From the IMG/VR virus record IMGVR_UViG_3300021425_000005: a stretch of DNA of 64,000 nucleotides. The stretch is one strand, 5' to 3'. The DNA is from a virus. A model generated the notes under the pieces. That model was given only the letters and a program-made list of their open reading frames with translations. It searched no databases and was not told where the DNA came from. Shown piece by piece: positions 1 through 64,000 of this stretch (the stretch's first letter is position 1; each line of letters opens with the position of its first letter). A program made the translations under genes and the position numbers.

Positions 1-412
1 GCTCAATGATACGCAATCCATCTTCCTGATTTTTAGCAAAAAGATATAAGTTTAATGTCAAATCATATGGCGTCGAAACAAAGGTCTTCGCCACTGATGT
101 CGCCACATTTGTTGCTTTTTTGTGGACTTGAATAGGAGAGATTTTTCTTTGAGCATCATATTGTAATGCTGAAATTTCAAACCCCATGCGAGGAAGAACG
201 ATAGCTGTTTCTCCACGAGACTCTACTGTAGGAATCTGCTCAATACGCGACAAAAACTTTTGCTTTGTTGAATATGCAAGTGGAACTCTCAATGTTTGAA
301 CAATATCACCATCAGCATTTTTTCGTTCAATGTTGATATTATTGAAGACTGTTCCGAAAGCAATAATTGCTTTACGAATATGCTCGTTATAAAATGTCTT
401 ACCTTTAAACAT
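1..412 (-). CDS. gp15: Tail sheath stabilizer/tail terminator gp15 (runs off the window edge)
   Basis: Not in the ORF track. Read by hand from ATG at 412: MFKGKTFYNEHIRKAIIAFGTVFNNINIERK...VPLAYSTKQKF...LPRMGFEI...PYDL, a T4 gp15-type N-terminus. TAATG-coupled to gp14. Confidence 0.9.
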   Translation of the reverse strand, partial: MFKGKTFYNEHIRKAIIAFGTVFNNINIERKNADGDIVQTLRVPLAYSTKQKFLSRIEQIPTVESRGETAIVLPRMGFEISALQYDAQRKISPIQVHKKATNVATSVAKTFVSTPYDLTLNLYLFAKNQEDGLRIIE

Positions 413-1155
413 TATAACTCTCCAAACGGATTAGATTCAGTAAAATCAAGAATATTACTTGCAACTTCTTCTGTATCGAAATCAGAGTTATCACCCTGAA
501 CAGAAGGTTTGATAGAGTAATCTTCTTTGATTAATGAACCGCCATCTTCAAGTTTAAGCATACCTGAACCATCTTCAAGGATAAGTTCGAACAACAACTG
601 ATCAACAGTGTTATCATCTTCGAGTTGGTCAATATCACTATAACCAGTTTCGATTTCTTCAGAGCTGTATTCAAACAGCTCACACTGCATACGGAAAACA
701 TAGATTTGACCGAGTTGATAGAATGGATCCTGAAACTCAACAAACTTTATTTCAAACAACGAGCGTGTTTTGGGGAAATAAAGTAAGTCACCCTCAGAAG
801 GTCTGTCATCTAATGTGAATGTTCCACCGCTCGTATCAACAAGTTGTTGCCAGCGTCTGCGAGAAAGAACGAAAGTTGCTTGGTCACGAACTTCTAAACC
901 GAATCTTTGAAATAACTCACCATCTCCACCGAAACCGTCAACATTTTCCATATACATTTCGAGCGGATATGCTTGTTCAAACTTTGACAATTCATCTTCA
1001 TCGAAAATAGTATCTCTGTTTACAAGAGTTCTTGGCATGTAATAAATGTCATGCCCATAAATTTTCAACGATTCAATGATGAGATCCTCTACTAGACGCT
1101 GTTCGCTAGTAGTTCCAGATGTATCTCCGCTTTGAAAATAGAAATTAGTTGCCAT
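412..1155 (-). CDS. gp14: Neck protein gp14
   Basis: EQRLVEDLIIESLKIYG, RPSEGDLLYFP, PFYQLG and C-terminal LDFTESNPFG motifs; 13-14-15 synteny. Confidence 0.92.
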   Translation of the reverse strand: MATNFYFQSGDTSGTTSEQRLVEDLIIESLKIYGHDIYYMPRTLVNRDTIFDEDELSKFEQAYPLEMYMENVDGFGGDGELFQRFGLEVRDQATFVLSRRRWQQLVDTSGGTFTLDDRPSEGDLLYFPKTRSLFEIKFVEFQDPFYQLGQIYVFRMQCELFEYSSEEIETGYSDIDQLEDDNTVDQLLFELILEDGSGMLKLEDGGSLIKEDYSIKPSVQGDNSDFDTEEVASNILDFTESNPFGEL

Positions 1156-1157
1156 GA

Positions 1158-2120
1158 TTACCCTGTCATAAAGGTTGGTGGTAATTCATATCTAATTTGC
1201 ATTTCCTCTTCGATTGTTGCGATTTCTTGAACAGCCTCACCATAAATTTGATCGCCATTGAGTGTAACACCTCCAGGAAGTTGGATGCCACCAAACTTCT
1301 TCATGTTCTCACCCCATTGGCGTTTGATCAAAGCTGTAGCATATTTCTTCAGCCACATATCATCATAAACTTCAGTGTAATCAGTTCCGCTGACAAGAGC
1401 ATAACCCTCAGCAATTACATAATCTCCGACATCAAATGTTTTATCCATGTCTGTGTCGATATATAATCTGTTGGTCTTACGATTGAACCGAACTTGACGA
1501 TCGGTGACAAACAAACTTTCTAAGACATTCATATGAGTTTTAACCATAGAAAAATATGTCACATCTGCACTTAGAAGATTATACATATCATTCAAAGAGA
1601 ATTGATAATCAACATCAAACAGACCATCTGATTTTGCACCAGCTGTTGCGCCAAATTTGAACATCTTTGTAATACCAAGAATATTGTCACCAATAGGAAC
1701 ATATCCGTTTTCAAGATCTCCAGGAGTAAAGGCATCAACAGCAGAAGAAGAAGCACTATAACCTGATTCTGCGCCAGTTAAAGTTTCTGATTCTTGAAAA
1801 GTTCCTTTTACATCATCAACAGTAAGAACTGAACCTGATGCTGCTTGTATTTTAGCAGTAGCACCAGATGTCCCACCTGTAACCTTTTCCCCAACTGTAA
1901 AGTTTGAAGCAAAGTTTGCTGAAAGATTCAATGACGAACCTGTGAGTTGGCGTTTAATGTAAACCCTTTCGACACCATCAAAGTGATACTCTTGCCACAT
2001 TTGTAATGCGTCATCGATACGATCGCTTATCTGGTCATCGTCTACATTGATTTCGATTACAGGAAATCCCAATCTTCTTAGGCAGTAATCTATCAAATCT
2101 TGTCTAGAGGCTAATGCCAT
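1158..2120 (-). CDS. gp13: Neck protein gp13
   Basis: LIDYCLRRLGFPVIEINVDDDQ, KRQWGENMKKF, LPGGVTLNG motifs. Confidence 0.93.
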   Translation of the reverse strand: MALASRQDLIDYCLRRLGFPVIEINVDDDQISDRIDDALQMWQEYHFDGVERVYIKRQLTGSSLNLSANFASNFTVGEKVTGGTSGATAKIQAASGSVLTVDDVKGTFQESETLTGAESGYSASSSAVDAFTPGDLENGYVPIGDNILGITKMFKFGATAGAKSDGLFDVDYQFSLNDMYNLLSADVTYFSMVKTHMNVLESLFVTDRQVRFNRKTNRLYIDTDMDKTFDVGDYVIAEGYALVSGTDYTEVYDDMWLKKYATALIKRQWGENMKKFGGIQLPGGVTLNGDQIYGEAVQEIATIEEEMQIRYELPPTFMTG

Positions 2121-2129
2121 AGTTTACTC

Positions 2130-2738
2130 CTATGATTGGTCATAAGCATACAACAGAGCTTTCAGTGCAGTAATTTCTTGTTGAACAAAAGCTGTTGTTG
2201 CGATTTGTGTTGTATTTGTTCCTGTTGAAGCTGTAGGTGCGGTTGGCGTTCCTGTTAATGATGCGCTTGCGAGTGGAGCTTTCGTTGCAAGGCTATTTGT
2301 AATTGTTGTCGAAAAGTTTGCATCATCGCCCAAAGCAGCTGCCAACTCATTGAGAGTATTAAGCGCATCTGGAGCGGAATCAATTGTCAATGCAATTTGA
2401 TCGTTAACATAAGTTCTGGTAGCAATAACAGAGGTATCAACGGCAATAGAACCACTTCCTGCCAATGTAATACCAGTTCCTGCTGATAAGTAGGAGTCTA
2501 TTTCTGCATCAACCCTTGCGTTTGTATAATAAAGGTTGGTAGAGCCTTCAGTTACTTGATCAGTGTCACCTGTAGCATTACTTAGGTCAGCCTTTGCTTG
2601 TTCGTGACCACCAGCGGTTGTGCCGTCGTGAATTCGGAGAGTATAATCAGTTGTGCTAATAGTAAGTTCACCAGCAGCACCAGTGAAATTATCGTTTTGA
2701 GTCTCCGTTCCTCTTCTAAATTGAACCTGTGTTGGCAT
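2130..2738 (-). CDS. Short tail-fibre-like protein (Mtd_N/hyaluronidase-type N-terminus)
   Basis: QVQFRRGT..FTGAAGELT..HDGTTAGG; DSAPDALNTLNELAAALGDD and LTGTPTAPTA..TTQIATTAFV fibre repeats. Confidence 0.75.
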   Translation of the reverse strand: MPTQVQFRRGTETQNDNFTGAAGELTISTTDYTLRIHDGTTAGGHEQAKADLSNATGDTDQVTEGSTNLYYTNARVDAEIDSYLSAGTGITLAGSGSIAVDTSVIATRTYVNDQIALTIDSAPDALNTLNELAAALGDDANFSTTITNSLATKAPLASASLTGTPTAPTASTGTNTTQIATTAFVQQEITALKALLYAYDQS

Positions 2739-2753
2739 CTTTTTATCCTATTT

Positions 2754-3074
2754 TTACGTCAATACGCCTAAATCTGTAGAAGAAACTGAACCTTGTGGTG
2801 TAGTTGAGCAATCAAATGACTGTGATGTAGGGACACCGAAAGCATCCTGAGTCGCACCTGTCAAATCACCGTAATCTCCTGTAGGAAAAGTTGTATTACT
2901 TTGTCCCTCAGATGGTTCTAGATAATTAGCAAGAGTTGTAATATTACCGTTTGAATCGCGCACATAAATGACTTTATCAGGAACATTGATAGCGATTTCA
3001 CCAATCGCCAAGTCTGATGTGGATGGCGCAGATAGGGCAGTATTACTTCGTTTTGGCTTTATTACCGTTGCCAT
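2754..3074 (-). CDS. Small fibre-associated virion protein
   Basis: IKPKRS..APSTSDLAIGEIAIN N-terminal motif shared with the neighbouring fibre. Confidence 0.65.
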   Translation of the reverse strand: MATVIKPKRSNTALSAPSTSDLAIGEIAINVPDKVIYVRDSNGNITTLANYLEPSEGQSNTTFPTGDYGDLTGATQDAFGVPTSQSFDCSTTPQGSVSSTDLGVLT

Positions 3075-3228
3075 AATTATCTTCTAAATCCTCTTGCTCC
3101 ACATTTAGAGCATTAATCTTATCTTGTGCCACAGCTAACTTTGCTTTGAGTAGGATATTCTCCTGATTCAGTTCATTCACTTTACTGGCAAGCACATTTA
3201 TATATTTATTTATCAGTTCTTCATCCAT
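3043..3228 (-). CDS. Small coiled-coil hypothetical protein
   Basis: GGAG SD before MDEELINKYI; heptad pattern. Confidence 0.6.
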   Translation of the reverse strand: MDEELINKYINVLASKVNELNQENILLKAKLAVAQDKINALNVEQEDLEDNYGNGNKAKTK

Positions 3229-3249
3229 AATATTCTCCATCATAAAGTT

Positions 3250-3270
3250 GGGGGGAGAGTTACTCCCCCC
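3250..3270 (-). terminator. GC hairpin after fibre gene (terminator or processing site)
   Basis: GGGGGGAG-TAACT-CTCCCCCC followed by AACTTT on the minus strand. Confidence 0.55.
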
Positions 3271-3277
3271 TTATTTA

Positions 3278-4930
3278 TTAGTATGTTCCACCATCAATCG
3301 TAGCAGCTGCCAGACGAGTGTCAAATGCTGAGTTGAAACGAGAGTCAGTGTAGTAGAGGTTTGTTGAACCTTCAGACAAATCATCAGTGTCATGGTTTGA
3401 CAATGATGAAACTGTGCCAGTTACGTTACCAGTGACATTACCTTCAATATTGGCGACCAAAGTAGCAACAGAATAACCTGTAGCACCTGTGTCAACTGTT
3501 GTAGTTGGAACTGTTTGTGAATCTTTAAAGAGTTTCCATTTACCGCTATCTGAAGCATCGCGGAAGAAACCAGAATAAAGATCCTGAGAACCAGTCGTAT
3601 CATACAAGCCATAGAAACCAATATCAACTGAGTCAGCTGCACCGTTTCCAGAAGCAAGTGAGAACAATGGGTCAGTAACTTCCAAGTTTGTTGTGGCAAC
3701 AGTAGTAGTTGTGCCGTTAACAGTCAAGTTACCAGCGATTGTAACATCGTCTGGAAGACCAACTGTTACAGTGTTACCAGAAACTGCTGTAGTTACTTCG
3801 TTTGCTGTTCCAGAGATTGTAAGCGTTTCACCACCAGCAACAGCATTTGTTGTGCCACTATCAGCAGCAATATCAAAAGATGTTGAGATAGAGTTTGTTG
3901 AAACAGCAGTTACACGACCCTTTGAATCGACTGTGATAGAAGGAACAGCAGAAGATGAACCATAAGAACCAGCGGTTACGCCAGAATCAGCAAGAGTAGC
4001 TGAGATAGTTGCGTTAGCCGAACCATCAAAGTTTGCTGAACCAGTCGCGTCACCTGAAAGTGCGATACTACGAGCAGTCTCGAGAGAAGTAGCAGTTGCG
4101 GCATTACCAGATGTATCCTGATTACCAGCAGCGTTCACACCTGGAAGATTAATATTCGCTGAACCATCAAACGATACGCCGCCGATTGTGCGAGCAGTTT
4201 CAAGAGCAGTAGCTGTGTCAGCATTACCAGTTACATCACCAGTCAAGTCTGCAGTAACAGAAGCGAATGTTACATTAGCATTTGTTGCGACATCCTGACC
4301 GATCGCGATATCGTCAGCATTTACTGTAACACCAGTGCCAGCACCGATATTCAATGTTACATCACCTGAAGTTCCGCCACCTGTAAGACCGTTACCAGCC
4401 GTTACAGACTCAATATCGCCAGCTTCTGCAGCAATATCAAACTCACCAGTTGAAGAATTATATGTGAGGCGTGAACCATCGGCAACACCAACAGCACCGC
4501 GAGCGCGAGTATTAGTGAAGTATTGGTTGGTTGAACCTTCGCTTACTGAATCAGTATCGAATGAGATATTTGCTGTGCCGTCAAAGCTAACACCGTTGAT
4601 TGTGCGAGCAGTTTCAAGGGCAGTGGCAGATGATGCAGTTCCTGTCAAATCAGCAGTAATAGTTCCTGCTGTGAAGTTACCTGAACCATCGCGCTTTACG
4701 ATAGCAGATGCAGTATTTGCATTTGTAGCAGCATCTACAAGGTCTGTATAGTATTTACCACCGATCGCGTGAATAGCAGCAGAACCGCCTTCAGTAGATT
4801 CGATATAAAGTTTAGCGGATGCACCATTATTAGAGTCATCCATTGCATAAGCAAGTTCAGCAAGCGCAAGATCCGAAGTAGTTGGAGCTGTTGCAGCTGT
4901 CGAGCGTTTAATTTGAATGGTTGTAGCCAT
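3278..4930 (-). CDS. Tail fibre protein
   Basis: Thr/Gly/Ala-rich; three ATxLETARxI..FDGxA repeats, two EGSTNxYxT repeats, C-terminal DGGTY. Confidence 0.8.
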   Translation of the reverse strand: MATTIQIKRSTAATAPTTSDLALAELAYAMDDSNNGASAKLYIESTEGGSAAIHAIGGKYYTDLVDAATNANTASAIVKRDGSGNFTAGTITADLTGTASSATALETARTINGVSFDGTANISFDTDSVSEGSTNQYFTNTRARGAVGVADGSRLTYNSSTGEFDIAAEAGDIESVTAGNGLTGGGTSGDVTLNIGAGTGVTVNADDIAIGQDVATNANVTFASVTADLTGDVTGNADTATALETARTIGGVSFDGSANINLPGVNAAGNQDTSGNAATATSLETARSIALSGDATGSANFDGSANATISATLADSGVTAGSYGSSSAVPSITVDSKGRVTAVSTNSISTSFDIAADSGTTNAVAGGETLTISGTANEVTTAVSGNTVTVGLPDDVTIAGNLTVNGTTTTVATTNLEVTDPLFSLASGNGAADSVDIGFYGLYDTTGSQDLYSGFFRDASDSGKWKLFKDSQTVPTTTVDTGATGYSVATLVANIEGNVTGNVTGTVSSLSNHDTDDLSEGSTNLYYTDSRFNSAFDTRLAAATIDGGTY

Positions 4931-4961
4931 TATTCTCTCCTAGTTTTTTATTTTTAATTCT

Positions 4962-5276
4962 TTAAAATGAGCCACCGTCAAAAGTAATATCGCCCTCTCT
5001 TAGAGCTTCACTTAGTGCATCGTCAATTTGTGTGTCAACAGCTTCTGAAACTTTAGTATCGAGTGAAACAGCGTTCCATTTTTCTGTCGTAGCATCATAT
5101 ACGAGTGTTTCGCCAGTAGCAAGACCATCATCACCAACTTCCAAGTTACCGACATTATCTTCAAGTTTGCCGATTTTAATCTTAGAAGAAGCTGAAACAG
5201 TCGCAACAGATTGAGCCCTTGCGCTAACAACTGTTTTTGCTTTATTACTCGCGTTTGAGTTTACCTTAATCTTCAT
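4962..5276 (-). CDS. Small virion structural protein
   Basis: GETLVYDATTEKW and C-terminal DGGSF fibre-type motifs; late operon. Confidence 0.6.
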   Translation of the reverse strand: MKIKVNSNASNKAKTVVSARAQSVATVSASSKIKIGKLEDNVGNLEVGDDGLATGETLVYDATTEKWNAVSLDTKVSEAVDTQIDDALSEALREGDITFDGGSF

Positions 5277-5602
5277 TATTTCGTTACCTGTGGTGTTACA
5301 GTTACAATTCCTTCAACCACACGAAGCGTCTCATCGTTAGAGGCTGCTTCACAATCATACACATAACGACCTGCTTTCAGAGCACCAGTCTCTGTAGCAG
5401 TTAAAGATAATGTTATCTCACCGTCTTCATCCACAGTTGCAACTGTAAAATTGGTTGCTGATGAGCTATAATAGCTCTTTCTCAGCTGGGCTGTCACTGT
5501 ATAATCTGTTAAATCTTTCGCGGATCCATCTGCATTAGTCATTGTAATGTCTAGTGAAAATGTTGTTCCTTGATCGATAACAATGTTGTTTATGGTAGCC
5601 AT
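5276..5602 (-). CDS. Virion structural protein (beta-sandwich, BppU-like)
   Basis: IDQGTTF..DLTDYT..GRYVYD..RVVEGIVTVTPQVT; first gene after a late promoter. Confidence 0.65.
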   Translation of the reverse strand: MATINNIVIDQGTTFSLDITMTNADGSAKDLTDYTVTAQLRKSYYSSSATNFTVATVDEDGEITLSLTATETGALKAGRYVYDCEAASNDETLRVVEGIVTVTPQVTK

Positions 5603-5625
5603 TTTTTCTTTCCCAGATTATAAAC

Positions 5626-5633
5626 TATTTATA
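5626..5633 (-). promoter_or_regulatory. T4-type late promoter TATAAATA
   Basis: Exact consensus upstream of the fibre/neck operon. Confidence 0.8.
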
Positions 5634-5648
5634 AAATAAAGAAACTTC

Positions 5649-5677
5649 TTGACATTGAGCTCAATCATAGGTAATAT
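5649..5677 (+). promoter_or_regulatory. Sigma70-type promoter TTGACA-17-TAATAT
   Basis: Consensus -35, 17-bp spacer; ATG 7 nt after the -10 box. Confidence 0.75.
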
Positions 5678-5684
5678 ATAGGTT

Positions 5685-6374
5685 ATGAAGACTATAATGA
5701 TGTTGTTATATGGTGACAAATACGATTATGATGATGTAAATCGTGTGGTTGCAGCAACTACATGTGAATCAACAAGATATAATTATCTCCTTTACACAGA
5801 TAAACCGAAAATGGAGGGTCTATACCCTGAGATTCAGCGTGTCGGAGTAAATTCTGACTGGGGAACTTTCAATAAAGTCAAGATGTTCGAGCGTTATGAC
5901 TTGGGTCAATGCTTGTATTTAGATCTAGACATTATCATACAACATCCGAATATTGATTCTTTTTTTGACTGGGGATATAAAAAACCTGCCATCTGTAAAA
6001 CTTACTGGAAACCTGAAGGATTTGAGGCTGAACACGGCGGCGGTGATTTCAATTCAAGCGTTATGAGTTGGAATATGTTCGGTGCTGATGAGATCTACCA
6101 ACACTTTATGTCTGACCCTGAATATTGGATAACTAAATACAAAGGTCAAGATGACAAATATTTATTTCACGAACATAAAGATAAGTTTACAACCTACCCT
6201 AAAGGGAAGATTTATTCTTATATGTTTGGTATTAACCATGAAACTGATGAGAGTCCACGCGGAAGAAAGTATCGTCCAGCTTCATCTATCTGTTTATTAA
6301 ATGGTCAACAACATTTTGATTATGATTTGAGGACTGATTACTATACTCACTTTTCTAACAATAAAATGGGGTGA
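5685..6374 (+). CDS. GT-A (DxD) glycosyltransferase-like protein, paralog 1
   Basis: YGDKY, YLDLDIII, FNSSVM, GQDDKYL motifs shared with three downstream paralogs. Confidence 0.7.
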   Translation: MKTIMMLLYGDKYDYDDVNRVVAATTCESTRYNYLLYTDKPKMEGLYPEIQRVGVNSDWGTFNKVKMFERYDLGQCLYLDLDIIIQHPNIDSFFDWGYKKPAICKTYWKPEGFEAEHGGGDFNSSVMSWNMFGADEIYQHFMSDPEYWITKYKGQDDKYLFHEHKDKFTTYPKGKIYSYMFGINHETDESPRGRKYRPASSICLLNGQQHFDYDLRTDYYTHFSNNKMG

Positions 6375-7731
6375 AAAATACTCTGCCGATTATGTGAATA
6401 ATCTTTATGGTATGATTGATGCGAACTATGTCAATCAGTTTCGTATGGTATGTTTTACTGACGAGCCAGAAGGTATTCGCGAACAAGTAGAGATTCACCC
6501 TATCCCTGATGTTGAACCGCTGCATCCAAAGTATTGGTTTGGCGAGGAGAACTATTGCTGGGATCGTAGTAAGTTTCTTTTGTTCAATGCCCAAAAGTGG
6601 TTATCCACCGATGGTCCATTTTGTTACTTTGATTTAGACATTGTCATCCAGAATAGCATTGATGAGTTTTATGAACTGGCATTTCAACCACATATTCTTT
6701 ATTCGCATTGGCAACCAGAAGGTCAGTTGAAAGAAAGAAGGTTTAGAGATCTCAGGGGAACTTACTTCAACTCTAGTTGTATGCTTTGGTGGGCAGACCA
6801 ACCGATAAAAATATACAATGATGTCGTTAATAATCCTGATATTTTCAAAGTGTTCTATAAAGGCTCAGACAACTATCATCAATGGCGACGCCCAGCAGGT
6901 GGAGAGTTCTGGAACTTTTTACCAAATGACTGGTATTACAGTCACAATTACCAAGAAACTAATTACGATGCTAAACTCGCCCTCTTTAATCAAAATATGA
7001 TTGAAGGCGAAGATACGGTTAGTCTTGATGAATGTGAAGATGCCGCTATACTGAATCATTGGTATGGTAAGTATGACATGTATAAAGAATTACCGACTCG
7101 AGTTGTATTAGAACTCACAAACAAGAGTAATGATACTGACAATAAGTTTAATGATATATTTGTTGAAGATGATGAGTTGACATTAGAAGATGTAAAGCGC
7201 ATATTCAAAGATTACAAACTGGAATATGTTACACTATTAAGAACACTAACCAGCCCTGCTCGTTGCAAGGACTATTATAAGATTGTAGACTGGTTTGCTG
7301 ATCGGGGTGCAGAAGTAATAATGCCTTCATTGGAAATCACTGAAGAAAGATATATTGAAGAATTATCAATAGAAGAACCTTCTCATGACATAACAAGAGA
7401 AAACATTGAAACATTCAAACAAACATTTGAATATCGTAACACAGAAAAAGAACAGAAATGGATTATTGATTGTGAGGCAAGAAATGATAACAGCATATAT
7501 GTTAATGCTAAAGGACAAGTGTTTCCCTGTTCATATGTTGCTCGGGATGTATTAGAAAACAGATTATATCCTTTGCACCCGATCGATTACCCCTACAATC
7601 CTAAATACAATAACGCTAAGTCTTTTTCATTGAAAGACATTGTATATAATGATGACTTCGAACATTATAATGAAAGTCTGAAGAAAGACCATTTGAAAAT
7701 TTGTAAAGTGAAGTGTGGAAGATGCGTGTAA
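6343..7731 (+). CDS. GT-A glycosyltransferase-like protein fused to a degenerate radical SAM/SPASM domain, paralog 2 (probable AUA start)
   Basis: KWGEKY lies in frame upstream of the track start 6394; YFDLDIVI, FNSSCM; C-terminal IYVNAKGQVFPCSY..CKVKC. Confidence 0.7.
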   Translation: MLTFLTIKWGEKYSADYVNNLYGMIDANYVNQFRMVCFTDEPEGIREQVEIHPIPDVEPLHPKYWFGEENYCWDRSKFLLFNAQKWLSTDGPFCYFDLDIVIQNSIDEFYELAFQPHILYSHWQPEGQLKERRFRDLRGTYFNSSCMLWWADQPIKIYNDVVNNPDIFKVFYKGSDNYHQWRRPAGGEFWNFLPNDWYYSHNYQETNYDAKLALFNQNMIEGEDTVSLDECEDAAILNHWYGKYDMYKELPTRVVLELTNKSNDTDNKFNDIFVEDDELTLEDVKRIFKDYKLEYVTLLRTLTSPARCKDYYKIVDWFADRGAEVIMPSLEITEERYIEELSIEEPSHDITRENIETFKQTFEYRNTEKEQKWIIDCEARNDNSIYVNAKGQVFPCSYVARDVLENRLYPLHPIDYPYNPKYNNAKSFSLKDIVYNDDFEHYNESLKKDHLKICKVKCGRCV

Positions 7732-8522
7732 ATTTTGTATGTGCTAAGTGGGGCACGAAATATGGACCACATTTTGTCAATCGGTTATGTAACATGGCTC
7801 GCCGCCATTGCCCTGATCAGTTTGACTTTCACTTCTATTGTTACACTGACAATAGTGATGGTCTTCAATCTGATATTAAAGTTATCTCCTTTCCAGATAT
7901 TCCGAACATTCATCCTAAGTATTGGTTTGGCTTGGATGATTTTAAATACGGAATGGCTCGTTGTTGGGATCGCCCAAAAACTTTCGTATTCAACACACAT
8001 AATTTCGCAGAAGATAAACCTACTGGGCGTTTCGTTTTTCTAGACTTAGACGTTATTATTCAGAACGATCTAACTCCTATCATTACATATAATATGGAAC
8101 AACCTACTAAGATGCGATCTTGGTGGCAGGATCCTGCTCCTATGAATACTCGTCGCTTCAAAGTTTCGCACGGCGCATTTACCAATGGAAGTTGTCAGGT
8201 ATGGAGTGATGACCAATGCGAGCCTATCTGGGAAGATGTGTTAAAGTATCAGGATAAGATCTGGTTCACTTATACGGATGGCACTGATAATTATCACAGT
8301 TGGAGATGGCGTGAGTTGTGGGATTATTTTCCGAGCTGGATGGCATATTCCTACAATCGTGGTCGCTCATGGGACGAAGATGATTTGAACGTGGGTATCT
8401 ATCGAGAGAACTGTATCCTTTGTGTATTTAATGTTGACTTATTGCCCTTTGAAGATGGTTCAAGGGGTAGCACCAAGCAAGATGATTTAGTCGATCCGAA
8501 ACTGTTGGAGCATTGGCAATGA
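7722..8522 (+). CDS. GT-A glycosyltransferase-like protein, paralog 3
   Basis: KWGTKY, CYTD, FLDLDVII, NGSC, GTDNYH. Confidence 0.72.
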   Translation: MRVNFVCAKWGTKYGPHFVNRLCNMARRHCPDQFDFHFYCYTDNSDGLQSDIKVISFPDIPNIHPKYWFGLDDFKYGMARCWDRPKTFVFNTHNFAEDKPTGRFVFLDLDVIIQNDLTPIITYNMEQPTKMRSWWQDPAPMNTRRFKVSHGAFTNGSCQVWSDDQCEPIWEDVLKYQDKIWFTYTDGTDNYHSWRWRELWDYFPSWMAYSYNRGRSWDEDDLNVGIYRENCILCVFNVDLLPFEDGSRGSTKQDDLVDPKLLEHWQ

Positions 8523-9193
8523 ACATTTACACAGTAAAGTGGGGAACAAAGTATAGTTCAGAATATGTGAATAAGATTGCATATGATATTGCTGCTGATT
8601 TTCCTGAAGCTGACCGCCAAGTATATTGTATCACTGACGATCCTACGGGGTTAGCTGACTTCGTTACACCGATTTTAATACCTGAAGATAATGACCTTGA
8701 GAAATGGTGGAACAAAATGTATCTGTTCTCACCACTGGTTGAACAGGAAGGAGAAAAACTTTTCTTTGACCTTGATATTCTTATTCAACACGACATCACA
8801 GCATTTGAAAACTTCGATCCTGAAAACTGTTTGGGTATTGTAAAAACTTGGTGGCACGATCTCGAGCGCATGCGCGAAGAAACCAAGCATGTTCCGCATA
8901 AGTTCAGTGATATTAATTCTAGCGTATTGCGTTGGAATGATTCCTTTGATGGTGCAGAGTTGTGGGAATACTTTACTAAATATAAGAAGCAGATTATGTG
9001 GCACTATAGAGGAATTGATAACTTCCTCTGCGACAAGCATGTAATACCAATGAAGATATTTCCTCTCGGCTGGGTTTACAGTTTCAACCAAGGTTATATC
9101 TATCCGCAAGACACCGAGAAGCATGTTTATCGCGAGCTTCCTTATATTTGTTTATTCGACTCTATGGGAAAAGAAGAAGATGTTAAAATTTAA
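8519..9193 (+). CDS. GT-A glycosyltransferase-like protein, paralog 4
   Basis: KWGTKY, CITDD, WWNKMYLF, FFDLDILI, INSSVLRW, GIDNFL. Confidence 0.72.
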   Translation: MNIYTVKWGTKYSSEYVNKIAYDIAADFPEADRQVYCITDDPTGLADFVTPILIPEDNDLEKWWNKMYLFSPLVEQEGEKLFFDLDILIQHDITAFENFDPENCLGIVKTWWHDLERMREETKHVPHKFSDINSSVLRWNDSFDGAELWEYFTKYKKQIMWHYRGIDNFLCDKHVIPMKIFPLGWVYSFNQGYIYPQDTEKHVYRELPYICLFDSMGKEEDVKI

Positions 9194-9884
9194 TCAAGCC
9201 TTAATGACACTAGGTCAGATGATGATGATTCCAGCTTTTTGGTTTTTGCTTACACACGAACACAATTTGTATGGTCTTATAAGTGCATTTGTATTGAGCT
9301 ATCTATTTGGCGGTATCGGATTTGCTGTGAGTGCTCACCGATACTTTACACATAGATCGTTTAAAGTATCACCTATGAAAGAGAAGATTTTATCAGTGTT
9401 TACTGTCCTCGGGACTTGGCTAAGTCCAGCCGAATGGGCGTTTACTCATTGGCATCACCATAAACATTCAGACACAGAACAAGATGTGCACAGTTCTAAA
9501 CATCTAGGTATAAAGAATTGGTTTTTTTATTTCCATAGAACAGATGGTGTTGAACCAACACACACGGTAGCCAGATTAATGACAAAAAAATGGCATAAGT
9601 TCTTGTATGCATATAAGCATGTTATTATACTTACATACGCTGCAATTACATTTATGTTGGGATATCAATGGTTCTTCTACTTGTTTATTATACCGACTGC
9701 ATATTCTTTTTTCTCACAAATTGTAACAGTAAATAATCATGTAAATGGTGAGCCAAAAGATAGTTGGATACAAAACATTTTAACATTCGGTGAGGGTTAT
9801 CATGCACATCACCACAAATACCCTAAAGATTATGAGAAAGGCTTTTTCATAAAAGCTGCAGTGGATATTATAAAAGATGCTTAA
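9180..9884 (+). CDS. Membrane fatty-acid desaturase (delta-9/DesC-like)
   Basis: His boxes HRYFTH, HWHHHKHSD, GEGYHAHHH; several hydrophobic segments. Confidence 0.85.
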   Translation: MLKFNQALMTLGQMMMIPAFWFLLTHEHNLYGLISAFVLSYLFGGIGFAVSAHRYFTHRSFKVSPMKEKILSVFTVLGTWLSPAEWAFTHWHHHKHSDTEQDVHSSKHLGIKNWFFYFHRTDGVEPTHTVARLMTKKWHKFLYAYKHVIILTYAAITFMLGYQWFFYLFIIPTAYSFFSQIVTVNNHVNGEPKDSWIQNILTFGEGYHAHHHKYPKDYEKGFFIKAAVDIIKDA

Positions 9885-10545
9885 ATCAAATTTTCTAAAA
9901 AACTACAAGTTTTGGGGCGAGGCTCTCTATTTTATTGAGAAAAAAGCACCCCATAAACTCTCAGATTTAAGACAATGTTTTGAAGCTAATCACGTAGAAG
10001 CAGCTGAATGGCTTGTTACTGAATTGCAAAAGAATATTGATAATTGCGCAAGACAAGAGAAGTTAAAAGTTCTTGTTCTCAACTCTTGGCTTGGTATCCC
10101 ACTTGTCCCTCTGTTGTCCGAGAACATCGATATTGGAGAAATTCATTTAGTCGATCTTGACAAAGAGTCATTGGATTTATCCAAACTTTTTCACAAACAC
10201 TATTCTCAAGAAAGATTTATCAAGATGAGGCATCATTGTCTTGATATACCATTCGCATTCGAAGAATTAAATAAGATTGACGCCGATATTGTAATCGCAA
10301 TTAACACTGAACAAATGTATCCATTGGCTGAGTTAGAAACTCGTAACCCAATGGCATTATTCGCTTGTCAGAATAGTAATGTAATTGAAGAAATGTATGG
10401 TATTAACTGTGTTAATTCGATCGAAGATCTTAAAAAACAGATAGGTTTAGATGAAACATATTATGAGGGTCAGATTGAACAAACTTATTACTCTTGGGAT
10501 GGTCAAAAGAAATACGATCGTTATATGGTAATCGGATCTAAGTAA
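9877..10545 (+). CDS. Class I SAM methyltransferase-like protein with degenerate motif I
   Basis: Colinear with 52481..53098 (INTEQM, QNSN, NCVNSIE, RYMVIG) but VLNSWLG replaces FGGWYG. Confidence 0.55.
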   Translation: MLKSNFLKNYKFWGEALYFIEKKAPHKLSDLRQCFEANHVEAAEWLVTELQKNIDNCARQEKLKVLVLNSWLGIPLVPLLSENIDIGEIHLVDLDKESLDLSKLFHKHYSQERFIKMRHHCLDIPFAFEELNKIDADIVIAINTEQMYPLAELETRNPMALFACQNSNVIEEMYGINCVNSIEDLKKQIGLDETYYEGQIEQTYYSWDGQKKYDRYMVIGSK

Positions 10546-11146
10546 TATCCTCAATCATCATTTTCCACATATCTTCGTCTGGAATAACAAACCCCAATGT
10601 AATTCTTGGACCACCACCAGCACAATGCCAATATGGATTATCTTGTCCGCCATAGTAACCAACTTTGGCTGACCAACCCTTCCAATCTGGTAATGTTGTA
10701 ATTATTTCTCCGTCCCAATATTGAAAATACCCATCCCCTGTATTATAATTCAAAAGAATATTATATCCAGGAACATCCCAGTTATTGTGCCAACCCATGT
10801 ATCCATCTTCAGGATAATACACATGAACAGCACTTTGTCTTGCACCAAGAAACTTTACTAACTCATCATTGAATCTAGCCGACTCATCTTTAAACTTTTG
10901 TGGACATCTGCTTCCTGGACCAAAGTGAGCATTCCTAATAACTTCAGGTGGACCAGCGTGTTCACCTTCTTTTCTTCCCATAGGTTTAGTGAGCATCTCT
11001 TGTAGATAGCCATATGACTGCGAGTGTTCTCTATCAGAATCACCGCGCTGATCAATATACAGCTCAGACAAATCTTGATCAAAAAACCAATCACTATGTT
11101 GGTTTAGAATTTCAAGAATCTCATCATTTAGATCGATAAATCTCAC
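10538..11146 (-). CDS. Cupin/2OG-Fe(II) oxygenase-like protein
   Basis: YYPEDGYMGWHNN..YWHCAG..RITLG, a double-stranded beta-helix His pattern. Confidence 0.55.
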   Translation of the reverse strand: MRFIDLNDEILEILNQHSDWFFDQDLSELYIDQRGDSDREHSQSYGYLQEMLTKPMGRKEGEHAGPPEVIRNAHFGPGSRCPQKFKDESARFNDELVKFLGARQSAVHVYYPEDGYMGWHNNWDVPGYNILLNYNTGDGYFQYWDGEIITTLPDWKGWSAKVGYYGGQDNPYWHCAGGGPRITLGFVIPDEDMWKMMIEDIT

Positions 11147-11840
11147 TTACTCTTACTTTCTCTTTTGGTATTGTATAGTGAAAAACTACAGTTTCTGTAT
11201 CTTGAAGTTCATCGCTTTTATAACCACAAACAAAGTTCCACCTTGCGTCAGGTTGCGGGAATTCCCCAACCTTTAAATCAAAGTTACCATTATTTAGTAG
11301 GTTCCACATAGTAAATGTATCCCATTTGCGAACCTCCTCGGGATATGGAGTCGGATCCCAAGAAGGTGATTGTTGCTCAATATACCAATCATACCAACTA
11401 TCCATGAGTTGTTTGGTTGTAGAGGTTTTATATAGGAACAATCCACAATGATAAATCATTTCTTCAGTTTCTGATAGCTTTGTTATTTTTGCATTATAGG
11501 GGCGGTTTCTTGTGAACAAGATATCGTTGTCCCCCAGCAAATCAAAAACAGTTGAAATATCTTCATGTTCTATCATTGTGTCGCAATCGAGATACAAAGT
11601 CACATCATACGGTGACTTCGATAATGCCCAGAGTTTGGCTCTTATATGAATGGGAACATCATCTGTTATAATATTCTCAAAAATATCCCGAGCATCATCA
11701 TCAACCCAATCATCATGAGTAAACAAAGTTATTTTTGCTTCGGGATAAAAGTCCAGTAGAGACTGTGCTGATGTTTTGGCTGCTTCAAAAAATGCTTTAT
11801 TTACTGAAGCAACATAAACATAACCATTATTCTGTGTCAT
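11124..11840 (-). CDS. GT8-like glycosyltransferase
   Basis: SAQSLLDF, KLWALSKSPYDVTLYLDCD, HCGLFLY, RWN, HYT. Confidence 0.7.
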   Translation of the reverse strand: MTQNNGYVYVASVNKAFFEAAKTSAQSLLDFYPEAKITLFTHDDWVDDDARDIFENIITDDVPIHIRAKLWALSKSPYDVTLYLDCDTMIEHEDISTVFDLLGDNDILFTRNRPYNAKITKLSETEEMIYHCGLFLYKTSTTKQLMDSWYDWYIEQQSPSWDPTPYPEEVRKWDTFTMWNLLNNGNFDLKVGEFPQPDARWNFVCGYKSDELQDTETVVFHYTIPKEKVRVSEIYRSK

Positions 11841-12264
11841 CTGCCAATGCTTCCTGAATTAGCAGGGTTGCATAGGCATGAACTTCGATCGGCGTTTTAG
11901 ATTTTCTCAAACGCTTTTTAAGTTCTCTGTTTTGTGATTGTTTGATTTCTTCGATCTCAAAGGCTTCGAGTTTCATATTAAAAAGGATTTCTTGTTTATG
12001 TCTAGCTTGATCAGCTAAAGCTCTTTCCTTATCAATCTTTTCTTGTTCAGCTCGTTCAGCTTTGTGTTCTTCAGTTAGGCGATTAATTTCTTCTTCGCCA
12101 TACATTTCTAACACAGCATCAAAATCAGGGTTGACACCATCGGCTGCTACAATATGCGCTACAGCATATTCTCCGTTACCTTGAAGCATACGGCAAACAA
12201 TATGATTATTAGACTTATCCTGCCAAATCGGATCTTTGTATTTCGGAAGGGTTTCTTCGGACAT
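11827..12264 (-). CDS. Hypothetical protein, possible fibre assembly chaperone
   Basis: Charged helical C-terminus; lies directly downstream of a fibre-like gene. Confidence 0.5.
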   Translation of the reverse strand: MSEETLPKYKDPIWQDKSNNHIVCRMLQGNGEYAVAHIVAADGVNPDFDAVLEMYGEEEINRLTEEHKAERAEQEKIDKERALADQARHKQEILFNMKLEAFEIEEIKQSQNRELKKRLRKSKTPIEVHAYATLLIQEALADDTE

Positions 12265-12300
12265 TATATAAACTCCATAATATAAAATAATGTATAGTAT

Positions 12301-13380
12301 TTAGGCGATACGAACGAACAGTTTTTTCGACTCTTGTGTTGAAGATGTTGAGATGACAGTCACGCCATTATAATAACCAACATAGCTACCAGAATATGAA
12401 CCAGTATAGTTACCAGTATAAGATCCAGAATATGTGCCAGAATAGTTACCAGTGTAAGATGGTCCAAGAAAACCAGAATATGATGGACGATATGTCCCTG
12501 CATATGTCCCAGTATAGTTACCAGTATAAGAACCTGCATATGTCCCAGAATAAGAACCTGTGTATGTTCCAGCGTAGGCATATGTGGCTGTATTTTTAAG
12601 CTGATCAGTGAGTGTTTCACCCATCTGTTGCCAAGTGCCAGTTCCAGGAGCAGCTGTATCAACAACATATTTGCCGATATTGTTGGCAGCAATACGGTTG
12701 CGGAAACGACCTTCTAAATCTTCAATAAACGCATCCGTATATTCTTTAAAAGAAGTGAAATTAGCAGTATTAACAAGTGTTCTGTTTGTTGTAGTTGAGG
12801 GAACAGTTGTTGCAGCTGTCTTTTGCCAAAGAGTTTTAGTCACATCTGTGCCATCAACCTGCGTATCTGTAATAGTTCCTCTTGCTGTCCAAGTTCCACC
12901 TGAGGGTGCTGAACCAGAAAGATAGTATTGACCACAAGTATTTGCATCTTGATCAACCATTGCTTTAATACAAGGATCAATTACTTCTGAATCAATTTGA
13001 GCATCAGTTGATTCACTTAAATCACTATCAACTGATCCAGTGCTAGCAGTTCTAACTGGGCGAACAGTTTTACCATCAGTAGCAGTAGCAGTTCCTTGTG
13101 AGAATGTATAAACTGTGGATGAAAAATCATTAGGGTCTACTGGGTGTGTTCCCACAGCATTATTCATTTCACGGTTTGTAAATGTGCCGATTGATGTGAA
13201 GTTTGCTGGTGCACCAGATGTTCCAACTTGTAAAGAACCAACAGAAGTTGTTTGTGCAAATTTAGTTGTAAGTTTATTTGCAGTGTAATTTTTAATTTCT
13301 GCATCTGTAAGCTCTTGAAGACCAACAGCACCATTGGCAAGTGTTTCGCTTGGAGCTTTAATTTTTACTGGACCAGCCAT
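12301..13380 (-). CDS. Virion protein with C-terminal Y-x-G-x repeats
   Basis: Thr-rich; duplicated APxxGTW motif; about 16 YxG units. Confidence 0.7.
   Translation of the reverse strand: MAGPVKIKAPSETLANGAVGLQELTDAEIKNYTANKLTTKFAQTTSVGSLQVGTSGAPANFTSIGTFTNREMNNAVGTHPVDPNDFSSTVYTFSQGTATATDGKTVRPVRTASTGSVDSDLSESTDAQIDSEVIDPCIKAMVDQDANTCGQYYLSGSAPSGGTWTARGTITDTQVDGTDVTKTLWQKTAATTVPSTTTNRTLVNTANFTSFKEYTDAFIEDLEGRFRNRIAANNIGKYVVDTAAPGTGTWQQMGETLTDQLKNTATYAYAGTYTGSYSGTYAGSYTGNYTGTYAGTYRPSYSGFLGPSYTGNYSGTYSGSYTGNYTGSYSGSYVGYYNGVTVISTSSTQESKKLFVRIA
12364..12583 (-). repeat. 12-bp coding tandem repeat (Y-[STA]-G-[STN])
   Basis: ccagtatagtta, ccagaatatgtg, ccagtataagat units. Confidence 0.85.
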
Positions 13381-13391
13381 GTATTTTCACC

Positions 13392-14435
13392 TTAATTGAG
13401 TAGAGTGCCACTTGAATTGTATATTGCGATCGGACGTTGGATTTCCCAGTCAGTAGAATTTGAACATACTAGAATCATTGATGAACGAGCAGCCAATGTT
13501 TTCGCGGCGTTAGCTGAACCACCATCAATTGTATCAGAAGTATTTGGATATACTTTAATATTGGCTGAAGTGTTATTGTAAATTTCAACTTTAAGACCAG
13601 CAACAGCAGATTTCAGTTTAACACCTTGGTTAGAGGAGGCAGTTGTCACTACATTGACAGTTTCAGTAAGAGCAACGGCGTCGCCTTGTGTCGAACCAGC
13701 AGCTGTAATTGAAGCAGTAATGCCATATTTCAGATCGCCTGAAAGTGTTGTGGTTCCAGTAACGCTCAAGTCACCAGCAGTGGTAATGTCACCGTCAGTT
13801 CCAACTGTGAAATTTGAACCATTCACATCAATACCACCATCAAGAGAAGAGAGGCTATCTACAGTTAATGTTCCAGAAGTGTCGATATTACCTGAAGTGT
13901 TAGCGACAGTAAATGCACCATCAACATCAATACCGCCATCAAGGGAAGCAAGACCAGATGCGTCAATAGTTGTAGCAACTACGGCATCGCCTTCGTCAGT
14001 TGATTGCCACTGAGTAGCAGACACAGCAACGAAGTCACGACCCTTTTCTGGACCAAGCGACAAAGCAGCATTGGCACTAAGGTCATTGATTGATTCGTTG
14101 GTGTATGGATAAATTTTAATCGTAGCAGTCGTTGAGTTAAAGATTGTAACCCTTGTGCCAGCCGAAGCGTCAGGGAGTTGAACACCTTGGTTTGTTGTAG
14201 CAGTATTTACGATATTGTAAGTTTTTGTGAGGACTGTAGCAGTTCCTTGCGTAGTGCCAGCAGCAGTAACAGAGGCATCAACACCAACGATAAAACGACC
14301 CGATACCGTAATATCATCAACGGTGATGTCATCTCCACTCTCAAACTTATCTGTATTGAGGTTTGTGAAGTTTGTGTCCACCTCAGTGTTAGTGAGTGGA
14401 GAGCCTTTACCTGAACGAGTTGTAAGTGTTGACAT
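13392..14435 (-). CDS. Fibre/baseplate-attached protein with a duplicated domain
   Basis: KGSPLTNTEVDTNFTNLN attachment motif; two copies of TAAGxTQG..NQGVxL..IKxYP. Confidence 0.7.
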   Translation of the reverse strand: MSTLTTRSGKGSPLTNTEVDTNFTNLNTDKFESGDDITVDDITVSGRFIVGVDASVTAAGTTQGTATVLTKTYNIVNTATTNQGVQLPDASAGTRVTIFNSTTATIKIYPYTNESINDLSANAALSLGPEKGRDFVAVSATQWQSTDEGDAVVATTIDASGLASLDGGIDVDGAFTVANTSGNIDTSGTLTVDSLSSLDGGIDVNGSNFTVGTDGDITTAGDLSVTGTTTLSGDLKYGITASITAAGSTQGDAVALTETVNVVTTASSNQGVKLKSAVAGLKVEIYNNTSANIKVYPNTSDTIDGGSANAAKTLAARSSMILVCSNSTDWEIQRPIAIYNSSGTLLN

Positions 14436-14440
14436 TTTTC

Positions 14441-14644
14441 TTACCTATTCTTTAGAATTACTTGCAGGGCTTCTTTTATATCAGCCAAGTCTTGTTTTAA
14501 ACTATTTATATCATCACAAACTTCATCAATCTTTCTGGATTGATTTTTTTTCGCTTTATATGCTGCTAAACCAGAATAATCAGTGCTGATCAGTGCATTC
14601 GTAGCATCATCTCTTTTATATTTATCTGTAAAAAACTCACTCAT
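14441..14644 (-). CDS. Small coiled-coil hypothetical protein
   Basis: RDDATNALISTD..INSLKQDLADIKEAL; follows the large structural gene. Confidence 0.65.
   Translation of the reverse strand: MSEFFTDKYKRDDATNALISTDYSGLAAYKAKKNQSRKIDEVCDDINSLKQDLADIKEALQVILKNR
14503..14510 (-). promoter_or_regulatory. Late promoter TATAAATA
   Basis: Exact consensus about 70 nt upstream of the 14435 start. Confidence 0.6.
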
Positions 14645-14645
14645 T

Positions 14646-17600
14646 TTAGACCTGCAGTGCGATTGCCCTCAAGTTTTTCAAACGAGGAACATTAGATGTG
14701 TTTTCAGTTAACATCACGATTTTAACGGCAAACTCTTTAAATTCGGTGTAAGTTGTTGCACCGAGAGTTGCAGTAGCAGTGGCACTAGAACCACCGCCGC
14801 CTGTGATCGTAATCGTAGGAGCAGCCGAACCAGTTTCATATCTTCCTGGATCAGTAATTACGATCTCACTCACTGCACCAGCACTCAAAACTGCATAGCC
14901 TTTTGCTTGACGGATAGCTGTCCCACCAGTAAATGTTACTGTTGGAGCAGAAGTATAACCAGAACCCCCAGCTGTCACGGAAGTTGCATCAACTCTATCA
15001 ACACTGTATGAGAGGACATCATCGCCATTAAGGTTAGCATTAGCTATTTGATATTCGTATTCAATGAATTTAGTTTGGCTCAACCCAGAATTATCAGGTG
15101 TGCTGACAAGAGATAATTCAAACCAGTCAAGTTCGTTACGGAAGTCAGCATCATCTTCAGCAGCAAGAAACTTACCATAAACCTTAACCTCTGAACCAAT
15201 AGGAGTTTGTTGATCGAGATAAACTCTCAAATCTTGTGATTCTTGTCCATCAGCAAGTTTCACACGCTTAGAAATATATTTTGAAAGCGCATTACCACTA
15301 TTTTGTGAATCTTCATTAGTTGAATCATTATTCACATTATTTTTAGTTGTGATGAAACCACAGCGAGATAAATCAATCACAGGACTGATAAACTCAGAAG
15401 TTGAAGATAGAGTCGCCTGATTATTAAAAGATTTGTCACTACTTAGATCAGCATCTTCGTTAGATTTAGAATAAACAGCATATTCCTTAGTTGTTATTTG
15501 CTTCTCACCTTTTACAAGTTTGCGACTTGTTGTTCCTTTAGAAGAAACGCCAGTTGATTGCGTTCCATCATATTGATGAGAAATGGTTGTTTTAGGTAAG
15601 ACCAATTCACCAAAGTTAAGGAGGATTGAGTTATAGATTTTATTTTCGATGGCTGACAAAGTTCCTTGTGTCGTCCCATTTGAAATGATATCAGAAACAT
15701 CAAAATCTGATTTTGTCAACTGTGTTCTAGCAACATCAAACAGTTTGGAATAGCGTTCAATAGATCCTGTTTTAGTGACGATATCAAAAGTAGCACTTGT
15801 GCCAGCACCTGTTGTTGCTGATTGTGTGATTGCAGTTCCATCTGCTGTGTAACCAGAACCCATGCTGTCAATTTCAAAACCAGTAATAACTCCAGATGAT
15901 TCAGTTGTTACTTTTACCTTCAAGCCAGTTCCATTACCGAAACCAGTAAGAGTAATAATATCATTTACAGCGTGACCAGAACCACCGCTATTAATTGTGA
16001 TGTCAAAGGCATGGAGGGAATCACCAGCTTTAAACGCACCAGAAGTAAAGTCAGTCATCTTAAGATAATCAATTGGTCCATTAGTGAATTTAGCAATGCC
16101 ATTAGTTCCTGTTGTAAATCTACAACGATAGATTCTATGCATCAAGTCTTCAGCTTGGAAAGCATTCCAAGTTCTGTTATTAGCAGAAATAAACAGGATA
16201 CCAGATGATACATCCTCAGCAACGATACGCTCAGTTGTTCCGACTTTGTTCTTACCGAGTTCAGAAACCCAAACTTCATAGTCAGGACTGTTGGCTTGTG
16301 GAAGAGTTACAATACAATACTCACGACCACCCTCAAGGAATAATGGTGAATCAAAGGTAACTTGCGTCGCTGCAAAAGTTACTGTTCCGTCGCCAGCCTC
16401 TGTTGAAACATTCACATCAGATGGTGAAAGATATTTGCTGCCGTAAGGGACAATCCGAGATCCTGGATACCCATTGACAACTTCACGGATTTGAATCGTG
16501 ATGCCATCAGTCGATGATTTCTTGCGGAAATAAAGATCAATAGCAGGGCAGAACATACCATCTTCTTGAGTAATCAAGAATGTTTGCGCGACTGGGTCAT
16601 ATGTTGTAGCTTCGAAGTCAACATTAACATTTGATGTAATATCTTCAACACGAACATCCGTAACAAGGTTAGCAATTGTTTGTGGATCGCCCTGAATAGT
16701 GTCAGTCGCGAATGACGGAACTTGTGTAGAAGTTATAACACCTTGTGAGACAGCATCAAGACCGAAAGAAGTGAAGGTTGCATCACAAGAAGATGTAGTG
16801 AAATCATCTCTATTCAAGCTATCATCAGTGAGGCGAAGAACCTTTTCGCCAATACGGAAAGTTGATTCTGGGATACGGAACTGAGCAGCTAAACGACCTT
16901 CAGAGTCAGTTACCAGTGCATCACCATAATCATTAGTCGTTTCATTGAAATCTGACCAGAAGTTAGCAACCCCTGATGAAAGAGCAGAGGTAAATGTAGA
17001 ATAAGTCAATGGACGAGTGTGTTCTGCAACATCATCACCATCGAAATATGCATACATTCTTGTATTTGGCTTCAAGCGAGTAGCATGGAATGTTACATTT
17101 TGACTTCTCATGAAAGGAGAAAACCCAATGTCAATAATACGGTCGCCAAAGTTTTCAGTAACAACATCATTGCCAGTAGATTCAATTGTTAACACATCAA
17201 CTGCTTGTTGTAAATCATCAGATTCTACTGTTTGTTCAAAAGATGCATCGAACTGGACGCCACCAGTGAATTCAACTTGACCCCTAATACCGCCCATATC
17301 TTGGAATGTATCTGAACCGCCAAATGCCACATCTTGTGGGTCATTAGAAGGAGTCCCTGTCATAGATGTTTCAATACCATTTACGATACCAGCATTATTC
17401 AAGTTATCAGCAAATTGCTCTAGTGCCTGACCAATAGCATTCTGTTCAACAACAATATCGCCGCCATCTTCCATCGCAACAAAGTTATCAGATTGTGGAT
17501 AGAGCTCAAGGTCTCCTTTATAATTAAATAACAACGCACCAATACAGTTACGAGATTTAGAAGCGTTGATGTTTCTTTGATTGTCTACCAAAGTATAAGG

Positions 17601-20600
17601 TAATGTTAAGAGATTGCCTGTTTTCTGAACACCAGTAGAGTTTACACTGTCATAAATCACATCGATCTGTTCTTCATAGAAGTTAGTCGTCAAGTATTTG
17701 CGTTGTGTATCTACAGCAGCATTAAAGTCTGGATCTCTAAGATTACTTAGCTTGTGATCAGCGAAGTTGTTGATGAAAATACCATTCTTAAATCTATCAA
17801 GACCACTAGCATCGGTAATAGTTAAGTTAGCAGTATCTTTCTCAAGCATATTGAGTGATGTGTAATATTCAAGGCGATTAATTCTTTTTTCAATCGCGCC
17901 AATATCAGCCATTGTAAAGCGTTTATTTTGTCTCAAAGATACATTACAGGAATAATCTTTTCTGTTACTGATGCGACCAATATATGGAGACAAAGAAGGA
18001 TATGGAGGGATATTAATTGTAGCCAATTCCATAACTGTTACAGGTGTTACAGGAGCGCGTGGTCCAATTCTTGAAGCACCTTGCAATACTTCGATATTAC
18101 CCTTCTCTGATAAAACAACTTTGTCAATTCTTGGGAGATAGTATTCTGCATCAGTCGTATATGATTCAGTTGGAATAGGCATCTCATACCCACCTGAAAT
18201 AGATTTCAATTGGAATGTTTCAAGTGGGTTTTCTGAAGCACCAGCCATAGTCGTCGCGCTTGTAGCAGTATTTTCTACATAAGGACGGAAGTCGATACAG
18301 TCTCTCAGGTCGAAAGAACCGAGTTTTTGAGAACGATAAACTGGGATTTGATATGTATAAATGCCAGAAGCACCAGTGTCATCAACAGGATATGAGTCAA
18401 CCGCAAAATAAGAACCAACTGAACCACCATAGTTAGGATCAAAATGAGACAATTTAACAACAATATATTTGGATGTTGTAGAAATAGTGGCACTTGGTTT
18501 CTTTATGAGTTTAGAGTGACCATAGAAGTTATCTGTTTGACCGTTATCAAGAATAAACTGTGATTTGTAGTCAGTTCCAGATTCCGAATATGCAGAACCA
18601 TCAACATAAACTGCTTCAATTTCATAAACATCTGTGAGACCCAAATTCCATGGACCAACAGCACCTTCTTCATTTGTAGATGTATCAATTTTTACATAAC
18701 GAGAGTTCAAAGCGTTTTTAGGTGTTGGAGTGACATCAGTCTGTTTGACTTTTACTTTAATTGTAGCATCAGTTGCAGCACTGAGAGTTGTGCCGACATC
18801 AATATTAACAGCTGTATTACTGATAGAAGTAATCATTGCTGAGGTCAGGCGGAATGGCTCACCAGCTTTATAGGTTGTAGCATCGATGGTAACATCAGCA
18901 TGCCAAACCATATAAAACTCTGTGTCCAACTGTGTTTGAGTTGGAGTAGAAGAATATGGGAAGGTTTCAGTTCCAGTAACAGTAAGTGTTGATGTGCCAG
19001 AGGTTGTAAATTCTACTGTGAAATCTTTTTGATAGGTGTAGTTATTATCATATGTGCCACCTGTATCCGTTGCCAAAGTTTTTGCAGCACGGTATGGTGA
19101 ACGAAAAACAAGAGTGTTTTGTTTTGCTTCTTTGAGAACAGCTTTACTGCTTTCCAATACTGGATCTGCAAAGCCGTTAATATTCGAGTCATTATGATAA
19201 ATTGTTCTAATATTAGCAAACTCACCAGCAGTCATACGAATGTCATAGAGATACAGACGATATTGACAAGCTGCGTCACCGATTGTTCCACTATCGTAGC
19301 GAACCTGACGAACACGAGCTTGACCGATAATGGTTGATGGAGCAGCATGAATAGAATATGTTCCATCTGTGGCGGCGTCTGATGCTGTATCGCCAAACTT
19401 AACAACTGCACCCTCCTTCAAATTCCAATTACCAGCAACTTCGTCAACAAGAACATAGTTACCATAAGATGTCGATGTAGTGAAACCTTCTTCGATAACT
19501 GTATCATTCGCTTTTTCAACTTTTACATAAGTTGGTGACAAAAACTCGCGACGATAACCATTCACATAAGCAAGACCGCGACCAACGCCGACAGCGATAT
19601 GATCAGCAGAACCTCCATTAGCAGAAGTCAAATAACCTCTATTTTCTGCTGTTTTCAGGTGTTCGCGGACTGTGACCTCGAAGTTACGAATTACATAATT
19701 ACCGCTTTCTTCTTTAGTTCTTGAAGCTAGTGTAGCACCGAGTTTGTTATAAAAATCTAGATCGCCAACATCGTCACCGCGTGAAAGCCTGCCATCTTCA
19801 ACTGTATAAAGAGAAACAAAATCAGAATTATTTGTTTCTGTGAGACCAAGTTTCGCAATGGTTGTTGAAACTTTATAACGATCAGCTCCTGGAGCATTGA
19901 AGTTAAATGTTCCTGTTGCTGGGTCGTTGAGTGTTGAGTCATCGTCAGCAGTAACCTTAGAATCAGTAAAAGTAACACCGACATAAGCGTTAGCTGTCAA
20001 CTTATATTTCTCAAGTGTGATTTCTTGTTGGTCGTGATAAACAAAGTAACCATTGATATAAAGGATACCATCTTCAATCACAAAGTCAAGACCTTTACCG
20101 AAATAATTACGAGTAGGGTCATTAGCGTCAACACCATTATCAACAACAAATGTATCGCCATTACGACCTGAATCTGTTGATGTCACTGTCAGAGTTTCGC
20201 CAGCCTCAAAGTGCAGATAAGCTCCTGTAGAACTACCTTGAATATAGTCGAGATAAAGAGTTTTCTTATCAACGGCATCAGTATCGAGACCAGTAGCGGT
20301 TTTAGAAATTTTAGCTGTTAAACCTGAAGTTCCGCCTGTAACTGTATCACCAATATAATTTTCAAGGGTATCATTAGAAACTGTAGCTGAAGCAGCGTCC
20401 AAGTCGTTAATTTTAATGAAATCGCGCTTGAGAATAGTGCCGTTTGCACCCTTAACTCTCGCGCCGTCCTTAAACATGTGATCAGCAAAGTTTTCAATAC
20501 TATCCTGCAGCATTGTTTGCAGCTGTGTTAGCTCTCTGGCTTGAACAGCAACTCCTGGTTTAAACAGGATACGAGCAAACTTTTTTGCTTCATCAAAGTT

Positions 20601-20636
20601 ATCGAAATATGGACTTGTGTTTAGATTGAGAGCCAT
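14646..20636 (-). CDS. Large baseplate/tail structural protein (VrlC/DUF4815-like)
   Basis: NLNTSPYFDNFD..ILFKPGVAVQARELTQLQ, NAPGADRYK, YYLPRIDK, RLEYYTSL, DPVAQTF, NLRAIAL. Confidence 0.85.
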   Translation of the reverse strand: MALNLNTSPYFDNFDEAKKFARILFKPGVAVQARELTQLQTMLQDSIENFADHMFKDGARVKGANGTILKRDFIKINDLDAASATVSNDTLENYIGDTVTGGTSGLTAKISKTATGLDTDAVDKKTLYLDYIQGSSTGAYLHFEAGETLTVTSTDSGRNGDTFVVDNGVDANDPTRNYFGKGLDFVIEDGILYINGYFVYHDQQEITLEKYKLTANAYVGVTFTDSKVTADDDSTLNDPATGTFNFNAPGADRYKVSTTIAKLGLTETNNSDFVSLYTVEDGRLSRGDDVGDLDFYNKLGATLASRTKEESGNYVIRNFEVTVREHLKTAENRGYLTSANGGSADHIAVGVGRGLAYVNGYRREFLSPTYVKVEKANDTVIEEGFTTSTSYGNYVLVDEVAGNWNLKEGAVVKFGDTASDAATDGTYSIHAAPSTIIGQARVRQVRYDSGTIGDAACQYRLYLYDIRMTAGEFANIRTIYHNDSNINGFADPVLESSKAVLKEAKQNTLVFRSPYRAAKTLATDTGGTYDNNYTYQKDFTVEFTTSGTSTLTVTGTETFPYSSTPTQTQLDTEFYMVWHADVTIDATTYKAGEPFRLTSAMITSISNTAVNIDVGTTLSAATDATIKVKVKQTDVTPTPKNALNSRYVKIDTSTNEEGAVGPWNLGLTDVYEIEAVYVDGSAYSESGTDYKSQFILDNGQTDNFYGHSKLIKKPSATISTTSKYIVVKLSHFDPNYGGSVGSYFAVDSYPVDDTGASGIYTYQIPVYRSQKLGSFDLRDCIDFRPYVENTATSATTMAGASENPLETFQLKSISGGYEMPIPTESYTTDAEYYLPRIDKVVLSEKGNIEVLQGASRIGPRAPVTPVTVMELATINIPPYPSLSPYIGRISNRKDYSCNVSLRQNKRFTMADIGAIEKRINRLEYYTSLNMLEKDTANLTITDASGLDRFKNGIFINNFADHKLSNLRDPDFNAAVDTQRKYLTTNFYEEQIDVIYDSVNSTGVQKTGNLLTLPYTLVDNQRNINASKSRNCIGALLFNYKGDLELYPQSDNFVAMEDGGDIVVEQNAIGQALEQFADNLNNAGIVNGIETSMTGTPSNDPQDVAFGGSDTFQDMGGIRGQVEFTGGVQFDASFEQTVESDDLQQAVDVLTIESTGNDVVTENFGDRIIDIGFSPFMRSQNVTFHATRLKPNTRMYAYFDGDDVAEHTRPLTYSTFTSALSSGVANFWSDFNETTNDYGDALVTDSEGRLAAQFRIPESTFRIGEKVLRLTDDSLNRDDFTTSSCDATFTSFGLDAVSQGVITSTQVPSFATDTIQGDPQTIANLVTDVRVEDITSNVNVDFEATTYDPVAQTFLITQEDGMFCPAIDLYFRKKSSTDGITIQIREVVNGYPGSRIVPYGSKYLSPSDVNVSTEAGDGTVTFAATQVTFDSPLFLEGGREYCIVTLPQANSPDYEVWVSELGKNKVGTTERIVAEDVSSGILFISANNRTWNAFQAEDLMHRIYRCRFTTGTNGIAKFTNGPIDYLKMTDFTSGAFKAGDSLHAFDITINSGGSGHAVNDIITLTGFGNGTGLKVKVTTESSGVITGFEIDSMGSGYTADGTAITQSATTGAGTSATFDIVTKTGSIERYSKLFDVARTQLTKSDFDVSDIISNGTTQGTLSAIENKIYNSILLNFGELVLPKTTISHQYDGTQSTGVSSKGTTSRKLVKGEKQITTKEYAVYSKSNEDADLSSDKSFNNQATLSSTSEFISPVIDLSRCGFITTKNNVNNDSTNEDSQNSGNALSKYISKRVKLADGQESQDLRVYLDQQTPIGSEVKVYGKFLAAEDDADFRNELDWFELSLVSTPDNSGLSQTKFIEYEYQIANANLNGDDVLSYSVDRVDATSVTAGGSGYTSAPTVTFTGGTAIRQAKGYAVLSAGAVSEIVITDPGRYETGSAAPTITITGGGGSSATATATLGATTYTEFKEFAVKIVMLTENTSNVPRLKNLRAIALQV

Positions 20637-20645
20637 CTCTTTACC

Positions 20646-22250
20646 TTAAAAATTGAATACCACTTTGAGAGTTTCTACCTGATTTTCATCCCGCGTAATA
20701 GGTCGGCGGTTGTCAATATATAAAATCTCACCAGAGTGATTGCTTATTTCTGGATCTGTTACTGTATTTATAGTGATTCCTGTGTCGCCTGTCGTAACAT
20801 TTGTAAAAGTTGACGAAACATTGATTCCTGGAAACTTCTCAAGTAAATATACTGTATCTATATTTCCGTCACCAGAAGCGTCAATCTTCTGAATTACCGA
20901 GAACTCTCCGCCGTCATCAGTTGTCAACTTATCATCAAGATTAAACTTAGATGCATCAGCTGTATCGATTGTCACGACATGACATGGAGTTCCAACAGCA
21001 CTTGTGAAAGTTGCAGACTCATCATATGTATGCATATTCTTGATGAATCCAACTTGTCTGAACTCGTTACCAACAATGACATCTGCATCATCACTTGTAA
21101 ACGATACTGTAACACCAACATTTTTAGCGAATAGTTCTCTTGGAGGATTACCGCCGTGACCCGAAACAGGAGAAACAACAGGTCTCAATACAGCACCAGT
21201 TCCGTTACCAACAGTTTGTTGTATTTCTAGTTCAACAAATGTATAACCTTGACCTGGATCTGTAACTTGAATGTCAGTAATTGTGCCAGCTTCGTTTACA
21301 GTAGCTGAAGCTGTGGCGTTGGTTCCGTCGCCCTTCACATTGATGACAATGTCTCCTTCAACATAGTCAACACCTCCTGATGTAACAACAATTCTATCTA
21401 GAGTTCCACTCACCGCCGCTGCTTCAACAGCAGACTGGAGACTAGGAGTTTCAGTAGAACCCAAAGAGGCTGTAGCTGTAGCACCTGAACCGCCACCGCC
21501 TGTTAATTTAACAAAAGCGAATGAATATCCACGACCTTCGCTGGTGATTGTTATAGAATCGACTTCTCCAGCTGTAACAGAGGCAGTAGCGACAGCACCA
21601 GTTCCATCACCTTCGATAACTACGGTAGGTGCTGATGTATATCCAGAACCACCTGCTGTAACAGTAATAGAGTCTAATTCACCATTAACATCAAAGGCTG
21701 GATTACCAGCACCAGCAACTTTTCTTACAGGAATAAAATCATCATTCAGAAACTTAGTTCTGTCAGCCGAGCCAACTTGAAACATAAACTTCCAAATATA
21801 ACCATCATCAAGTTCAAAGGTATCTGTAGCAGTTGAAGTTGGTTTGATAGTGCTTTGAGAGTTATTATTATTATCTAAGCATTTATAGACATTAAACTCA
21901 TCAGTAATCACATAAAACTTTGCGTCTGCTAGATTAGTAGCACCAGAAAATGCAGGATGATTATCGGCGTATTCATCATCATACTGATCATAAACAGTTC
22001 CTGATTCCCAATCATATCTTGGTGCAAGTGTAACGACATCAGAAGCCTGAATACGCTTCACAAAAAGCATATCGTGACGATATTGTGCTTGATAATATTG
22101 TGAATCTCGTGGGGTTTCAGGTGTAGTGTCATCTTCCCATGCGCGTGCACGGGATGCGAAGACATAAAAGAAATCATTCTCATTATAGATGTCTCTATAA
22201 AAAGAACGAGCGTTTTCTACTCTAGCAGCTTCTCTTAGTAGCAAAGTCAT
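20646..22250 (-). CDS. gp8: Baseplate wedge gp8
   Basis: FYVITDEFNVYKCLDNN, DGYIWKFMF, SGEILYIDNRRPITR motifs. Confidence 0.85.
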   Translation of the reverse strand: MTLLLREAARVENARSFYRDIYNENDFFYVFASRARAWEDDTTPETPRDSQYYQAQYRHDMLFVKRIQASDVVTLAPRYDWESGTVYDQYDDEYADNHPAFSGATNLADAKFYVITDEFNVYKCLDNNNNSQSTIKPTSTATDTFELDDGYIWKFMFQVGSADRTKFLNDDFIPVRKVAGAGNPAFDVNGELDSITVTAGGSGYTSAPTVVIEGDGTGAVATASVTAGEVDSITITSEGRGYSFAFVKLTGGGGSGATATASLGSTETPSLQSAVEAAAVSGTLDRIVVTSGGVDYVEGDIVINVKGDGTNATASATVNEAGTITDIQVTDPGQGYTFVELEIQQTVGNGTGAVLRPVVSPVSGHGGNPPRELFAKNVGVTVSFTSDDADVIVGNEFRQVGFIKNMHTYDESATFTSAVGTPCHVVTIDTADASKFNLDDKLTTDDGGEFSVIQKIDASGDGNIDTVYLLEKFPGINVSSTFTNVTTGDTGITINTVTDPEISNHSGEILYIDNRRPITRDENQVETLKVVFNF

Positions 22251-22271
22251 TTCTAACTCCTAGTTTAAGGT

Positions 22272-22733
22272 TTAGGAGTCAGAAACTGTAAGCGTCCAAG
22301 TGATTTTTAGTGTATCAGCAGCACCTTTGTTCACAACTGAGAAAGTTGTGCGGCAAAGCATAGTTCCAGATGAAGAAGCGTTAAACACGCCAGCTTCAGT
22401 AACAGCACCTGTGCCTGTGCCTGCTGGGAAGTCACCTACATATTCAACAGTATTAGTTGAAACAGTTTGTGATGTAAGAGCAACACGAGAGGAAGCAATA
22501 GCTGTTTCCAAAGCAGTGTCGCCAGCGGCTGGAGCAGTTGTGCCTGTGCCAACTTCCATGTGTGACATACGAGTTGCAGGTGAAGATGCGCCGAGACGGT
22601 CAGCAATATGCTCGAGACCATCATCAACAACAAGGTTCTTCACTTTTCTTTCTTCTTTGAGTTCACCGTTTGGACCAAACACTTGAATGTGCACACGTCC
22701 AGCGGCTCTCATTTTTTCAGCGTCAAAAAACAT
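22272..22733 (-). CDS. Virion structural protein
   Basis: NLVVDDG..GTGTTAP..TEAGVFN..VVNKGAADTLKITW; preceded by late promoters. Confidence 0.6.
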   Translation of the reverse strand: MFFDAEKMRAAGRVHIQVFGPNGELKEERKVKNLVVDDGLEHIADRLGASSPATRMSHMEVGTGTTAPAAGDTALETAIASSRVALTSQTVSTNTVEYVGDFPAGTGTGAVTEAGVFNASSSGTMLCRTTFSVVNKGAADTLKITWTLTVSDS

Positions 22734-22766
22734 TTAATTCTCCTAGTTTTATGCTAAATTGTTTTT

Positions 22767-22786
22767 TATTTATAACGATATTTATA
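22767..22786 (-). promoter_or_regulatory. Tandem late promoters (2x TATAAATA)
   Basis: TATTTATA at 22767-22774 and 22779-22786. Confidence 0.75.
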
Positions 22787-22788
22787 AG

Positions 22789-25700
22789 TTATGAGATGTT
22801 TCTGGCTTCACCAACATAATCTTCAGCAAAGTAATCACCAGCATAGTTTTGTGCGATAATTTGTCCAGACTCACCGAAAGAGGCTGTATCCGTTCTTGCA
22901 CTACCGAACAACAATACATCGCTTTCGTCAACAGTTGGGCTTTCAGTTTTACCTAATCCTGGCTCTTTATTGGTAATAACATCTTGCCAGTCTACACTAT
23001 CTTCCTTAACTAATCCTGGCTCCAAAGAAGGAGCATCACTAATATCTATACTGTCAGTTTTAAACAAGTTTGGACTAATAACAACAGCTTCTGACCAATC
23101 TATGGATTCGGTTGGTGTTCTGAAGATAAACTTCAATGTAACAACGACCTCAGACCAATCTACACTGTCGGTAACATTATTCTTATTGAAATCTTTTCCA
23201 ACAGCCTCTGACCAGTCAACAGAATCTTCTTTGCCCATTGTAACATCGAACTTATCTACTGCATCGTCGAAAGAAGGGGTTTCAAACTTACCAAGATTTG
23301 GGAACAACAGAATTGTATCATCTGATGCACCTGTTCTCTGATCAGACCAATCAACGCTATCAGTAATAGCTGGTTTGTGGAAGAATAACACTGGGGCGTC
23401 ATCAACAGAAGGTGTCTCAATTTCAGCAAACAGACGGAATACAATTACATCTGGTGTCGCATTATATCCTGCGCCCATATTAACAGTTTGCTTAATCTGT
23501 AAGTCTGTCCAAGCAATCATACCTGCTGGGTGAGCGATACGATCTAGAAGTTCGCCCCACTCAGTTTTAGGTCTTGCTGCACGAATTTGATATGAGAAGT
23601 TTTGATAGACAGCGTTGTCTTGAAGTTTATTTGCGTCAGAAACAAACCCTTGCGAGTTTTTAAAAGATCCAGGATATGAATGAGAGAAACCTGTTTTACA
23701 TGTAATCGTGGCAGTCTCATCATTACTTGACCTCAATATGAAATCAAAGGTCGAACGCTGAAAGCCTGTGCCAGTCGAAACAACTTCAACAATTGTTGGA
23801 TAGTTGTCTTCGTCAATCGCTTTAACTCGGACTAATGCGTTGTTCTCAATACCTGTAAGGGTATAATCTTCGGCGAAATAGTCAATAGCATAAACACCAA
23901 GAATATCACCTGTTTCCTGGACTGCGAAAGTATCGCCAATAGAAAATCCACCATCAGATGTTCCAGTATTCGTTTTTAGAGTAGCAGAGTTCAACACTCT
24001 GGTCAAAAATGCTGTTTTATTGGAAATATTATCACTGACGCCTTCAAGTCCAATCCAAGATCTCACAGAATCTGTATTTAAAACAAGGTCAGGAACATTG
24101 TTATATCCGACGCCCTGAACATTATTTACAAAAACTGTGCTTGTAATAACGCCGCTTGTCAATCTTGTGTCAATAACAGCATCAGTTGTTGGAGTATCGC
24201 CACCAGTTGGTAGGATAACTACAGAAGGGTTAGCAGAGTAACCTGCACCACCGTCATCAATAGTGACAGAGAAAATTTTACCTTCAGTAATTGTAGCAAC
24301 ATCAAATGTTAGGTCAGCACCACCGCCGCCGCCAAGAAGCGAATCAGGAATAGTTATAGTTTCATCAGGGGCGTAATCGTCGCCCACTGTATCAACAGTA
24401 ACTGTGGCAGCTCCTGATCCATCCACAACGATAGTGAATTCAGCCCCTGTTCCATTTCCATCTGTTGTAAAACCGCTGTCAATATCATATGTTCCTGAAG
24501 TCCTCAGAACATCAGCAGCTCCGATATTATCAACTGTTGCGATTTTACCGCCGATAACAGCTGTGAGTTGACCTTCAACTCCTGGACCAGGAATAACAGT
24601 CCCTGAAGGAATGTCAACAGTCAACTCATATGCAGCTGGGTTTGTGTAAGCAACTTTACGAGCACGTGTGACTGATGTATTGATTATTTTTCTTGCTGTG
24701 ATTGAGGCGACTGATTCATAATAATGAATATCAACTCGGCGACCCCTTAAATCAAATGGGTCTGAGACTGGAGTAATCTCATCATTCGCATATACTTTAA
24801 TTGTAACTTCAGTTTGCCAAATACCATCAGAAGGTTTGAGGATAAACTCTGAAGGAAGAAATACTTCTACATCTTCATTATACATGAGTTTGAAGAACTC
24901 TTCAACGCCCCTCCTAGAACCCTTCGCCCCAAAAAACTGACGAATATTTTTAATAAGGAGACGCTTGTCAACCTCAGCAGTAGCTGGGAAGTCGAGAGCA
25001 TATGTTTCCAAGAATGGGTCAAGAAAACTACCATCATAATGGTCAAGATTAAGTTTATCGATAAGTTCTTGGAGGAGATAGTTCGGACTTTGATTGTAAT
25101 CATTATCTTCAATTCCCAGATCTGCATAACCATCATCACCAAGATCCATAAAAGTATAATAATCTTTTAAGAATTTCGCAAATGCTGGATAATCGTCTCT
25201 GATGAATTCAGGAATCTGAGAATCGACAATGTAATTCATATTCTCATGAAAATAGTTCGGAATCCGAGCGATAGTTTGTAGAACTGGTGTGAATAATGCC
25301 CCTGTGCCACCACCTTTTAGTTGGGCGACCGTGAATGTCATATCAGCAGCACCATTTGTGCCACCGATTGCGTTATCAGTAATCGTTACAGTTTCGCCTT
25401 CCATATAATGAAGACCAGATGTTGTAACATTTACTGATGTTACATCACCGCTAGAATCAACAACAACTGTAGCAATGGCATTAATACCATCTTTCATAGA
25501 AGTTACTGCTACGCCTGTATATGTTCCCTCATCGCGGCGAGAATCTGCAGAACCAGTAAATGTTAGAGAAGAAGTTCCTGTTTGAATACCTGATTGAACA
25601 TAAATTTCTGGTATATCACCATAACCGTCTCCTGGTTCTGTGATATTTACTGCAGCAATATGACCATTTTGAATATCTAATGTTGCCGTGGCACGAACCT

Positions 25701-25836
25701 GATCAGATTCAGGTGAGCCAGAAGGTTCACTGATGAAGAGAGTAACTTCGCCTGGAATAGACGAATAGTTTGCGCCTGCATTATCAATGGTAATGCTTTC
25801 AATAAATCTTCTAAACTTTGGTGCAGAACGAGCCAT
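22789..25836 (-). CDS. gp7: Baseplate wedge gp7-like
   Basis: QIPEFIRDDYP, KNIRQFFGAKGS, LKPSDGIW, LQDNAVYQNFSY, HPAG; between gp6 and gp8. Confidence 0.8.
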   Translation of the reverse strand: MARSAPKFRRFIESITIDNAGANYSSIPGEVTLFISEPSGSPESDQVRATATLDIQNGHIAAVNITEPGDGYGDIPEIYVQSGIQTGTSSLTFTGSADSRRDEGTYTGVAVTSMKDGINAIATVVVDSSGDVTSVNVTTSGLHYMEGETVTITDNAIGGTNGAADMTFTVAQLKGGGTGALFTPVLQTIARIPNYFHENMNYIVDSQIPEFIRDDYPAFAKFLKDYYTFMDLGDDGYADLGIEDNDYNQSPNYLLQELIDKLNLDHYDGSFLDPFLETYALDFPATAEVDKRLLIKNIRQFFGAKGSRRGVEEFFKLMYNEDVEVFLPSEFILKPSDGIWQTEVTIKVYANDEITPVSDPFDLRGRRVDIHYYESVASITARKIINTSVTRARKVAYTNPAAYELTVDIPSGTVIPGPGVEGQLTAVIGGKIATVDNIGAADVLRTSGTYDIDSGFTTDGNGTGAEFTIVVDGSGAATVTVDTVGDDYAPDETITIPDSLLGGGGGADLTFDVATITEGKIFSVTIDDGGAGYSANPSVVILPTGGDTPTTDAVIDTRLTSGVITSTVFVNNVQGVGYNNVPDLVLNTDSVRSWIGLEGVSDNISNKTAFLTRVLNSATLKTNTGTSDGGFSIGDTFAVQETGDILGVYAIDYFAEDYTLTGIENNALVRVKAIDEDNYPTIVEVVSTGTGFQRSTFDFILRSSNDETATITCKTGFSHSYPGSFKNSQGFVSDANKLQDNAVYQNFSYQIRAARPKTEWGELLDRIAHPAGMIAWTDLQIKQTVNMGAGYNATPDVIVFRLFAEIETPSVDDAPVLFFHKPAITDSVDWSDQRTGASDDTILLFPNLGKFETPSFDDAVDKFDVTMGKEDSVDWSEAVGKDFNKNNVTDSVDWSEVVVTLKFIFRTPTESIDWSEAVVISPNLFKTDSIDISDAPSLEPGLVKEDSVDWQDVITNKEPGLGKTESPTVDESDVLLFGSARTDTASFGESGQIIAQNYAGDYFAEDYVGEARNIS

Positions 25837-27759
25837 TTAAATATCCGAAATTTTAGCTTCCATTGTTACAGTAGTTCCTGCTCTGATATTATTTGGAATA
25901 TCGGCAGTAGTTTTGTCTTGAACCAAAATATAGTTTTTAGAAGCAGTAGGAACAACAGCTGAATCTGATGTAGCTGCAGTTCTTCTCAAAACATCAGTTT
26001 TAATATCTCGGGCACTTTCATGGGGTTGGACTGAAAGGAGCAACTTTGTTTGCGATCCCGAGATAGAAACAATATCTAAGTTATTTAAAGTGATAAGTCC
26101 TGTATCATAATCGATCTCACCAGCATTAGCATCAATAATAACATTTTTATCCGATGTCTTCAGCTGAATAACACCTTTACCGTTATATGCAGGGGCAACA
26201 ACATCATCATTAGGTTTATCTGAAATATATACTGAATATGTGGCATTATTGATTCTAGCAGTGAAAAACCCACTACTAACTGATGATGGCTGAAGTTTGT
26301 TATTATAAGGAACTGTATATTTAACAATTGTATTCAACGATGGTGTAATTTCTTTTGTTAGTCGCATTTCTAGATTAACAGCGATAAAAGATTTAGAACG
26401 CCCAACGATTCTAGAAGAAAGAACAGAATAATAAAAGTTTTTATCCAAACTATTCAGTTCGTTTAAGAAATAGTTGTCAATTTCAGTTGTGACAATTTGA
26501 GACAAAGCACCAGCTGTTTGAGTTGTTTTCTTAGAGTCATATGTAACCTTAACACCAAGACCAATATGAGTGTATTCAGGGTCAACGAACTCCGATGTTA
26601 TTGAAACAGGCTGACGTGGCTCAATTGTCTCGCGCAACAAAGTATCTTTATCATCTTGCGTGATAATCAGACCATCTTTTGGCTGCAAGGATATAAAGAC
26701 CTTACCGTAAATTGGTGGATCATTATCTTCGCCGCCCCAAACAGCCACTGACTTAACATTAGGGTTGGCAGAGAGAATAAGTGCTTGGTAATCGTTAGTT
26801 GTAACAGCACGGTTTTTAGTTGCATTGAAACGAGGGGCGTTAAAACGAATGCTATCAACAGATTCCTGAGCCGAGCCGCCAGAAGATTCTGATACAGTTG
26901 TTAGAGAAACAGTTTCACCAGAACCTGTGAGAACTGAGGGAGCAGTAAATGTTTTTACACCATTAGCAACTTCACCATTTGTTGCTATGTATTGTAATCT
27001 AACAATATTACCAGCATTGAGTTTCTTACCGAGAACGCCATCGCCAAACCTAACTTCATAGAAACCATTAGAGGCTTCTTCAATATAAAACACAGTTGAT
27101 GATGATTTCACATCAAGAATATTGTCTGAGAAAGTAAATGTGGTCAAATTGGTGTCAGAAATACTATCTTGAATAGAACATGTAACTGTCGTTGTGTCAA
27201 CATCAGGGTTAGCCATCAACACTGGACCAGATAAGGTGTTCACATCTACAATCTCAGAATTGTCAACCAATGAACCCTCTTTTATATTAACATTTGTGAA
27301 ATAGAAGCCATCTACTTCTACGCCACCGATAGTTTTTTTGGTTTTGTTTACTGTATAATCTTTATCTGGGAAAAACTTAAATGTTTTACCATTAACCGCT
27401 GCAGTAAATGCCTTTGATTTCGTGAGGGTGAAAGAACCTTGTGTATATGTAGATGATGGGATAACATCAATATTAATAACAGCAGTTGATGCTCTTGCAG
27501 AACGAGCTGTATAACCCATGGTTTTTGCAATCGAAGCAATAGAGTTTCTCTTGACAGCTGAATCTAAGAATGCTTCATTAGCCACCATATGTGCGAGATA
27601 AGCATTATATTGAGTGTTGTAGGCAAGCAAATCAATCAGAACTGAAAGACCTGATGCTTCAAAATCATAATCTGCATATGTGTCTTGATCAGACAAATAT
27701 GCTTTTAAATTTGCCTTGATTTTATCAAACTCAAGTTCTGTAAATTTTCTTACTGCCAT
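25837..27759 (-). CDS. gp6: Baseplate wedge gp6
   Basis: DYDFEASGLSVLIDLLAYNT, FGDGVLG, RAVTTNDY, WGGEDNDPPIYGKVFI. Confidence 0.92.
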   Translation of the reverse strand: MAVRKFTELEFDKIKANLKAYLSDQDTYADYDFEASGLSVLIDLLAYNTQYNAYLAHMVANEAFLDSAVKRNSIASIAKTMGYTARSARASTAVINIDVIPSSTYTQGSFTLTKSKAFTAAVNGKTFKFFPDKDYTVNKTKKTIGGVEVDGFYFTNVNIKEGSLVDNSEIVDVNTLSGPVLMANPDVDTTTVTCSIQDSISDTNLTTFTFSDNILDVKSSSTVFYIEEASNGFYEVRFGDGVLGKKLNAGNIVRLQYIATNGEVANGVKTFTAPSVLTGSGETVSLTTVSESSGGSAQESVDSIRFNAPRFNATKNRAVTTNDYQALILSANPNVKSVAVWGGEDNDPPIYGKVFISLQPKDGLIITQDDKDTLLRETIEPRQPVSITSEFVDPEYTHIGLGVKVTYDSKKTTQTAGALSQIVTTEIDNYFLNELNSLDKNFYYSVLSSRIVGRSKSFIAVNLEMRLTKEITPSLNTIVKYTVPYNNKLQPSSVSSGFFTARINNATYSVYISDKPNDDVVAPAYNGKGVIQLKTSDKNVIIDANAGEIDYDTGLITLNNLDIVSISGSQTKLLLSVQPHESARDIKTDVLRRTAATSDSAVVPTASKNYILVQDKTTADIPNNIRAGTTVTMEAKISDI

Positions 27760-27784
27760 TTTTGACTCTTTTTACTTTTATTTA

Positions 27785-28072
27785 TTAGGCTCCGATTTGA
27801 ACCGTCGCGTTAAATGTTGTTGTTACTGGACCACCGCAAGCGGCGACTGATCCGCTGTAAGCAACTCCCTTTCCGTTTATTCTCACTGTCGCTGAACCTG
27901 TAGCAATAGCATTTGCTGGGTGTGTTGTTGAACCACTTGAGTGAGTGGAAACCACATCCCCAATCAATAATATAGGAGAACCACCGCTAGTAACTGTCGC
28001 ATTAGAAGGTGTGATGACACCTGTTCCTGCTGCATCAACCACTGTTCCTGGAGCAATCGCAACACTTGGCAT
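27785..28072 (-). CDS. PAAR spike-tip protein (gp5.4-like)
   Basis: H..HP..IATGSATVRINGKGVA..CG pattern; near gp5. Confidence 0.75.
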   Translation of the reverse strand: MPSVAIAPGTVVDAAGTGVITPSNATVTSGGSPILLIGDVVSTHSSGSTTHPANAIATGSATVRINGKGVAYSGSVAACGGPVTTTFNATVQIGA

Positions 28073-28476
28073 TACCGAAGCCTTTCTAGAATAGTTGTAT
28101 AAACTTGTGGTTCTCTGACACCAATAATATAAAAATCTAATCTAATTTGATACTCATTAGCATCTGGGTCAGAAGAAACTGTTACATTCTCAACACGAAC
28201 TCTTGGTTCATAGTTTTTTATCATAAATTCTATTTCTTTTTCAATAATAGAGCCAGTGAGATAGTCAACAGGTTCAAATAGTAATCCTCTAATACCTGAA
28301 CCAAAATTAGGTTGAAATTTCTTTTCCCCTCTCTGATACATGAAAAGGTTTCCCAAAGATTGTTTTACGGCACTGACATCAATTTTGCGCCCAACATCTT
28401 TTGTGATTGGGTTTATAGCAAAATTTAAGTCAATATCTTTATATAATCTTGCTGGAGTTTTTCTTTTTGTAGCCAT
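28072..28476 (-). CDS. gp25: Baseplate wedge gp25
   Basis: YKDIDLNF, GEKKFQPNFGS, YEPRV, LERLR. Confidence 0.9.
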   Translation of the reverse strand: MATKRKTPARLYKDIDLNFAINPITKDVGRKIDVSAVKQSLGNLFMYQRGEKKFQPNFGSGIRGLLFEPVDYLTGSIIEKEIEFMIKNYEPRVRVENVTVSSDPDANEYQIRLDFYIIGVREPQVYTTILERLR

Positions 28477-28480
28477 ATCC

Positions 28481-28488
28481 TATTTATA
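28481..28488 (-). promoter_or_regulatory. Late promoter TATAAATA
   Basis: Exact consensus 4 nt upstream of the gp25 ATG. Confidence 0.75.
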
Positions 28489-28489
28489 C

Positions 28490-29470
28490 TTACCATTCCT
28501 GATATTTTCTTTTTTCTAATGTGCTTCTTCCAGGAAATCCAGTTCCTCTCTGTGTCTTAGAATAAGGAATCGCAGCAAGTGCAGCAGCTTGTGTTCTTTT
28601 CGTGGCTGCCAGATATCTGTCGGTAATTTTCCCTGATTCCTCAAGACTTGCACCAGATAAAGATTTACCAAAATTTTTTGCCTGCTGTTTATCAAATGCT
28701 TCTTTAGCAGCCTTATATTCAACTTCAGATTCTTCTAATTCGGCAAAAGCAGCATCTTGTTTCTCATACCAAACCTTTTCATCTTTTGCTCTTGCTTCTC
28801 TATATCTTTCTTTTTCTTCGTTGGAAACCTTAACTTCTTTTTTATTTTTACCAAATATCAATTCAGAAAATCCGCCTACAGAATCATCCTCTGCAACTGC
28901 ATCTTTTGCTGATTTAGCCTTATCTAGTGCACCCGAATAAACATCCTCATATCTTTTTTGTATTGCAAACTTTACTTGTTTTACAGGGTTTTTGGGTCTT
29001 TTAAGAGTCCCTGAAACCTGTTTACCTTTTTCAACGAACTCACCATATCTTGTTTGAATGTTTGGAATAATCTCACAGAGTTTAGTTAAGTCACCACCAA
29101 GATCGTTAATAGCACCAAGAAGTTCTTCTGGGTCACCATAGTCTACATTACCATATTTCTCTGCTAAACCTTCGACAAATTCAACCTTTTCCAAAGTTTC
29201 GCCAACAAGTCTATTACCAGCTTCAATATATTGTTGAAACTCTAACGGCAATGATGGTATTAAATGTTCAATCAAAGCCAATGGATCGTCAAGAAGTTCT
29301 TTTAGGAGTTGCAGGTCTTGATAAACCTGAACAGCGAGCTGCACTTCAGCGTATCCAGGAATTGTTGCAATTTTCTTGGGAAGAGCAGAAATTGCCAACT
29401 CAGCCTGATCAACGACATTATTGATTCCATCAACTAACTGTTGAACTGATTCTGCTGGTCCACAACTCAT
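28490..29470 (-). CDS. Hypothetical protein between gp5 and gp25
   Basis: 326-aa helical ORF in the baseplate operon. Confidence 0.6.
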   Translation of the reverse strand: MSCGPAESVQQLVDGINNVVDQAELAISALPKKIATIPGYAEVQLAVQVYQDLQLLKELLDDPLALIEHLIPSLPLEFQQYIEAGNRLVGETLEKVEFVEGLAEKYGNVDYGDPEELLGAINDLGGDLTKLCEIIPNIQTRYGEFVEKGKQVSGTLKRPKNPVKQVKFAIQKRYEDVYSGALDKAKSAKDAVAEDDSVGGFSELIFGKNKKEVKVSNEEKERYREARAKDEKVWYEKQDAAFAELEESEVEYKAAKEAFDKQQAKNFGKSLSGASLEESGKITDRYLAATKRTQAAALAAIPYSKTQRGTGFPGRSTLEKRKYQEW

Positions 29471-29481
29471 TTCTTATCCCC

Positions 29482-30954
29482 CTAATTCAGCGTAATCAGC
29501 GGTGCTGTTACAGTATAATTTCCACCAGCTGTAACTGTATAAACTGCAGTTGTTTGAGTCATCGCGGCTGTTGTAAACGATGTCGCCGCATGAGTATATG
29601 TAGCAGCTGCAGAAGTAACAGCCATCGCACCAATTGTGGTCATTGTCAATATACCGCCTGTGTCGATATTTGTATTCAGAGTCGCAGCCAAGTTTATTTG
29701 ACCAGCAGTGGCACTGAATGCACCGAGTGTGCCAGCTGACATATTAATATCTTTCAGGGTAATTACTTCCATCGAACCAAGACTACTGAAGAACTTGAGA
29801 CCACCAACTGATGACAATGCATATTTACCACCAACAGTTTCATTTTTACGACCGCCGATCTGCGTCGCAACACCACCTTTGACAGTAAGATGATCTTTAC
29901 CTGCTGGAACAATACCACCAATAAATGGTATGGTGATTGGCGGCTGATCAGTCATACATCCGATCACTGTATATCTTGAGCCATCAACACTGATTTTCTG
30001 ATCAGAAATAACTTCAAGCGCATCTGTTCCCTGAACTTTAACGAATCGACCACCACGAATAGTTTGGTAGAGATCACCGCCGATTTCTTCAATACGATTA
30101 CCATCGACTTTCATATTAACATCACCCTTGATTGAAAGAGTCAAATCTCCCTCAACATAAAGAGTTTTATCTTTATAGATTATTTCAAAATCATCACCGA
30201 CAATTTTTTGAACATACGAACCATCAGGCTGATACTCTTCATGAGAACCTGAAGTGTGAAATGTATGGATTCTTTCAAATCCAGGAGTATCATCAACTTC
30301 AAATACATGACCGCTCTCAGTTTCTCTTACTTTATTAAACGGATACGCAGATCCAGAAATACCATTACCTTGTGGATCTGGTTCGTCCCAAGCAGGAACT
30401 TCTTCCCCATCATCATCTTCAATTTCGGCAAGGCTAGAGTTTTTTATCGAAGGTGCAGCATCGTTAATACCCTCAAATTCAGATGGTCTGGCTTTCGGAA
30501 CACCAACAATTCTTAAATCTCTTCTTGAAATTAATGATGGATGTGTTTCTGCAACTTCATCACCCCTAGCAAGACGCGATAAAGAAGATTCATCAATCAA
30601 AGCCTCTTTCGGGTATTGACCATTCGGGTCTGAGAATCCTGAATTTGGGTCTGGGAGAACAGTGTCAACACCGCCTAATGAACCCATAATAATGGGGAGC
30701 TGGCAATCTTCATCTGTAAAAAATCCAACAACAGTAGAACCTGTGACAAGTCCTGTCCCATCGTGTCCAACACCAGAAACTGCAGCAGAGCCAACAGGTT
30801 GTATGGTCATCGCCCATGGTAATTCTTCAGTTGGAAGAACAGATTTGTCTCCTGTGTGATAGCCTTGTATACGAACTCTATATCGCCCAACTTTCATTGG
30901 ATCGTTTCGATCTTCTACAACACCAATCCACCAGTTAAAAGGAACATTCTGCAT
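29482..30954 (-). CDS. gp5: Baseplate hub spike gp5 (no lysozyme domain evident)
   Basis: WWIGVVEDRNDP..GRYRVRI..LPWA, YPFNKVRETESGHVFEVDDTPG, beta-helix C-terminus. Confidence 0.9.
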   Translation of the reverse strand: MQNVPFNWWIGVVEDRNDPMKVGRYRVRIQGYHTGDKSVLPTEELPWAMTIQPVGSAAVSGVGHDGTGLVTGSTVVGFFTDEDCQLPIIMGSLGGVDTVLPDPNSGFSDPNGQYPKEALIDESSLSRLARGDEVAETHPSLISRRDLRIVGVPKARPSEFEGINDAAPSIKNSSLAEIEDDDGEEVPAWDEPDPQGNGISGSAYPFNKVRETESGHVFEVDDTPGFERIHTFHTSGSHEEYQPDGSYVQKIVGDDFEIIYKDKTLYVEGDLTLSIKGDVNMKVDGNRIEEIGGDLYQTIRGGRFVKVQGTDALEVISDQKISVDGSRYTVIGCMTDQPPITIPFIGGIVPAGKDHLTVKGGVATQIGGRKNETVGGKYALSSVGGLKFFSSLGSMEVITLKDINMSAGTLGAFSATAGQINLAATLNTNIDTGGILTMTTIGAMAVTSAAATYTHAATSFTTAAMTQTTAVYTVTAGGNYTVTAPLITLN

Positions 30955-30955
30955 T

Positions 30956-32335
30956 CTAACCTCCCAAGCTATCGCGCATCAAACGCAATACCATTTCATG
31001 ATTATTAGGTTGAATCTTGTGTCGAATACCGACAATCATATAAAGACCAGAAACAAAAGGATCTTCTAAATCATCTTTATCTGGTTCTGTAGTTTTATCT
31101 TCAGTTTTTGGAAAAATTAACCTAACCATTAGACCCAAATCTATGTCTGATTTTCCTGGAACAACAATCTCAATTACATTATTTTCGATTTCAGCCATAG
31201 AATAACTTCTGATTAGCTCATTACGAACTTGTTGAACACCTCTGCTATATGATGATGCATACGGTGATGTAGCCATCGGAGTGAATTTTCTAACTGCTAA
31301 TGGATTACTCAAAACACCTTCATTTATGGTATTAAATTCTCCCATAACAGTAAAATCTTCAAAAGACTCTTTAATATATTTTCTATCTTCTTCCGCTATA
31401 TCTTTAGACTCTGGTCTATTATCATATTTCATTGTCAGTAAAGTTTTTGTTACGAAATCGTATGAATTCACCGCTTGTGAATGAAATCCTGTTAGGTTAT
31501 TTAAAATCAAACTTTTGAACTTCTCATAACGCATAGTTTTGATTGTATGATAACGACTATTTAAATATTTCGTTTGATACTTATACTTTCCGCTTCTGAT
31601 ATCATCATAGATTGGATCTTCTTGACTTTCAACTTTCGTATATTCATCATAAATTGAATTGGCGTCTTTTTGAGATTTCACCATAGATTCCAAAGAACCG
31701 AAATAATATGAGTCTTTTCTTTCAAAAAACAAAAAGTTTGTTTTATTGAGCGTATTACCGCGACTTCTCGAAGCTACAAAGTTCAAACATTCAAATGGAG
31801 ACCAGTGATTAGCAATAAATTCGAAATTATTAGAGGAATGTGGAACATCAGCTATTTCCATTTCACTTTTACCGCTTGACTTTCCATTCGCGGATTCAAT
31901 TCTCTTAATTTTTATGTCATTGAAGATCTGTGCTGCGATTTCGTCTGTCGAACCTTTATATTTACCAGTCAAAATTGATGCAGTGTTTGTATAAGATTCT
32001 GGAGATATACATTCAAGAGTATATCTTTGTTCTCTGTCTCTAACAAGACTCCTATTTGTTACAGAGTGTATCAAAAAGGTTCTATGAAAACTCTCATCAA
32101 TGTTTGGAGTTTTAAATTTTATTGTAAGACTTTCTTGACCTGTGATCGGGATAGCTGTTATAAGACCGATAGCATCTGAAATTTGAAAATATGAAGTCAT
32201 AGAGTTAGATAATACATCCAAGTAAATATCAAACTCCATAATAAAGTTTTTTATATCTGTAGAACCGCTAATATTCGAAGAGATATATGCCTCTTCGATG
32301 ATCACATCACCAGCACTGGAATTTATTTCTGACAT
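30956..32335 (-). CDS. Baseplate hub protein (gp27-like)
   Basis: PITGQE, FLFFE, VPG..GLMV, SGLYMIVGIRH; between gp53 and gp5. Confidence 0.6.
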   Translation of the reverse strand: MSEINSSAGDVIIEEAYISSNISGSTDIKNFIMEFDIYLDVLSNSMTSYFQISDAIGLITAIPITGQESLTIKFKTPNIDESFHRTFLIHSVTNRSLVRDREQRYTLECISPESYTNTASILTGKYKGSTDEIAAQIFNDIKIKRIESANGKSSGKSEMEIADVPHSSNNFEFIANHWSPFECLNFVASRSRGNTLNKTNFLFFERKDSYYFGSLESMVKSQKDANSIYDEYTKVESQEDPIYDDIRSGKYKYQTKYLNSRYHTIKTMRYEKFKSLILNNLTGFHSQAVNSYDFVTKTLLTMKYDNRPESKDIAEEDRKYIKESFEDFTVMGEFNTINEGVLSNPLAVRKFTPMATSPYASSYSRGVQQVRNELIRSYSMAEIENNVIEIVVPGKSDIDLGLMVRLIFPKTEDKTTEPDKDDLEDPFVSGLYMIVGIRHKIQPNNHEMVLRLMRDSLGG

Positions 32336-32337
32336 AA

Positions 32338-32841
32338 TTATTCATTCATTAGTTGATAATATTCATTCACAAAGTCTTTAATATACCTATTCGAGACAAC
32401 TTTTATATTTTGCCTGTTGTCATTTTCAATTTCTTCGTGGCGTAGATGAGAAACTTCTTCGATTTCACCATTAGCTAGTTTGGCTCTGTCATATTCTACA
32501 CAAATTTCTGGTCTTTCTGGGAGAATCCAGTGATGTGTATTACCGCTATTGCCGACACCGTATTTCTGATCAACAAAATTTCTCAGAACTTCATCTGACA
32601 TATACCATTCATTATATGGATCTATAATATTATTAACAAGCAATATTGTCCAATATAGTTTTGGATCCCTATAAAGTTTGTATGCAACATCTTCTGGCTG
32701 CTCGCCGCTTTGAATTTCATAATATTCTAAAATGAATTCGTTTGTTGCAGCATCAATCGGAGCAACACGGCGTAGAATGTCAGTTACAGTAACGAAACTT
32801 CCATTGAAAATATACCCAATCTTTGGTATTTCTTTAAACAT
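32338..32841 (-). CDS. gp53: Baseplate wedge gp53
   Basis: GEQPEDVAYKLY..YWTILLVNNIIDPYNEW. Confidence 0.88.
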   Translation of the reverse strand: MFKEIPKIGYIFNGSFVTVTDILRRVAPIDAATNEFILEYYEIQSGEQPEDVAYKLYRDPKLYWTILLVNNIIDPYNEWYMSDEVLRNFVDQKYGVGNSGNTHHWILPERPEICVEYDRAKLANGEIEEVSHLRHEEIENDNRQNIKVVSNRYIKDFVNEYYQLMNE

Positions 32842-34058
32842 TAATAACCTGTTCCTGTTCCATTTGTAAGTTGACCACTACCACTAGGATCTTTGGTGAG
32901 CAAAGAAATCTCTCTAAACTGTAGAGCAACAGTTATTTCTGACGGTGCACCAGAAGTTCCTCTAAATGTTGTGAAGACTCCTTCTGAACCATAGTCAACA
33001 CTCATATCGGTTAAAACTGATGTGGCAATTTTATTGACAAATGTATTTCTAGATTCTTTGTATCTGTATTCTAAATCAAAAACTGATGGAAACACAAAGA
33101 AAGCTCCTGAAGGGTCTTTTTCTGGATGCATGTGAAATTTCAACAAATCAATAATACTCATGACTGTAGCAAATTCCGACGAGTTTCTTGGAGCAAACTT
33201 ATATTGAAACGCAAAGTTTCTGAAGTTCATTGTTTTAAAAATCTGCTCCTGATACGGATTGCGAACCTTTTTACTTGTGGCTCTTGAAAGTGCACCGAAG
33301 TCAGCCTGACCCAAACCAAGTTCTTTAGGTATTGTTGCTGCTTCAGCCATTGTTCGCACAATTACATCAGTTCCTGTTCCACTGGCTGCTTCTTCTAGCA
33401 TAGCACCAATACTGGCTTCACCGCCAAGTGCCCCCAACAAGGTTCCGATAGCTTCATTCTCATATGTTGCACCATATTTTGCTTGCGGAGATTGAGCGAT
33501 ATGAAGTTGAATGACATCTTTTATTCTGAGAGCTGGTGCAGTTTGGACTGTCGATGCATTTTGCGCTAACTTTGCACCAACACCGCCACCTATTGCGCCA
33601 CCTCCAAATTTGCCTATTAAATTACCAATTTTACCTAAACCTTCCGTCGCCTTACCAGCAACATATGCACCAGCAGCTGCTGATGCAATAGAAACCCCAG
33701 CTTCAACCGATTTAGCATATCTTTCAGAGTTTTCAGCTGTGACCTCGTTGCCAGTTCTTGCTGACGGAACAGCACCAATCTTTTCTGATAACGCTGCATT
33801 AGCACTATTATTACCATCAATTATTTGTTGTTTAGTCGCTCCTGGAACATATTGGCTGATAAAAATATTCAGAGAATGTGGTTGTTCGTCATTACCCAGA
33901 TTTCCTGGATACTTATAGATTGATGCAGGTCTATTAGATTCACGAGAAGTTAAATCGATTGCTCGTTGAGCTGTTCCTTCTCTTTGTCCTGGATTTGATT
34001 TCGCTTGAGCAGCTGCTGTTGCTTCTGCTCTACTTTGAATTTCGGTAGTATCTGCCAT
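32841..34058 (-). CDS. gp48: Baseplate tail-tube cap gp48
   Basis: NPYQEQIFK..RNFAFQYKFAPRN, PSVF, LQFRE. Confidence 0.8.
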   Translation of the reverse strand: MADTTEIQSRAEATAAAQAKSNPGQREGTAQRAIDLTSRESNRPASIYKYPGNLGNDEQPHSLNIFISQYVPGATKQQIIDGNNSANAALSEKIGAVPSARTGNEVTAENSERYAKSVEAGVSIASAAAGAYVAGKATEGLGKIGNLIGKFGGGAIGGGVGAKLAQNASTVQTAPALRIKDVIQLHIAQSPQAKYGATYENEAIGTLLGALGGEASIGAMLEEAASGTGTDVIVRTMAEAATIPKELGLGQADFGALSRATSKKVRNPYQEQIFKTMNFRNFAFQYKFAPRNSSEFATVMSIIDLLKFHMHPEKDPSGAFFVFPSVFDLEYRYKESRNTFVNKIATSVLTDMSVDYGSEGVFTTFRGTSGAPSEITVALQFREISLLTKDPSGSGQLTNGTGTGY

Positions 34059-34067
34059 TGAAAACTC

Positions 34068-34104
34068 TATAAATAGTTTTTATTCTTATTCAATCTTATT
34101 TATA
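34068..34104. promoter_or_regulatory. Face-to-face late promoters
   Basis: TATAAATA at 34068-75 (+, towards gp4) and TATTTATA at 34097-104 (-, towards gp48). Confidence 0.75.
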
Positions 34105-34548
34105 ATGCCATATTCAAAGAATCTTCATCAAGGAAAATTTAATCCCCAAAATCCGCAGAAATATCGCGGAGATAGGACAAAGATTGTTTATCGCTCATCA
34201 TATGAGCTGAAGTTTATGAAATGGTGCGATCTCAATGATAATATTAAAGAATGGGGTTCTGAAGAAATTGCCATTCCATATCGCTCCCCGATTGACGGAA
34301 GAATTCATAGATACTTCCCCGACTTTTATATGAAGCTCAACAATAAGAAGTATCTTATCGAAATAAAGCCAGAGCGTTTCACCAAAGAGCCGAACATACC
34401 CAAACGAAAAACCAAACGCTTTATTGAAGAAGTCAAACAATATGGCACTAATATCGCAAAATGGGAAAGTGCCACAGAGTTTTGTCTTGATCAGGGTTGG
34501 GAATTTAAGATATTAACCGAGAAAGAATTAGGCATTTCGTATAAATAG
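34105..34548 (+). CDS. gp4: Head completion nuclease gp4
   Basis: YRSSYELKFMKWCD, WGSEE, HRYFPDF, IEIKP, NIAKWESA. Confidence 0.9.
   Translation: MPYSKNLHQGKFNPQNPQKYRGDRTKIVYRSSYELKFMKWCDLNDNIKEWGSEEIAIPYRSPIDGRIHRYFPDFYMKLNNKKYLIEIKPERFTKEPNIPKRKTKRFIEEVKQYGTNIAKWESATEFCLDQGWEFKILTEKELGISYK
34540..34547 (+). promoter_or_regulatory. Late promoter TATAAATA
   Basis: Overlaps the gp4 end, 5 nt before the gp2 ATG. Confidence 0.75.
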
Positions 34549-34552
34549 GGTT

Positions 34553-35119
34553 ATGGCTAATCCTTTTGAACAAATACGAGCAAACTCGGACAATCAACGA
34601 AAAAGTTTTCAGTGGTATCAGAGGCAAGTTCGGCAACTAGCGAGTAACATCAACTCGCCTGCAGATGCTATGCGAAATGATGTTTTTGAGACAGTTGGTA
34701 ATATTGAAGTCGGAAGTATGTATCTTTATCGATACGATCCAAAAACAAAAGACAAACTTCCATATTATGACACATTTCCTCTTGTTCTTCCTTATGAACC
34801 AGCAGCTGGTGGATTCTATGGTTTGAACCTTCATTATCTGCCTTATATGCTTCGCGCAAAGGTTTTGGGCGAACTTATGGAAACAGCCAACAGCAAAACG
34901 ATAAGCACAGATACTAAAATGAGATATAACTGGTCATTGTTAAAGGGTGTCGGTAACGAAATCCGCCCTTGTGTTAAAAGATATCTCTTGAGTAATGTAG
35001 TAACAAGATTCTATAAAGTAAATCCAGAAGACTGGAAGGCGGCGATTTTCTTACCTATTGAGAACTTCCAAGGCGCGACGAAAGATAAAGTCTTCAGAGA
35101 TTCAAGGGCAATGATCTAA
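34553..35119 (+). CDS. gp2: DNA end protector gp2
   Basis: YDPKTKDKLPYYDTFPLV, GLNLHYLP, CVKRYL, FLPIENF. Confidence 0.9.
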   Translation: MANPFEQIRANSDNQRKSFQWYQRQVRQLASNINSPADAMRNDVFETVGNIEVGSMYLYRYDPKTKDKLPYYDTFPLVLPYEPAAGGFYGLNLHYLPYMLRAKVLGELMETANSKTISTDTKMRYNWSLLKGVGNEIRPCVKRYLLSNVVTRFYKVNPEDWKAAIFLPIENFQGATKDKVFRDSRAMI

Positions 35120-35736
35120 TGGCTAGAGCAACTTTCAACCTAAACGATTTTCTATCAAATATCAGGAGTCAAGACCTAGCAAGAGCAAGTAGATTTGAGA
35201 TCGTTATGTCAAGCGCATCAAATCGTGGAAGTAACAGAGAAATATCTTTGCTTTGTGAAGAAGCAGCAATTCCTGGACTCATCTCAACCTTCGCTCCCAC
35301 CAAGATAGGTAACTGGACTGAGTATCGCGCACATGGTGTTGAATTTTTTGGCGACAATGCAACGCTGACTTTCTACTGTAACACTGATTGGAATGTGAGA
35401 GAATACTTTGAATCTTGGATGGGAACTACAGCCAATATGACATCCAAGGAAGTTGGTTTTTATGACGATTATGTTGGAGAAGTAGACATCTATACCCTTG
35501 ATAGAAATGACAAAAGAACAGGTAAATGGCAACTGAAAGAATGTTGGCCACGACTAATCAACTTAACACCTGTCAGCCAAGCATCAGATGCGCCAGTTCG
35601 TGTTACAGTTACATTTACCTATCGTTATTGGACTTCTGATACTTTAGACGATAGCCCGATCGGGAATATTAAAAGATTCGTAAACATTCTAAAAGATGGC
35701 GATTTCGATGAGATCGCTGATAAACTAGGATTTTAA
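35119..35736 (+). CDS. Tail tube initiator (gp54/gp19-like)
   Basis: LARASRF, CEEAAIPG, YFESW, FYDDY, VTFTYRYW. Confidence 0.7.
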   Translation: MARATFNLNDFLSNIRSQDLARASRFEIVMSSASNRGSNREISLLCEEAAIPGLISTFAPTKIGNWTEYRAHGVEFFGDNATLTFYCNTDWNVREYFESWMGTTANMTSKEVGFYDDYVGEVDIYTLDRNDKRTGKWQLKECWPRLINLTPVSQASDAPVRVTVTFTYRYWTSDTLDDSPIGNIKRFVNILKDGDFDEIADKLGF

Positions 35737-35754
35737 CAAAGGTGAAATAAAATT

Positions 35755-36456
35755 ATGGCTTTACCGCAAATTGATGTGCAAACATTCAAGTTGAATATAA
35801 GTTCTTTAAATAAAGAGTATAAATTCAGACCATTTCTTGTGAAAGAAGAAAAACTCTTGGTTATGGCTAACGAGTCATCAGACTCAAGAGATATGCTTAC
35901 TGCAGCGCAACAAATTATTACTAATTGCTCATTCGGAAAAGTGAATGGTGAAAAATTACCTCTTTTCGATGTCCAAAAAGTGTTCCTCGATATTCGCTCG
36001 CAATCGGTTGGTAGCGTTATTGAATTGAATGCTAATTGTGGTGAATGTGATGCGAAAGCGGATGTTTTTCTAGACCTTGAAGCTGTTGAAGTGAAAACTG
36101 TTGAAGGACATAAATCAACCTTCAATATAACTGATAAGATTGCAGTAGAAATGCAATATCCCACTGTTGAAGAAGTCCACGACTTGGTTCACGCGACAGA
36201 AGAAACAGATGTTTATATTGTTGCAGCAAACAATATCAAAACAGTTTTCACTGAAGATGAGACAATTGACTTTTTATCCAATGCTCCTGACGAAAGGGTC
36301 GAATGGATTGAAAATTTGACACCAGAGCAATTCAAAAATATAAAAGAATTTTTTGAAACTATGCCACAATTATATCATACATTAGATTTTAAATGTAAGG
36401 AGTGTGGGAAGGACAATTACCTTGTGATTGACGGATACCAAAATTTTTTCGTCTAA
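35755..36456 (+). CDS. gp26: Baseplate hub assembly chaperone gp26
   Basis: MALP, FRPFLVKEEKLL, IRSQSVG, CxxC x2, FFETMP, terminal NFF. Confidence 0.88.
   Translation: MALPQIDVQTFKLNISSLNKEYKFRPFLVKEEKLLVMANESSDSRDMLTAAQQIITNCSFGKVNGEKLPLFDVQKVFLDIRSQSVGSVIELNANCGECDAKADVFLDLEAVEVKTVEGHKSTFNITDKIAVEMQYPTVEEVHDLVHATEETDVYIVAANNIKTVFTEDETIDFLSNAPDERVEWIENLTPEQFKNIKEFFETMPQLYHTLDFKCKECGKDNYLVIDGYQNFFV
36444..36450 (+). other. Candidate -1 frameshift slippery site T TTT TTC
   Basis: X XXY YYZ heptamer in the gp26 frame; the -1 frame is open into gp51. Confidence 0.65.
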
Positions 36457-36476
36457 CTCTCTCTCATGAATCGCTC

Positions 36477-36629
36477 ATGAACCTGTTTAAGACAAACTTT
36501 CTAATGATGCAGGAATATGGGTATTCGTTGACCGAACTAGAAAAGATGGTTCCATGGGAGAGAGAAGTTTATGTTAGTATGTTGTTAGAACACCTAAAGA
36601 AGAAAAACGAAGCAGCGAAAAAGAGATAA
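36477..36629 (+). CDS. gp51: Baseplate hub assembly catalyst gp51 (probably translated as a gp26-gp51 fusion)
   Basis: Not in the track. MNLFKTNFLMMQEYGYSLTELEKMVPWEREVYVSMLL, a gp51-type motif. Confidence 0.85.
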   Translation: MNLFKTNFLMMQEYGYSLTELEKMVPWEREVYVSMLLEHLKKKNEAAKKR

Positions 36630-36632
36630 CAA

Positions 36633-38339
36633 ATGGCTTTACCTTTATTAGCATTAGGCGCAAGAATGACAGCATCACAAGGTGTGAGGGCTGGAGCAAC
36701 ACAAGCTGTCCGAAGAGGCGCAACCCAACGAGCTGCTGCAGCTGGCGGTGGTCGCAGAGGCGGCGGTATTGGATTCATGGACATGATGGATATGAAAGGC
36801 GTTGCTAATAATGTCATCGATTTTAAAACAGGCAAGGCTGCAACAAGAAGTAATGGAATGTCTATGGGTGGTTCTGCACCAGCAATTGCTGCACCAGCTG
36901 CTGTTCGTCAAAATACGAATGTTGCTGGTGATATTCAAGCAGCAACTGAACTTTCGATGGACGAATTAGCGAAACAAACTAAGATCTTACAAGACATTCA
37001 AGAAAACACACAACAAACAGCAACCAATACACAAAGTATGGTTGGTTCAGGTGCAGCTGCAGCTATACCATCAACTCCTGACGATCAACAAGGATCCTCT
37101 GAACAGGGCGTTAGTGGAAAACTTTTAGATAGTTTGGCTAAACTGGCTCCAGCCGCTTCTATTGGGCTTGGTGGGCTTGCTGGGTTTGGGCTTGCTCAAA
37201 TCGGAACTGGTCCAGCCGAAAATGAACAGCAAGAGCAAGTTTACGATGTTTTAGAATCTGATCAGGGAATGTTTGATAGAATTGGTGCTAATACTGCTCT
37301 TTCAGATATGTTTGGAACCAGAAGAGGAATTGATAATGTTAGTTCCGAAGAACTTGAAGCCAACCAAGCAAAACGCGAACAGATAGTAAAAAGAATAGAA
37401 CGAGCTGGTCTTGATGAGAAAGAACAAGAAAGGCAAATAGGATTATTAGACAGATACCTCAAAAGAGGGCAAGTCGACAAAGTTCAAGATATTTCCAGTA
37501 AATACCGCCTAGCTGGGGACGAAGAAGATGTAGCATACCAATATCGCTTCGGTAAGATGGATATGTCTCAGGCTGAAGATTACGCTGAAACAACTGGAAA
37601 TCAAGGCGCAATAGATAAACTTGAACAAGCAAGAACAGCGTATGAGAACGATCCAGAAGCACTTGCTAAGGCTGAACAAGAATTCGTTGACTCAATGAAC
37701 AAAGCAAGGATCGAGTTCGATAAGAGATATTCATCAGAAATGGATAAAAGAGGTCAATATGGTCTTGAAACAGCAGCAGAAAGATCTAGCAGACAAATAG
37801 AAAAGGCTGAAGACCTTGTTGCAGCTAAATTCGGAAATGAAGGTTTCTTTGGTGGTTTGATGGAAAGCGGAAGCAGATTTTTCAGTAGTGAAGAAACTGA
37901 TCAAGAGGCTCTTGAGAAAGGCGTTAAAGCAAAATTGGCGCGAATTAGAGCAAACATGGAAAAGGGAAATGCTTCTGAGAAACAAATACAAACACAGATG
38001 CAAGACGAACTCTCAAACATTCAGCAGATGAGCGTTGGAGAATTGGAAAAATATATAAAAACTGACGACACCTCCACCGAAAAATTGCAACAACAGATGC
38101 AAAGAGGTGAAGAGATTATGCGTCAAGAAGAGGCTGAGAGAAGGGCAGATGCAAAAGCTGCCACTGCCGCTTCAATGGCAGCAGCTGCTAAACCTGCTGC
38201 TGGTGGAACTTCTGCTGGAACAAGTGAACCCACTGTAACGACTGCAATTGTAAATGACCCATCGTCAAGAGATACTGTCGGTAGAAGCATTACCAGAGTT
38301 TATAATCAAAGAGCATTATATCCAGGGTGGTCAATGTAA
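36633..38339 (+). CDS. Putative tape measure protein (gp29-like)
   Basis: Ala/Gln/Glu-rich helical protein after gp26/gp51. Confidence 0.55.
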   Translation: MALPLLALGARMTASQGVRAGATQAVRRGATQRAAAAGGGRRGGGIGFMDMMDMKGVANNVIDFKTGKAATRSNGMSMGGSAPAIAAPAAVRQNTNVAGDIQAATELSMDELAKQTKILQDIQENTQQTATNTQSMVGSGAAAAIPSTPDDQQGSSEQGVSGKLLDSLAKLAPAASIGLGGLAGFGLAQIGTGPAENEQQEQVYDVLESDQGMFDRIGANTALSDMFGTRRGIDNVSSEELEANQAKREQIVKRIERAGLDEKEQERQIGLLDRYLKRGQVDKVQDISSKYRLAGDEEDVAYQYRFGKMDMSQAEDYAETTGNQGAIDKLEQARTAYENDPEALAKAEQEFVDSMNKARIEFDKRYSSEMDKRGQYGLETAAERSSRQIEKAEDLVAAKFGNEGFFGGLMESGSRFFSSEETDQEALEKGVKAKLARIRANMEKGNASEKQIQTQMQDELSNIQQMSVGELEKYIKTDDTSTEKLQQQMQRGEEIMRQEEAERRADAKAATAASMAAAAKPAAGGTSAGTSEPTVTTAIVNDPSSRDTVGRSITRVYNQRALYPGWSM

Positions 38340-38362
38340 AAAGGGGAGACCGAAGTCTCCCC
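38338..38362 (-). terminator. Intrinsic terminator with UUCG loop after gp32
   Basis: GGGGAGAC-TTCG-GTCTCCCC-TTTTT between convergent genes. Confidence 0.85.
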
Positions 38363-38388
38363 TTCCATCATCCATAGGAGAATGATTC

Positions 38389-39306
38389 TTAGTCTTCTTC
38401 TGCCAATTTAGCAAAATATGACAGCGTATCATCTTCGTCATCATCAACATTAGATGCTACTGAGACAGGAGTCTTAGATGCCTCCTGAACATAGATTTGG
38501 TCTTCAACATCGCCAGTTTGCTCAGCGACTTTCTCAGCAGTAGTTACTTTCGCACCACCAGCTAAAACCATATTCAGCTTCTGCTTCAACTCATCATAAG
38601 ATTTGAAGTTGTCAGGGCTAACAATTTCAGCGAGTGAATGTTGTTTTGCCCAGATAGCTTCAATAGCCTCATCAGATTCAGCAACAGGAGTAGGAGTTGA
38701 TTCAAACTCAGACTTATCGTAGTTACGATATCCGTCGACTTGACGAGCCTTCAGTTTAAAGTTTACACCTTCCCAGAAATCAAATGGATTTACTGGGGTT
38801 TCATCCTCGAACTGAGGCTGCATTACATCTTTGATCTTGTCAAAGATTTTCTTACCGAACTTGTAAAGCATAACCTGACCCTCATTTTGAGGATTAGCAG
38901 GATCCTTTACAACCAGAACATTAGCGTAGTATGACAAACGGCGTTTTTGCTTACGAGCAAGATCTTTGTTTGCTTCTACACCGCTGTTCCAAAGTTCACT
39001 GTTCAACTCAGAAACAGGATCCTGTTGATTCAGCGTAGTAAGTGAGTTTTCAATATACCACTTACCAGTTGGACCTTGGAAGCCATGATTGAACATGCGA
39101 ACCCATGGGAGTTCCTCGCCTTTCGGTGCAGGCAAGAAACGAAGAACAGCATAACCGTTACCAGCAGAATCTACTGAGAGTTTCCACTCGTTACCGTCAT
39201 CTTTCTTGTAGTTTTGTTGAGGGGAGTCAATTTTTTCGACTTCTTTCATCAGATTATCGAAAGAGCCTCTTGCTTTGCGCAAGTCAGATAGTGAATTAAA
39301 CGACAT
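38389..39306 (-). CDS. gp32: ssDNA-binding protein gp32
   Basis: GNGYAVLRFLPAP, HGFQGPTGKWYIENS, FGKKIFDKI, NPFDFWEG, acidic tail YFAKLAEED. Confidence 0.96.
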   Translation of the reverse strand: MSFNSLSDLRKARGSFDNLMKEVEKIDSPQQNYKKDDGNEWKLSVDSAGNGYAVLRFLPAPKGEELPWVRMFNHGFQGPTGKWYIENSLTTLNQQDPVSELNSELWNSGVEANKDLARKQKRRLSYYANVLVVKDPANPQNEGQVMLYKFGKKIFDKIKDVMQPQFEDETPVNPFDFWEGVNFKLKARQVDGYRNYDKSEFESTPTPVAESDEAIEAIWAKQHSLAEIVSPDNFKSYDELKQKLNMVLAGGAKVTTAEKVAEQTGDVEDQIYVQEASKTPVSVASNVDDDEDDTLSYFAKLAEED

Positions 39307-39365
39307 ATTTTTTCTCCGTATAAGCGTTGTCTTCGTTGTATGTTTGTCCTGTATCAGCGGACGAG

Positions 39366-39941
39366 TTATTTATAAAAGTTTTCACCTACATACCTCATCT
39401 TGTCTGTTAGTTTAACAAACGGACGATACTTCCTGATAATCATTGAGATATCTTTCAGGAAAATATCATCTTCTTCTTTATAGCTGAAATCGAACAATTT
39501 GTCAAGCAAAACTAACGATTCTATCGTAATTTTTTTGCCTAAGTAGAGTCGATATACCAGAGCATGATGCCCCTGTTCAGCTACAAATGGATTAGAGATA
39601 GATTGCTTTTCCATCTCTAATTTTATCAGTTCTACATCTTGGACGAACTGATAATCTCTCCTTGATTTACGAGCCTTCCACTCTTTGTAGATCTCTGATG
39701 ACTGGGTATCAAACATTCCACCCCATTTATCACCTGAGACAAAATTGGCTACAAGCAAATCAATGATTTCTTTCTTCTTATAATCTCGTGCGAGTTTCCG
39801 CATCGCAATAATATCTTTGCGTTTTAAAAATGCCTTTTCGCTTGCTTTCACTGCACCACGTGTTTTCGTGATGTCATATTTTTCTGTGGTAAAGTGAAGT
39901 TTCAAAGCGAGATATAACTTATAAACTTCAAATGGTTCCAT
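39366..39941 (-). CDS. gp59: Helicase loader gp59
   Basis: YKLYLALKLHFTTEKYD, KYRPFV; adjacent to gp32. Confidence 0.85.
   Translation of the reverse strand: MEPFEVYKLYLALKLHFTTEKYDITKTRGAVKASEKAFLKRKDIIAMRKLARDYKKKEIIDLLVANFVSGDKWGGMFDTQSSEIYKEWKARKSRRDYQFVQDVELIKLEMEKQSISNPFVAEQGHHALVYRLYLGKKITIESLVLLDKLFDFSYKEEDDIFLKDISMIIRKYRPFVKLTDKMRYVGENFYK
39367..39374 (-). promoter_or_regulatory. Late promoter TATAAATA upstream of gp32
   Basis: Exact consensus overlapping the gp59 stop. Confidence 0.7.
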
Positions 39942-40237
39942 TAGAACGGCAACTTACCAGACTTCTCACCTTTGATGAGATTTAAATCTTGCGCTTCAGC
40001 TTTAATTTTATCTTTCAAGGATGCTGTCAAAAGTTTTTTAACAGACTCAACTTCAATATTAGACTTAGAACAATATGCGACAATAGTGTCAATGAAACCA
40101 GCACCTGTCCGCGCCGCTTCTTTTTCAATATGTTGTGAGAAATCGGCTGATGATTTAAATTGCTTGGTTACAAGATATTCGTCAGTTACTGTTGATGCAT
40201 CAGTTGTAAAATCATTATCAATCACAACTTTAGGCAT
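39941..40237 (-). CDS. gp33: Late transcription co-activator gp33
   Basis: FSQHIE..IDTIVAYC..LKDKIKAEAQDLNLI..LP. Confidence 0.85.
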   Translation of the reverse strand: MPKVVIDNDFTTDASTVTDEYLVTKQFKSSADFSQHIEKEAARTGAGFIDTIVAYCSKSNIEVESVKKLLTASLKDKIKAEAQDLNLIKGEKSGKLPF

Positions 40238-41060
40238 TATGATTTCTCCTTTTCCATTCCTTAATGTATTGAATAACATCGTGTGTCCTTTTTATATATG
40301 GGTTTTTACAAATAGTGTGCGCTGCTTCTCCTGGTTTATCAAATTCATGAATGAACGGGTGGTCAAAAGCCTCAGCGATTTCCAGAATAGTGTATGGGTA
40401 TGATGACCCAAAGTGTGCTTGTTTTGGTTTCTTTGGTGATGTCAAAAGTTTCATTATACCAGTTGTGACATCTTCAACATGAGTGAAGTCTCTTGATTTT
40501 AAACCAGTTCCAAAAACTTTTAAACTTTCGTCTTTCAAAACCTGATTTTTGAATGCTCTAACAACTGTGCTGTGTTCGCCATAATCTGCTTCTCTTGGTC
40601 CATACACATTATAGAAATACATCATATGAAACTTGATACCCCAGTGTTTTTGGTAGAAGTGCAAAGTTTCTTCGCTCATAGCCTTACCGAAAGTATAAGG
40701 ATTAGAATATGGTTCGCTATAAAGCGCACTAGAAGATTGAGCAAAGAAAAGAGGGCAGTTATATGTTGCTGCCCATTCAGCCACATGAGTTGTTGGGGCA
40801 ATATTATTCAAGATAGCATCAACAGGTTGCTCAAATGATAGACGAACTCTTGGTGTGTTTGCTAAATGAATGATTGCATCGCATGGCGGAGGCATAAAGT
40901 TACAAACATCTTCAAAGATATAATCAACATTAGGCTGATGTGTAACAAACTTACCATTTCGTTGATCGTCAACAACAGTAACCTGATAACCTTGCGTCGC
41001 AAGTTTTTCTACTAAGTGACCACCAATGAAGCCACATCCACCTGTAACAACAATATGCAT
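40230..41060 (-). CDS. NAD-dependent epimerase/dehydratase
   Basis: VTGGCGFIG, YTFGK, YNVYGP, RDFTHV. Confidence 0.88.
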   Translation of the reverse strand: MHIVVTGGCGFIGGHLVEKLATQGYQVTVVDDQRNGKFVTHQPNVDYIFEDVCNFMPPPCDAIIHLANTPRVRLSFEQPVDAILNNIAPTTHVAEWAATYNCPLFFAQSSSALYSEPYSNPYTFGKAMSEETLHFYQKHWGIKFHMMYFYNVYGPREADYGEHSTVVRAFKNQVLKDESLKVFGTGLKSRDFTHVEDVTTGIMKLLTSPKKPKQAHFGSSYPYTILEIAEAFDHPFIHEFDKPGEAAHTICKNPYIKRTHDVIQYIKEWKRRNHNA

Positions 41061-41572
41061 TAGTTCTTCGGCTTATAAAAGATATGGGCATCAATACGAG
41101 CAGTAACATTCATTGTTTCTGCCCAGTGAGGTTTGACATAATCAGCGTGATAGAAAAGCGCACCATCTGTAATATCTAAATCGTTTTTGACAGTCATCTT
41201 GGCGACTTCATATATCTGCTTGTATTTTTTGATATTCTTAATTTCATCAGATTTACCATCGCAATACCAAGAGAACTGACAACGGTTTTTATATGGATAT
41301 ATTTTTCCAGAAAATTTACTACGATAATGTGGACTCTCGTAAACTACCTCGCAAATTGTATTTGGGAAAGCATCCGACTTAACACGATTCATCGTGACAT
41401 CAGCAACGGCGATCCAGCCTGCTGTTGATTCGTTTCTTGCTTCGTGATAGATATTTTGTGTCAAACAAGCGATCTGTGGATCGATTAAAGTTTTACTGCC
41501 ATCATCATTTTCTAATGTTGGGGTTGATGATAGAGATATTAAAACTGCTGTCATCGCATCAATAAATTTCAT
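41060..41572 (-). CDS. Cell wall hydrolase (SleB/Hydrolase_2)
   Basis: CLTQNIYHEARNE, FPNTICEVV, CQFSWYCDG, YHADYVKPHW, HIFY. Confidence 0.9.
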   Translation of the reverse strand: MKFIDAMTAVLISLSSTPTLENDDGSKTLIDPQIACLTQNIYHEARNESTAGWIAVADVTMNRVKSDAFPNTICEVVYESPHYRSKFSGKIYPYKNRCQFSWYCDGKSDEIKNIKKYKQIYEVAKMTVKNDLDITDGALFYHADYVKPHWAETMNVTARIDAHIFYKPKN

Positions 41573-42240
41573 AATATACCTTTCAGATGTGATGCCATTT
41601 TTTTATGGTCTTCAATTCCTGGATGAATTAAATCTCGAGCCGAATAAGTTGTAAACTCATTTGTTAAATTTTCAATAAAAACTAAATTTGTTTTCCTGCA
41701 AACCCAGCGTATAGCGTCTCTTGTCCGCATAGTCATAATCTTAATTTCTCTACCACCAAGAAGATCTTTAGGATCGTATGACAAAAAGTCTTTGCTGGTT
41801 CCTCTTGGTTGCATCTTTGTAATAGAAATATTCTTGCCATTATCACAGAGTATTTCTCTTCTCGAGAGGGTAGAAGGATCTACAACTAATACATGTTTGG
41901 GTTTTATAACATCTATGTATTCTTTTATTGCGCGATAATAAAATTCAAACCCCACTCCTTGCCTGGATAAGTTGTAATATGACCAACCCTTTTCTTTTGA
42001 AACTATGTGGGGAAATGTATCGCTCTCATTAATTCCAACACCGAAAGTAGAACTACACCCTATCCATAACACATCTCTTGGTTCAACTATATTATCTGTT
42101 CTAAACCCCTGTTCATTGATACCATAATTGATAACAGTTTCATCAGTCCAGTTTAAACTCTCTAATATACCAGGATAACGCTCTTTATTCGATCTAAAAT
42201 TTTGTTTATTGTCACTACTGAACCAACGATAATTTTTCAC
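41569..42240 (-). CDS. SGNH/GDSL-like hydrolase
   Basis: INEQGFR, GCSSTFGVG, NLS, RDLIHPG. Confidence 0.65.
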   Translation of the reverse strand: MKNYRWFSSDNKQNFRSNKERYPGILESLNWTDETVINYGINEQGFRTDNIVEPRDVLWIGCSSTFGVGINESDTFPHIVSKEKGWSYYNLSRQGVGFEFYYRAIKEYIDVIKPKHVLVVDPSTLSRREILCDNGKNISITKMQPRGTSKDFLSYDPKDLLGGREIKIMTMRTRDAIRWVCRKTNLVFIENLTNEFTTYSARDLIHPGIEDHKKMASHLKGIL

Positions 42241-42259
42241 ATTAATCCCTCATAATTAG

Positions 42260-42577
42260 TTGGGGACTTCTGTTGCTAGGCGTCCCCTGACCCCGAGTGG
42301 CTATGCTGCGAGAGCAAAACCCTCATCTGCGAAATTATCGTTTGCAGTTACGAGTTTCTTACGGTTTAGACCATTCGGACTAGGTCGCTTGCACACCTGT
42401 TCTCCACTTACCTACTAAGCACCAGTCGATCCTATTTCGCCCCCTTCAAGAACACACTAGAGCCTGCACATAGGGATTTCCTCAGGCGTGTGCGAACCTT
42501 CCCCTAGTGTGTTCATGGTGGAGGCGGTGGGAATCGCACCCACGTCCTGTCTACCATTTAGTTCGCTTCATCGAACA
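42260..42577 (-). ncRNA. ssrA: Circularly permuted two-piece tmRNA (alphaproteobacterial type)
   Basis: Order on the minus strand: acceptor piece ending GGACGTGGGTGCGATTCCCACCGCCTCCACCA (CCA end at 42516), intervening segment 42515-42445, coding piece starting GGGGGCGAAATAGGATCGAC (42444). G3-U acceptor pair. Tag ANDNFADEGFALAA* at 42345-42301. Confidence 0.93.
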
Positions 42578-42581
42578 ATAT

Positions 42582-42612
42582 TATTTATACTATATTAGGA
42601 TAAAAAAGTCAA
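42582..42612 (-). promoter_or_regulatory. Overlapping sigma70 (TTGACT-17-TATAAA) and late (TATAAATA) promoter of ssrA
   Basis: -35 at 42612-42607, 17-bp spacer, TATAAATA at 42589-42582. Confidence 0.75.
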
Positions 42613-43271
42613 GAGTTATTTTCAGATTCCCAGATATCTCTTGCGTTAAGTAGAATGTCAACATAGTTGTCGCGAGTTTCTACAAACACTTGTGGTTCAT
42701 CGCCCTCAACAGCAATCAGTATCGCGCTTCTATTGATAGGGATGCCAGTGCGCTCTTCATACATGATTGCATATCCAGCAGCTTGAGCGAAATAACTCTC
42801 AATCCATTCTTTTTTCTTCGGTTTCTTTGAAGTTTTGAAGTCAATGATACTCAATTTACCATCGAATTCGGCAATACAGTCAACCCTACCAGCTAGTCTG
42901 AGGTGGTCAGAATACAATGCAATTTCTTGACCATGAATGTTATCAATTCGATCTAACAAGGGACGGAAGTTGTTGAACATCTCTTTGTCGAGCAAAGACA
43001 TATTGCTTGTGTCTATTTCTTTATTGTTTAAAATATCTTCACAAAGTAAGTGTATCTTTGTTCCACGAGTGGATGCTTGGCGACTAACCTTATTTGCTTC
43101 TTCCACACCAACTCTTTTTCGCCATTCACGAATAGAATCTCGGGAAAGAACACTCAATACAGTAGTGACAGATGGATATGCTGCTCCAGACTTGGTGAAG
43201 TATCTACGACTTCCGTCTGGAGCAGTCTTATCTTGCGCAAAATCTGCAAGCTGTTTCACATGGGTAAACAT
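42609..43271 (-). CDS. PD-(D/E)xK exonuclease
   Basis: YPSVTTVL, RGTKIH, AGRVDCIAE, IIDFKTS, YFAQ. Confidence 0.85.
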   Translation of the reverse strand: MFTHVKQLADFAQDKTAPDGSRRYFTKSGAAYPSVTTVLSVLSRDSIREWRKRVGVEEANKVSRQASTRGTKIHLLCEDILNNKEIDTSNMSLLDKEMFNNFRPLLDRIDNIHGQEIALYSDHLRLAGRVDCIAEFDGKLSIIDFKTSKKPKKKEWIESYFAQAAGYAIMYEERTGIPINRSAILIAVEGDEPQVFVETRDNYVDILLNARDIWESENNS

Positions 43272-43276
43272 AATAT

Positions 43277-43305
43277 AACATAACCTTAATAGCTACAAAA
43301 GTCAA
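43277..43305 (-). promoter_or_regulatory. Sigma70-type promoter TTGACT-17-TATGTT
   Basis: 17-bp spacer; ATG 5 nt downstream; no SD. Confidence 0.5.
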
Positions 43306-44054
43306 GCGTATTGTTGCTCGTATTTTTCTCTTGCTACTATATATTCCTTGACGAGATCGCTTCTTACGATATCATCAGGAGTAAACTCAAAGATTTTGAA
43401 TGATGGCATCATTTCAGCAATAACCATAAATTTTTGAAGTCCAGATTTATCAGATGCTTTTGTATATAAGTCTGATTGTCGGAAATCCCCAGCAAATATG
43501 ATTTTACTCCGTTGACCGATACGAGTCATAATAGAGTTGAGTTCCATGTCGTTCATATTCTGACATTCATCAACAATAATGATTGCATCGTCAAGCGTAA
43601 TACCTCGAACAAATGAAGTGATCATCCAATCAATCTTCTTTGCTTCTTGTAGGCGTTCAAATGCTTGCTGTTTTTCAGGAAATAATTCTTGGCACATATC
43701 AATATATGGGCGCATAAACACCTCTGTTTTTTCGACTTCGTTTCCTGGCAAGTGACCAATATCGCGGGATGCAACTGCGGAACGACACACTACGACTTTA
43801 TTGAAGTTATTAGATTTTTCGAGGATTTCCTCGATTGCTTTGTAGAGGGCAATGAAAGTTTTTCCAGTTCCTGCTGACCCATGAAGAAGGATCGCGGAAG
43901 AGGAATTATAGGCATCAAAAAATGCCTTTTGGGTGGGCGTTAAAGGATCAAAAACATCTAAGTCGTTGAGCCGTGGGATTAGTCTATTGTTTCCTTTTTT
44001 GCTAGAGGTTTCATCGTCTTGTATTAACTGAAGATTAGTTTTTCTTCGGGACAT
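43302..44054 (-). CDS. phoH: PhoH-like ATPase
   Basis: GSAGTGKT, GHLPG, RGIT, DECQN, TRIG, GDFRQSD, DIVRS. Confidence 0.92.
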   Translation of the reverse strand: MSRRKTNLQLIQDDETSSKKGNNRLIPRLNDLDVFDPLTPTQKAFFDAYNSSSAILLHGSAGTGKTFIALYKAIEEILEKSNNFNKVVVCRSAVASRDIGHLPGNEVEKTEVFMRPYIDMCQELFPEKQQAFERLQEAKKIDWMITSFVRGITLDDAIIIVDECQNMNDMELNSIMTRIGQRSKIIFAGDFRQSDLYTKASDKSGLQKFMVIAEMMPSFKIFEFTPDDIVRSDLVKEYIVAREKYEQQYA

Positions 44055-44087
44055 ATATAGACCTTATCATTAATGGTTGAAGTTAAA

Positions 44088-44390
44088 TTATACAGAACCC
44101 TCCTTAATGGATGGCGTCACTTCAGTCACATTTTGCATGATATAATGAATCATACTCTTCGCATCTGGCGAGAGTAGATGGCTTGAATGAGCTTTCTTCA
44201 TACAACTCAACGCGAAGTATGGATCGATAGCCCTTAATTCTTCTTTTTTGTAAGATTTGTTCTCGTCACCGAATATGTTGAGACAGAAGAGAACCATATC
44301 GATCTCTTCTTCGGTGTAAAGTTTTATAGCCAACCCCAGTGTGGTGGTCTTCTGAAATTGCTTCGGAAATTTTAAAATTTCTGCTGTCAT
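44088..44390 (-). CDS. Hypothetical protein
   Basis: ORF in operon order; MTAEILKFP N-terminus. Confidence 0.55.
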   Translation of the reverse strand: MTAEILKFPKQFQKTTTLGLAIKLYTEEEIDMVLFCLNIFGDENKSYKKEELRAIDPYFALSCMKKAHSSHLLSPDAKSMIHYIMQNVTEVTPSIKEGSV

Positions 44391-44401
44391 TATTTTATTT
44401 A

Positions 44402-45919
44402 TCAATAAAGTTTTTTTGATTTGTAGTTTTCAAGGAACTTTTCTGTCTTTTCTTTCAGCTTTCCCAAACCCCCAAGTTCTTCATATGACGCATTTAAATC
44501 TTCATACTTATACCCGTTACCAGTCCACTCATTAAAATGGAAGGGGGTTTCGCCATGTTTATGTTTGTTTCCTGCATACCAGTCAGCACAAACCTTACTG
44601 GCTGTATATAGATTGAAATGACCCGTATCCCAAGTAAGTCCATATTCGTGGTTGGGTTTCGTTCTAAGATGGTCAGCAAACAATTTAATGTTAGCATCAT
44701 CGACTATAATATCAGATGGTTCGTCTTTCCAGATATCATCAATGTTTACTTCCTTATAACCATATTTTTTATAATCTTTGGACAATAGAGACTTGGTATC
44801 ACTCCTAGAATAATGGTTGATAAAGAGTGGATGGATATCAATACTATTTCTCTGCCAGTTTCTATCGACCCAAGATAGCGTATCATCCAAAGATTCTTGT
44901 GTTTCATAAGGAAGCCCAACAATAAAAGACATATGCCCGTGATAGAATCCAACTTGATCATTGAAGTATTGCTCAATCTCTAAAATTCGATCCTGCATGA
45001 ATTTGGGATCGCCGCCCTTACCAATTGCTTTTGCCGAATCATAATTGAATGATTCGATACCATAGAAGTGAGCATTGAAATTCATTCTCGCTAAATGTTC
45101 AATATCATCACGTTTTTCGTTACACATCAAATCAGCACGAATGTAACCACCAAAGTTTACTTTGAATGGTAGCTTCTCAACAACATCAGCATATTTCTTA
45201 ATTTTCTCTGGGTAATCATTAAAAGTCTCATCTGCAAGATTATAATTAGTGATTCCCCAATTGTCATAGTTACGCTTCAGATTATCTTCAAAATTTTGTG
45301 CGTCAATAGTGTGGTCGTCTCTCACACCAAGAATAGGATACGAACAGAACTTACATCTAAAGATACAACCTCTAGCACATTCTAATGTAAGTAATTCGTT
45401 GGGTTGTATATAATCTGACTCGACATGATCGATACTCAAGTCTTTCATCGGGAAGGCAGGATAATCATGTAATGCGTAGATAACATGTTTACTCTGATTA
45501 CCAAATGGTTTCACAGTGGACTTTATTTCTTTGTCCTGTAAGATACTAAGAATAGCATATTCGCCATAACCAACTACAAAATAATCTGCATGTATAGCAG
45601 CAGTTCCTTCGAATACTTGACTCCCAGTTACAATTTTTAAATTGGGATACTTCTTCTTTATTCTTTTTGATACATTAATAAGATGTGGAAAGGCAATAAA
45701 AAATGTCCCACTAAATCCAATAAACTTGGTGTTTGTTGTAATATTTTTCAGTAAGTAACCATAAATCTCATCTTCGGAGAAGTAAGTGGCAAAATCTAAA
45801 ACATCGATTTCGTAACCGTGCTGTCTAAGAAAAGATGCTATACGATGTGCGCCTGTAGCACGCTTAATTGATTTGCCATGCCAATGATTGCCACTGCTTG
45901 CCAGTAATATACCATCCAT
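44402..45919 (-). CDS. B12-binding radical SAM protein
   Basis: ARGCIFRCKFC, ADETFND, GIESF, FIVGLPYET; N-terminal GAHRIASFLR domain. Confidence 0.85.
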   Translation of the reverse strand: MDGILLASSGNHWHGKSIKRATGAHRIASFLRQHGYEIDVLDFATYFSEDEIYGYLLKNITTNTKFIGFSGTFFIAFPHLINVSKRIKKKYPNLKIVTGSQVFEGTAAIHADYFVVGYGEYAILSILQDKEIKSTVKPFGNQSKHVIYALHDYPAFPMKDLSIDHVESDYIQPNELLTLECARGCIFRCKFCSYPILGVRDDHTIDAQNFEDNLKRNYDNWGITNYNLADETFNDYPEKIKKYADVVEKLPFKVNFGGYIRADLMCNEKRDDIEHLARMNFNAHFYGIESFNYDSAKAIGKGGDPKFMQDRILEIEQYFNDQVGFYHGHMSFIVGLPYETQESLDDTLSWVDRNWQRNSIDIHPLFINHYSRSDTKSLLSKDYKKYGYKEVNIDDIWKDEPSDIIVDDANIKLFADHLRTKPNHEYGLTWDTGHFNLYTASKVCADWYAGNKHKHGETPFHFNEWTGNGYKYEDLNASYEELGGLGKLKEKTEKFLENYKSKKLY

Positions 45920-47352
45920 CAGACAACCTTCACGCCATATCTTTTCTCGAACCGTTTAGCGTCTTGCAGGCTGTTTACCATTGGTTCTCCCTTGATATTC
46001 AGAGAGGTATTTAAGAGCATCGGTGTTCCTGTATGCTTATTATATTGAGTCAACAACCTCCATAATCCAGGATGTTGCTCTTTTGTAACAGTCTGAACTC
46101 GGCTGGTTCCATCTGCATGAACAATTGCTGGATACTGATCAGGGTTTTTTGCTTTCACAATATATTGCATGTATGGACTTTCAAACCCACGCTTCACATC
46201 GAAATACTTATGAACTTCTGATTTAAGAATAACAGGGGCAAATGGTCTAAACTCTTGACGCTTTTTAATTTTATTGACAACATCTTTCATTTCCTGACCA
46301 GTTGGATCGGCGAGCAGACTACGGTTGCCCAATGCTCTTGGACCAAACTCCGCTCGCCCACTCGCCACTCCCACGATCTTGTTTCTCAGTAGCTCGTCCA
46401 GAGCTTTAGCAACAGGATATTTACCCTCAATGTTGTATCCCAGATATGGTGTCGTCCAGTTTAGTTTTTTTCTTTCTGCTGCAGCAATAGCTCCGATAGA
46501 GCTACCAGCATCTCCAGGGTTTGGCATAATCCAAACATTTTCAAAGAAGTCATGTGTATGCCTGTTTGCCAGACAGTTTAATGCACACCCACCCATCAAT
46601 ACAAGATTCTTTTCTCCAGTCAAGCTCCGTGTGAGCTTTAGGAGTTTAATTAACTCTTCTTCATAAACAACCTGTGCAGATGCAGCAAGGTCAAACTCAT
46701 TGGCGTCAGGAAAATGGCGTCTGCAACCTTTATGAAAATTAAAATTATTTTGTATCATATAGCGCATATCCATCGTCCATCTAGGTCGACCATATGCTGA
46801 CATACCCATTAAGATATATTCTTCTTCGTTTGGTTTTAATCCAGCCCTATCAGTTATCGCTGAGTAGAATAGTCCTAGTGATTCGGGATATGACCTGTTA
46901 AAAAGGTTTTTACTGCTAAAGAGACCGTTTGCTTCATTTTTATATAATGATATAGAAGTAGTGGTGAACTCACCAATAGCATCAATAACAAGAACGGCAG
47001 CAGAATCAAATTTAGAAGTTGCAAACCCAGCTGCTGCATGTGACTCATGATGATTTCCATATTTTACTTCTCCGCTTATTCCCCATTTACTTAGATATTT
47101 TTTGGGGTTCATCCATTTTTTGGGTTGTCCCGCATAGAGTTTTCTCAATGCTTTTTTGTATGGATCTTCATACCAATAGATAATATCAGGATGACCAAAT
47201 AATAGTGCTTCATCGATCATTTCCTGATCAAGATGAGCATCATTTTTCACTCTACTATATCGCTCACTATGACTAGCAAACAATATATCATTATCTTTTA
47301 CTACAGCCAAAGAACCGTCATGAGTTCCAGCTGCAACACCCCATTTAATCAT
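45919..47352 (-). CDS. Carbamoyltransferase (NodU/CmcH family)
   Basis: HDGS, ERYSRVKND, HHESHAA, DAIGE, GGCALNC, EFGPRALGNRS, FRPFAP, LNTSLN. Confidence 0.93.
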   Translation of the reverse strand: MIKWGVAAGTHDGSLAVVKDNDILFASHSERYSRVKNDAHLDQEMIDEALLFGHPDIIYWYEDPYKKALRKLYAGQPKKWMNPKKYLSKWGISGEVKYGNHHESHAAAGFATSKFDSAAVLVIDAIGEFTTTSISLYKNEANGLFSSKNLFNRSYPESLGLFYSAITDRAGLKPNEEEYILMGMSAYGRPRWTMDMRYMIQNNFNFHKGCRRHFPDANEFDLAASAQVVYEEELIKLLKLTRSLTGEKNLVLMGGCALNCLANRHTHDFFENVWIMPNPGDAGSSIGAIAAAERKKLNWTTPYLGYNIEGKYPVAKALDELLRNKIVGVASGRAEFGPRALGNRSLLADPTGQEMKDVVNKIKKRQEFRPFAPVILKSEVHKYFDVKRGFESPYMQYIVKAKNPDQYPAIVHADGTSRVQTVTKEQHPGLWRLLTQYNKHTGTPMLLNTSLNIKGEPMVNSLQDAKRFEKRYGVKVV

Positions 47353-47449
47353 AGATGAAAGGATCTTTCTTTCTAAGTTCTTCAATACGTTTCTTCAACG
47401 CTCTTTTTCTTTTCCATTCAGAAAAGATATTCTTAATCCAATTAAACAT
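47345..47449 (-). CDS. 34-aa basic peptide ending KDPFIYD
   Basis: Not in the track. MFNWIKNIFSEWKRKRALKKRIEELRKKDPFIYD; overlaps both neighbours. Confidence 0.6.
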   Translation of the reverse strand: MFNWIKNIFSEWKRKRALKKRIEELRKKDPFIYD

Positions 47450-48272
47450 AATTTCTATTCCTTAATTCTTCTGACATTTTTCTTGCAAATATATTGTGAG
47501 ATTTATTTGTTGGGTGGCAGCAAGGTGTAATATATTCTTTACACGGAAACACATTACCATATTTTTGCCAATATGCACCCCACTTGAGATTCTCAACTTC
47601 TGGAGATCCTTTTTCTTGCATATCAATACACATATGGAGAAAGCTATCATAGTTATCTGGATACCAAAACAAATCCCAATCAACCAAATCAGCAAAGTGT
47701 TTTTTTGTTTCTGGTAGGTTATCTATAAAGTATTTTCTATAAAAGTTACAATCAAATGCTGATACCATAAGAAGTTTAGCGTTATTCAATTTACACCAAT
47801 TCTGAACTTCTAGAATATTTAGAATAGTTTCAACTACAACAAATTGATCAGACCAAACATGTTCAGCATATGCTTTCCACAATGGTTGTGATTTTTCGTT
47901 AGGGTTTGGAAACATTGCATAAAAATGATGTGAAGCAAAGGCTTCATCTTTTTGCGAAAAGTCAAACCTCTCCATACCACTAAAGCAATATACGACAATC
48001 TTTTCAGAAGTTGAATCTAAATCGTTTAAATATAATTCTTTAGCAGCAGAACGATTACCCCTTCCTCGTTGCCCCAAATTAATAGGTTCATAATCTTTTA
48101 GATAACGATTACAAATTTGCCCGACCCAACTACATCTTCTCTCATCTTTATCTATCGGCAATCTATGAAGACCATTAAACACATCATCACCATATTTTTT
48201 GTGAATATCTGGTGTCACACTTCCCTGACCTTGAGTGAAACTATCGCCAATGCCAATTAGATATTTACTCAT
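47442..48272 (-). CDS. SGNH-like hydrolase
   Basis: GDSFTQG, NLGQRGRGN, CCHP. Confidence 0.6.
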   Translation of the reverse strand: MSKYLIGIGDSFTQGQGSVTPDIHKKYGDDVFNGLHRLPIDKDERRCSWVGQICNRYLKDYEPINLGQRGRGNRSAAKELYLNDLDSTSEKIVVYCFSGMERFDFSQKDEAFASHHFYAMFPNPNEKSQPLWKAYAEHVWSDQFVVVETILNILEVQNWCKLNNAKLLMVSAFDCNFYRKYFIDNLPETKKHFADLVDWDLFWYPDNYDSFLHMCIDMQEKGSPEVENLKWGAYWQKYGNVFPCKEYITPCCHPTNKSHNIFARKMSEELRNRNYV

Positions 48273-49395
48273 TAAAATATTCCTTATAGTATTTCTTCAC
48301 TTCACTGATTGCAACATCTTCTTTCATTGAGTTTTTTGTAAAGCGGTCATAATTAAAAGTTAACACCCCACGCATTTTTTCAAACCACTCAACTTTATCT
48401 TCAATCGAATCAATATATCTCAGGACATCGATAATAGCATTCATACGTTCTTTATCGTTTTCAATGTCGTCATATGACTCATCAAAGTATTTAGAGAATG
48501 TTCGATAACCCCGTTTCTTCATTGAATTCAATGAACCCTTGCCTCCCAGAATGATAAAGGGATGAAAACAGGAAATTGGTTTGAATACCTTTTCACTATT
48601 AAACACTGAATTCTCAAAGCTATAATATTGCGGTTCACTAACCACTGTCACGAAGGTTTGTAATGCATATTCTGGATGAACTCTAGTGACATATTGACCA
48701 TAATTACTATCATCATGAACTTCTCCATGAATCCAGATACCGCGATCTGGATAACTACAAAGACCACTATTAACAATTCCAGTCTCATTCATTAAATCGA
48801 AAAATTGTTCTCTGTGACCTCTTGGTCTTTTTTGTGGGCAGTTAAAAGTCCATGTTTTATTATTTTTCTTATATTCAATATGGTCTTTAACTGATGGTGT
48901 ATAGACTTTCTGATGGGTGCAGAATATTTCTTCTTCAAAACAAGCATATGGAACACATTTAATCTTATCAATGATATCCCTGTCAATACACCATTCTTTA
49001 TACAAGTCATCAACGATTGCATTCCCTGTCACATAAATTAATGCTCTTGGTGGAATAGACCTTTCTTCTAAACAATCATGGAAGAAGTTAAACAACCATT
49101 TAGGATGATATCCCTCGTGTGATGCATCAATCATTAGCAATGCATGACCGTCTCTCAAATCAGTCAAATACTCTTCATTTAAATTATCGAATATATTTTT
49201 ACCATTGCATTGCCCAGACCACCCATCAGGATGATTCTTTACACCAACAGGAATGATGTAATTTTCATTTGTATGAACAAGCAATTCTGGGATACTGGAA
49301 AATCGCAACTCTCTGCTTACCATCGGAGATATTCCATAAATAGCAGGATCGTTGAAATTTATTAAAGTTTTGTAATTTTCAAATCTATAATTCAT
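48265..49395 (-). CDS. Hypothetical protein, possible GT-B glycosyltransferase
   Basis: RPRGHR, VVSE, SEKVFKPI..HPFIILG, GYRTF..FDESYD. Confidence 0.5.
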   Translation of the reverse strand: MNYRFENYKTLINFNDPAIYGISPMVSRELRFSSIPELLVHTNENYIIPVGVKNHPDGWSGQCNGKNIFDNLNEEYLTDLRDGHALLMIDASHEGYHPKWLFNFFHDCLEERSIPPRALIYVTGNAIVDDLYKEWCIDRDIIDKIKCVPYACFEEEIFCTHQKVYTPSVKDHIEYKKNNKTWTFNCPQKRPRGHREQFFDLMNETGIVNSGLCSYPDRGIWIHGEVHDDSNYGQYVTRVHPEYALQTFVTVVSEPQYYSFENSVFNSEKVFKPISCFHPFIILGGKGSLNSMKKRGYRTFSKYFDESYDDIENDKERMNAIIDVLRYIDSIEDKVEWFEKMRGVLTFNYDRFTKNSMKEDVAISEVKKYYKEYFNE

Positions 49396-50420
49396 TACAT
49401 CAACCTATCTTTCCATGTAATAGGTGTCAAATCATTAACAATTTCTAAGTTGTAATTGTAATCGAATGGTCTTGGTCCATTTTCCTTAATATAATTCACA
49501 GTCTTCTCCACAGCTTCAGAAACAGATGTTTTTGTCTCATAACCCAACAACTCTCGAGCCTTGTCACTATTACAAGTGGCAATCTTAACTTCAGCTGGTC
49601 TGTCTTTCATGTAAATCGGTTCGAAATCAGTCTCACATGCAGCATTTACAAGTTTGACAGCCTCATTGATAGTGATAGGATTTTCATCTGGTCCAATATT
49701 GATAATTTGACTTTTGATCTGTGGGTCTAATGCCATCTTCTCCAGACATTCAACACAATCTCCAACATACGAAAAACAACGCTTCTGTTCGCCATCTCCA
49801 TATACAATTGGTTGCTTTCCATTTAGAATACGATTCGCCATAATACTCAAGACATTACGATAAGGATCGTCATATCTCTGTCGCTCACCCACAATATTAT
49901 GTGGAACTGCAATATTCCATTCCATACCATGGAGATCTGCCAACATTTTCAGAGTCTGTTCGACTGCAACTTTGGCTATACCATAGGGGTCTACTGGCAT
50001 TGGTTTCATGTGTTCTCTGAATTCAATATGGCATCCCGAATCTCTCGGTAATCCCTGATTACCATATCGAGCCATACTACTGCAGAATACAAACCGCTTA
50101 ACACCAGCTGCAATTGCTGCACTTGTAACAGATACACTTGCTTCGTAGATATTCTTCGTGATGAAAGATGGGCTAAAGACAGATAGACCTTCGTGTGCAG
50201 TAGCTGCTGCATGGACAACAACTTCACAATCCTGAATCAGGAACTTCATTAAATCTTGGTCTCTGCAATCCGCCTTTGTGAATTTCACCATCGGATCTAC
50301 ATTACGAATAAATCCGCCGATTAGATTATCAACACCAACAACCTGATGTCCTAATTCTAAAAACCTATCAGCTAGATGACTGCCCAGAAATCCTGCGACA
50401 CCTGTTATAAAAATCTTCAT
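49395..50420 (-). CDS. NAD-dependent nucleotide-sugar epimerase/dehydratase
   Basis: ITGVAGFLG, SSMARYG, YGIAK, GDGEQKRCFSY. Confidence 0.9.
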   Translation of the reverse strand: MKIFITGVAGFLGSHLADRFLELGHQVVGVDNLIGGFIRNVDPMVKFTKADCRDQDLMKFLIQDCEVVVHAAATAHEGLSVFSPSFITKNIYEASVSVTSAAIAAGVKRFVFCSSMARYGNQGLPRDSGCHIEFREHMKPMPVDPYGIAKVAVEQTLKMLADLHGMEWNIAVPHNIVGERQRYDDPYRNVLSIMANRILNGKQPIVYGDGEQKRCFSYVGDCVECLEKMALDPQIKSQIINIGPDENPITINEAVKLVNAACETDFEPIYMKDRPAEVKIATCNSDKARELLGYETKTSVSEAVEKTVNYIKENGPRPFDYNYNLEIVNDLTPITWKDRLM

Positions 50421-51765
50421 ATTCGGGAAATGTTTCTAAAAAGTTTGTTCCGCGTCTGCGGTCATATTCATTAAACCAATTGTAAAAGTCTTTACGACCT
50501 TCGTTAATCTTTTCTTCACCATAGTCACTCGTCTTCATATAATCGTGGACGCGACGAAATTTCTCATACTCAACTGTCTGAAACATAGTTGGATCAGAAT
50601 CATCAACATTCGCCTCTATATATTCGAGACATTCGGACATATATGGCATGAACTCATCTTTTGGTAAGATGTTCATATCATAATGCAAAGGCTCTTTTAA
50701 ATATGGCGTATCAAACCGAATAGTTCTTTGTGAGTCGCTAGTTGGTATAATAACACCATCATACTTCTTACGCCACTCTAAGATTTTCTCAAGCAAAGAC
50801 TTAAATGTAGATACAGTTAGGGCGTTAAAAGTAATCATCAGATTGATTGGAGTCTTGGCTTGTGTAGCAAAGATATCGATATTCTTTTCCCACAACTCCA
50901 AGTCTAGACCTGTTCTAATATATTCTGCTCGCTCATTCCAGCAATCAATACTTGTATAAAGAGCAAACTGTTTCACAGCGTTTTTCGCGGTGATTAAATT
51001 TACATTCGCCGCAAGATTTTCAACGAATGTGGTTTTCACACCCATATTACTATTAACATTCAACTCAAGGTGTGGCAAGGGATTCTTATGCAATTCCTCA
51101 AATAACCGCCATGTAGATTTATGCATTAATGGCTCACCACCCGTCAGCCGAAGAATCTGTAATGTCTTTGATACCTCTGGCCACCATTCCCACCATGCCT
51201 TGATATATGGATTATTATCTTCTTCGTGTGGTTTGAACCAATCGATATCTAGTCTGTGGTTCTCAACCATATCATATGGACCAAACTTCTTAATTTCTTG
51301 TGTGTATGAAGAACTTGATACAGGGTGACAATAACCACATTTAAAGTTACATTCATTACTGAAAGCTAACTCGATGTAGTCTGGATTAACATCAAAGTCC
51401 CAAGGTTTTGTTTCGATTTCTTTTTGCCTTTCGGGTGTATAAAGGCTACCAGATCTTATAACTCGATCTGATATATAATCTTCGCCCATGTCTTCAACAT
51501 TCCAACAATACTGACACCCAACACAGCGTTCACCATCTAGCATTTCTTTACGCTCGAGTTTTTTATGTGGGGTATTATGAAGTTGACTAGGATTCTCAGC
51601 TAACCCTTCTAGTGGAATCTTATGAGGTGCAGGATGATAGCATGAATGTGTCATCCCAGTATGAAGATATATGGTTGTGTGATGCCACTTAGCAAAACAA
51701 AATGTTGGACTAAATACTTCATCCATAGCATCGCGCAATAGTAATGCTTTATCTAAATCGCTCAT
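50368..51765 (-). CDS. Radical SAM protein with N-terminal Cys-rich (twitch-like) domain
   Basis: CNFKCGYC, GGEP, N-terminal CFAKW..SCYH..CVGCQYCW. Confidence 0.85.
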   Translation of the reverse strand: MSDLDKALLLRDAMDEVFSPTFCFAKWHHTTIYLHTGMTHSCYHPAPHKIPLEGLAENPSQLHNTPHKKLERKEMLDGERCVGCQYCWNVEDMGEDYISDRVIRSGSLYTPERQKEIETKPWDFDVNPDYIELAFSNECNFKCGYCHPVSSSSYTQEIKKFGPYDMVENHRLDIDWFKPHEEDNNPYIKAWWEWWPEVSKTLQILRLTGGEPLMHKSTWRLFEELHKNPLPHLELNVNSNMGVKTTFVENLAANVNLITAKNAVKQFALYTSIDCWNERAEYIRTGLDLELWEKNIDIFATQAKTPINLMITFNALTVSTFKSLLEKILEWRKKYDGVIIPTSDSQRTIRFDTPYLKEPLHYDMNILPKDEFMPYMSECLEYIEANVDDSDPTMFQTVEYEKFRRVHDYMKTSDYGEEKINEGRKDFYNWFNEYDRRRGTNFLETFPEYEDFYNRCRRISGQSSS

Positions 51766-52484
51766 ATTAATCTTTCCCATTCAAATTGAATGATATTATC
51801 TCGAATCCATAATTCAGGATTGTCATTGCGATATCCCACTTTGTCTATCAAGTTTTTCCTCGTATTCTCATCCAAGATCGGATGAATTATCGTGTTATCA
51901 TCAGGGTATGTTGTTTTCCCGCAATCTTCTCTAAATCTCGTTGTTCTTGCAGCTCTTGTCAAGTTTATCTTAAAGGGGATAGTCGTTGGTTTTAGATAAC
52001 TGTTCAAACGATCAATGAATAATCTATCTCCAAAATGCCAGTTGACAAACTCTTCGTCATAACCACCAGAACGCCACCAACTATCAGTCTTGACACAATA
52101 ATCATTATGTGTTGTCTCGCCAGTATCCTCAATAATGAAATTGAAGTATTCGTTTTCTTCAGCTGACTTCACATATCTTTCTAGAACTGGTGCAACCTCT
52201 CTGATTCCTTTGCGGTCAATATCAATCATCAATGCCCATTCAGTCTCAACATGTTTCATAGCGAGGTTTCTTGCACCATGAGAATTAAATCCAATGTCTT
52301 CTTTAACTCTAAATAACTTTAAATTTTTCTCAGGATACATACGACAAATAGGTTCAGCTGGAGTATTTGGAGAACCATCATCGATAATAATGAATTGGTC
52401 AAAAATATCTTCATTGAACTCATTTTCTAGATAGTTCTTCAGCCGATATGGGTCTTCAAAATATGTTGTGATCAATGTAATCAT
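51762..52484 (-). CDS. Glycosyltransferase (GT2/GT7-like)
   Basis: IIDDGS, ARNL, DID, GGYDEEF..GD. Confidence 0.8.
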   Translation of the reverse strand: MITLITTYFEDPYRLKNYLENEFNEDIFDQFIIIDDGSPNTPAEPICRMYPEKNLKLFRVKEDIGFNSHGARNLAMKHVETEWALMIDIDRKGIREVAPVLERYVKSAEENEYFNFIIEDTGETTHNDYCVKTDSWWRSGGYDEEFVNWHFGDRLFIDRLNSYLKPTTIPFKINLTRAARTTRFREDCGKTTYPDDNTIIHPILDENTRKNLIDKVGYRNDNPELWIRDNIIQFEWERLI

Positions 52485-53098
52485 TTGACGCCGACTACCA
52501 TAAACCTCTGAAACTCTGTATCATTTGGACCACCGCATGGGAAAGAAAACTCAGTTTGAACATTCTCACATAGGTTAATCTTTTTAAACTCTTCAATGTT
52601 ATGCGCACAACGGATATGTTCTGGATCATCCCAAAAGTTGTTTCCCTGTAACGCATAAAGAGTTCCAGCTGGAATGCGTTTCCACCAAGATTCATATACC
52701 TCTTGTGTTACATGTTCTGTGCTGGTATTGATAACTGTGTGTGGTGGATGCTGTTCAGAATATTCAAAGTGTTGCATGTCGTGAGTAAACCCAACAACTT
52801 TAGAACGTCCATTGTATGTATTCTTAATTACCCAATCACAAACAGGATCTTTATCGATAGAAACGATAACCTGTGTTTGCAGATTATAGGAATCTTCTAT
52901 CAATTTCCCAAGGATGCCATACCAACCACCAAAAATATAGACGTTGCCGAGATTACTGAAATCTTCAAGCGCATACAGCAAATGACTCTTACTGGTGAGT
53001 TGACTCTCCCAGAAACAGTCCATAAATCTTTCGGCTAGATCGGGGTGAAACCGAATAAACTTCATCCAGTCTGCAAGGGTTTCAGGTTTAACTTCCAT
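52481..53098 (-). CDS. Class I SAM methyltransferase-like protein
   Basis: IFGGWYG, SIDKD, INTSTEH. Confidence 0.7.
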   Translation of the reverse strand: MEVKPETLADWMKFIRFHPDLAERFMDCFWESQLTSKSHLLYALEDFSNLGNVYIFGGWYGILGKLIEDSYNLQTQVIVSIDKDPVCDWVIKNTYNGRSKVVGFTHDMQHFEYSEQHPPHTVINTSTEHVTQEVYESWWKRIPAGTLYALQGNNFWDDPEHIRCAHNIEEFKKINLCENVQTEFSFPCGGPNDTEFQRFMVVGVK

Positions 53099-53903
53099 TT
53101 AAATAATCTACAAAAAAATTAGCTAACAGCTCGTTATGAATTGGTCCAGGATGTTGTAAGTCTCTGGCATAGTCATCATAATTATTGTGTTGGGCTCCAA
53201 GGAATGTATCAATTGTCAAACCCTCATAATGTTCATGTGTATCAACAATCAATAATTTAGAATTATGATAATCACATAATCCCTTGATAGCCCACAGGCT
53301 ACGAGACTTAGCTATCTTTGCATCTTTCTCATTCATGAACATACTAAGTTCGTGTTCGGTATAATCTTTTGACCGACCGAGATGCCAAGCACCCAATGTA
53401 AGAAAATGTTTAGGGTCTGCATGTTCATTAAAATATTCTCGCCGAGTTCCAGGATTCACGAACATAAAAACATACTTAGACTTCAGCCTCGGGAGCCAAT
53501 ATTCTAATGTTCTATAATTAGTTTCATACCCCATACCAGAAGCACCAAGATTATATGTCATTATGCCCATCTTTTGAGAGACATAGGCTGGCCAAGTATT
53601 TTTTTCTGGTAATCCCAATCCAAAGGTGCAACTACACCCCAATGCTATTACGCTATCTCGGTCATGAGTATCGGGAAAGTTTACTGTTCTAAAACCCCAT
53701 TCATTTATATCATAATCAATATTATATTTTGTCCAACCCATGCCGTCGATAAGTTCTCTTGATTTCGGCACACTAATATTGTATTCGAAGATTTCTTCTG
53801 TATCTGAAGAATACCACTTAGTCGACCCACCATATCGATATGATGAGTCGGGAAGTCCAATGCTACTCTCAGGGGGGTGTCTACAGATTTGGGACTTTTT
53901 CAC
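53088..53903 (-). CDS. SGNH/GDSL-like hydrolase
   Basis: INEWGFR, GCSCTFGLG, NLGASG, RDLQHPG. Confidence 0.65.
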   Translation of the reverse strand: MKKSQICRHPPESSIGLPDSSYRYGGSTKWYSSDTEEIFEYNISVPKSRELIDGMGWTKYNIDYDINEWGFRTVNFPDTHDRDSVIALGCSCTFGLGLPEKNTWPAYVSQKMGIMTYNLGASGMGYETNYRTLEYWLPRLKSKYVFMFVNPGTRREYFNEHADPKHFLTLGAWHLGRSKDYTEHELSMFMNEKDAKIAKSRSLWAIKGLCDYHNSKLLIVDTHEHYEGLTIDTFLGAQHNNYDDYARDLQHPGPIHNELLANFFVDYLNGS

Positions 53904-54253
53904 TATCTTCTCATATTACTAATATCAGTTGCCTGCTCTTTATTTATCACAGGAACTGCATTAGATTTATGCATGGTGGCAATACCCTTGATTAAATCCC
54001 CTGTATAAACATTAGTATCTTTTTTTCCAACTGATGTGGGTATTCGATCGGAGGTCTGAACTCCTTGTCTTTCCATCCGAGAAGGTAATTCCACCATAGA
54101 ACCGCGTTTAGCAACACGAGAACCAACATCAGATAAACCCATCTTCGCCAAAAATTTCTCATGCTCAGTTTTAGCCTTTGATAAAGATTTACGATTAGTT
54201 TTTTTACGCTTCGATCTCTCAACGATGCGCACTCTTTCCATATGCATAGTCAT
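53903..54253 (-). CDS. Basic hypothetical protein
   Basis: YTGDLIKGIATMHKSNAVPV; GGAGG SD and its own promoter. Confidence 0.65.
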   Translation of the reverse strand: MTMHMERVRIVERSKRKKTNRKSLSKAKTEHEKFLAKMGLSDVGSRVAKRGSMVELPSRMERQGVQTSDRIPTSVGKKDTNVYTGDLIKGIATMHKSNAVPVINKEQATDISNMRR

Positions 54254-54267
54254 TAGAAAATCCTCCT

Positions 54268-54304
54268 TATAAATAGTTATACTATACTATGCTTGTTATG
54301 TCAA
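54268..54304. promoter_or_regulatory. Late promoter (+, 54268-75) abutting a sigma70 promoter TTGACA-17-TATAAC (-)
   Basis: Both motifs read directly at the strand switch. Confidence 0.7.
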
Positions 54305-54330
54305 GAAAAATATAGTCAGAGAGAGATTTC

Positions 54331-55176
54331 ATGACAAAAATAATAAAATATTTGGCATTTATGCCATTGCTCATCGCACCTGTTTTGGCTCAAGACTATC
54401 AATATCAAGATGGTTCTAATTCCTCTTATACGATTATTGACAATAACACAACAACAGATTCTACGGTGAATTCGACTAACACGAACACCAATACAAATGT
54501 CAATACAAATACGAATACAAACACATCGACTTCGACTTCGAACAACACAAATTCGAATACGAATGTGAATACCAACACCAACACTTCGACAGTAAATAAC
54601 ACTACTGAATCGACAATCAATCAGAGTGTTGAACAGAATAACACGAATAACAATACGAATAACAACACATCGACATCGACATCAACCAGTCAGTCTGATG
54701 TGACAACAGACAACACCAACACCAATAAGAATTATAGTAAGACCGAAATTGAATCGCCACCACCTAGTGCGATTGCTCCAAGTATCGGATCTTCGTATTC
54801 ACAAGACCTTTGCACGACTGGCGTCTCAGCTGCCGTTCAGACACAGATACTGGGTTTGTCAGGCGGTAAAGCGGTTCGTGATATGAACTGTGAACGCATC
54901 AAACTTTCTAAGACACTCTATGATATGGGTATGAAAGTTGCTGCAGTATCTACTATGTGTCAAGATGAGCGTGTATTCAAAGCTATGTTAATGGCTGGAA
55001 CGCCTTGTCCATTTGAAGGTAAGATTGGTAAAGAGGCTCTGGAACTCTGGAAAAAATATCCAGAACTTATTCCAAACAACGCTTTAGACGAAGTAAAAAT
55101 AAAGGAAAACCTCGAAGATGATAGCAAGACTGGTTACGCTATTGGTGGTGCTTTGTTGCTTCTCCTCTTACTCTAA
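54331..55176 (+). CDS. Secreted Asn/Thr-rich protein with Cys domain and C-terminal hydrophobic anchor
   Basis: Signal peptide (..APVLA-Q), NTNT tracts, PPPSAIAP..C..C..C..GTPCP, terminal LLLLLL. Confidence 0.7.
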   Translation: MTKIIKYLAFMPLLIAPVLAQDYQYQDGSNSSYTIIDNNTTTDSTVNSTNTNTNTNVNTNTNTNTSTSTSNNTNSNTNVNTNTNTSTVNNTTESTINQSVEQNNTNNNTNNNTSTSTSTSQSDVTTDNTNTNKNYSKTEIESPPPSAIAPSIGSSYSQDLCTTGVSAAVQTQILGLSGGKAVRDMNCERIKLSKTLYDMGMKVAAVSTMCQDERVFKAMLMAGTPCPFEGKIGKEALELWKKYPELIPNNALDEVKIKENLEDDSKTGYAIGGALLLLLLL

Positions 55177-57031
55177 CGCACAAACATACATCGGTGATAA
55201 TCCCAATGCATTGAACTTGGGTGACGACTCATGGTCAGCAGTTGACTTGGGATTCGATATATCTTATTTTGGTCAGACATTCGACAAAATAACAATCTAC
55301 AATAACGGTATGGCAAAGTTTGGCAATAATGGACAATATGTTCAAAATTGTTGTAACGGTTACAAACCAACACAAGACCAACACGATTATGGTATCTTCC
55401 CTTTCTGGACTGACCTCATAACAATCAATAACAATACAACTACTGGTTTACAAGGTGTTTATTATCTAAGTGACAATGTTGATACATTTCAGATGGCGTG
55501 GATAGACATAAGCGAGTTTTACAATGACCAGACAAGTAACACATTTGGTGTAGAAATCAAATCAACATCTGATGGTGCGCTGATTGATTTTTTCTATGAA
55601 GGAATAGATATAAGAAATCACGATGTCTGGTCTGGTCTTACTGGTGATATATCAGAGGGTGAAGTGATTGAGAACTTCTTTCATCAATATTCAACAGATG
55701 GTGTATTATCAGGTGGTTCTGAATTAGATTTTTCTTGGAGTCAGTCAGGTTACTTAAACTGTTCCAACCCACTAAATGACCCAAGTTGTGAAGGTTATGA
55801 ACAAGCATATTTCGAACAACAGTGTTCTGCTAATGCTTTGTATGACCCACAATGTCCTGGATACGAACAAGCATACTTCGAACAACAGTGTTCTGCTGAT
55901 TCGTTATACGACCCATCATGCCCTGGATACGAACAGGCATATCTTAACCAGCAATGTAGTCAAGACTCTTTATATGACCCATCATGCCCTGGATACGAAC
56001 AGGCATATGAAGACCAACAATGTTCTCTCGACCCACTTTGGTCACCGAAGTGTTCAGGATACCAAATGGCGTATGAAGAGCAACAATGTTCATTGAATCC
56101 ACAATACAAACCAACTTGTATTGGGTATCGATTTGAAGATACTACAATGAGCAGTAGCATTGATACGACAGAATATGACGCATTTGGTAATATCAAATCA
56201 GAAGAAACTCAAATATATCTCGAAGAAACTGATGAATACTTTTTTTCAGAAGAAGTTTATGAAGAAGCAGTTGAAGAACTTGTTATATTAGAAGAAATTG
56301 TTGAGGACTTCGATGTCCTTGAAGAAGAAACAGAGATTATTGAAGAAAAAGAAGAAGAGGTAGAAGAAGATGTGGTGGTTGTTGCCGAAACACCTTCAGA
56401 AGAAGTATCTGACGAAGGAGGAACAACTCAAACGAGAAGTTCAGGTTCTAAAGTTGGTCTTAGTGTCGGTCTTGGCACTGCAAATAGCCTTGTTAGTAGT
56501 CTTATAAGCAGATCTATTGAGTCTGGGTTGTCAAATACGGCTCAAGGAGTCGGTTCAGGCGGTTTTTACGGCTCTGATACACAAAATATGGCTAATTTAG
56601 CCGCAACTGGCGGTGATTTTGGTGAAATGACAAATACAAATACTGCCGAACAAGAAATTAATGACAGTTTTGCTGGTATTTCTGGCGTTGGTGCGCCAAT
56701 ACCACTAACTACAACCGAAAATTCAGGTAATAGTGGGGTTGAGATAGAGAAGCCCAAATCATTAGCTGAAAAAATGGCTGAAAAAGTGCGAAAAAACAAC
56801 CTTGACAACCAAAAAGGCATCTTTAACAAACAAATCACCATGCTTGAGAATATTGCAAGCGCGACTGACTTGAATAAATACTATGATGAACGACTAAAAG
56901 ACGCTTCGGATTGGTATGGATCTGATCAAGTTTACTCTGGAAACCGAATCAGCGATAGTAATAAGTCTTTTTACAGGATGAATTCAGAAAACTATGGTCT
57001 AATGAAACAATTAATTAGGAGTCAATACTAA
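55118..57031 (+). CDS. Secreted protein with NIDO-like domain, Cys repeats and acidic tract
   Basis: Signal peptide, LGDD..LGF..FGQTF..NNG..PFWTDL..NTF, six repeats of about 22 aa. Confidence 0.7.
   Translation: MIARLVTLLVVLCCFSSYSNAQTYIGDNPNALNLGDDSWSAVDLGFDISYFGQTFDKITIYNNGMAKFGNNGQYVQNCCNGYKPTQDQHDYGIFPFWTDLITINNNTTTGLQGVYYLSDNVDTFQMAWIDISEFYNDQTSNTFGVEIKSTSDGALIDFFYEGIDIRNHDVWSGLTGDISEGEVIENFFHQYSTDGVLSGGSELDFSWSQSGYLNCSNPLNDPSCEGYEQAYFEQQCSANALYDPQCPGYEQAYFEQQCSADSLYDPSCPGYEQAYLNQQCSQDSLYDPSCPGYEQAYEDQQCSLDPLWSPKCSGYQMAYEEQQCSLNPQYKPTCIGYRFEDTTMSSSIDTTEYDAFGNIKSEETQIYLEETDEYFFSEEVYEEAVEELVILEEIVEDFDVLEEETEIIEEKEEEVEEDVVVVAETPSEEVSDEGGTTQTRSSGSKVGLSVGLGTANSLVSSLISRSIESGLSNTAQGVGSGGFYGSDTQNMANLAATGGDFGEMTNTNTAEQEINDSFAGISGVGAPIPLTTTENSGNSGVEIEKPKSLAEKMAEKVRKNNLDNQKGIFNKQITMLENIASATDLNKYYDERLKDASDWYGSDQVYSGNRISDSNKSFYRMNSENYGLMKQLIRSQY
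55760..56127 (+). repeat. About 66-bp coding tandem repeat x6 (CSxDxLYDPxCPGYEQAYxxQQ)
   Basis: Near-identical gacccatcatgccctggatacgaacaggcatat units. Confidence 0.9.
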
Positions 57032-57402
57032 TGGCAGAAGTAGAAGTAGGTGGAATCAAGTTTACTGGCGGCAAAATGTCCGCAGTTCTCATTGCATTGT
57101 CCACAGCGGCTGGTATCGTTTGGGGTGCAGCTGAATTTTATGGCGATTACATGGATATGAAAGAAAGAATTTCAACATACGAAGCACCAGATCTGAGCGG
57201 CATCGAACAGAAACTTGCTGTCCAACAAGAAGCGGTAGATCGATCTGTCGCTGACCTTGAACAGATTAGAGATGATAACAGAGACGCACTCAAAAGATTA
57301 TACGAACTAGAAACAACAACCCAGAAAGAACTTCTTGACATTCGTAAATCAATAAGAACACAAATCCAAGAAGCATTGGAAAATCCTCTAGCTGGGAAAT
57401 AG
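57031..57402 (+). CDS. Membrane-anchored coiled-coil protein
   Basis: N-terminal hydrophobic helix, heptads, terminal ALENPLA. Confidence 0.65.
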   Translation: MAEVEVGGIKFTGGKMSAVLIALSTAAGIVWGAAEFYGDYMDMKERISTYEAPDLSGIEQKLAVQQEAVDRSVADLEQIRDDNRDALKRLYELETTTQKELLDIRKSIRTQIQEALENPLAGK

Positions 57403-57409
57403 ATAATTT

Positions 57410-58708
57410 ATGGCATCAATAACAAATAGCACGAAATATGGTGAAGGGCATGCAGTTGTTTTTAAAGACAAATTGCCAGCCACGCGCTTGAATGAACTTC
57501 GTCGTTTGAACTATCAACCTACAATCGATATATTTAAGATATCGAAAGACAGAAATTTCAAACCAGAAATTGTTATTGAGGCTGGTTCAGGTAAAGATTA
57601 TGTTAATCTGATCGACAAAAGAAGAAAAAAAGTAACTGTAATAGGTTCGGCTTCTGGTATCGATGGTCTTTTTAATCACGCTGGCAAATCAGGTAAAGCA
57701 AATACCAACCTCCTCACTGAAATAAAAGAAACCTTTTCGCTTGTTATATTCAGAGCAAAAACTGAAATGAATAAGAAATTGTCTGAGGATGAAGCGATTA
57801 AAGAAGTTGAGAGGATTATTCCTCGTGTTATGGATAATTATCAGTCTATCTACTACACTTCTGCTCTCAAACAACTCACTGAATACGAGAAATATGCTAA
57901 AGGTCGTGGCTATGAGTATGAGAGACAGGGTGAGAAGCAAACCAAGAAGCTATATGAAGTTGCTCGAAAGTTGACGAACAAACTTAGTGACAACTGGAAT
58001 CCAGCAGATGTATGGGCGATCCGCAAAGGTTTTGATATGAAGCCCCTCTATGACGCGAGAGAAGCTACTGAACTGAACCTTAGACTTGTTGAAGCGTATA
58101 ACAAGAGAGATATCCTTCCAATCTCTCTGAAACAAGTCGAAAAAGATAGAGCCAGATCCAGTGTAATTGACCCAGCGAAGTTATTCAATCAAAAACTTGA
58201 TTTAGATTTGTCTTATGATCAGACTGACCTATCTGATACATATAAGAACTTTATCCTCAAAACAAAATCTGGATTCGCGATTCGCGCTGGCTTTAAAGCA
58301 AGTGCCGTGACATTGAATGTATCGCTTGAAGGTAGATTTATCGGTGCTGGATATCAGACAGGTGCTGTAGATGCGAAGATATACACACAGTATATGCAAG
58401 ATAAATACAATTACAAATTAAGAAGTAGCACTGTTTCTAAGAATGAACACGAAATAGCAAAGAAAGAACTGAAAGAGATCTTCAGAAAAAAGAATAGATT
58501 ATCGAATACGATTAAAAATTACGAACACGCTATTGATTTATTCGAAAACGCAGACGACCTAACAAAAGATCGTTTCTCTAATTTGATTTCTTACTTGTAT
58601 TCATTCTTGATTTTACCGAAAAATTTTGAAGAGCATATGAAGTTTACCTACCTCTGCTCAAAAAAGATTACATCAGATTCATCGATGTATATTATCATTG
58701 AACAATAA
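57410..58708 (+). CDS. Putative PD-(D/E)xK endonuclease
   Basis: TEIKE..DNWNPADVW..PISLKQ; Lys-rich. Confidence 0.55.
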   Translation: MASITNSTKYGEGHAVVFKDKLPATRLNELRRLNYQPTIDIFKISKDRNFKPEIVIEAGSGKDYVNLIDKRRKKVTVIGSASGIDGLFNHAGKSGKANTNLLTEIKETFSLVIFRAKTEMNKKLSEDEAIKEVERIIPRVMDNYQSIYYTSALKQLTEYEKYAKGRGYEYERQGEKQTKKLYEVARKLTNKLSDNWNPADVWAIRKGFDMKPLYDAREATELNLRLVEAYNKRDILPISLKQVEKDRARSSVIDPAKLFNQKLDLDLSYDQTDLSDTYKNFILKTKSGFAIRAGFKASAVTLNVSLEGRFIGAGYQTGAVDAKIYTQYMQDKYNYKLRSSTVSKNEHEIAKKELKEIFRKKNRLSNTIKNYEHAIDLFENADDLTKDRFSNLISYLYSFLILPKNFEEHMKFTYLCSKKITSDSSMYIIIEQ

Positions 58709-58715
58709 ATAGATT

Positions 58716-58943
58716 ATGAGCCACAAAAAAATGAACAGAACTGAAATAGAACTCTGCGCTATCACTGGGACTTGGAAGGGCAAACCTCTCAAGGAAGTGA
58801 ATATTTTAAAAATAGTTGACCGAACAGAAGTTCGAGACTTTCTGACAGTTGTCAATCTTCACAATGCTGAGGTGTTAGATGATATGTGGGATGTATCCGT
58901 AGCCAAGAAGATGCTTGGCGAAATCGGCATTAAGTGCGAGTAA
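58716..58943 (+). CDS. Hypothetical protein
   Basis: 75-aa ORF after AATAAATA. Confidence 0.5.
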   Translation: MSHKKMNRTEIELCAITGTWKGKPLKEVNILKIVDRTEVRDFLTVVNLHNAEVLDDMWDVSVAKKMLGEIGIKCE

Positions 58944-59301
58944 ATTTTTGTTTTTCTCGTTTCATACGAGCGAGTAGAAGTTTCGTCTGAGACTTCCAGT
59001 CATTTTTAGCATACCAACAAGTAATCCAAAAAATTTTACTTCCTGGAATGAGGAAGGTGGGCATAAAGAAATAGTTGCCCCAATGAAGTGCGATATATGG
59101 AACACGATATTTCCGATATCCACTGATCAAGCCAAAAGAAATAAGAGGCAGCTTGATACCCCTGAAGCGAGAAACTCTGTAGAAAGAGTTTATATACCAA
59201 CCCTGTTCAATAAATCTTTTACGCACAATGCGACAAGGGTGGAACTCGTTATACTTCCCCCTTGGATAGTGTTTGCTTCTGAAAAAGTAGTGTCGCTTCA
59301 T
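58930..59301 (-). CDS. Basic, aromatic-rich hypothetical protein
   Basis: 123-aa ORF directly after a terminator; weak support. Confidence 0.4.
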   Translation of the reverse strand: MKRHYFFRSKHYPRGKYNEFHPCRIVRKRFIEQGWYINSFYRVSRFRGIKLPLISFGLISGYRKYRVPYIALHWGNYFFMPTFLIPGSKIFWITCWYAKNDWKSQTKLLLARMKREKQKFTRT

Positions 59302-59305
59302 AGAG

Positions 59306-59330
59306 AAAAAGGGGAGACCGAAGTCTCCCC
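59306..59330 (-). terminator. Intrinsic terminator with UUCG loop
   Basis: GGGGAGAC-TTCG-GTCTCCCC-TTTTT, identical to 38338-38362. Confidence 0.85.
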
Positions 59331-59336
59331 AATCCC

Positions 59337-59597
59337 TTAGGCGGCTGCAAGAGCGCGATAGCCAGCAGCAACAACCTTACGAGAAGGTGTGCCCAAACGA
59401 TAGCTATCAGCTTTGCGACGACCACGTGAACCAATAGTGCCTTTGTTCAGGTAAATCGCATAACCTTGACGACGAAGTTTATAAACAACATCGTGTGGGT
59501 TGGCAACACCAAAGCGTGCACTGATTTGAGCAGGTGTCAGTGTTTCACCGTTAAGAAATGCCTCGCGAACGCGAGCAGTTTTAGTAGTAGTATTCAT
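59337..59597 (-). CDS. Small winged-HTH DNA-binding protein
   Basis: GETLTPAQISARFGVANPHDVVYKLRRQGY; strong GGAGGA SD. Confidence 0.7.
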   Translation of the reverse strand: MNTTTKTARVREAFLNGETLTPAQISARFGVANPHDVVYKLRRQGYAIYLNKGTIGSRGRRKADSYRLGTPSRKVVAAGYRALAAA

Positions 59598-59647
59598 GAT
59601 ATAATCCTCCATTGTTACTACAAACATTAGTCACCACGACTAATTAC

Positions 59648-60100
59648 TTATTGGTCATAGCCTTCGAATAACTCGACCATAATTCCATTATGCATAAAGA
59701 CTTCAGCGTCGTCAGAAAAGAAATCAAACTCCTCAAGAATAGTAGAAATGAAATCATCTCCTTCTTCGTGCGCTTCTGTAATCTTATTTTGTTCTTCTTC
59801 AGTCCAGCCTTTACCCAAGAAATCTATGTCCTCTGATACACCATCCCAACTGTCGCTGAATTCAAACTCTTCAAAATCATAAGGTTCAAAAGCACCAGAA
59901 TCGCCTTCTTCATCGGCTAATGCATCTTCTAACCACTTAACTTCTTCCTCGTTTTGAGGTGTGATGTTTACACTGCCACTACGCCAAAGTGTAGAGACAC
60001 CAACAACGCGACCATCATCGTGGCGGAAATATTCGATTTCTTCAAAAGACTTCTTCCACTTAGGACATACATTATATGTTTTACCAATCTCAATCTTCAT
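59648..60100 (-). CDS. Acidic hypothetical protein
   Basis: ORF; ATG at 60100 overlaps the upstream small ORF. Confidence 0.6.
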   Translation of the reverse strand: MKIEIGKTYNVCPKWKKSFEEIEYFRHDDGRVVGVSTLWRSGSVNITPQNEEEVKWLEDALADEEGDSGAFEPYDFEEFEFSDSWDGVSEDIDFLGKGWTEEEQNKITEAHEEGDDFISTILEEFDFFSDDAEVFMHNGIMVELFEGYDQ

Positions 60101-60245
60101 AACCAGTTCCTTTTTTAATAAGTTCAATCAATGCAAATTCCAAAAGATGTTTTCTTGCTTCTTCGTCTAAATCGACTATCAGAGTCGCACCACCATCATC
60201 ATCTTCTACATAGTCAATGACTTCTATAACACCCTTAATACTCAT
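60090..60245 (-). CDS. Small acidic hypothetical protein (51 aa)
   Basis: Not in the track. MSIKGVIEVIDYVEDDDGGATLIVDLD..; overlaps both neighbours. Confidence 0.55.
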   Translation of the reverse strand: MSIKGVIEVIDYVEDDDGGATLIVDLDEEARKHLLEFALIELIKKGTGYED

Positions 60246-60526
60246 GTCCAAAACCTCAAAACTCCAAGAGATAAAACAAACACCAAGACACCATTGAGTA
60301 GGATGAGCGCACGATCATGCCAAGCAAATCCAACATACAACCATCCAAGTGTTCCAATCAAACTAAAATGAAGATCCCAATATTTCGGAACTTCGTCTAC
60401 TGAACGGCATAACACAGCGACCAAAACAATCACAGATGAAAACCATTTCACATACCAATCTAGTGTATGTAATGGTGTCTGTGTTTCTACAGTATAAGTC
60501 TGATCATTATCCATAATAACGCTCAT
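60242..60526 (-). CDS. Small membrane protein (about 3 TM)
   Basis: DWYVKW..GW..W.DRALILLN. Confidence 0.6.
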   Translation of the reverse strand: MSVIMDNDQTYTVETQTPLHTLDWYVKWFSSVIVLVAVLCRSVDEVPKYWDLHFSLIGTLGWLYVGFAWHDRALILLNGVLVFVLSLGVLRFWT

Positions 60527-60974
60527 AATCTTTAAGCGGAATCAACTGGCTGGCTTCGGCACAAATCCGCTCTTCATTACCATATGCCTCAATTTCCCAA
60601 GGCTGGTCGTCGTAGGGAACATTCGTGACAACTTCGCCTTCCCACTCAACCGCATGAACAATCGTCTGACAGTCTCCAGCACTGGCTAATTGAATGCCAA
60701 AATCTTTCATCCGACCGCTGGCGATTTGTTGAGCGTGAATCATTTCGTGGGCGATATTACTCAAAACATCTTCAATCGGTAATTTCTCTCCCTGAACATG
60801 AGTGGCAATCTGAATTATAACATCACCATCATCATTGTCCCAGCAATACCCAGCGGCATCTTGGTCTAACTTCTTCTTATATTCAAACTCAAGTTCGCCG
60901 TTATATTGGTCTAAACCTAATATGGTAGCGCAAGCGTCTATATAATTTTTAAAGCGATTGGTATATAATTTCAT
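60507..60974 (-). CDS. HExxH metallopeptidase-like protein
   Basis: AHEMIHAQQ, PWEIEAY. Confidence 0.7.
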   Translation of the reverse strand: MKLYTNRFKNYIDACATILGLDQYNGELEFEYKKKLDQDAAGYCWDNDDGDVIIQIATHVQGEKLPIEDVLSNIAHEMIHAQQIASGRMKDFGIQLASAGDCQTIVHAVEWEGEVVTNVPYDDQPWEIEAYGNEERICAEASQLIPLKDYERYYG

Positions 60975-60976
60975 GA

Positions 60977-61039
60977 GAACTCCCTCTCTCTATATTCCCA
61001 TTCTCTCTCATAATTAAACAAATGTCAAGTGTTTTTTTT
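60977..61039 (-). promoter_or_regulatory. Early promoter-RBS cassette (A-tract, TTGACA-17-GAGAAT, SD)
   Basis: Repeated at 63792-63852 and, more diverged, at 63141-63209. Confidence 0.75.
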
Positions 61040-61040
61040 G

Positions 61041-61048
61041 TATAAATA
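61041..61048 (+). promoter_or_regulatory. Late promoter TATAAATA
   Basis: Upstream of AGGAG SD and ORF 61068. Confidence 0.7.
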
Positions 61049-61067
61049 ACTGCAGGAGAAGATAAAT

Positions 61068-61499
61068 ATGCCTTCATACACACATAAAAAAACCAAAATA
61101 TTTCTTTGCGCAGAGAGCGAAGAACAATATGATTCATATAAAGAATTGTTTGTCCCTTACACTGAGGGGTTGCATTCAGAGGGTCACCGTCTTTATACAA
61201 TCGATCTTCTCGCAAAGGTTGCTGAAAATAAGCCAGAAGATGATGAAGACGAGAAGTTGGCGATGGCTCGCATGGATTCATTTGGTGGGTATCTCTATGG
61301 TAACATCGAGTATGATGACGAATCTATGGACATCATCTTTGTTTTCAATGAATATTTCCCAACTGAAGAAATCTATGAACAGGGTCTGGCTTGGAGAGAA
61401 TCAAAAAACATCTTCGCGAATGATATATCAGCTGGTCCAAAGCCACCTGTCATCACTGTCACACACAATGTGCAGTTTCACAAACCTTACAAAACATAA
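61068..61499 (+). CDS. Acidic hypothetical protein (late)
   Basis: Late promoter plus SD. Confidence 0.6.
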   Translation: MPSYTHKKTKIFLCAESEEQYDSYKELFVPYTEGLHSEGHRLYTIDLLAKVAENKPEDDEDEKLAMARMDSFGGYLYGNIEYDDESMDIIFVFNEYFPTEEIYEQGLAWRESKNIFANDISAGPKPPVITVTHNVQFHKPYKT

Positions 61500-62266
61500 T
61501 TCGCATAAATCCGATTGAACAGTTCACTCTGGTAATCCTCTCCTGGATGTGCTAAGTCACGACCACGCTGGACATTGGCTTTCAATTTCGCTCTCCAGTT
61601 ATTATAATCCCAGTGTTCCGAGAAGAAATCTGTGGTCTGATCAATGATCAGCTTCACACCATCTCTGTCGCAAATCTCTTTGAATCCTTCTCGAACTGCA
61701 TTGGCACGATTTTCATTGTTCTCATCATTGTCAATGAGATGTGCATATTCAGTGAAATGAATCAAATTCCATGGTCCAACTCGCGACCATGTCTGGACAT
61801 TTTCCTGCCAAAACTCTGTCCGAGCCACTGGCGGCTCTACAAAGATGACACAGCTGGGTTGTAAATCCTCATACCAGCTGTCGAAGATCCTTTTGGCTGC
61901 ACAGTGACTACCTCCTGGAGCAGAGAGATTGTAAACTTTCTTATCAATCTCTTTCTCCAGCTTTGTGACCCACATGTGATCAACAGGATTCCCCAGACCA
62001 AATGAGATGCTGTCACCCAGCACCATCACACCACCGAGTTCAAGATTGTCCATCTTATGTGTGCGAAAGCCATATTCATTGATTGAATATCTCACACAAT
62101 CAATCATCTCGCCATCTTCAGACAAAAATCCATTGTCTATCAGAGACTGTGCCTGCTCGTGCTTGTGTAAGTCAAATACCACTTCGTTGTCAGTTTCCCA
62201 CCAACTCGTCTCGACATCCAATAATCTAGCATCCGTATTATAACAATACTTTTCTAAATCACTCAT
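61487..62266 (-). CDS. SGNH/GDSL-like hydrolase
   Basis: INEYGFR, GDSISFGLG, NLSAPGGS, RDLAHPG. Confidence 0.65.
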   Translation of the reverse strand: MSDLEKYCYNTDARLLDVETSWWETDNEVVFDLHKHEQAQSLIDNGFLSEDGEMIDCVRYSINEYGFRTHKMDNLELGGVMVLGDSISFGLGNPVDHMWVTKLEKEIDKKVYNLSAPGGSHCAAKRIFDSWYEDLQPSCVIFVEPPVARTEFWQENVQTWSRVGPWNLIHFTEYAHLIDNDENNENRANAVREGFKEICDRDGVKLIIDQTTDFFSEHWDYNNWRAKLKANVQRGRDLAHPGEDYQSELFNRIYANYVL

Positions 62267-62465
62267 TTATTTCTCCACTATCATCGTATATTCCATAAGA
62301 TATAAGACCAGAAACATACCTATTTATCCCACGTTCAAAGTCTTCTTCATATCTAAAATACGAAGTAACTCGATCTCCCGTAGGTTTCGCCGTTTGCGAG
62401 TCCACTTCCTCGTGCTCAATAAACCATTTAAACAAATTATTCGGATCGGGAAACGGTTTTGCCAT
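62259..62465 (-). CDS. Hypothetical protein
   Basis: AAGGA SD; overlaps the next gene. Confidence 0.5.
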   Translation of the reverse strand: MAKPFPDPNNLFKWFIEHEEVDSQTAKPTGDRVTSYFRYEEDFERGINRYVSGLISYGIYDDSGEINE

Positions 62466-62846
62466 TAAGATATCCTTTCCTTAATACCAACCAGTTTTCG
62501 TGACATATGATGCCATTCCTATACATCTCATAATATCGATAAAGCAGTGGCTTCACGCTACCACTCGTGCTTTATCAATCCAGACACACTCTTCAAATTT
62601 ATCTTCATAATTATAACCACCAACGGTATAACCCACATCGTGGAGTTCTTTCAAGAGATACTGAACTGCATCCTTCTTATTATCAAATGCAACCCAATCA
62701 GACTGCCAAGTTTTACGAACTTCAAACATATTGATTATCCTCCATCATTTTATATGCGTATTCTTCAGCTTCGACCTCAGTCATACCAAGAGCCAAACCC
62801 TCTTCATAGTAATTTTCCAGAATCATTTCATTATACATATTACTCA

Positions 62847-63140
62847 TTACATTGCTCCTGTCCAGCTAATCATACCAAATGATTCATCAATCACATTACC
62901 ACGAGCAAAGTTCCGAGCAGGTGCAGACCAACTGGAGGCTTTCAAGATGTCTCCTGCCTTGAACTTCTTATCATCTTTAAGCTGAACAAAGCCCCATATA
63001 CTCATTTGTTTACCATTTTCAGTGCATATGATTCTGTCATATTTACGACCCTTAACCACAATCCAATCGCGCTCAAACCGTTTAAAATTCATCTTACCGA
63101 AGTCTTCACGGATGGCATTTAATAGATTATCATAATTCAT
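62847..63140 (-). CDS. Small early hypothetical protein
   Basis: GRKYDRI..WGFV..GDILKASSWSAPARNFARGN; own promoter and SD. Confidence 0.7.
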   Translation of the reverse strand: MNYDNLLNAIREDFGKMNFKRFERDWIVVKGRKYDRIICTENGKQMSIWGFVQLKDDKKFKAGDILKASSWSAPARNFARGNVIDESFGMISWTGAM

Positions 63141-63209
63141 AGTTTTCTCCTCTTCTCTAAACTATACTCTAACTCTACTACAGAGAGGATAAATGTCAAG
63201 CGTTTTTTT
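63141..63209 (-). promoter_or_regulatory. Early promoter-RBS cassette
   Basis: AAAAAAACGC-TTGACA-16-TAGAGT, GAGGAG SD. Confidence 0.65.
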
Positions 63210-63417
63210 GTGTTGGACGACAATTAATTTGCTCATGTCTATCAACAGCAGAGTGAAAGTCTTTGATTGCTTCCTCTATTGTAAGGTATGGTCCAGAGAC
63301 AAAATCGCTATAATACTGGTCTGATACCCATATATCATAACTCTCCATCACAGAGTAATTAAGAGACTGAATGATAGCATATGTGCGATCCTCTATCGTA
63401 ACACTGTGAATATCCAT
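63196..63417 (-). CDS. Hypothetical protein
   Basis: 73-aa ORF. Confidence 0.45.
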   Translation of the reverse strand: MDIHSVTIEDRTYAIIQSLNYSVMESYDIWVSDQYYSDFVSGPYLTIEEAIKDFHSAVDRHEQINCRPTQKNA

Positions 63418-63596
63418 GTCGGACTCTCGACTCCTCTGGGTCTCGCGAAAAATTTTTCTAAGTTAATGTCCATAAGTCCGTGGTATATACCCTTGTAAGA
63501 GACGCCACACACTCCAGATAACCAAGTTCTGGACGCCCATCCTCTCTCAAAGGGGTTGGGGGGAGGAGGAAAGGAGACTCAACTCCCCCCAGCTGT

Positions 63597-63788
63597 CTAA
63601 GCCTCAAAGAAGCTATATGACAGCTTATTCATTGTCCCAGTCTTCTCGGAACACTTCTTGATGTATGCCACGACACAATCAGTGGTGATAATATAGTGGT
63701 CTGCAAGGTTCTGTGCACCCTGCTCTGTATAGGCATATCCAAGGATCTTGCCAGTGGCTCCACATTCAACATAATATTCTGCAAACAT
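63597..63788 (-). CDS. Small early hypothetical protein
   Basis: GAGGAG SD and own promoter. Confidence 0.55.
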   Translation of the reverse strand: MFAEYYVECGATGKILGYAYTEQGAQNLADHYIITTDCVVAYIKKCSEKTGTMNKLSYSFFEA

Positions 63789-63791
63789 AAT

Positions 63792-63852
63792 AGAACTCCT
63801 CTCTCTATAATACCATTCTCTCTTATATTCCAGAGAATGTCAAGCGTTTTTT
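63792..63852 (-). promoter_or_regulatory. Early promoter-RBS cassette (TTGACA-17-GAGAAT)
   Basis: Close copy of 60977-61039. Confidence 0.75.
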
Positions 63853-64000
63853 ATGCTTCTCTACCATTACGAATAGGAGAAACAACGATCCGATTATTCA
63901 CCTCTAGGATGATTTCGATCCGTTCAACTGCATCCTGGATGGTTTCGAGAGATGCTACTTCATAATATGGATGAGCGAAGATGATTTGGTCCAACTCAGG
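63851..64000 (-). CDS. 3' end of a hypothetical gene entering from outside the window
   Basis: Open frame PELDQIIFAHPYY..NGREA*. Confidence 0.4.
   Translation of the reverse strand, partial: PELDQIIFAHPYYEVASLETIQDAVERIEIILEVNNRIVVSPIRNGREA

Follow-up and report, generated by a model that had tools for sequence, protein, structure and literature searches.

A recombinant, circularly permuted two-piece tmRNA gene in an uncultured marine T4-like myophage

A region of a 64-kb stretch of viral DNA (IMG/VR record IMGVR_UViG_3300021425_000005; in the following "the window", which denotes the whole stretch) raises the question of whether a phage carries a ribosome-rescue RNA of its own, i.e. a tmRNA, and, if so, whether the gene is complete, where its parts come from, and which role the RNA could have in the infected cell. 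An earlier note on this DNA had claimed that positions 42260–42577 encode a permuted two-piece tmRNA, and the minus strand indeed contains all of the named elements at these positions. Taken together, the observations are very probably best explained by a constrained two-piece ssrA gene of an uncultured marine T4-like myophage from the neighbourhood of the pelagimyophages and Melnitz, the RNA of which would rescue ribosomes and the sequence of which evolves in a modular fashion.

Identity, layout and promoter of the gene

ARAGORN identified a permuted tmRNA as the only RNA gene in the window (42210–42609, minus strand) and predicted the tag ANDNFADEGFALAA, followed by a stop codon. Two Rfam models matched the same strand over their full lengths, i.e. 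RF01849 (alpha_tmRNA) at 42258–42616 with 106.5 bits (E 4.6e-28; cut-off 50 bits) and RF04321 (tmRNA_permuted) at 42301–42577 with 104.4 bits (E 2.7e-19; cut-off 47 bits). These scores are far above chance. Hence, the searches with Rfam alpha_tmRNA and with ARAGORN that had been proposed as a check were both positive, and the identity as a permuted two-piece tmRNA is borne out by the two programs, by RF04321, and by the covariation described below. The order of the parts is permuted, with the CCA at 42516, then a 71-nt spacer, and then G1 at 42444. From these features, we conclude that a phage carries here a complete and genuine gene for a two-piece tmRNA of the circularly permuted alpha type, and the gene looks functional.

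The acceptor piece (42516–42577, minus strand, as are all features below) has a length of about 62 nt and was delimited using the sequence, ARAGORN, Rfam, and covariation. It starts with UGUUC (42577–42573), which is followed by a conserved GAUGAAG motif and by two P2a strands, GGUA (42555–42552) and CAG (42549–42547). The T-arm GUGGG-UGCGAUU-CCCAC (42543–42527; 5 bp and a loop of 7 nt) is situated directly 5′ of the 3′ acceptor strand CGCCUCC (42526–42520), to which the discriminator A and the encoded CCA are attached (42519–42516). The intervening segment occupies 42445–42515. The coding piece (42258–42444) comprises about 187 nt, its 3′ end being approximate, and was placed by the sequence, ARAGORN, and Rfam. 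Its 5′ acceptor strand GGGGGCG (42444–42438) forms a 7-bp stem with CGCCUCC that contains the G3-U70 pair, in agreement with the alanine identity pair that had been noted before. Behind this strand, the coding piece has a conserved AAAUAGGAUCGAC linker and a conserved AAAUAGGAUCGA at 42437–42426, followed by the P2a strands CUG (42425–42423) and UGCU (42421–42418) and by GAACA (42402–42398), the partner of UGUUC in a distal helix. A terminal hairpin, GGGGAC/GUCCCC, is present at 42287–42262. For the region of the pseudoknot PK1, upstream of the resume codon, the covariance-model alignment with RF04321 contains only a stem of 3–4 bp (GGUG/GACC, with one mismatch), and pseudoknots cannot appear in minimum-free-energy folding; 14 nt of this region are lacking in the viral homologue L259. 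No terminator was found between the end of the model and the following open reading frame (ORF) of 223 codons.

The predicted tag frame (42301–42345; ARAGORN) consists of the resume codon GCA, 14 codons that would specify ANDNFADEGFALAA, and the stop codon UAG, and it aligns with the tag regions of both RF01849 and RF04321. The tag thus has an alanine resume codon and an ALAA end. For comparison, the tags of 77 viral permuted tmRNAs predicted by ARAGORN among the matches listed mostly start with ANDN, and most of them end with ALAA, RLAA, or AIAA. These properties bear on the idea that the RNA is a decoy or inhibitor, which would titrate host SmpB or block host trans-translation in another way. 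Such a function has been suggested for the RNA of mycobacteriophage DS6A, which consists of the tRNA-like domain only, and a DS6A-like molecule inhibits tmRNA in E. coli (PMC4131195, PMC11915505). However, an intact tag frame, resume context, and stop codon would be superfluous for a decoy. All three are 100% conserved between the window and a close relative, the viral contig L001, and the 77 viral genes listed have mostly tags of the ANDN...LAA type. Therefore, we regard a decoy function as very unlikely.

Upstream of the acceptor piece, a sigma-70-type promoter was recognized in the sequence at 42584–42612, with the −35 hexamer TTGACT (42612–42607), a distance of 17 nt, and the −10 hexamer TATAAA (42589–42584). 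The upstream exonuclease gene ends with a TGA stop codon that overlaps the −35 hexamer. The promoter was missed by a consensus scanner because the scanner demands a T at the last position of the −10 hexamer. It follows that the gene extends beyond the start that had been given in the earlier note: the span of 42260–42577 includes the tmRNA elements, but the promoter lies further upstream. Transcription would be predicted to start near 42579–42576. In L001, TTGACA-17-TATAAA is found at the corresponding position. More generally, the motif TTGACN-16..18-TAnnnn is present in 63 of 105 distinct regions upstream of viral tmRNA genes, compared to 26 of 635 random windows (4%). Of the 63 matches, 50 have TATAAA as the −10 hexamer, and in 61 the promoter ends 35–44 nt before the T-arm. 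Both the sequence and its recurrence at a fixed distance indicate that this is a near-consensus sigma-70 promoter of the early type, and that it is the tmRNA gene's own.

Pairing between the two pieces and the stem-closed spacer

To characterize the structure comparatively, viral homologues were collected. When IMG/VR was scanned with a motif that represents the conserved 5′ end of the coding piece, at least 120 loci were obtained, and ARAGORN called at least 77 permuted tmRNAs among those listed. The pattern used to locate the acceptor ends did not presuppose any pairing, and it led to 65 distinct viral tRNA-like domains. In this set, 95–97% of the acceptor-stem pairs are canonical, the G3-U pair is present in 63 and the ACCA end in 62 of the 65 domains. 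Positions 5 and 6 of the acceptor stem covary, with 3–4 canonical pair types each. Positions 1–3 of the T-arm are represented by 2–5 canonical pair types each, 95–98% of the pairs being canonical.

For the analysis of pairing between the two pieces, we used 50 distinct genes with a TATAAA promoter, aligned the 5′ parts of both pieces separately, and searched for consensus pairs. This alignment-based test was used instead of crude motif anchors, which had given a weak signal for the distal helix. The inner P2a helix CAG/CUG is 99% canonical, compared to 84% with shuffled partners, and the respective values are 98% and 60% for the second P2a helix GGUA/UGCU, and 90% and 57% for the distal helix UGUUC/GAACA. 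For all three helices, the observed values were reached by none of 1000 shuffles, and slid registers resulted in far lower values. The same 50 homologues were used to evaluate the hairpin GTTCG..CGAAC, which had been proposed for the 5′ end of the acceptor piece. The sequence of this hairpin is present, but with 72% canonical pairs (62% with shuffled partners) the local fold GUUCG/CGAAC lags behind the competing helix between the pieces, and thus UGUUC/GAACA with its 90% is the better supported fold. The hairpin may form at the precursor stage. Altogether, the covariation indicates that the viral two-piece tmRNA genes are under structural selection.

The spacer is closed by a stem of 13 bp (42514–42502 with 42462–42450), which is separated from the CCA by 1 nt and from G1 by 5 nt (UUGAA). 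The folding energy of the spacer is −25.6 kcal/mol (z = −2.56), and its inverted repeat was found at a single place in the window and never in the shuffles. Among the distinct viral spacers with a length of 40 nt or more, 69 of 73 have a stem-closed layout, i.e. a terminal helix of 8 bp or more, and in 65 of these 73 spacers 0–1 nt separate the helix from the CCA and 4–5 nt separate it from G1. Most of the viral closing stems are then followed by (U/A)UGAU, at the position of UUGAA in the window. The lengths of the viral spacers range from 3 to 694 nt, so that the 71 nt of the window are unremarkable in size. The window spacer contains a mini-ORF of four codons only and no real gene; several of the longer spacers in other viral contigs open with AAGGAG...ATG. 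Outside the window, the spacer was found only in two other viral contigs and in the metagenome record of one of them, always within a tmRNA gene, and within the window no further copy was found that would characterize it as a repeat or mobile element. By analogy with known two-piece tmRNAs, the spacer hairpin would be discarded on maturation.

Genomic context and mosaic structure

The window belongs to a T4-like myophage, as is evident from PHROG and Pfam matches to baseplate wedge, hub, tail-lysozyme, tube-cap, and tail fibre proteins. Additional genes identified in this way encode the gp32 single-strand-binding protein, PhoH, a PD-(D/E)XK exonuclease, and a cell-wall hydrolase. The window also contains genes for the gp59 helicase loader (PF08993) and for the gp33 late-transcription coactivator (PF16805). 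The latter is located at 39941–40279, downstream of the tmRNA gene on the same strand, with three genes in between. The nearest cultured phages were determined by tblastn with the gp6-like baseplate protein, which was 39% identical to that of the Pelagibacter phage HTVC008M, 38% to that of the OM43 phage Melnitz, and 36% to that of the Pelagibacter phage Mosig. The tmRNA gene is situated between the exonuclease gene and the 223-aa ORF, and the gene order PhoH, exonuclease, tmRNA, ..., gp33, gp59, gp32 is common to many viral contigs. The 223-aa ORF (41569–42240, minus strand) starts 18 nt after the end of the tmRNA model and has its own ribosome-binding site, GAGGG; it is not a part of the tmRNA gene and is probably co-transcribed with it. 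It is absent from L001, and no match was found in Pfam, in PHROG, or by tblastn against phages.

At the nucleotide level, the similarity to cultured phages is low. A blastn search with the tmRNA gene found only a patch of 36 nt in Rhodobacter phage RcSimone-Hastad, and megablast with 20 kb of the window detected only a similarity of gp32 to cyanophages. Viral contigs, on the other hand, match the window tmRNA with 163–361 bits. The best BLAST match in 401 sampled genomes from the class of a Glycocaulis genome (Alphaproteobacteria) reached 54.5 bits over 44 nt, and a scan of bacteria for the T-loop pattern resulted mainly in Caulobacterales and unrelated one-piece tmRNAs, which were weak matches with sums of at most about 120 bits. 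These comparisons place the gene in a viral lineage of tmRNAs. In its architecture and its tag, the gene conforms to the alphaproteobacterial type. However, Melnitz infects a gammaproteobacterium and its tmRNA is nevertheless of the alpha type (PMC9004378), and therefore the type of the tmRNA is an unsafe marker for the host.

A comparison with individual viral homologues revealed that the gene is a mosaic. The proteins of L001 are very similar to those of the window, with identities of 96% for PhoH, 96% for the hydrolase, 98% for gp33, 99% for gp59, and 94% for gp32, while the exonuclease proteins are 82% identical. The region from 42435 to 42250, i.e. the coding piece, is identical in the two phages at 186 of 186 positions, which, next to the lower identity of the neighbouring exonuclease protein, is in favour of a constrained gene. 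Upstream of it, L001 differs from the window in two pairs of the T-arm and in one pair of the acceptor stem, and it has a spacer of about 21 nt, the 71-nt spacer of the window being absent. In contrast, a block of 112 nt (42436–42547, minus strand) is identical at 112 of 112 positions to two other viral loci, L259 and L260. It spans a part of P2a, the T-arm, the 3′ acceptor strand, the CCA, the whole spacer, and G1 to A9. The proteins of L259 and L260 are nearly unrelated to those of the window, only the hydrolase matching with 45–57% identity, and their coding pieces are 73–76% identical to that of the window, the value varying with the way of counting, and have a different tag. L259 contains a bona fide permuted tmRNA gene (123.8 bits), which is followed by a tRNA-Pro gene. 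A breakpoint is placed at 42436/42435 because the identity with L001 and the identity with L259 and L260 meet at this position. The tmRNA gene of the window is, on this sequence evidence, a recombinant in which core and spacer were exchanged with a distant phage. The block swap moved both strands of each helix together. Therefore, the compensatory changes that distinguish the window from L001 represent one event, and are weaker evidence for selection as far as this pair alone is concerned.

Similar cases were found among the other viral loci. In the pairs L036/L047, L019/L128, and L098/L109, the coding pieces are at least 97% identical and core and spacer are very different, and the reverse uncoupling was observed for L117 in comparison with L106, L116, and L118. 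The tRNA-like core and the spacer might form an exchangeable cassette, and the stem-closed spacer might be a landing pad or footprint of small mobile genes, which other phages have at this place and which, on moving, would co-convert the flanking sequences. If true, co-conversion of the acceptor-stem and T-arm flanks would account for the exact block of 112 nt that is shared. We consider this extended view of the recombination as rather doubtful.

The origin of the gene could also be more trivial, namely a fragment of a host ssrA gene that was acquired by imprecise excision or as an attachment site, or a chimera of the assembly, and in both cases the gene would be a non-functional passenger. 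tmRNA genes are common integration sites of prophages, and fragments of them are found in prophages (PMC9004378). In addition, the G+C content of the gene, 0.48–0.51, is above that of the window, 0.35–0.41. In contrast to the expectations for a passenger, both pieces are complete, the gene has its own promoter, and the structural covariation is extensive. The gene is flanked by phage genes on both sides at normal spacing, so that it is not located at the end of a prophage, and many T4-like viral contigs have a tmRNA gene at the syntenic position. The above-mentioned low score for the 401 alphaproteobacterial genomes, compared to those for viral contigs, also argues against it. Taken together, a passenger is extremely unlikely. 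With respect to base composition, the G+C content of the window, about 0.38–0.40, sets it apart from the Melnitz group and is closer to cyanomyophage values.

Possible role in infection and relation to known systems

The preferred reading, a functional gene for ribosome rescue, leads to the following proposed mechanism. The host RNA polymerase would transcribe the tmRNA gene early in infection. The spacer hairpin would draw the two cut sites together, RNase P would cut before G1 (42444), and 3′ processing would trim the acceptor piece to the CCA (42516), while the acceptor and coding pieces would remain base-paired. The host AlaRS would then charge the tmRNA, and host SmpB together with EF-Tu would deliver it to stalled ribosomes. 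The ribosomes would be released, and the nascent chains would be tagged with ANDNFADEGFALAA and degraded by ClpXP-type proteases. Processing, charging, delivery, and tagging are extrapolated from the two-piece tmRNA of Caulobacter (review PMC3985003) and from general tmRNA biology. The phage would probably benefit because ribosomes continue to be recycled during the shut-down of host transcription and the degradation of mRNA that it brings about. Among the possible roles in infection, which are deduced indirectly, plain ribosome rescue during host shut-off is ranked as most likely, and other purposes as minor.

A tblastn search (E up to 10) revealed no SmpB-like ORF in the 64-kb window, and thus host SmpB is presumably used, which upholds the claim of the earlier note that the phage-flanked tmRNA relies on the SmpB of its host. 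The gene would likewise have to rely on the RNase P and the proteases of the host. Its function would therefore hinge on the fit with the host protein.

Two other purposes have been considered. The earlier note had suggested that the phage tmRNA is a spare part in counter-defence, i.e. that it replaces the host copy or offsets stalling when defence nucleases cut tRNA, mRNA, or tmRNA. A tmRNA of the full-function type with an early-type promoter would fit such a purpose, and so would the wide spread of these genes in lytic marine myophages. However, the literature searched revealed no defence system directed against tmRNA, and ARAGORN found no tRNA genes in the 64-kb window. Moreover, the phage tag and the tRNA-like domain have retained identity elements of the host type instead of changes that would enable escape. 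Nothing that was examined supports the suggestion, and we consider counter-defence to be unlikely. The second purpose is selective proteolysis, in which the phage tmRNA would tag nascent host proteins early in infection and the amino acids would be recycled for phage proteins. This has been proposed for Melnitz by Buchholz et al. (PMC9004378), and both the early-type promoter and the intact ALAA degron are compatible with it. In contrast, tmRNA acts on stalled ribosomes only, and a mechanism for a choice between host and phage messages is not known, so that selective proteolysis is also an improbable main function.

Phage-borne tmRNA genes have precedents, and the novelty that had been hinted at for permuted phage copies does not hold: they have already been catalogued (PMC9004378; PMC11915505), and standard RNA tools detect the gene immediately. 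The two-piece tmRNA of the OM43 phage Melnitz was described by Buchholz et al. in 2022; its ssrA gene has an early promoter upstream and the transcription coactivator downstream (PMC9004378). In the same study, tmRNA genes were found in 402 of 18,146 phage genomes, 53 of 133 unique phage tmRNA structures were two-piece, 50 of these 53 were from marine or aquatic phages, and 17 of 47 Melnitz-like contigs contained permuted tmRNAs (PMC9004378). A tmRNA database of 2025, the source of the RF04321 model, contains 79 unique bacteriophage tmRNAs (PMC11915505), and earlier lists of phage tmRNAs comprised one-piece forms only (PMC4131195). Thus, two-piece tmRNA genes of phages have been known since 2022, and marine viral contigs often carry them. 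The window adds one uncultured marine myophage to this documented group of phages carrying their own ribosome-rescue RNA. It confirms that such genes are widespread and, as indicated by the covariation, under structural selection, and it opens no new question by itself. The additions made here are modest: the alignments reveal a clean recombinant structure, and the comparison of viral homologues supports both the helices that connect the pieces and the stem-closed form of the spacer. The mosaic and the uniform spacer layout could serve as handles for studying the processing and exchange of such genes.

Among the known systems, counterparts are the RNAs of the mycobacteriophage Bxz1 group, Bacillus phage G, and DS6A (PMC4131195). 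They are also phage trans-translation RNAs, and no phage SmpB has been reported for them; unlike the window gene, they have the unpermuted one-piece form or lack the tag frame, and they belong to unrelated groups of phages with unrelated hosts.

Another counterpart is the Caulobacter crescentus type (RF01849; Keiler et al. 2000, reviewed in PMC3985003). Common features are the permuted order, the G3-U70 pair, the encoded CCA, the AAAUAGGAUCGAC linker, and the conserved 3′ terminal hairpin with a GCAACAGAA loop. The tags share the start ANDNFA..., and genomes of the Caulobacter group give ANDNFAEEFAIAA, ANDNFAEEYAIAA, and similar sequences. In contrast to this type, the window gene is phage-borne, and its spacer is longer and closed by a stem. 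Compared to the RF01849 model, the acceptor piece is shorter, and the outer P2 strands are deleted and replaced by a single distal helix of 5 bp. A close copy is present in none of the sampled genomes of Alphaproteobacteria.

The closest described counterparts are those of Melnitz, HTVC008M, and Mosig, for which the Rfam scores are 106.7, 83.8, and 67.6 bits, respectively, compared to 106.5 bits for the window. Their DNA is too diverged to be linked with the window by blastn, and the tags are different, i.e. ANDNFADEGFALAA in the window versus ANDNYVPVDYALAA, ANFNEYALAA, and GEDNFALAA in this group. The window has three extra genes between the tmRNA gene and gp33. A glutamine riboswitch is present at the 3′ end of the tmRNA in Melnitz and Mosig, and is not a defining feature according to the authors (PMC9004378). 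A search of the window region 40500–44500 for this riboswitch (RF01739) resulted in no match at E values up to 5, while the positive control, Melnitz (L005:1926–1974), scored 52.8 bits; in this respect the window gene differs from that of Melnitz. Apart from these differences, the T-loop UGCGAUU of the window resembles UGCAAUA of HTVC008M and UGCAACU of Mosig, and in all cases a permuted alpha-type gene of a T4-like myophage is located upstream of gp33, gp59, and gp32 and is preceded by an early sigma-70-type promoter.

Two parental parts of the tmRNA gene

Sequence comparison with two viral contigs, L259 and L001, revealed a sharp junction at 42436/42435 that splits the tmRNA gene of the window into two parental parts. 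The tRNA-like core and the spacer (42436-42547) are identical to the matching part of L259 (locus L259:4333-4685), a contig otherwise almost unrelated to this phage, while the remainder of the coding piece (42250-42435) is identical to the matching part of L001 (locus L001:2187-2494), a close relative. Judged from these identities, the gene is a mosaic of two parents. A similar uncoupling of core and coding piece was found for the locus pairs L036/L047, L019/L128, and L098/L109, as well as for L117 versus L106/L116/L118.

Conserved loops and spacer contents

The alignment of 50 viral loci showed that two unpaired motifs between the covarying helices are strongly conserved: the acceptor piece carries G(A/U)UGA(A/U)R (42565-42572), and the coding piece carries AGUGGAG (42403-42409). 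Together, the two motifs may fold into an internal loop with a defined structure.

The spacer, which would be discarded on maturation, contains at 42467-42487 (minus strand) the sequence GAGGA, resembling a ribosome-binding site, followed after 7 nt by a mini-ORF of four codons (ATG TGC AGG CTC TAG). The mini-ORF may have arisen by chance, or it may be a relic of a gene once borne by the spacer. Many longer viral two-piece tmRNA spacers open with AAGGAG and then ATG, within the closing stem. Such starts occur in spacers of 150-250 nt (L049, L073, L098, L107, L109, L030, and other loci), suggesting that the discarded segment of these genes houses small ORFs. Three viral spacers have lengths of 499-694 nt (L026, L058, and L046).

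Genes near the tmRNA

A 223-aa ORF (41569-42240, minus strand), which is lacking in L001, lies directly 3′ of the tmRNA and is probably co-transcribed with it. Pfam, PHROG, and phage comparisons yielded no match for this ORF. By eye, GCSSTFG near residue 61 and DLIHPG near the C-terminus are reminiscent of the SGNH/GDSL hydrolase blocks I and V, a likeness of motifs only.

A gene for a 505-aa B12-binding/radical-SAM protein (44402-45919, minus strand; PF04055, PF02310) is flanked by a 105-aa ORF and a carbamoyltransferase gene. Its absence from the corresponding site in L001 indicates that it is recently gained or lost.

A tmRNA locus and a candidate locus in other phages

The permuted tmRNA of L259 scores 123.8 bits with Rfam, yet it is not called by ARAGORN; a tRNA-Pro(UGG) gene (L259:4252-4328, minus strand) follows within a few bases. 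In the cultured Rhodobacter phage RcSimone-Hastad (MW677525.1), a stretch of 36 nt (32297-32332), which is covered by no annotated feature, matches the coding piece at its conserved 5′ end with 97% identity. This phage may carry an unannotated tmRNA at that site.
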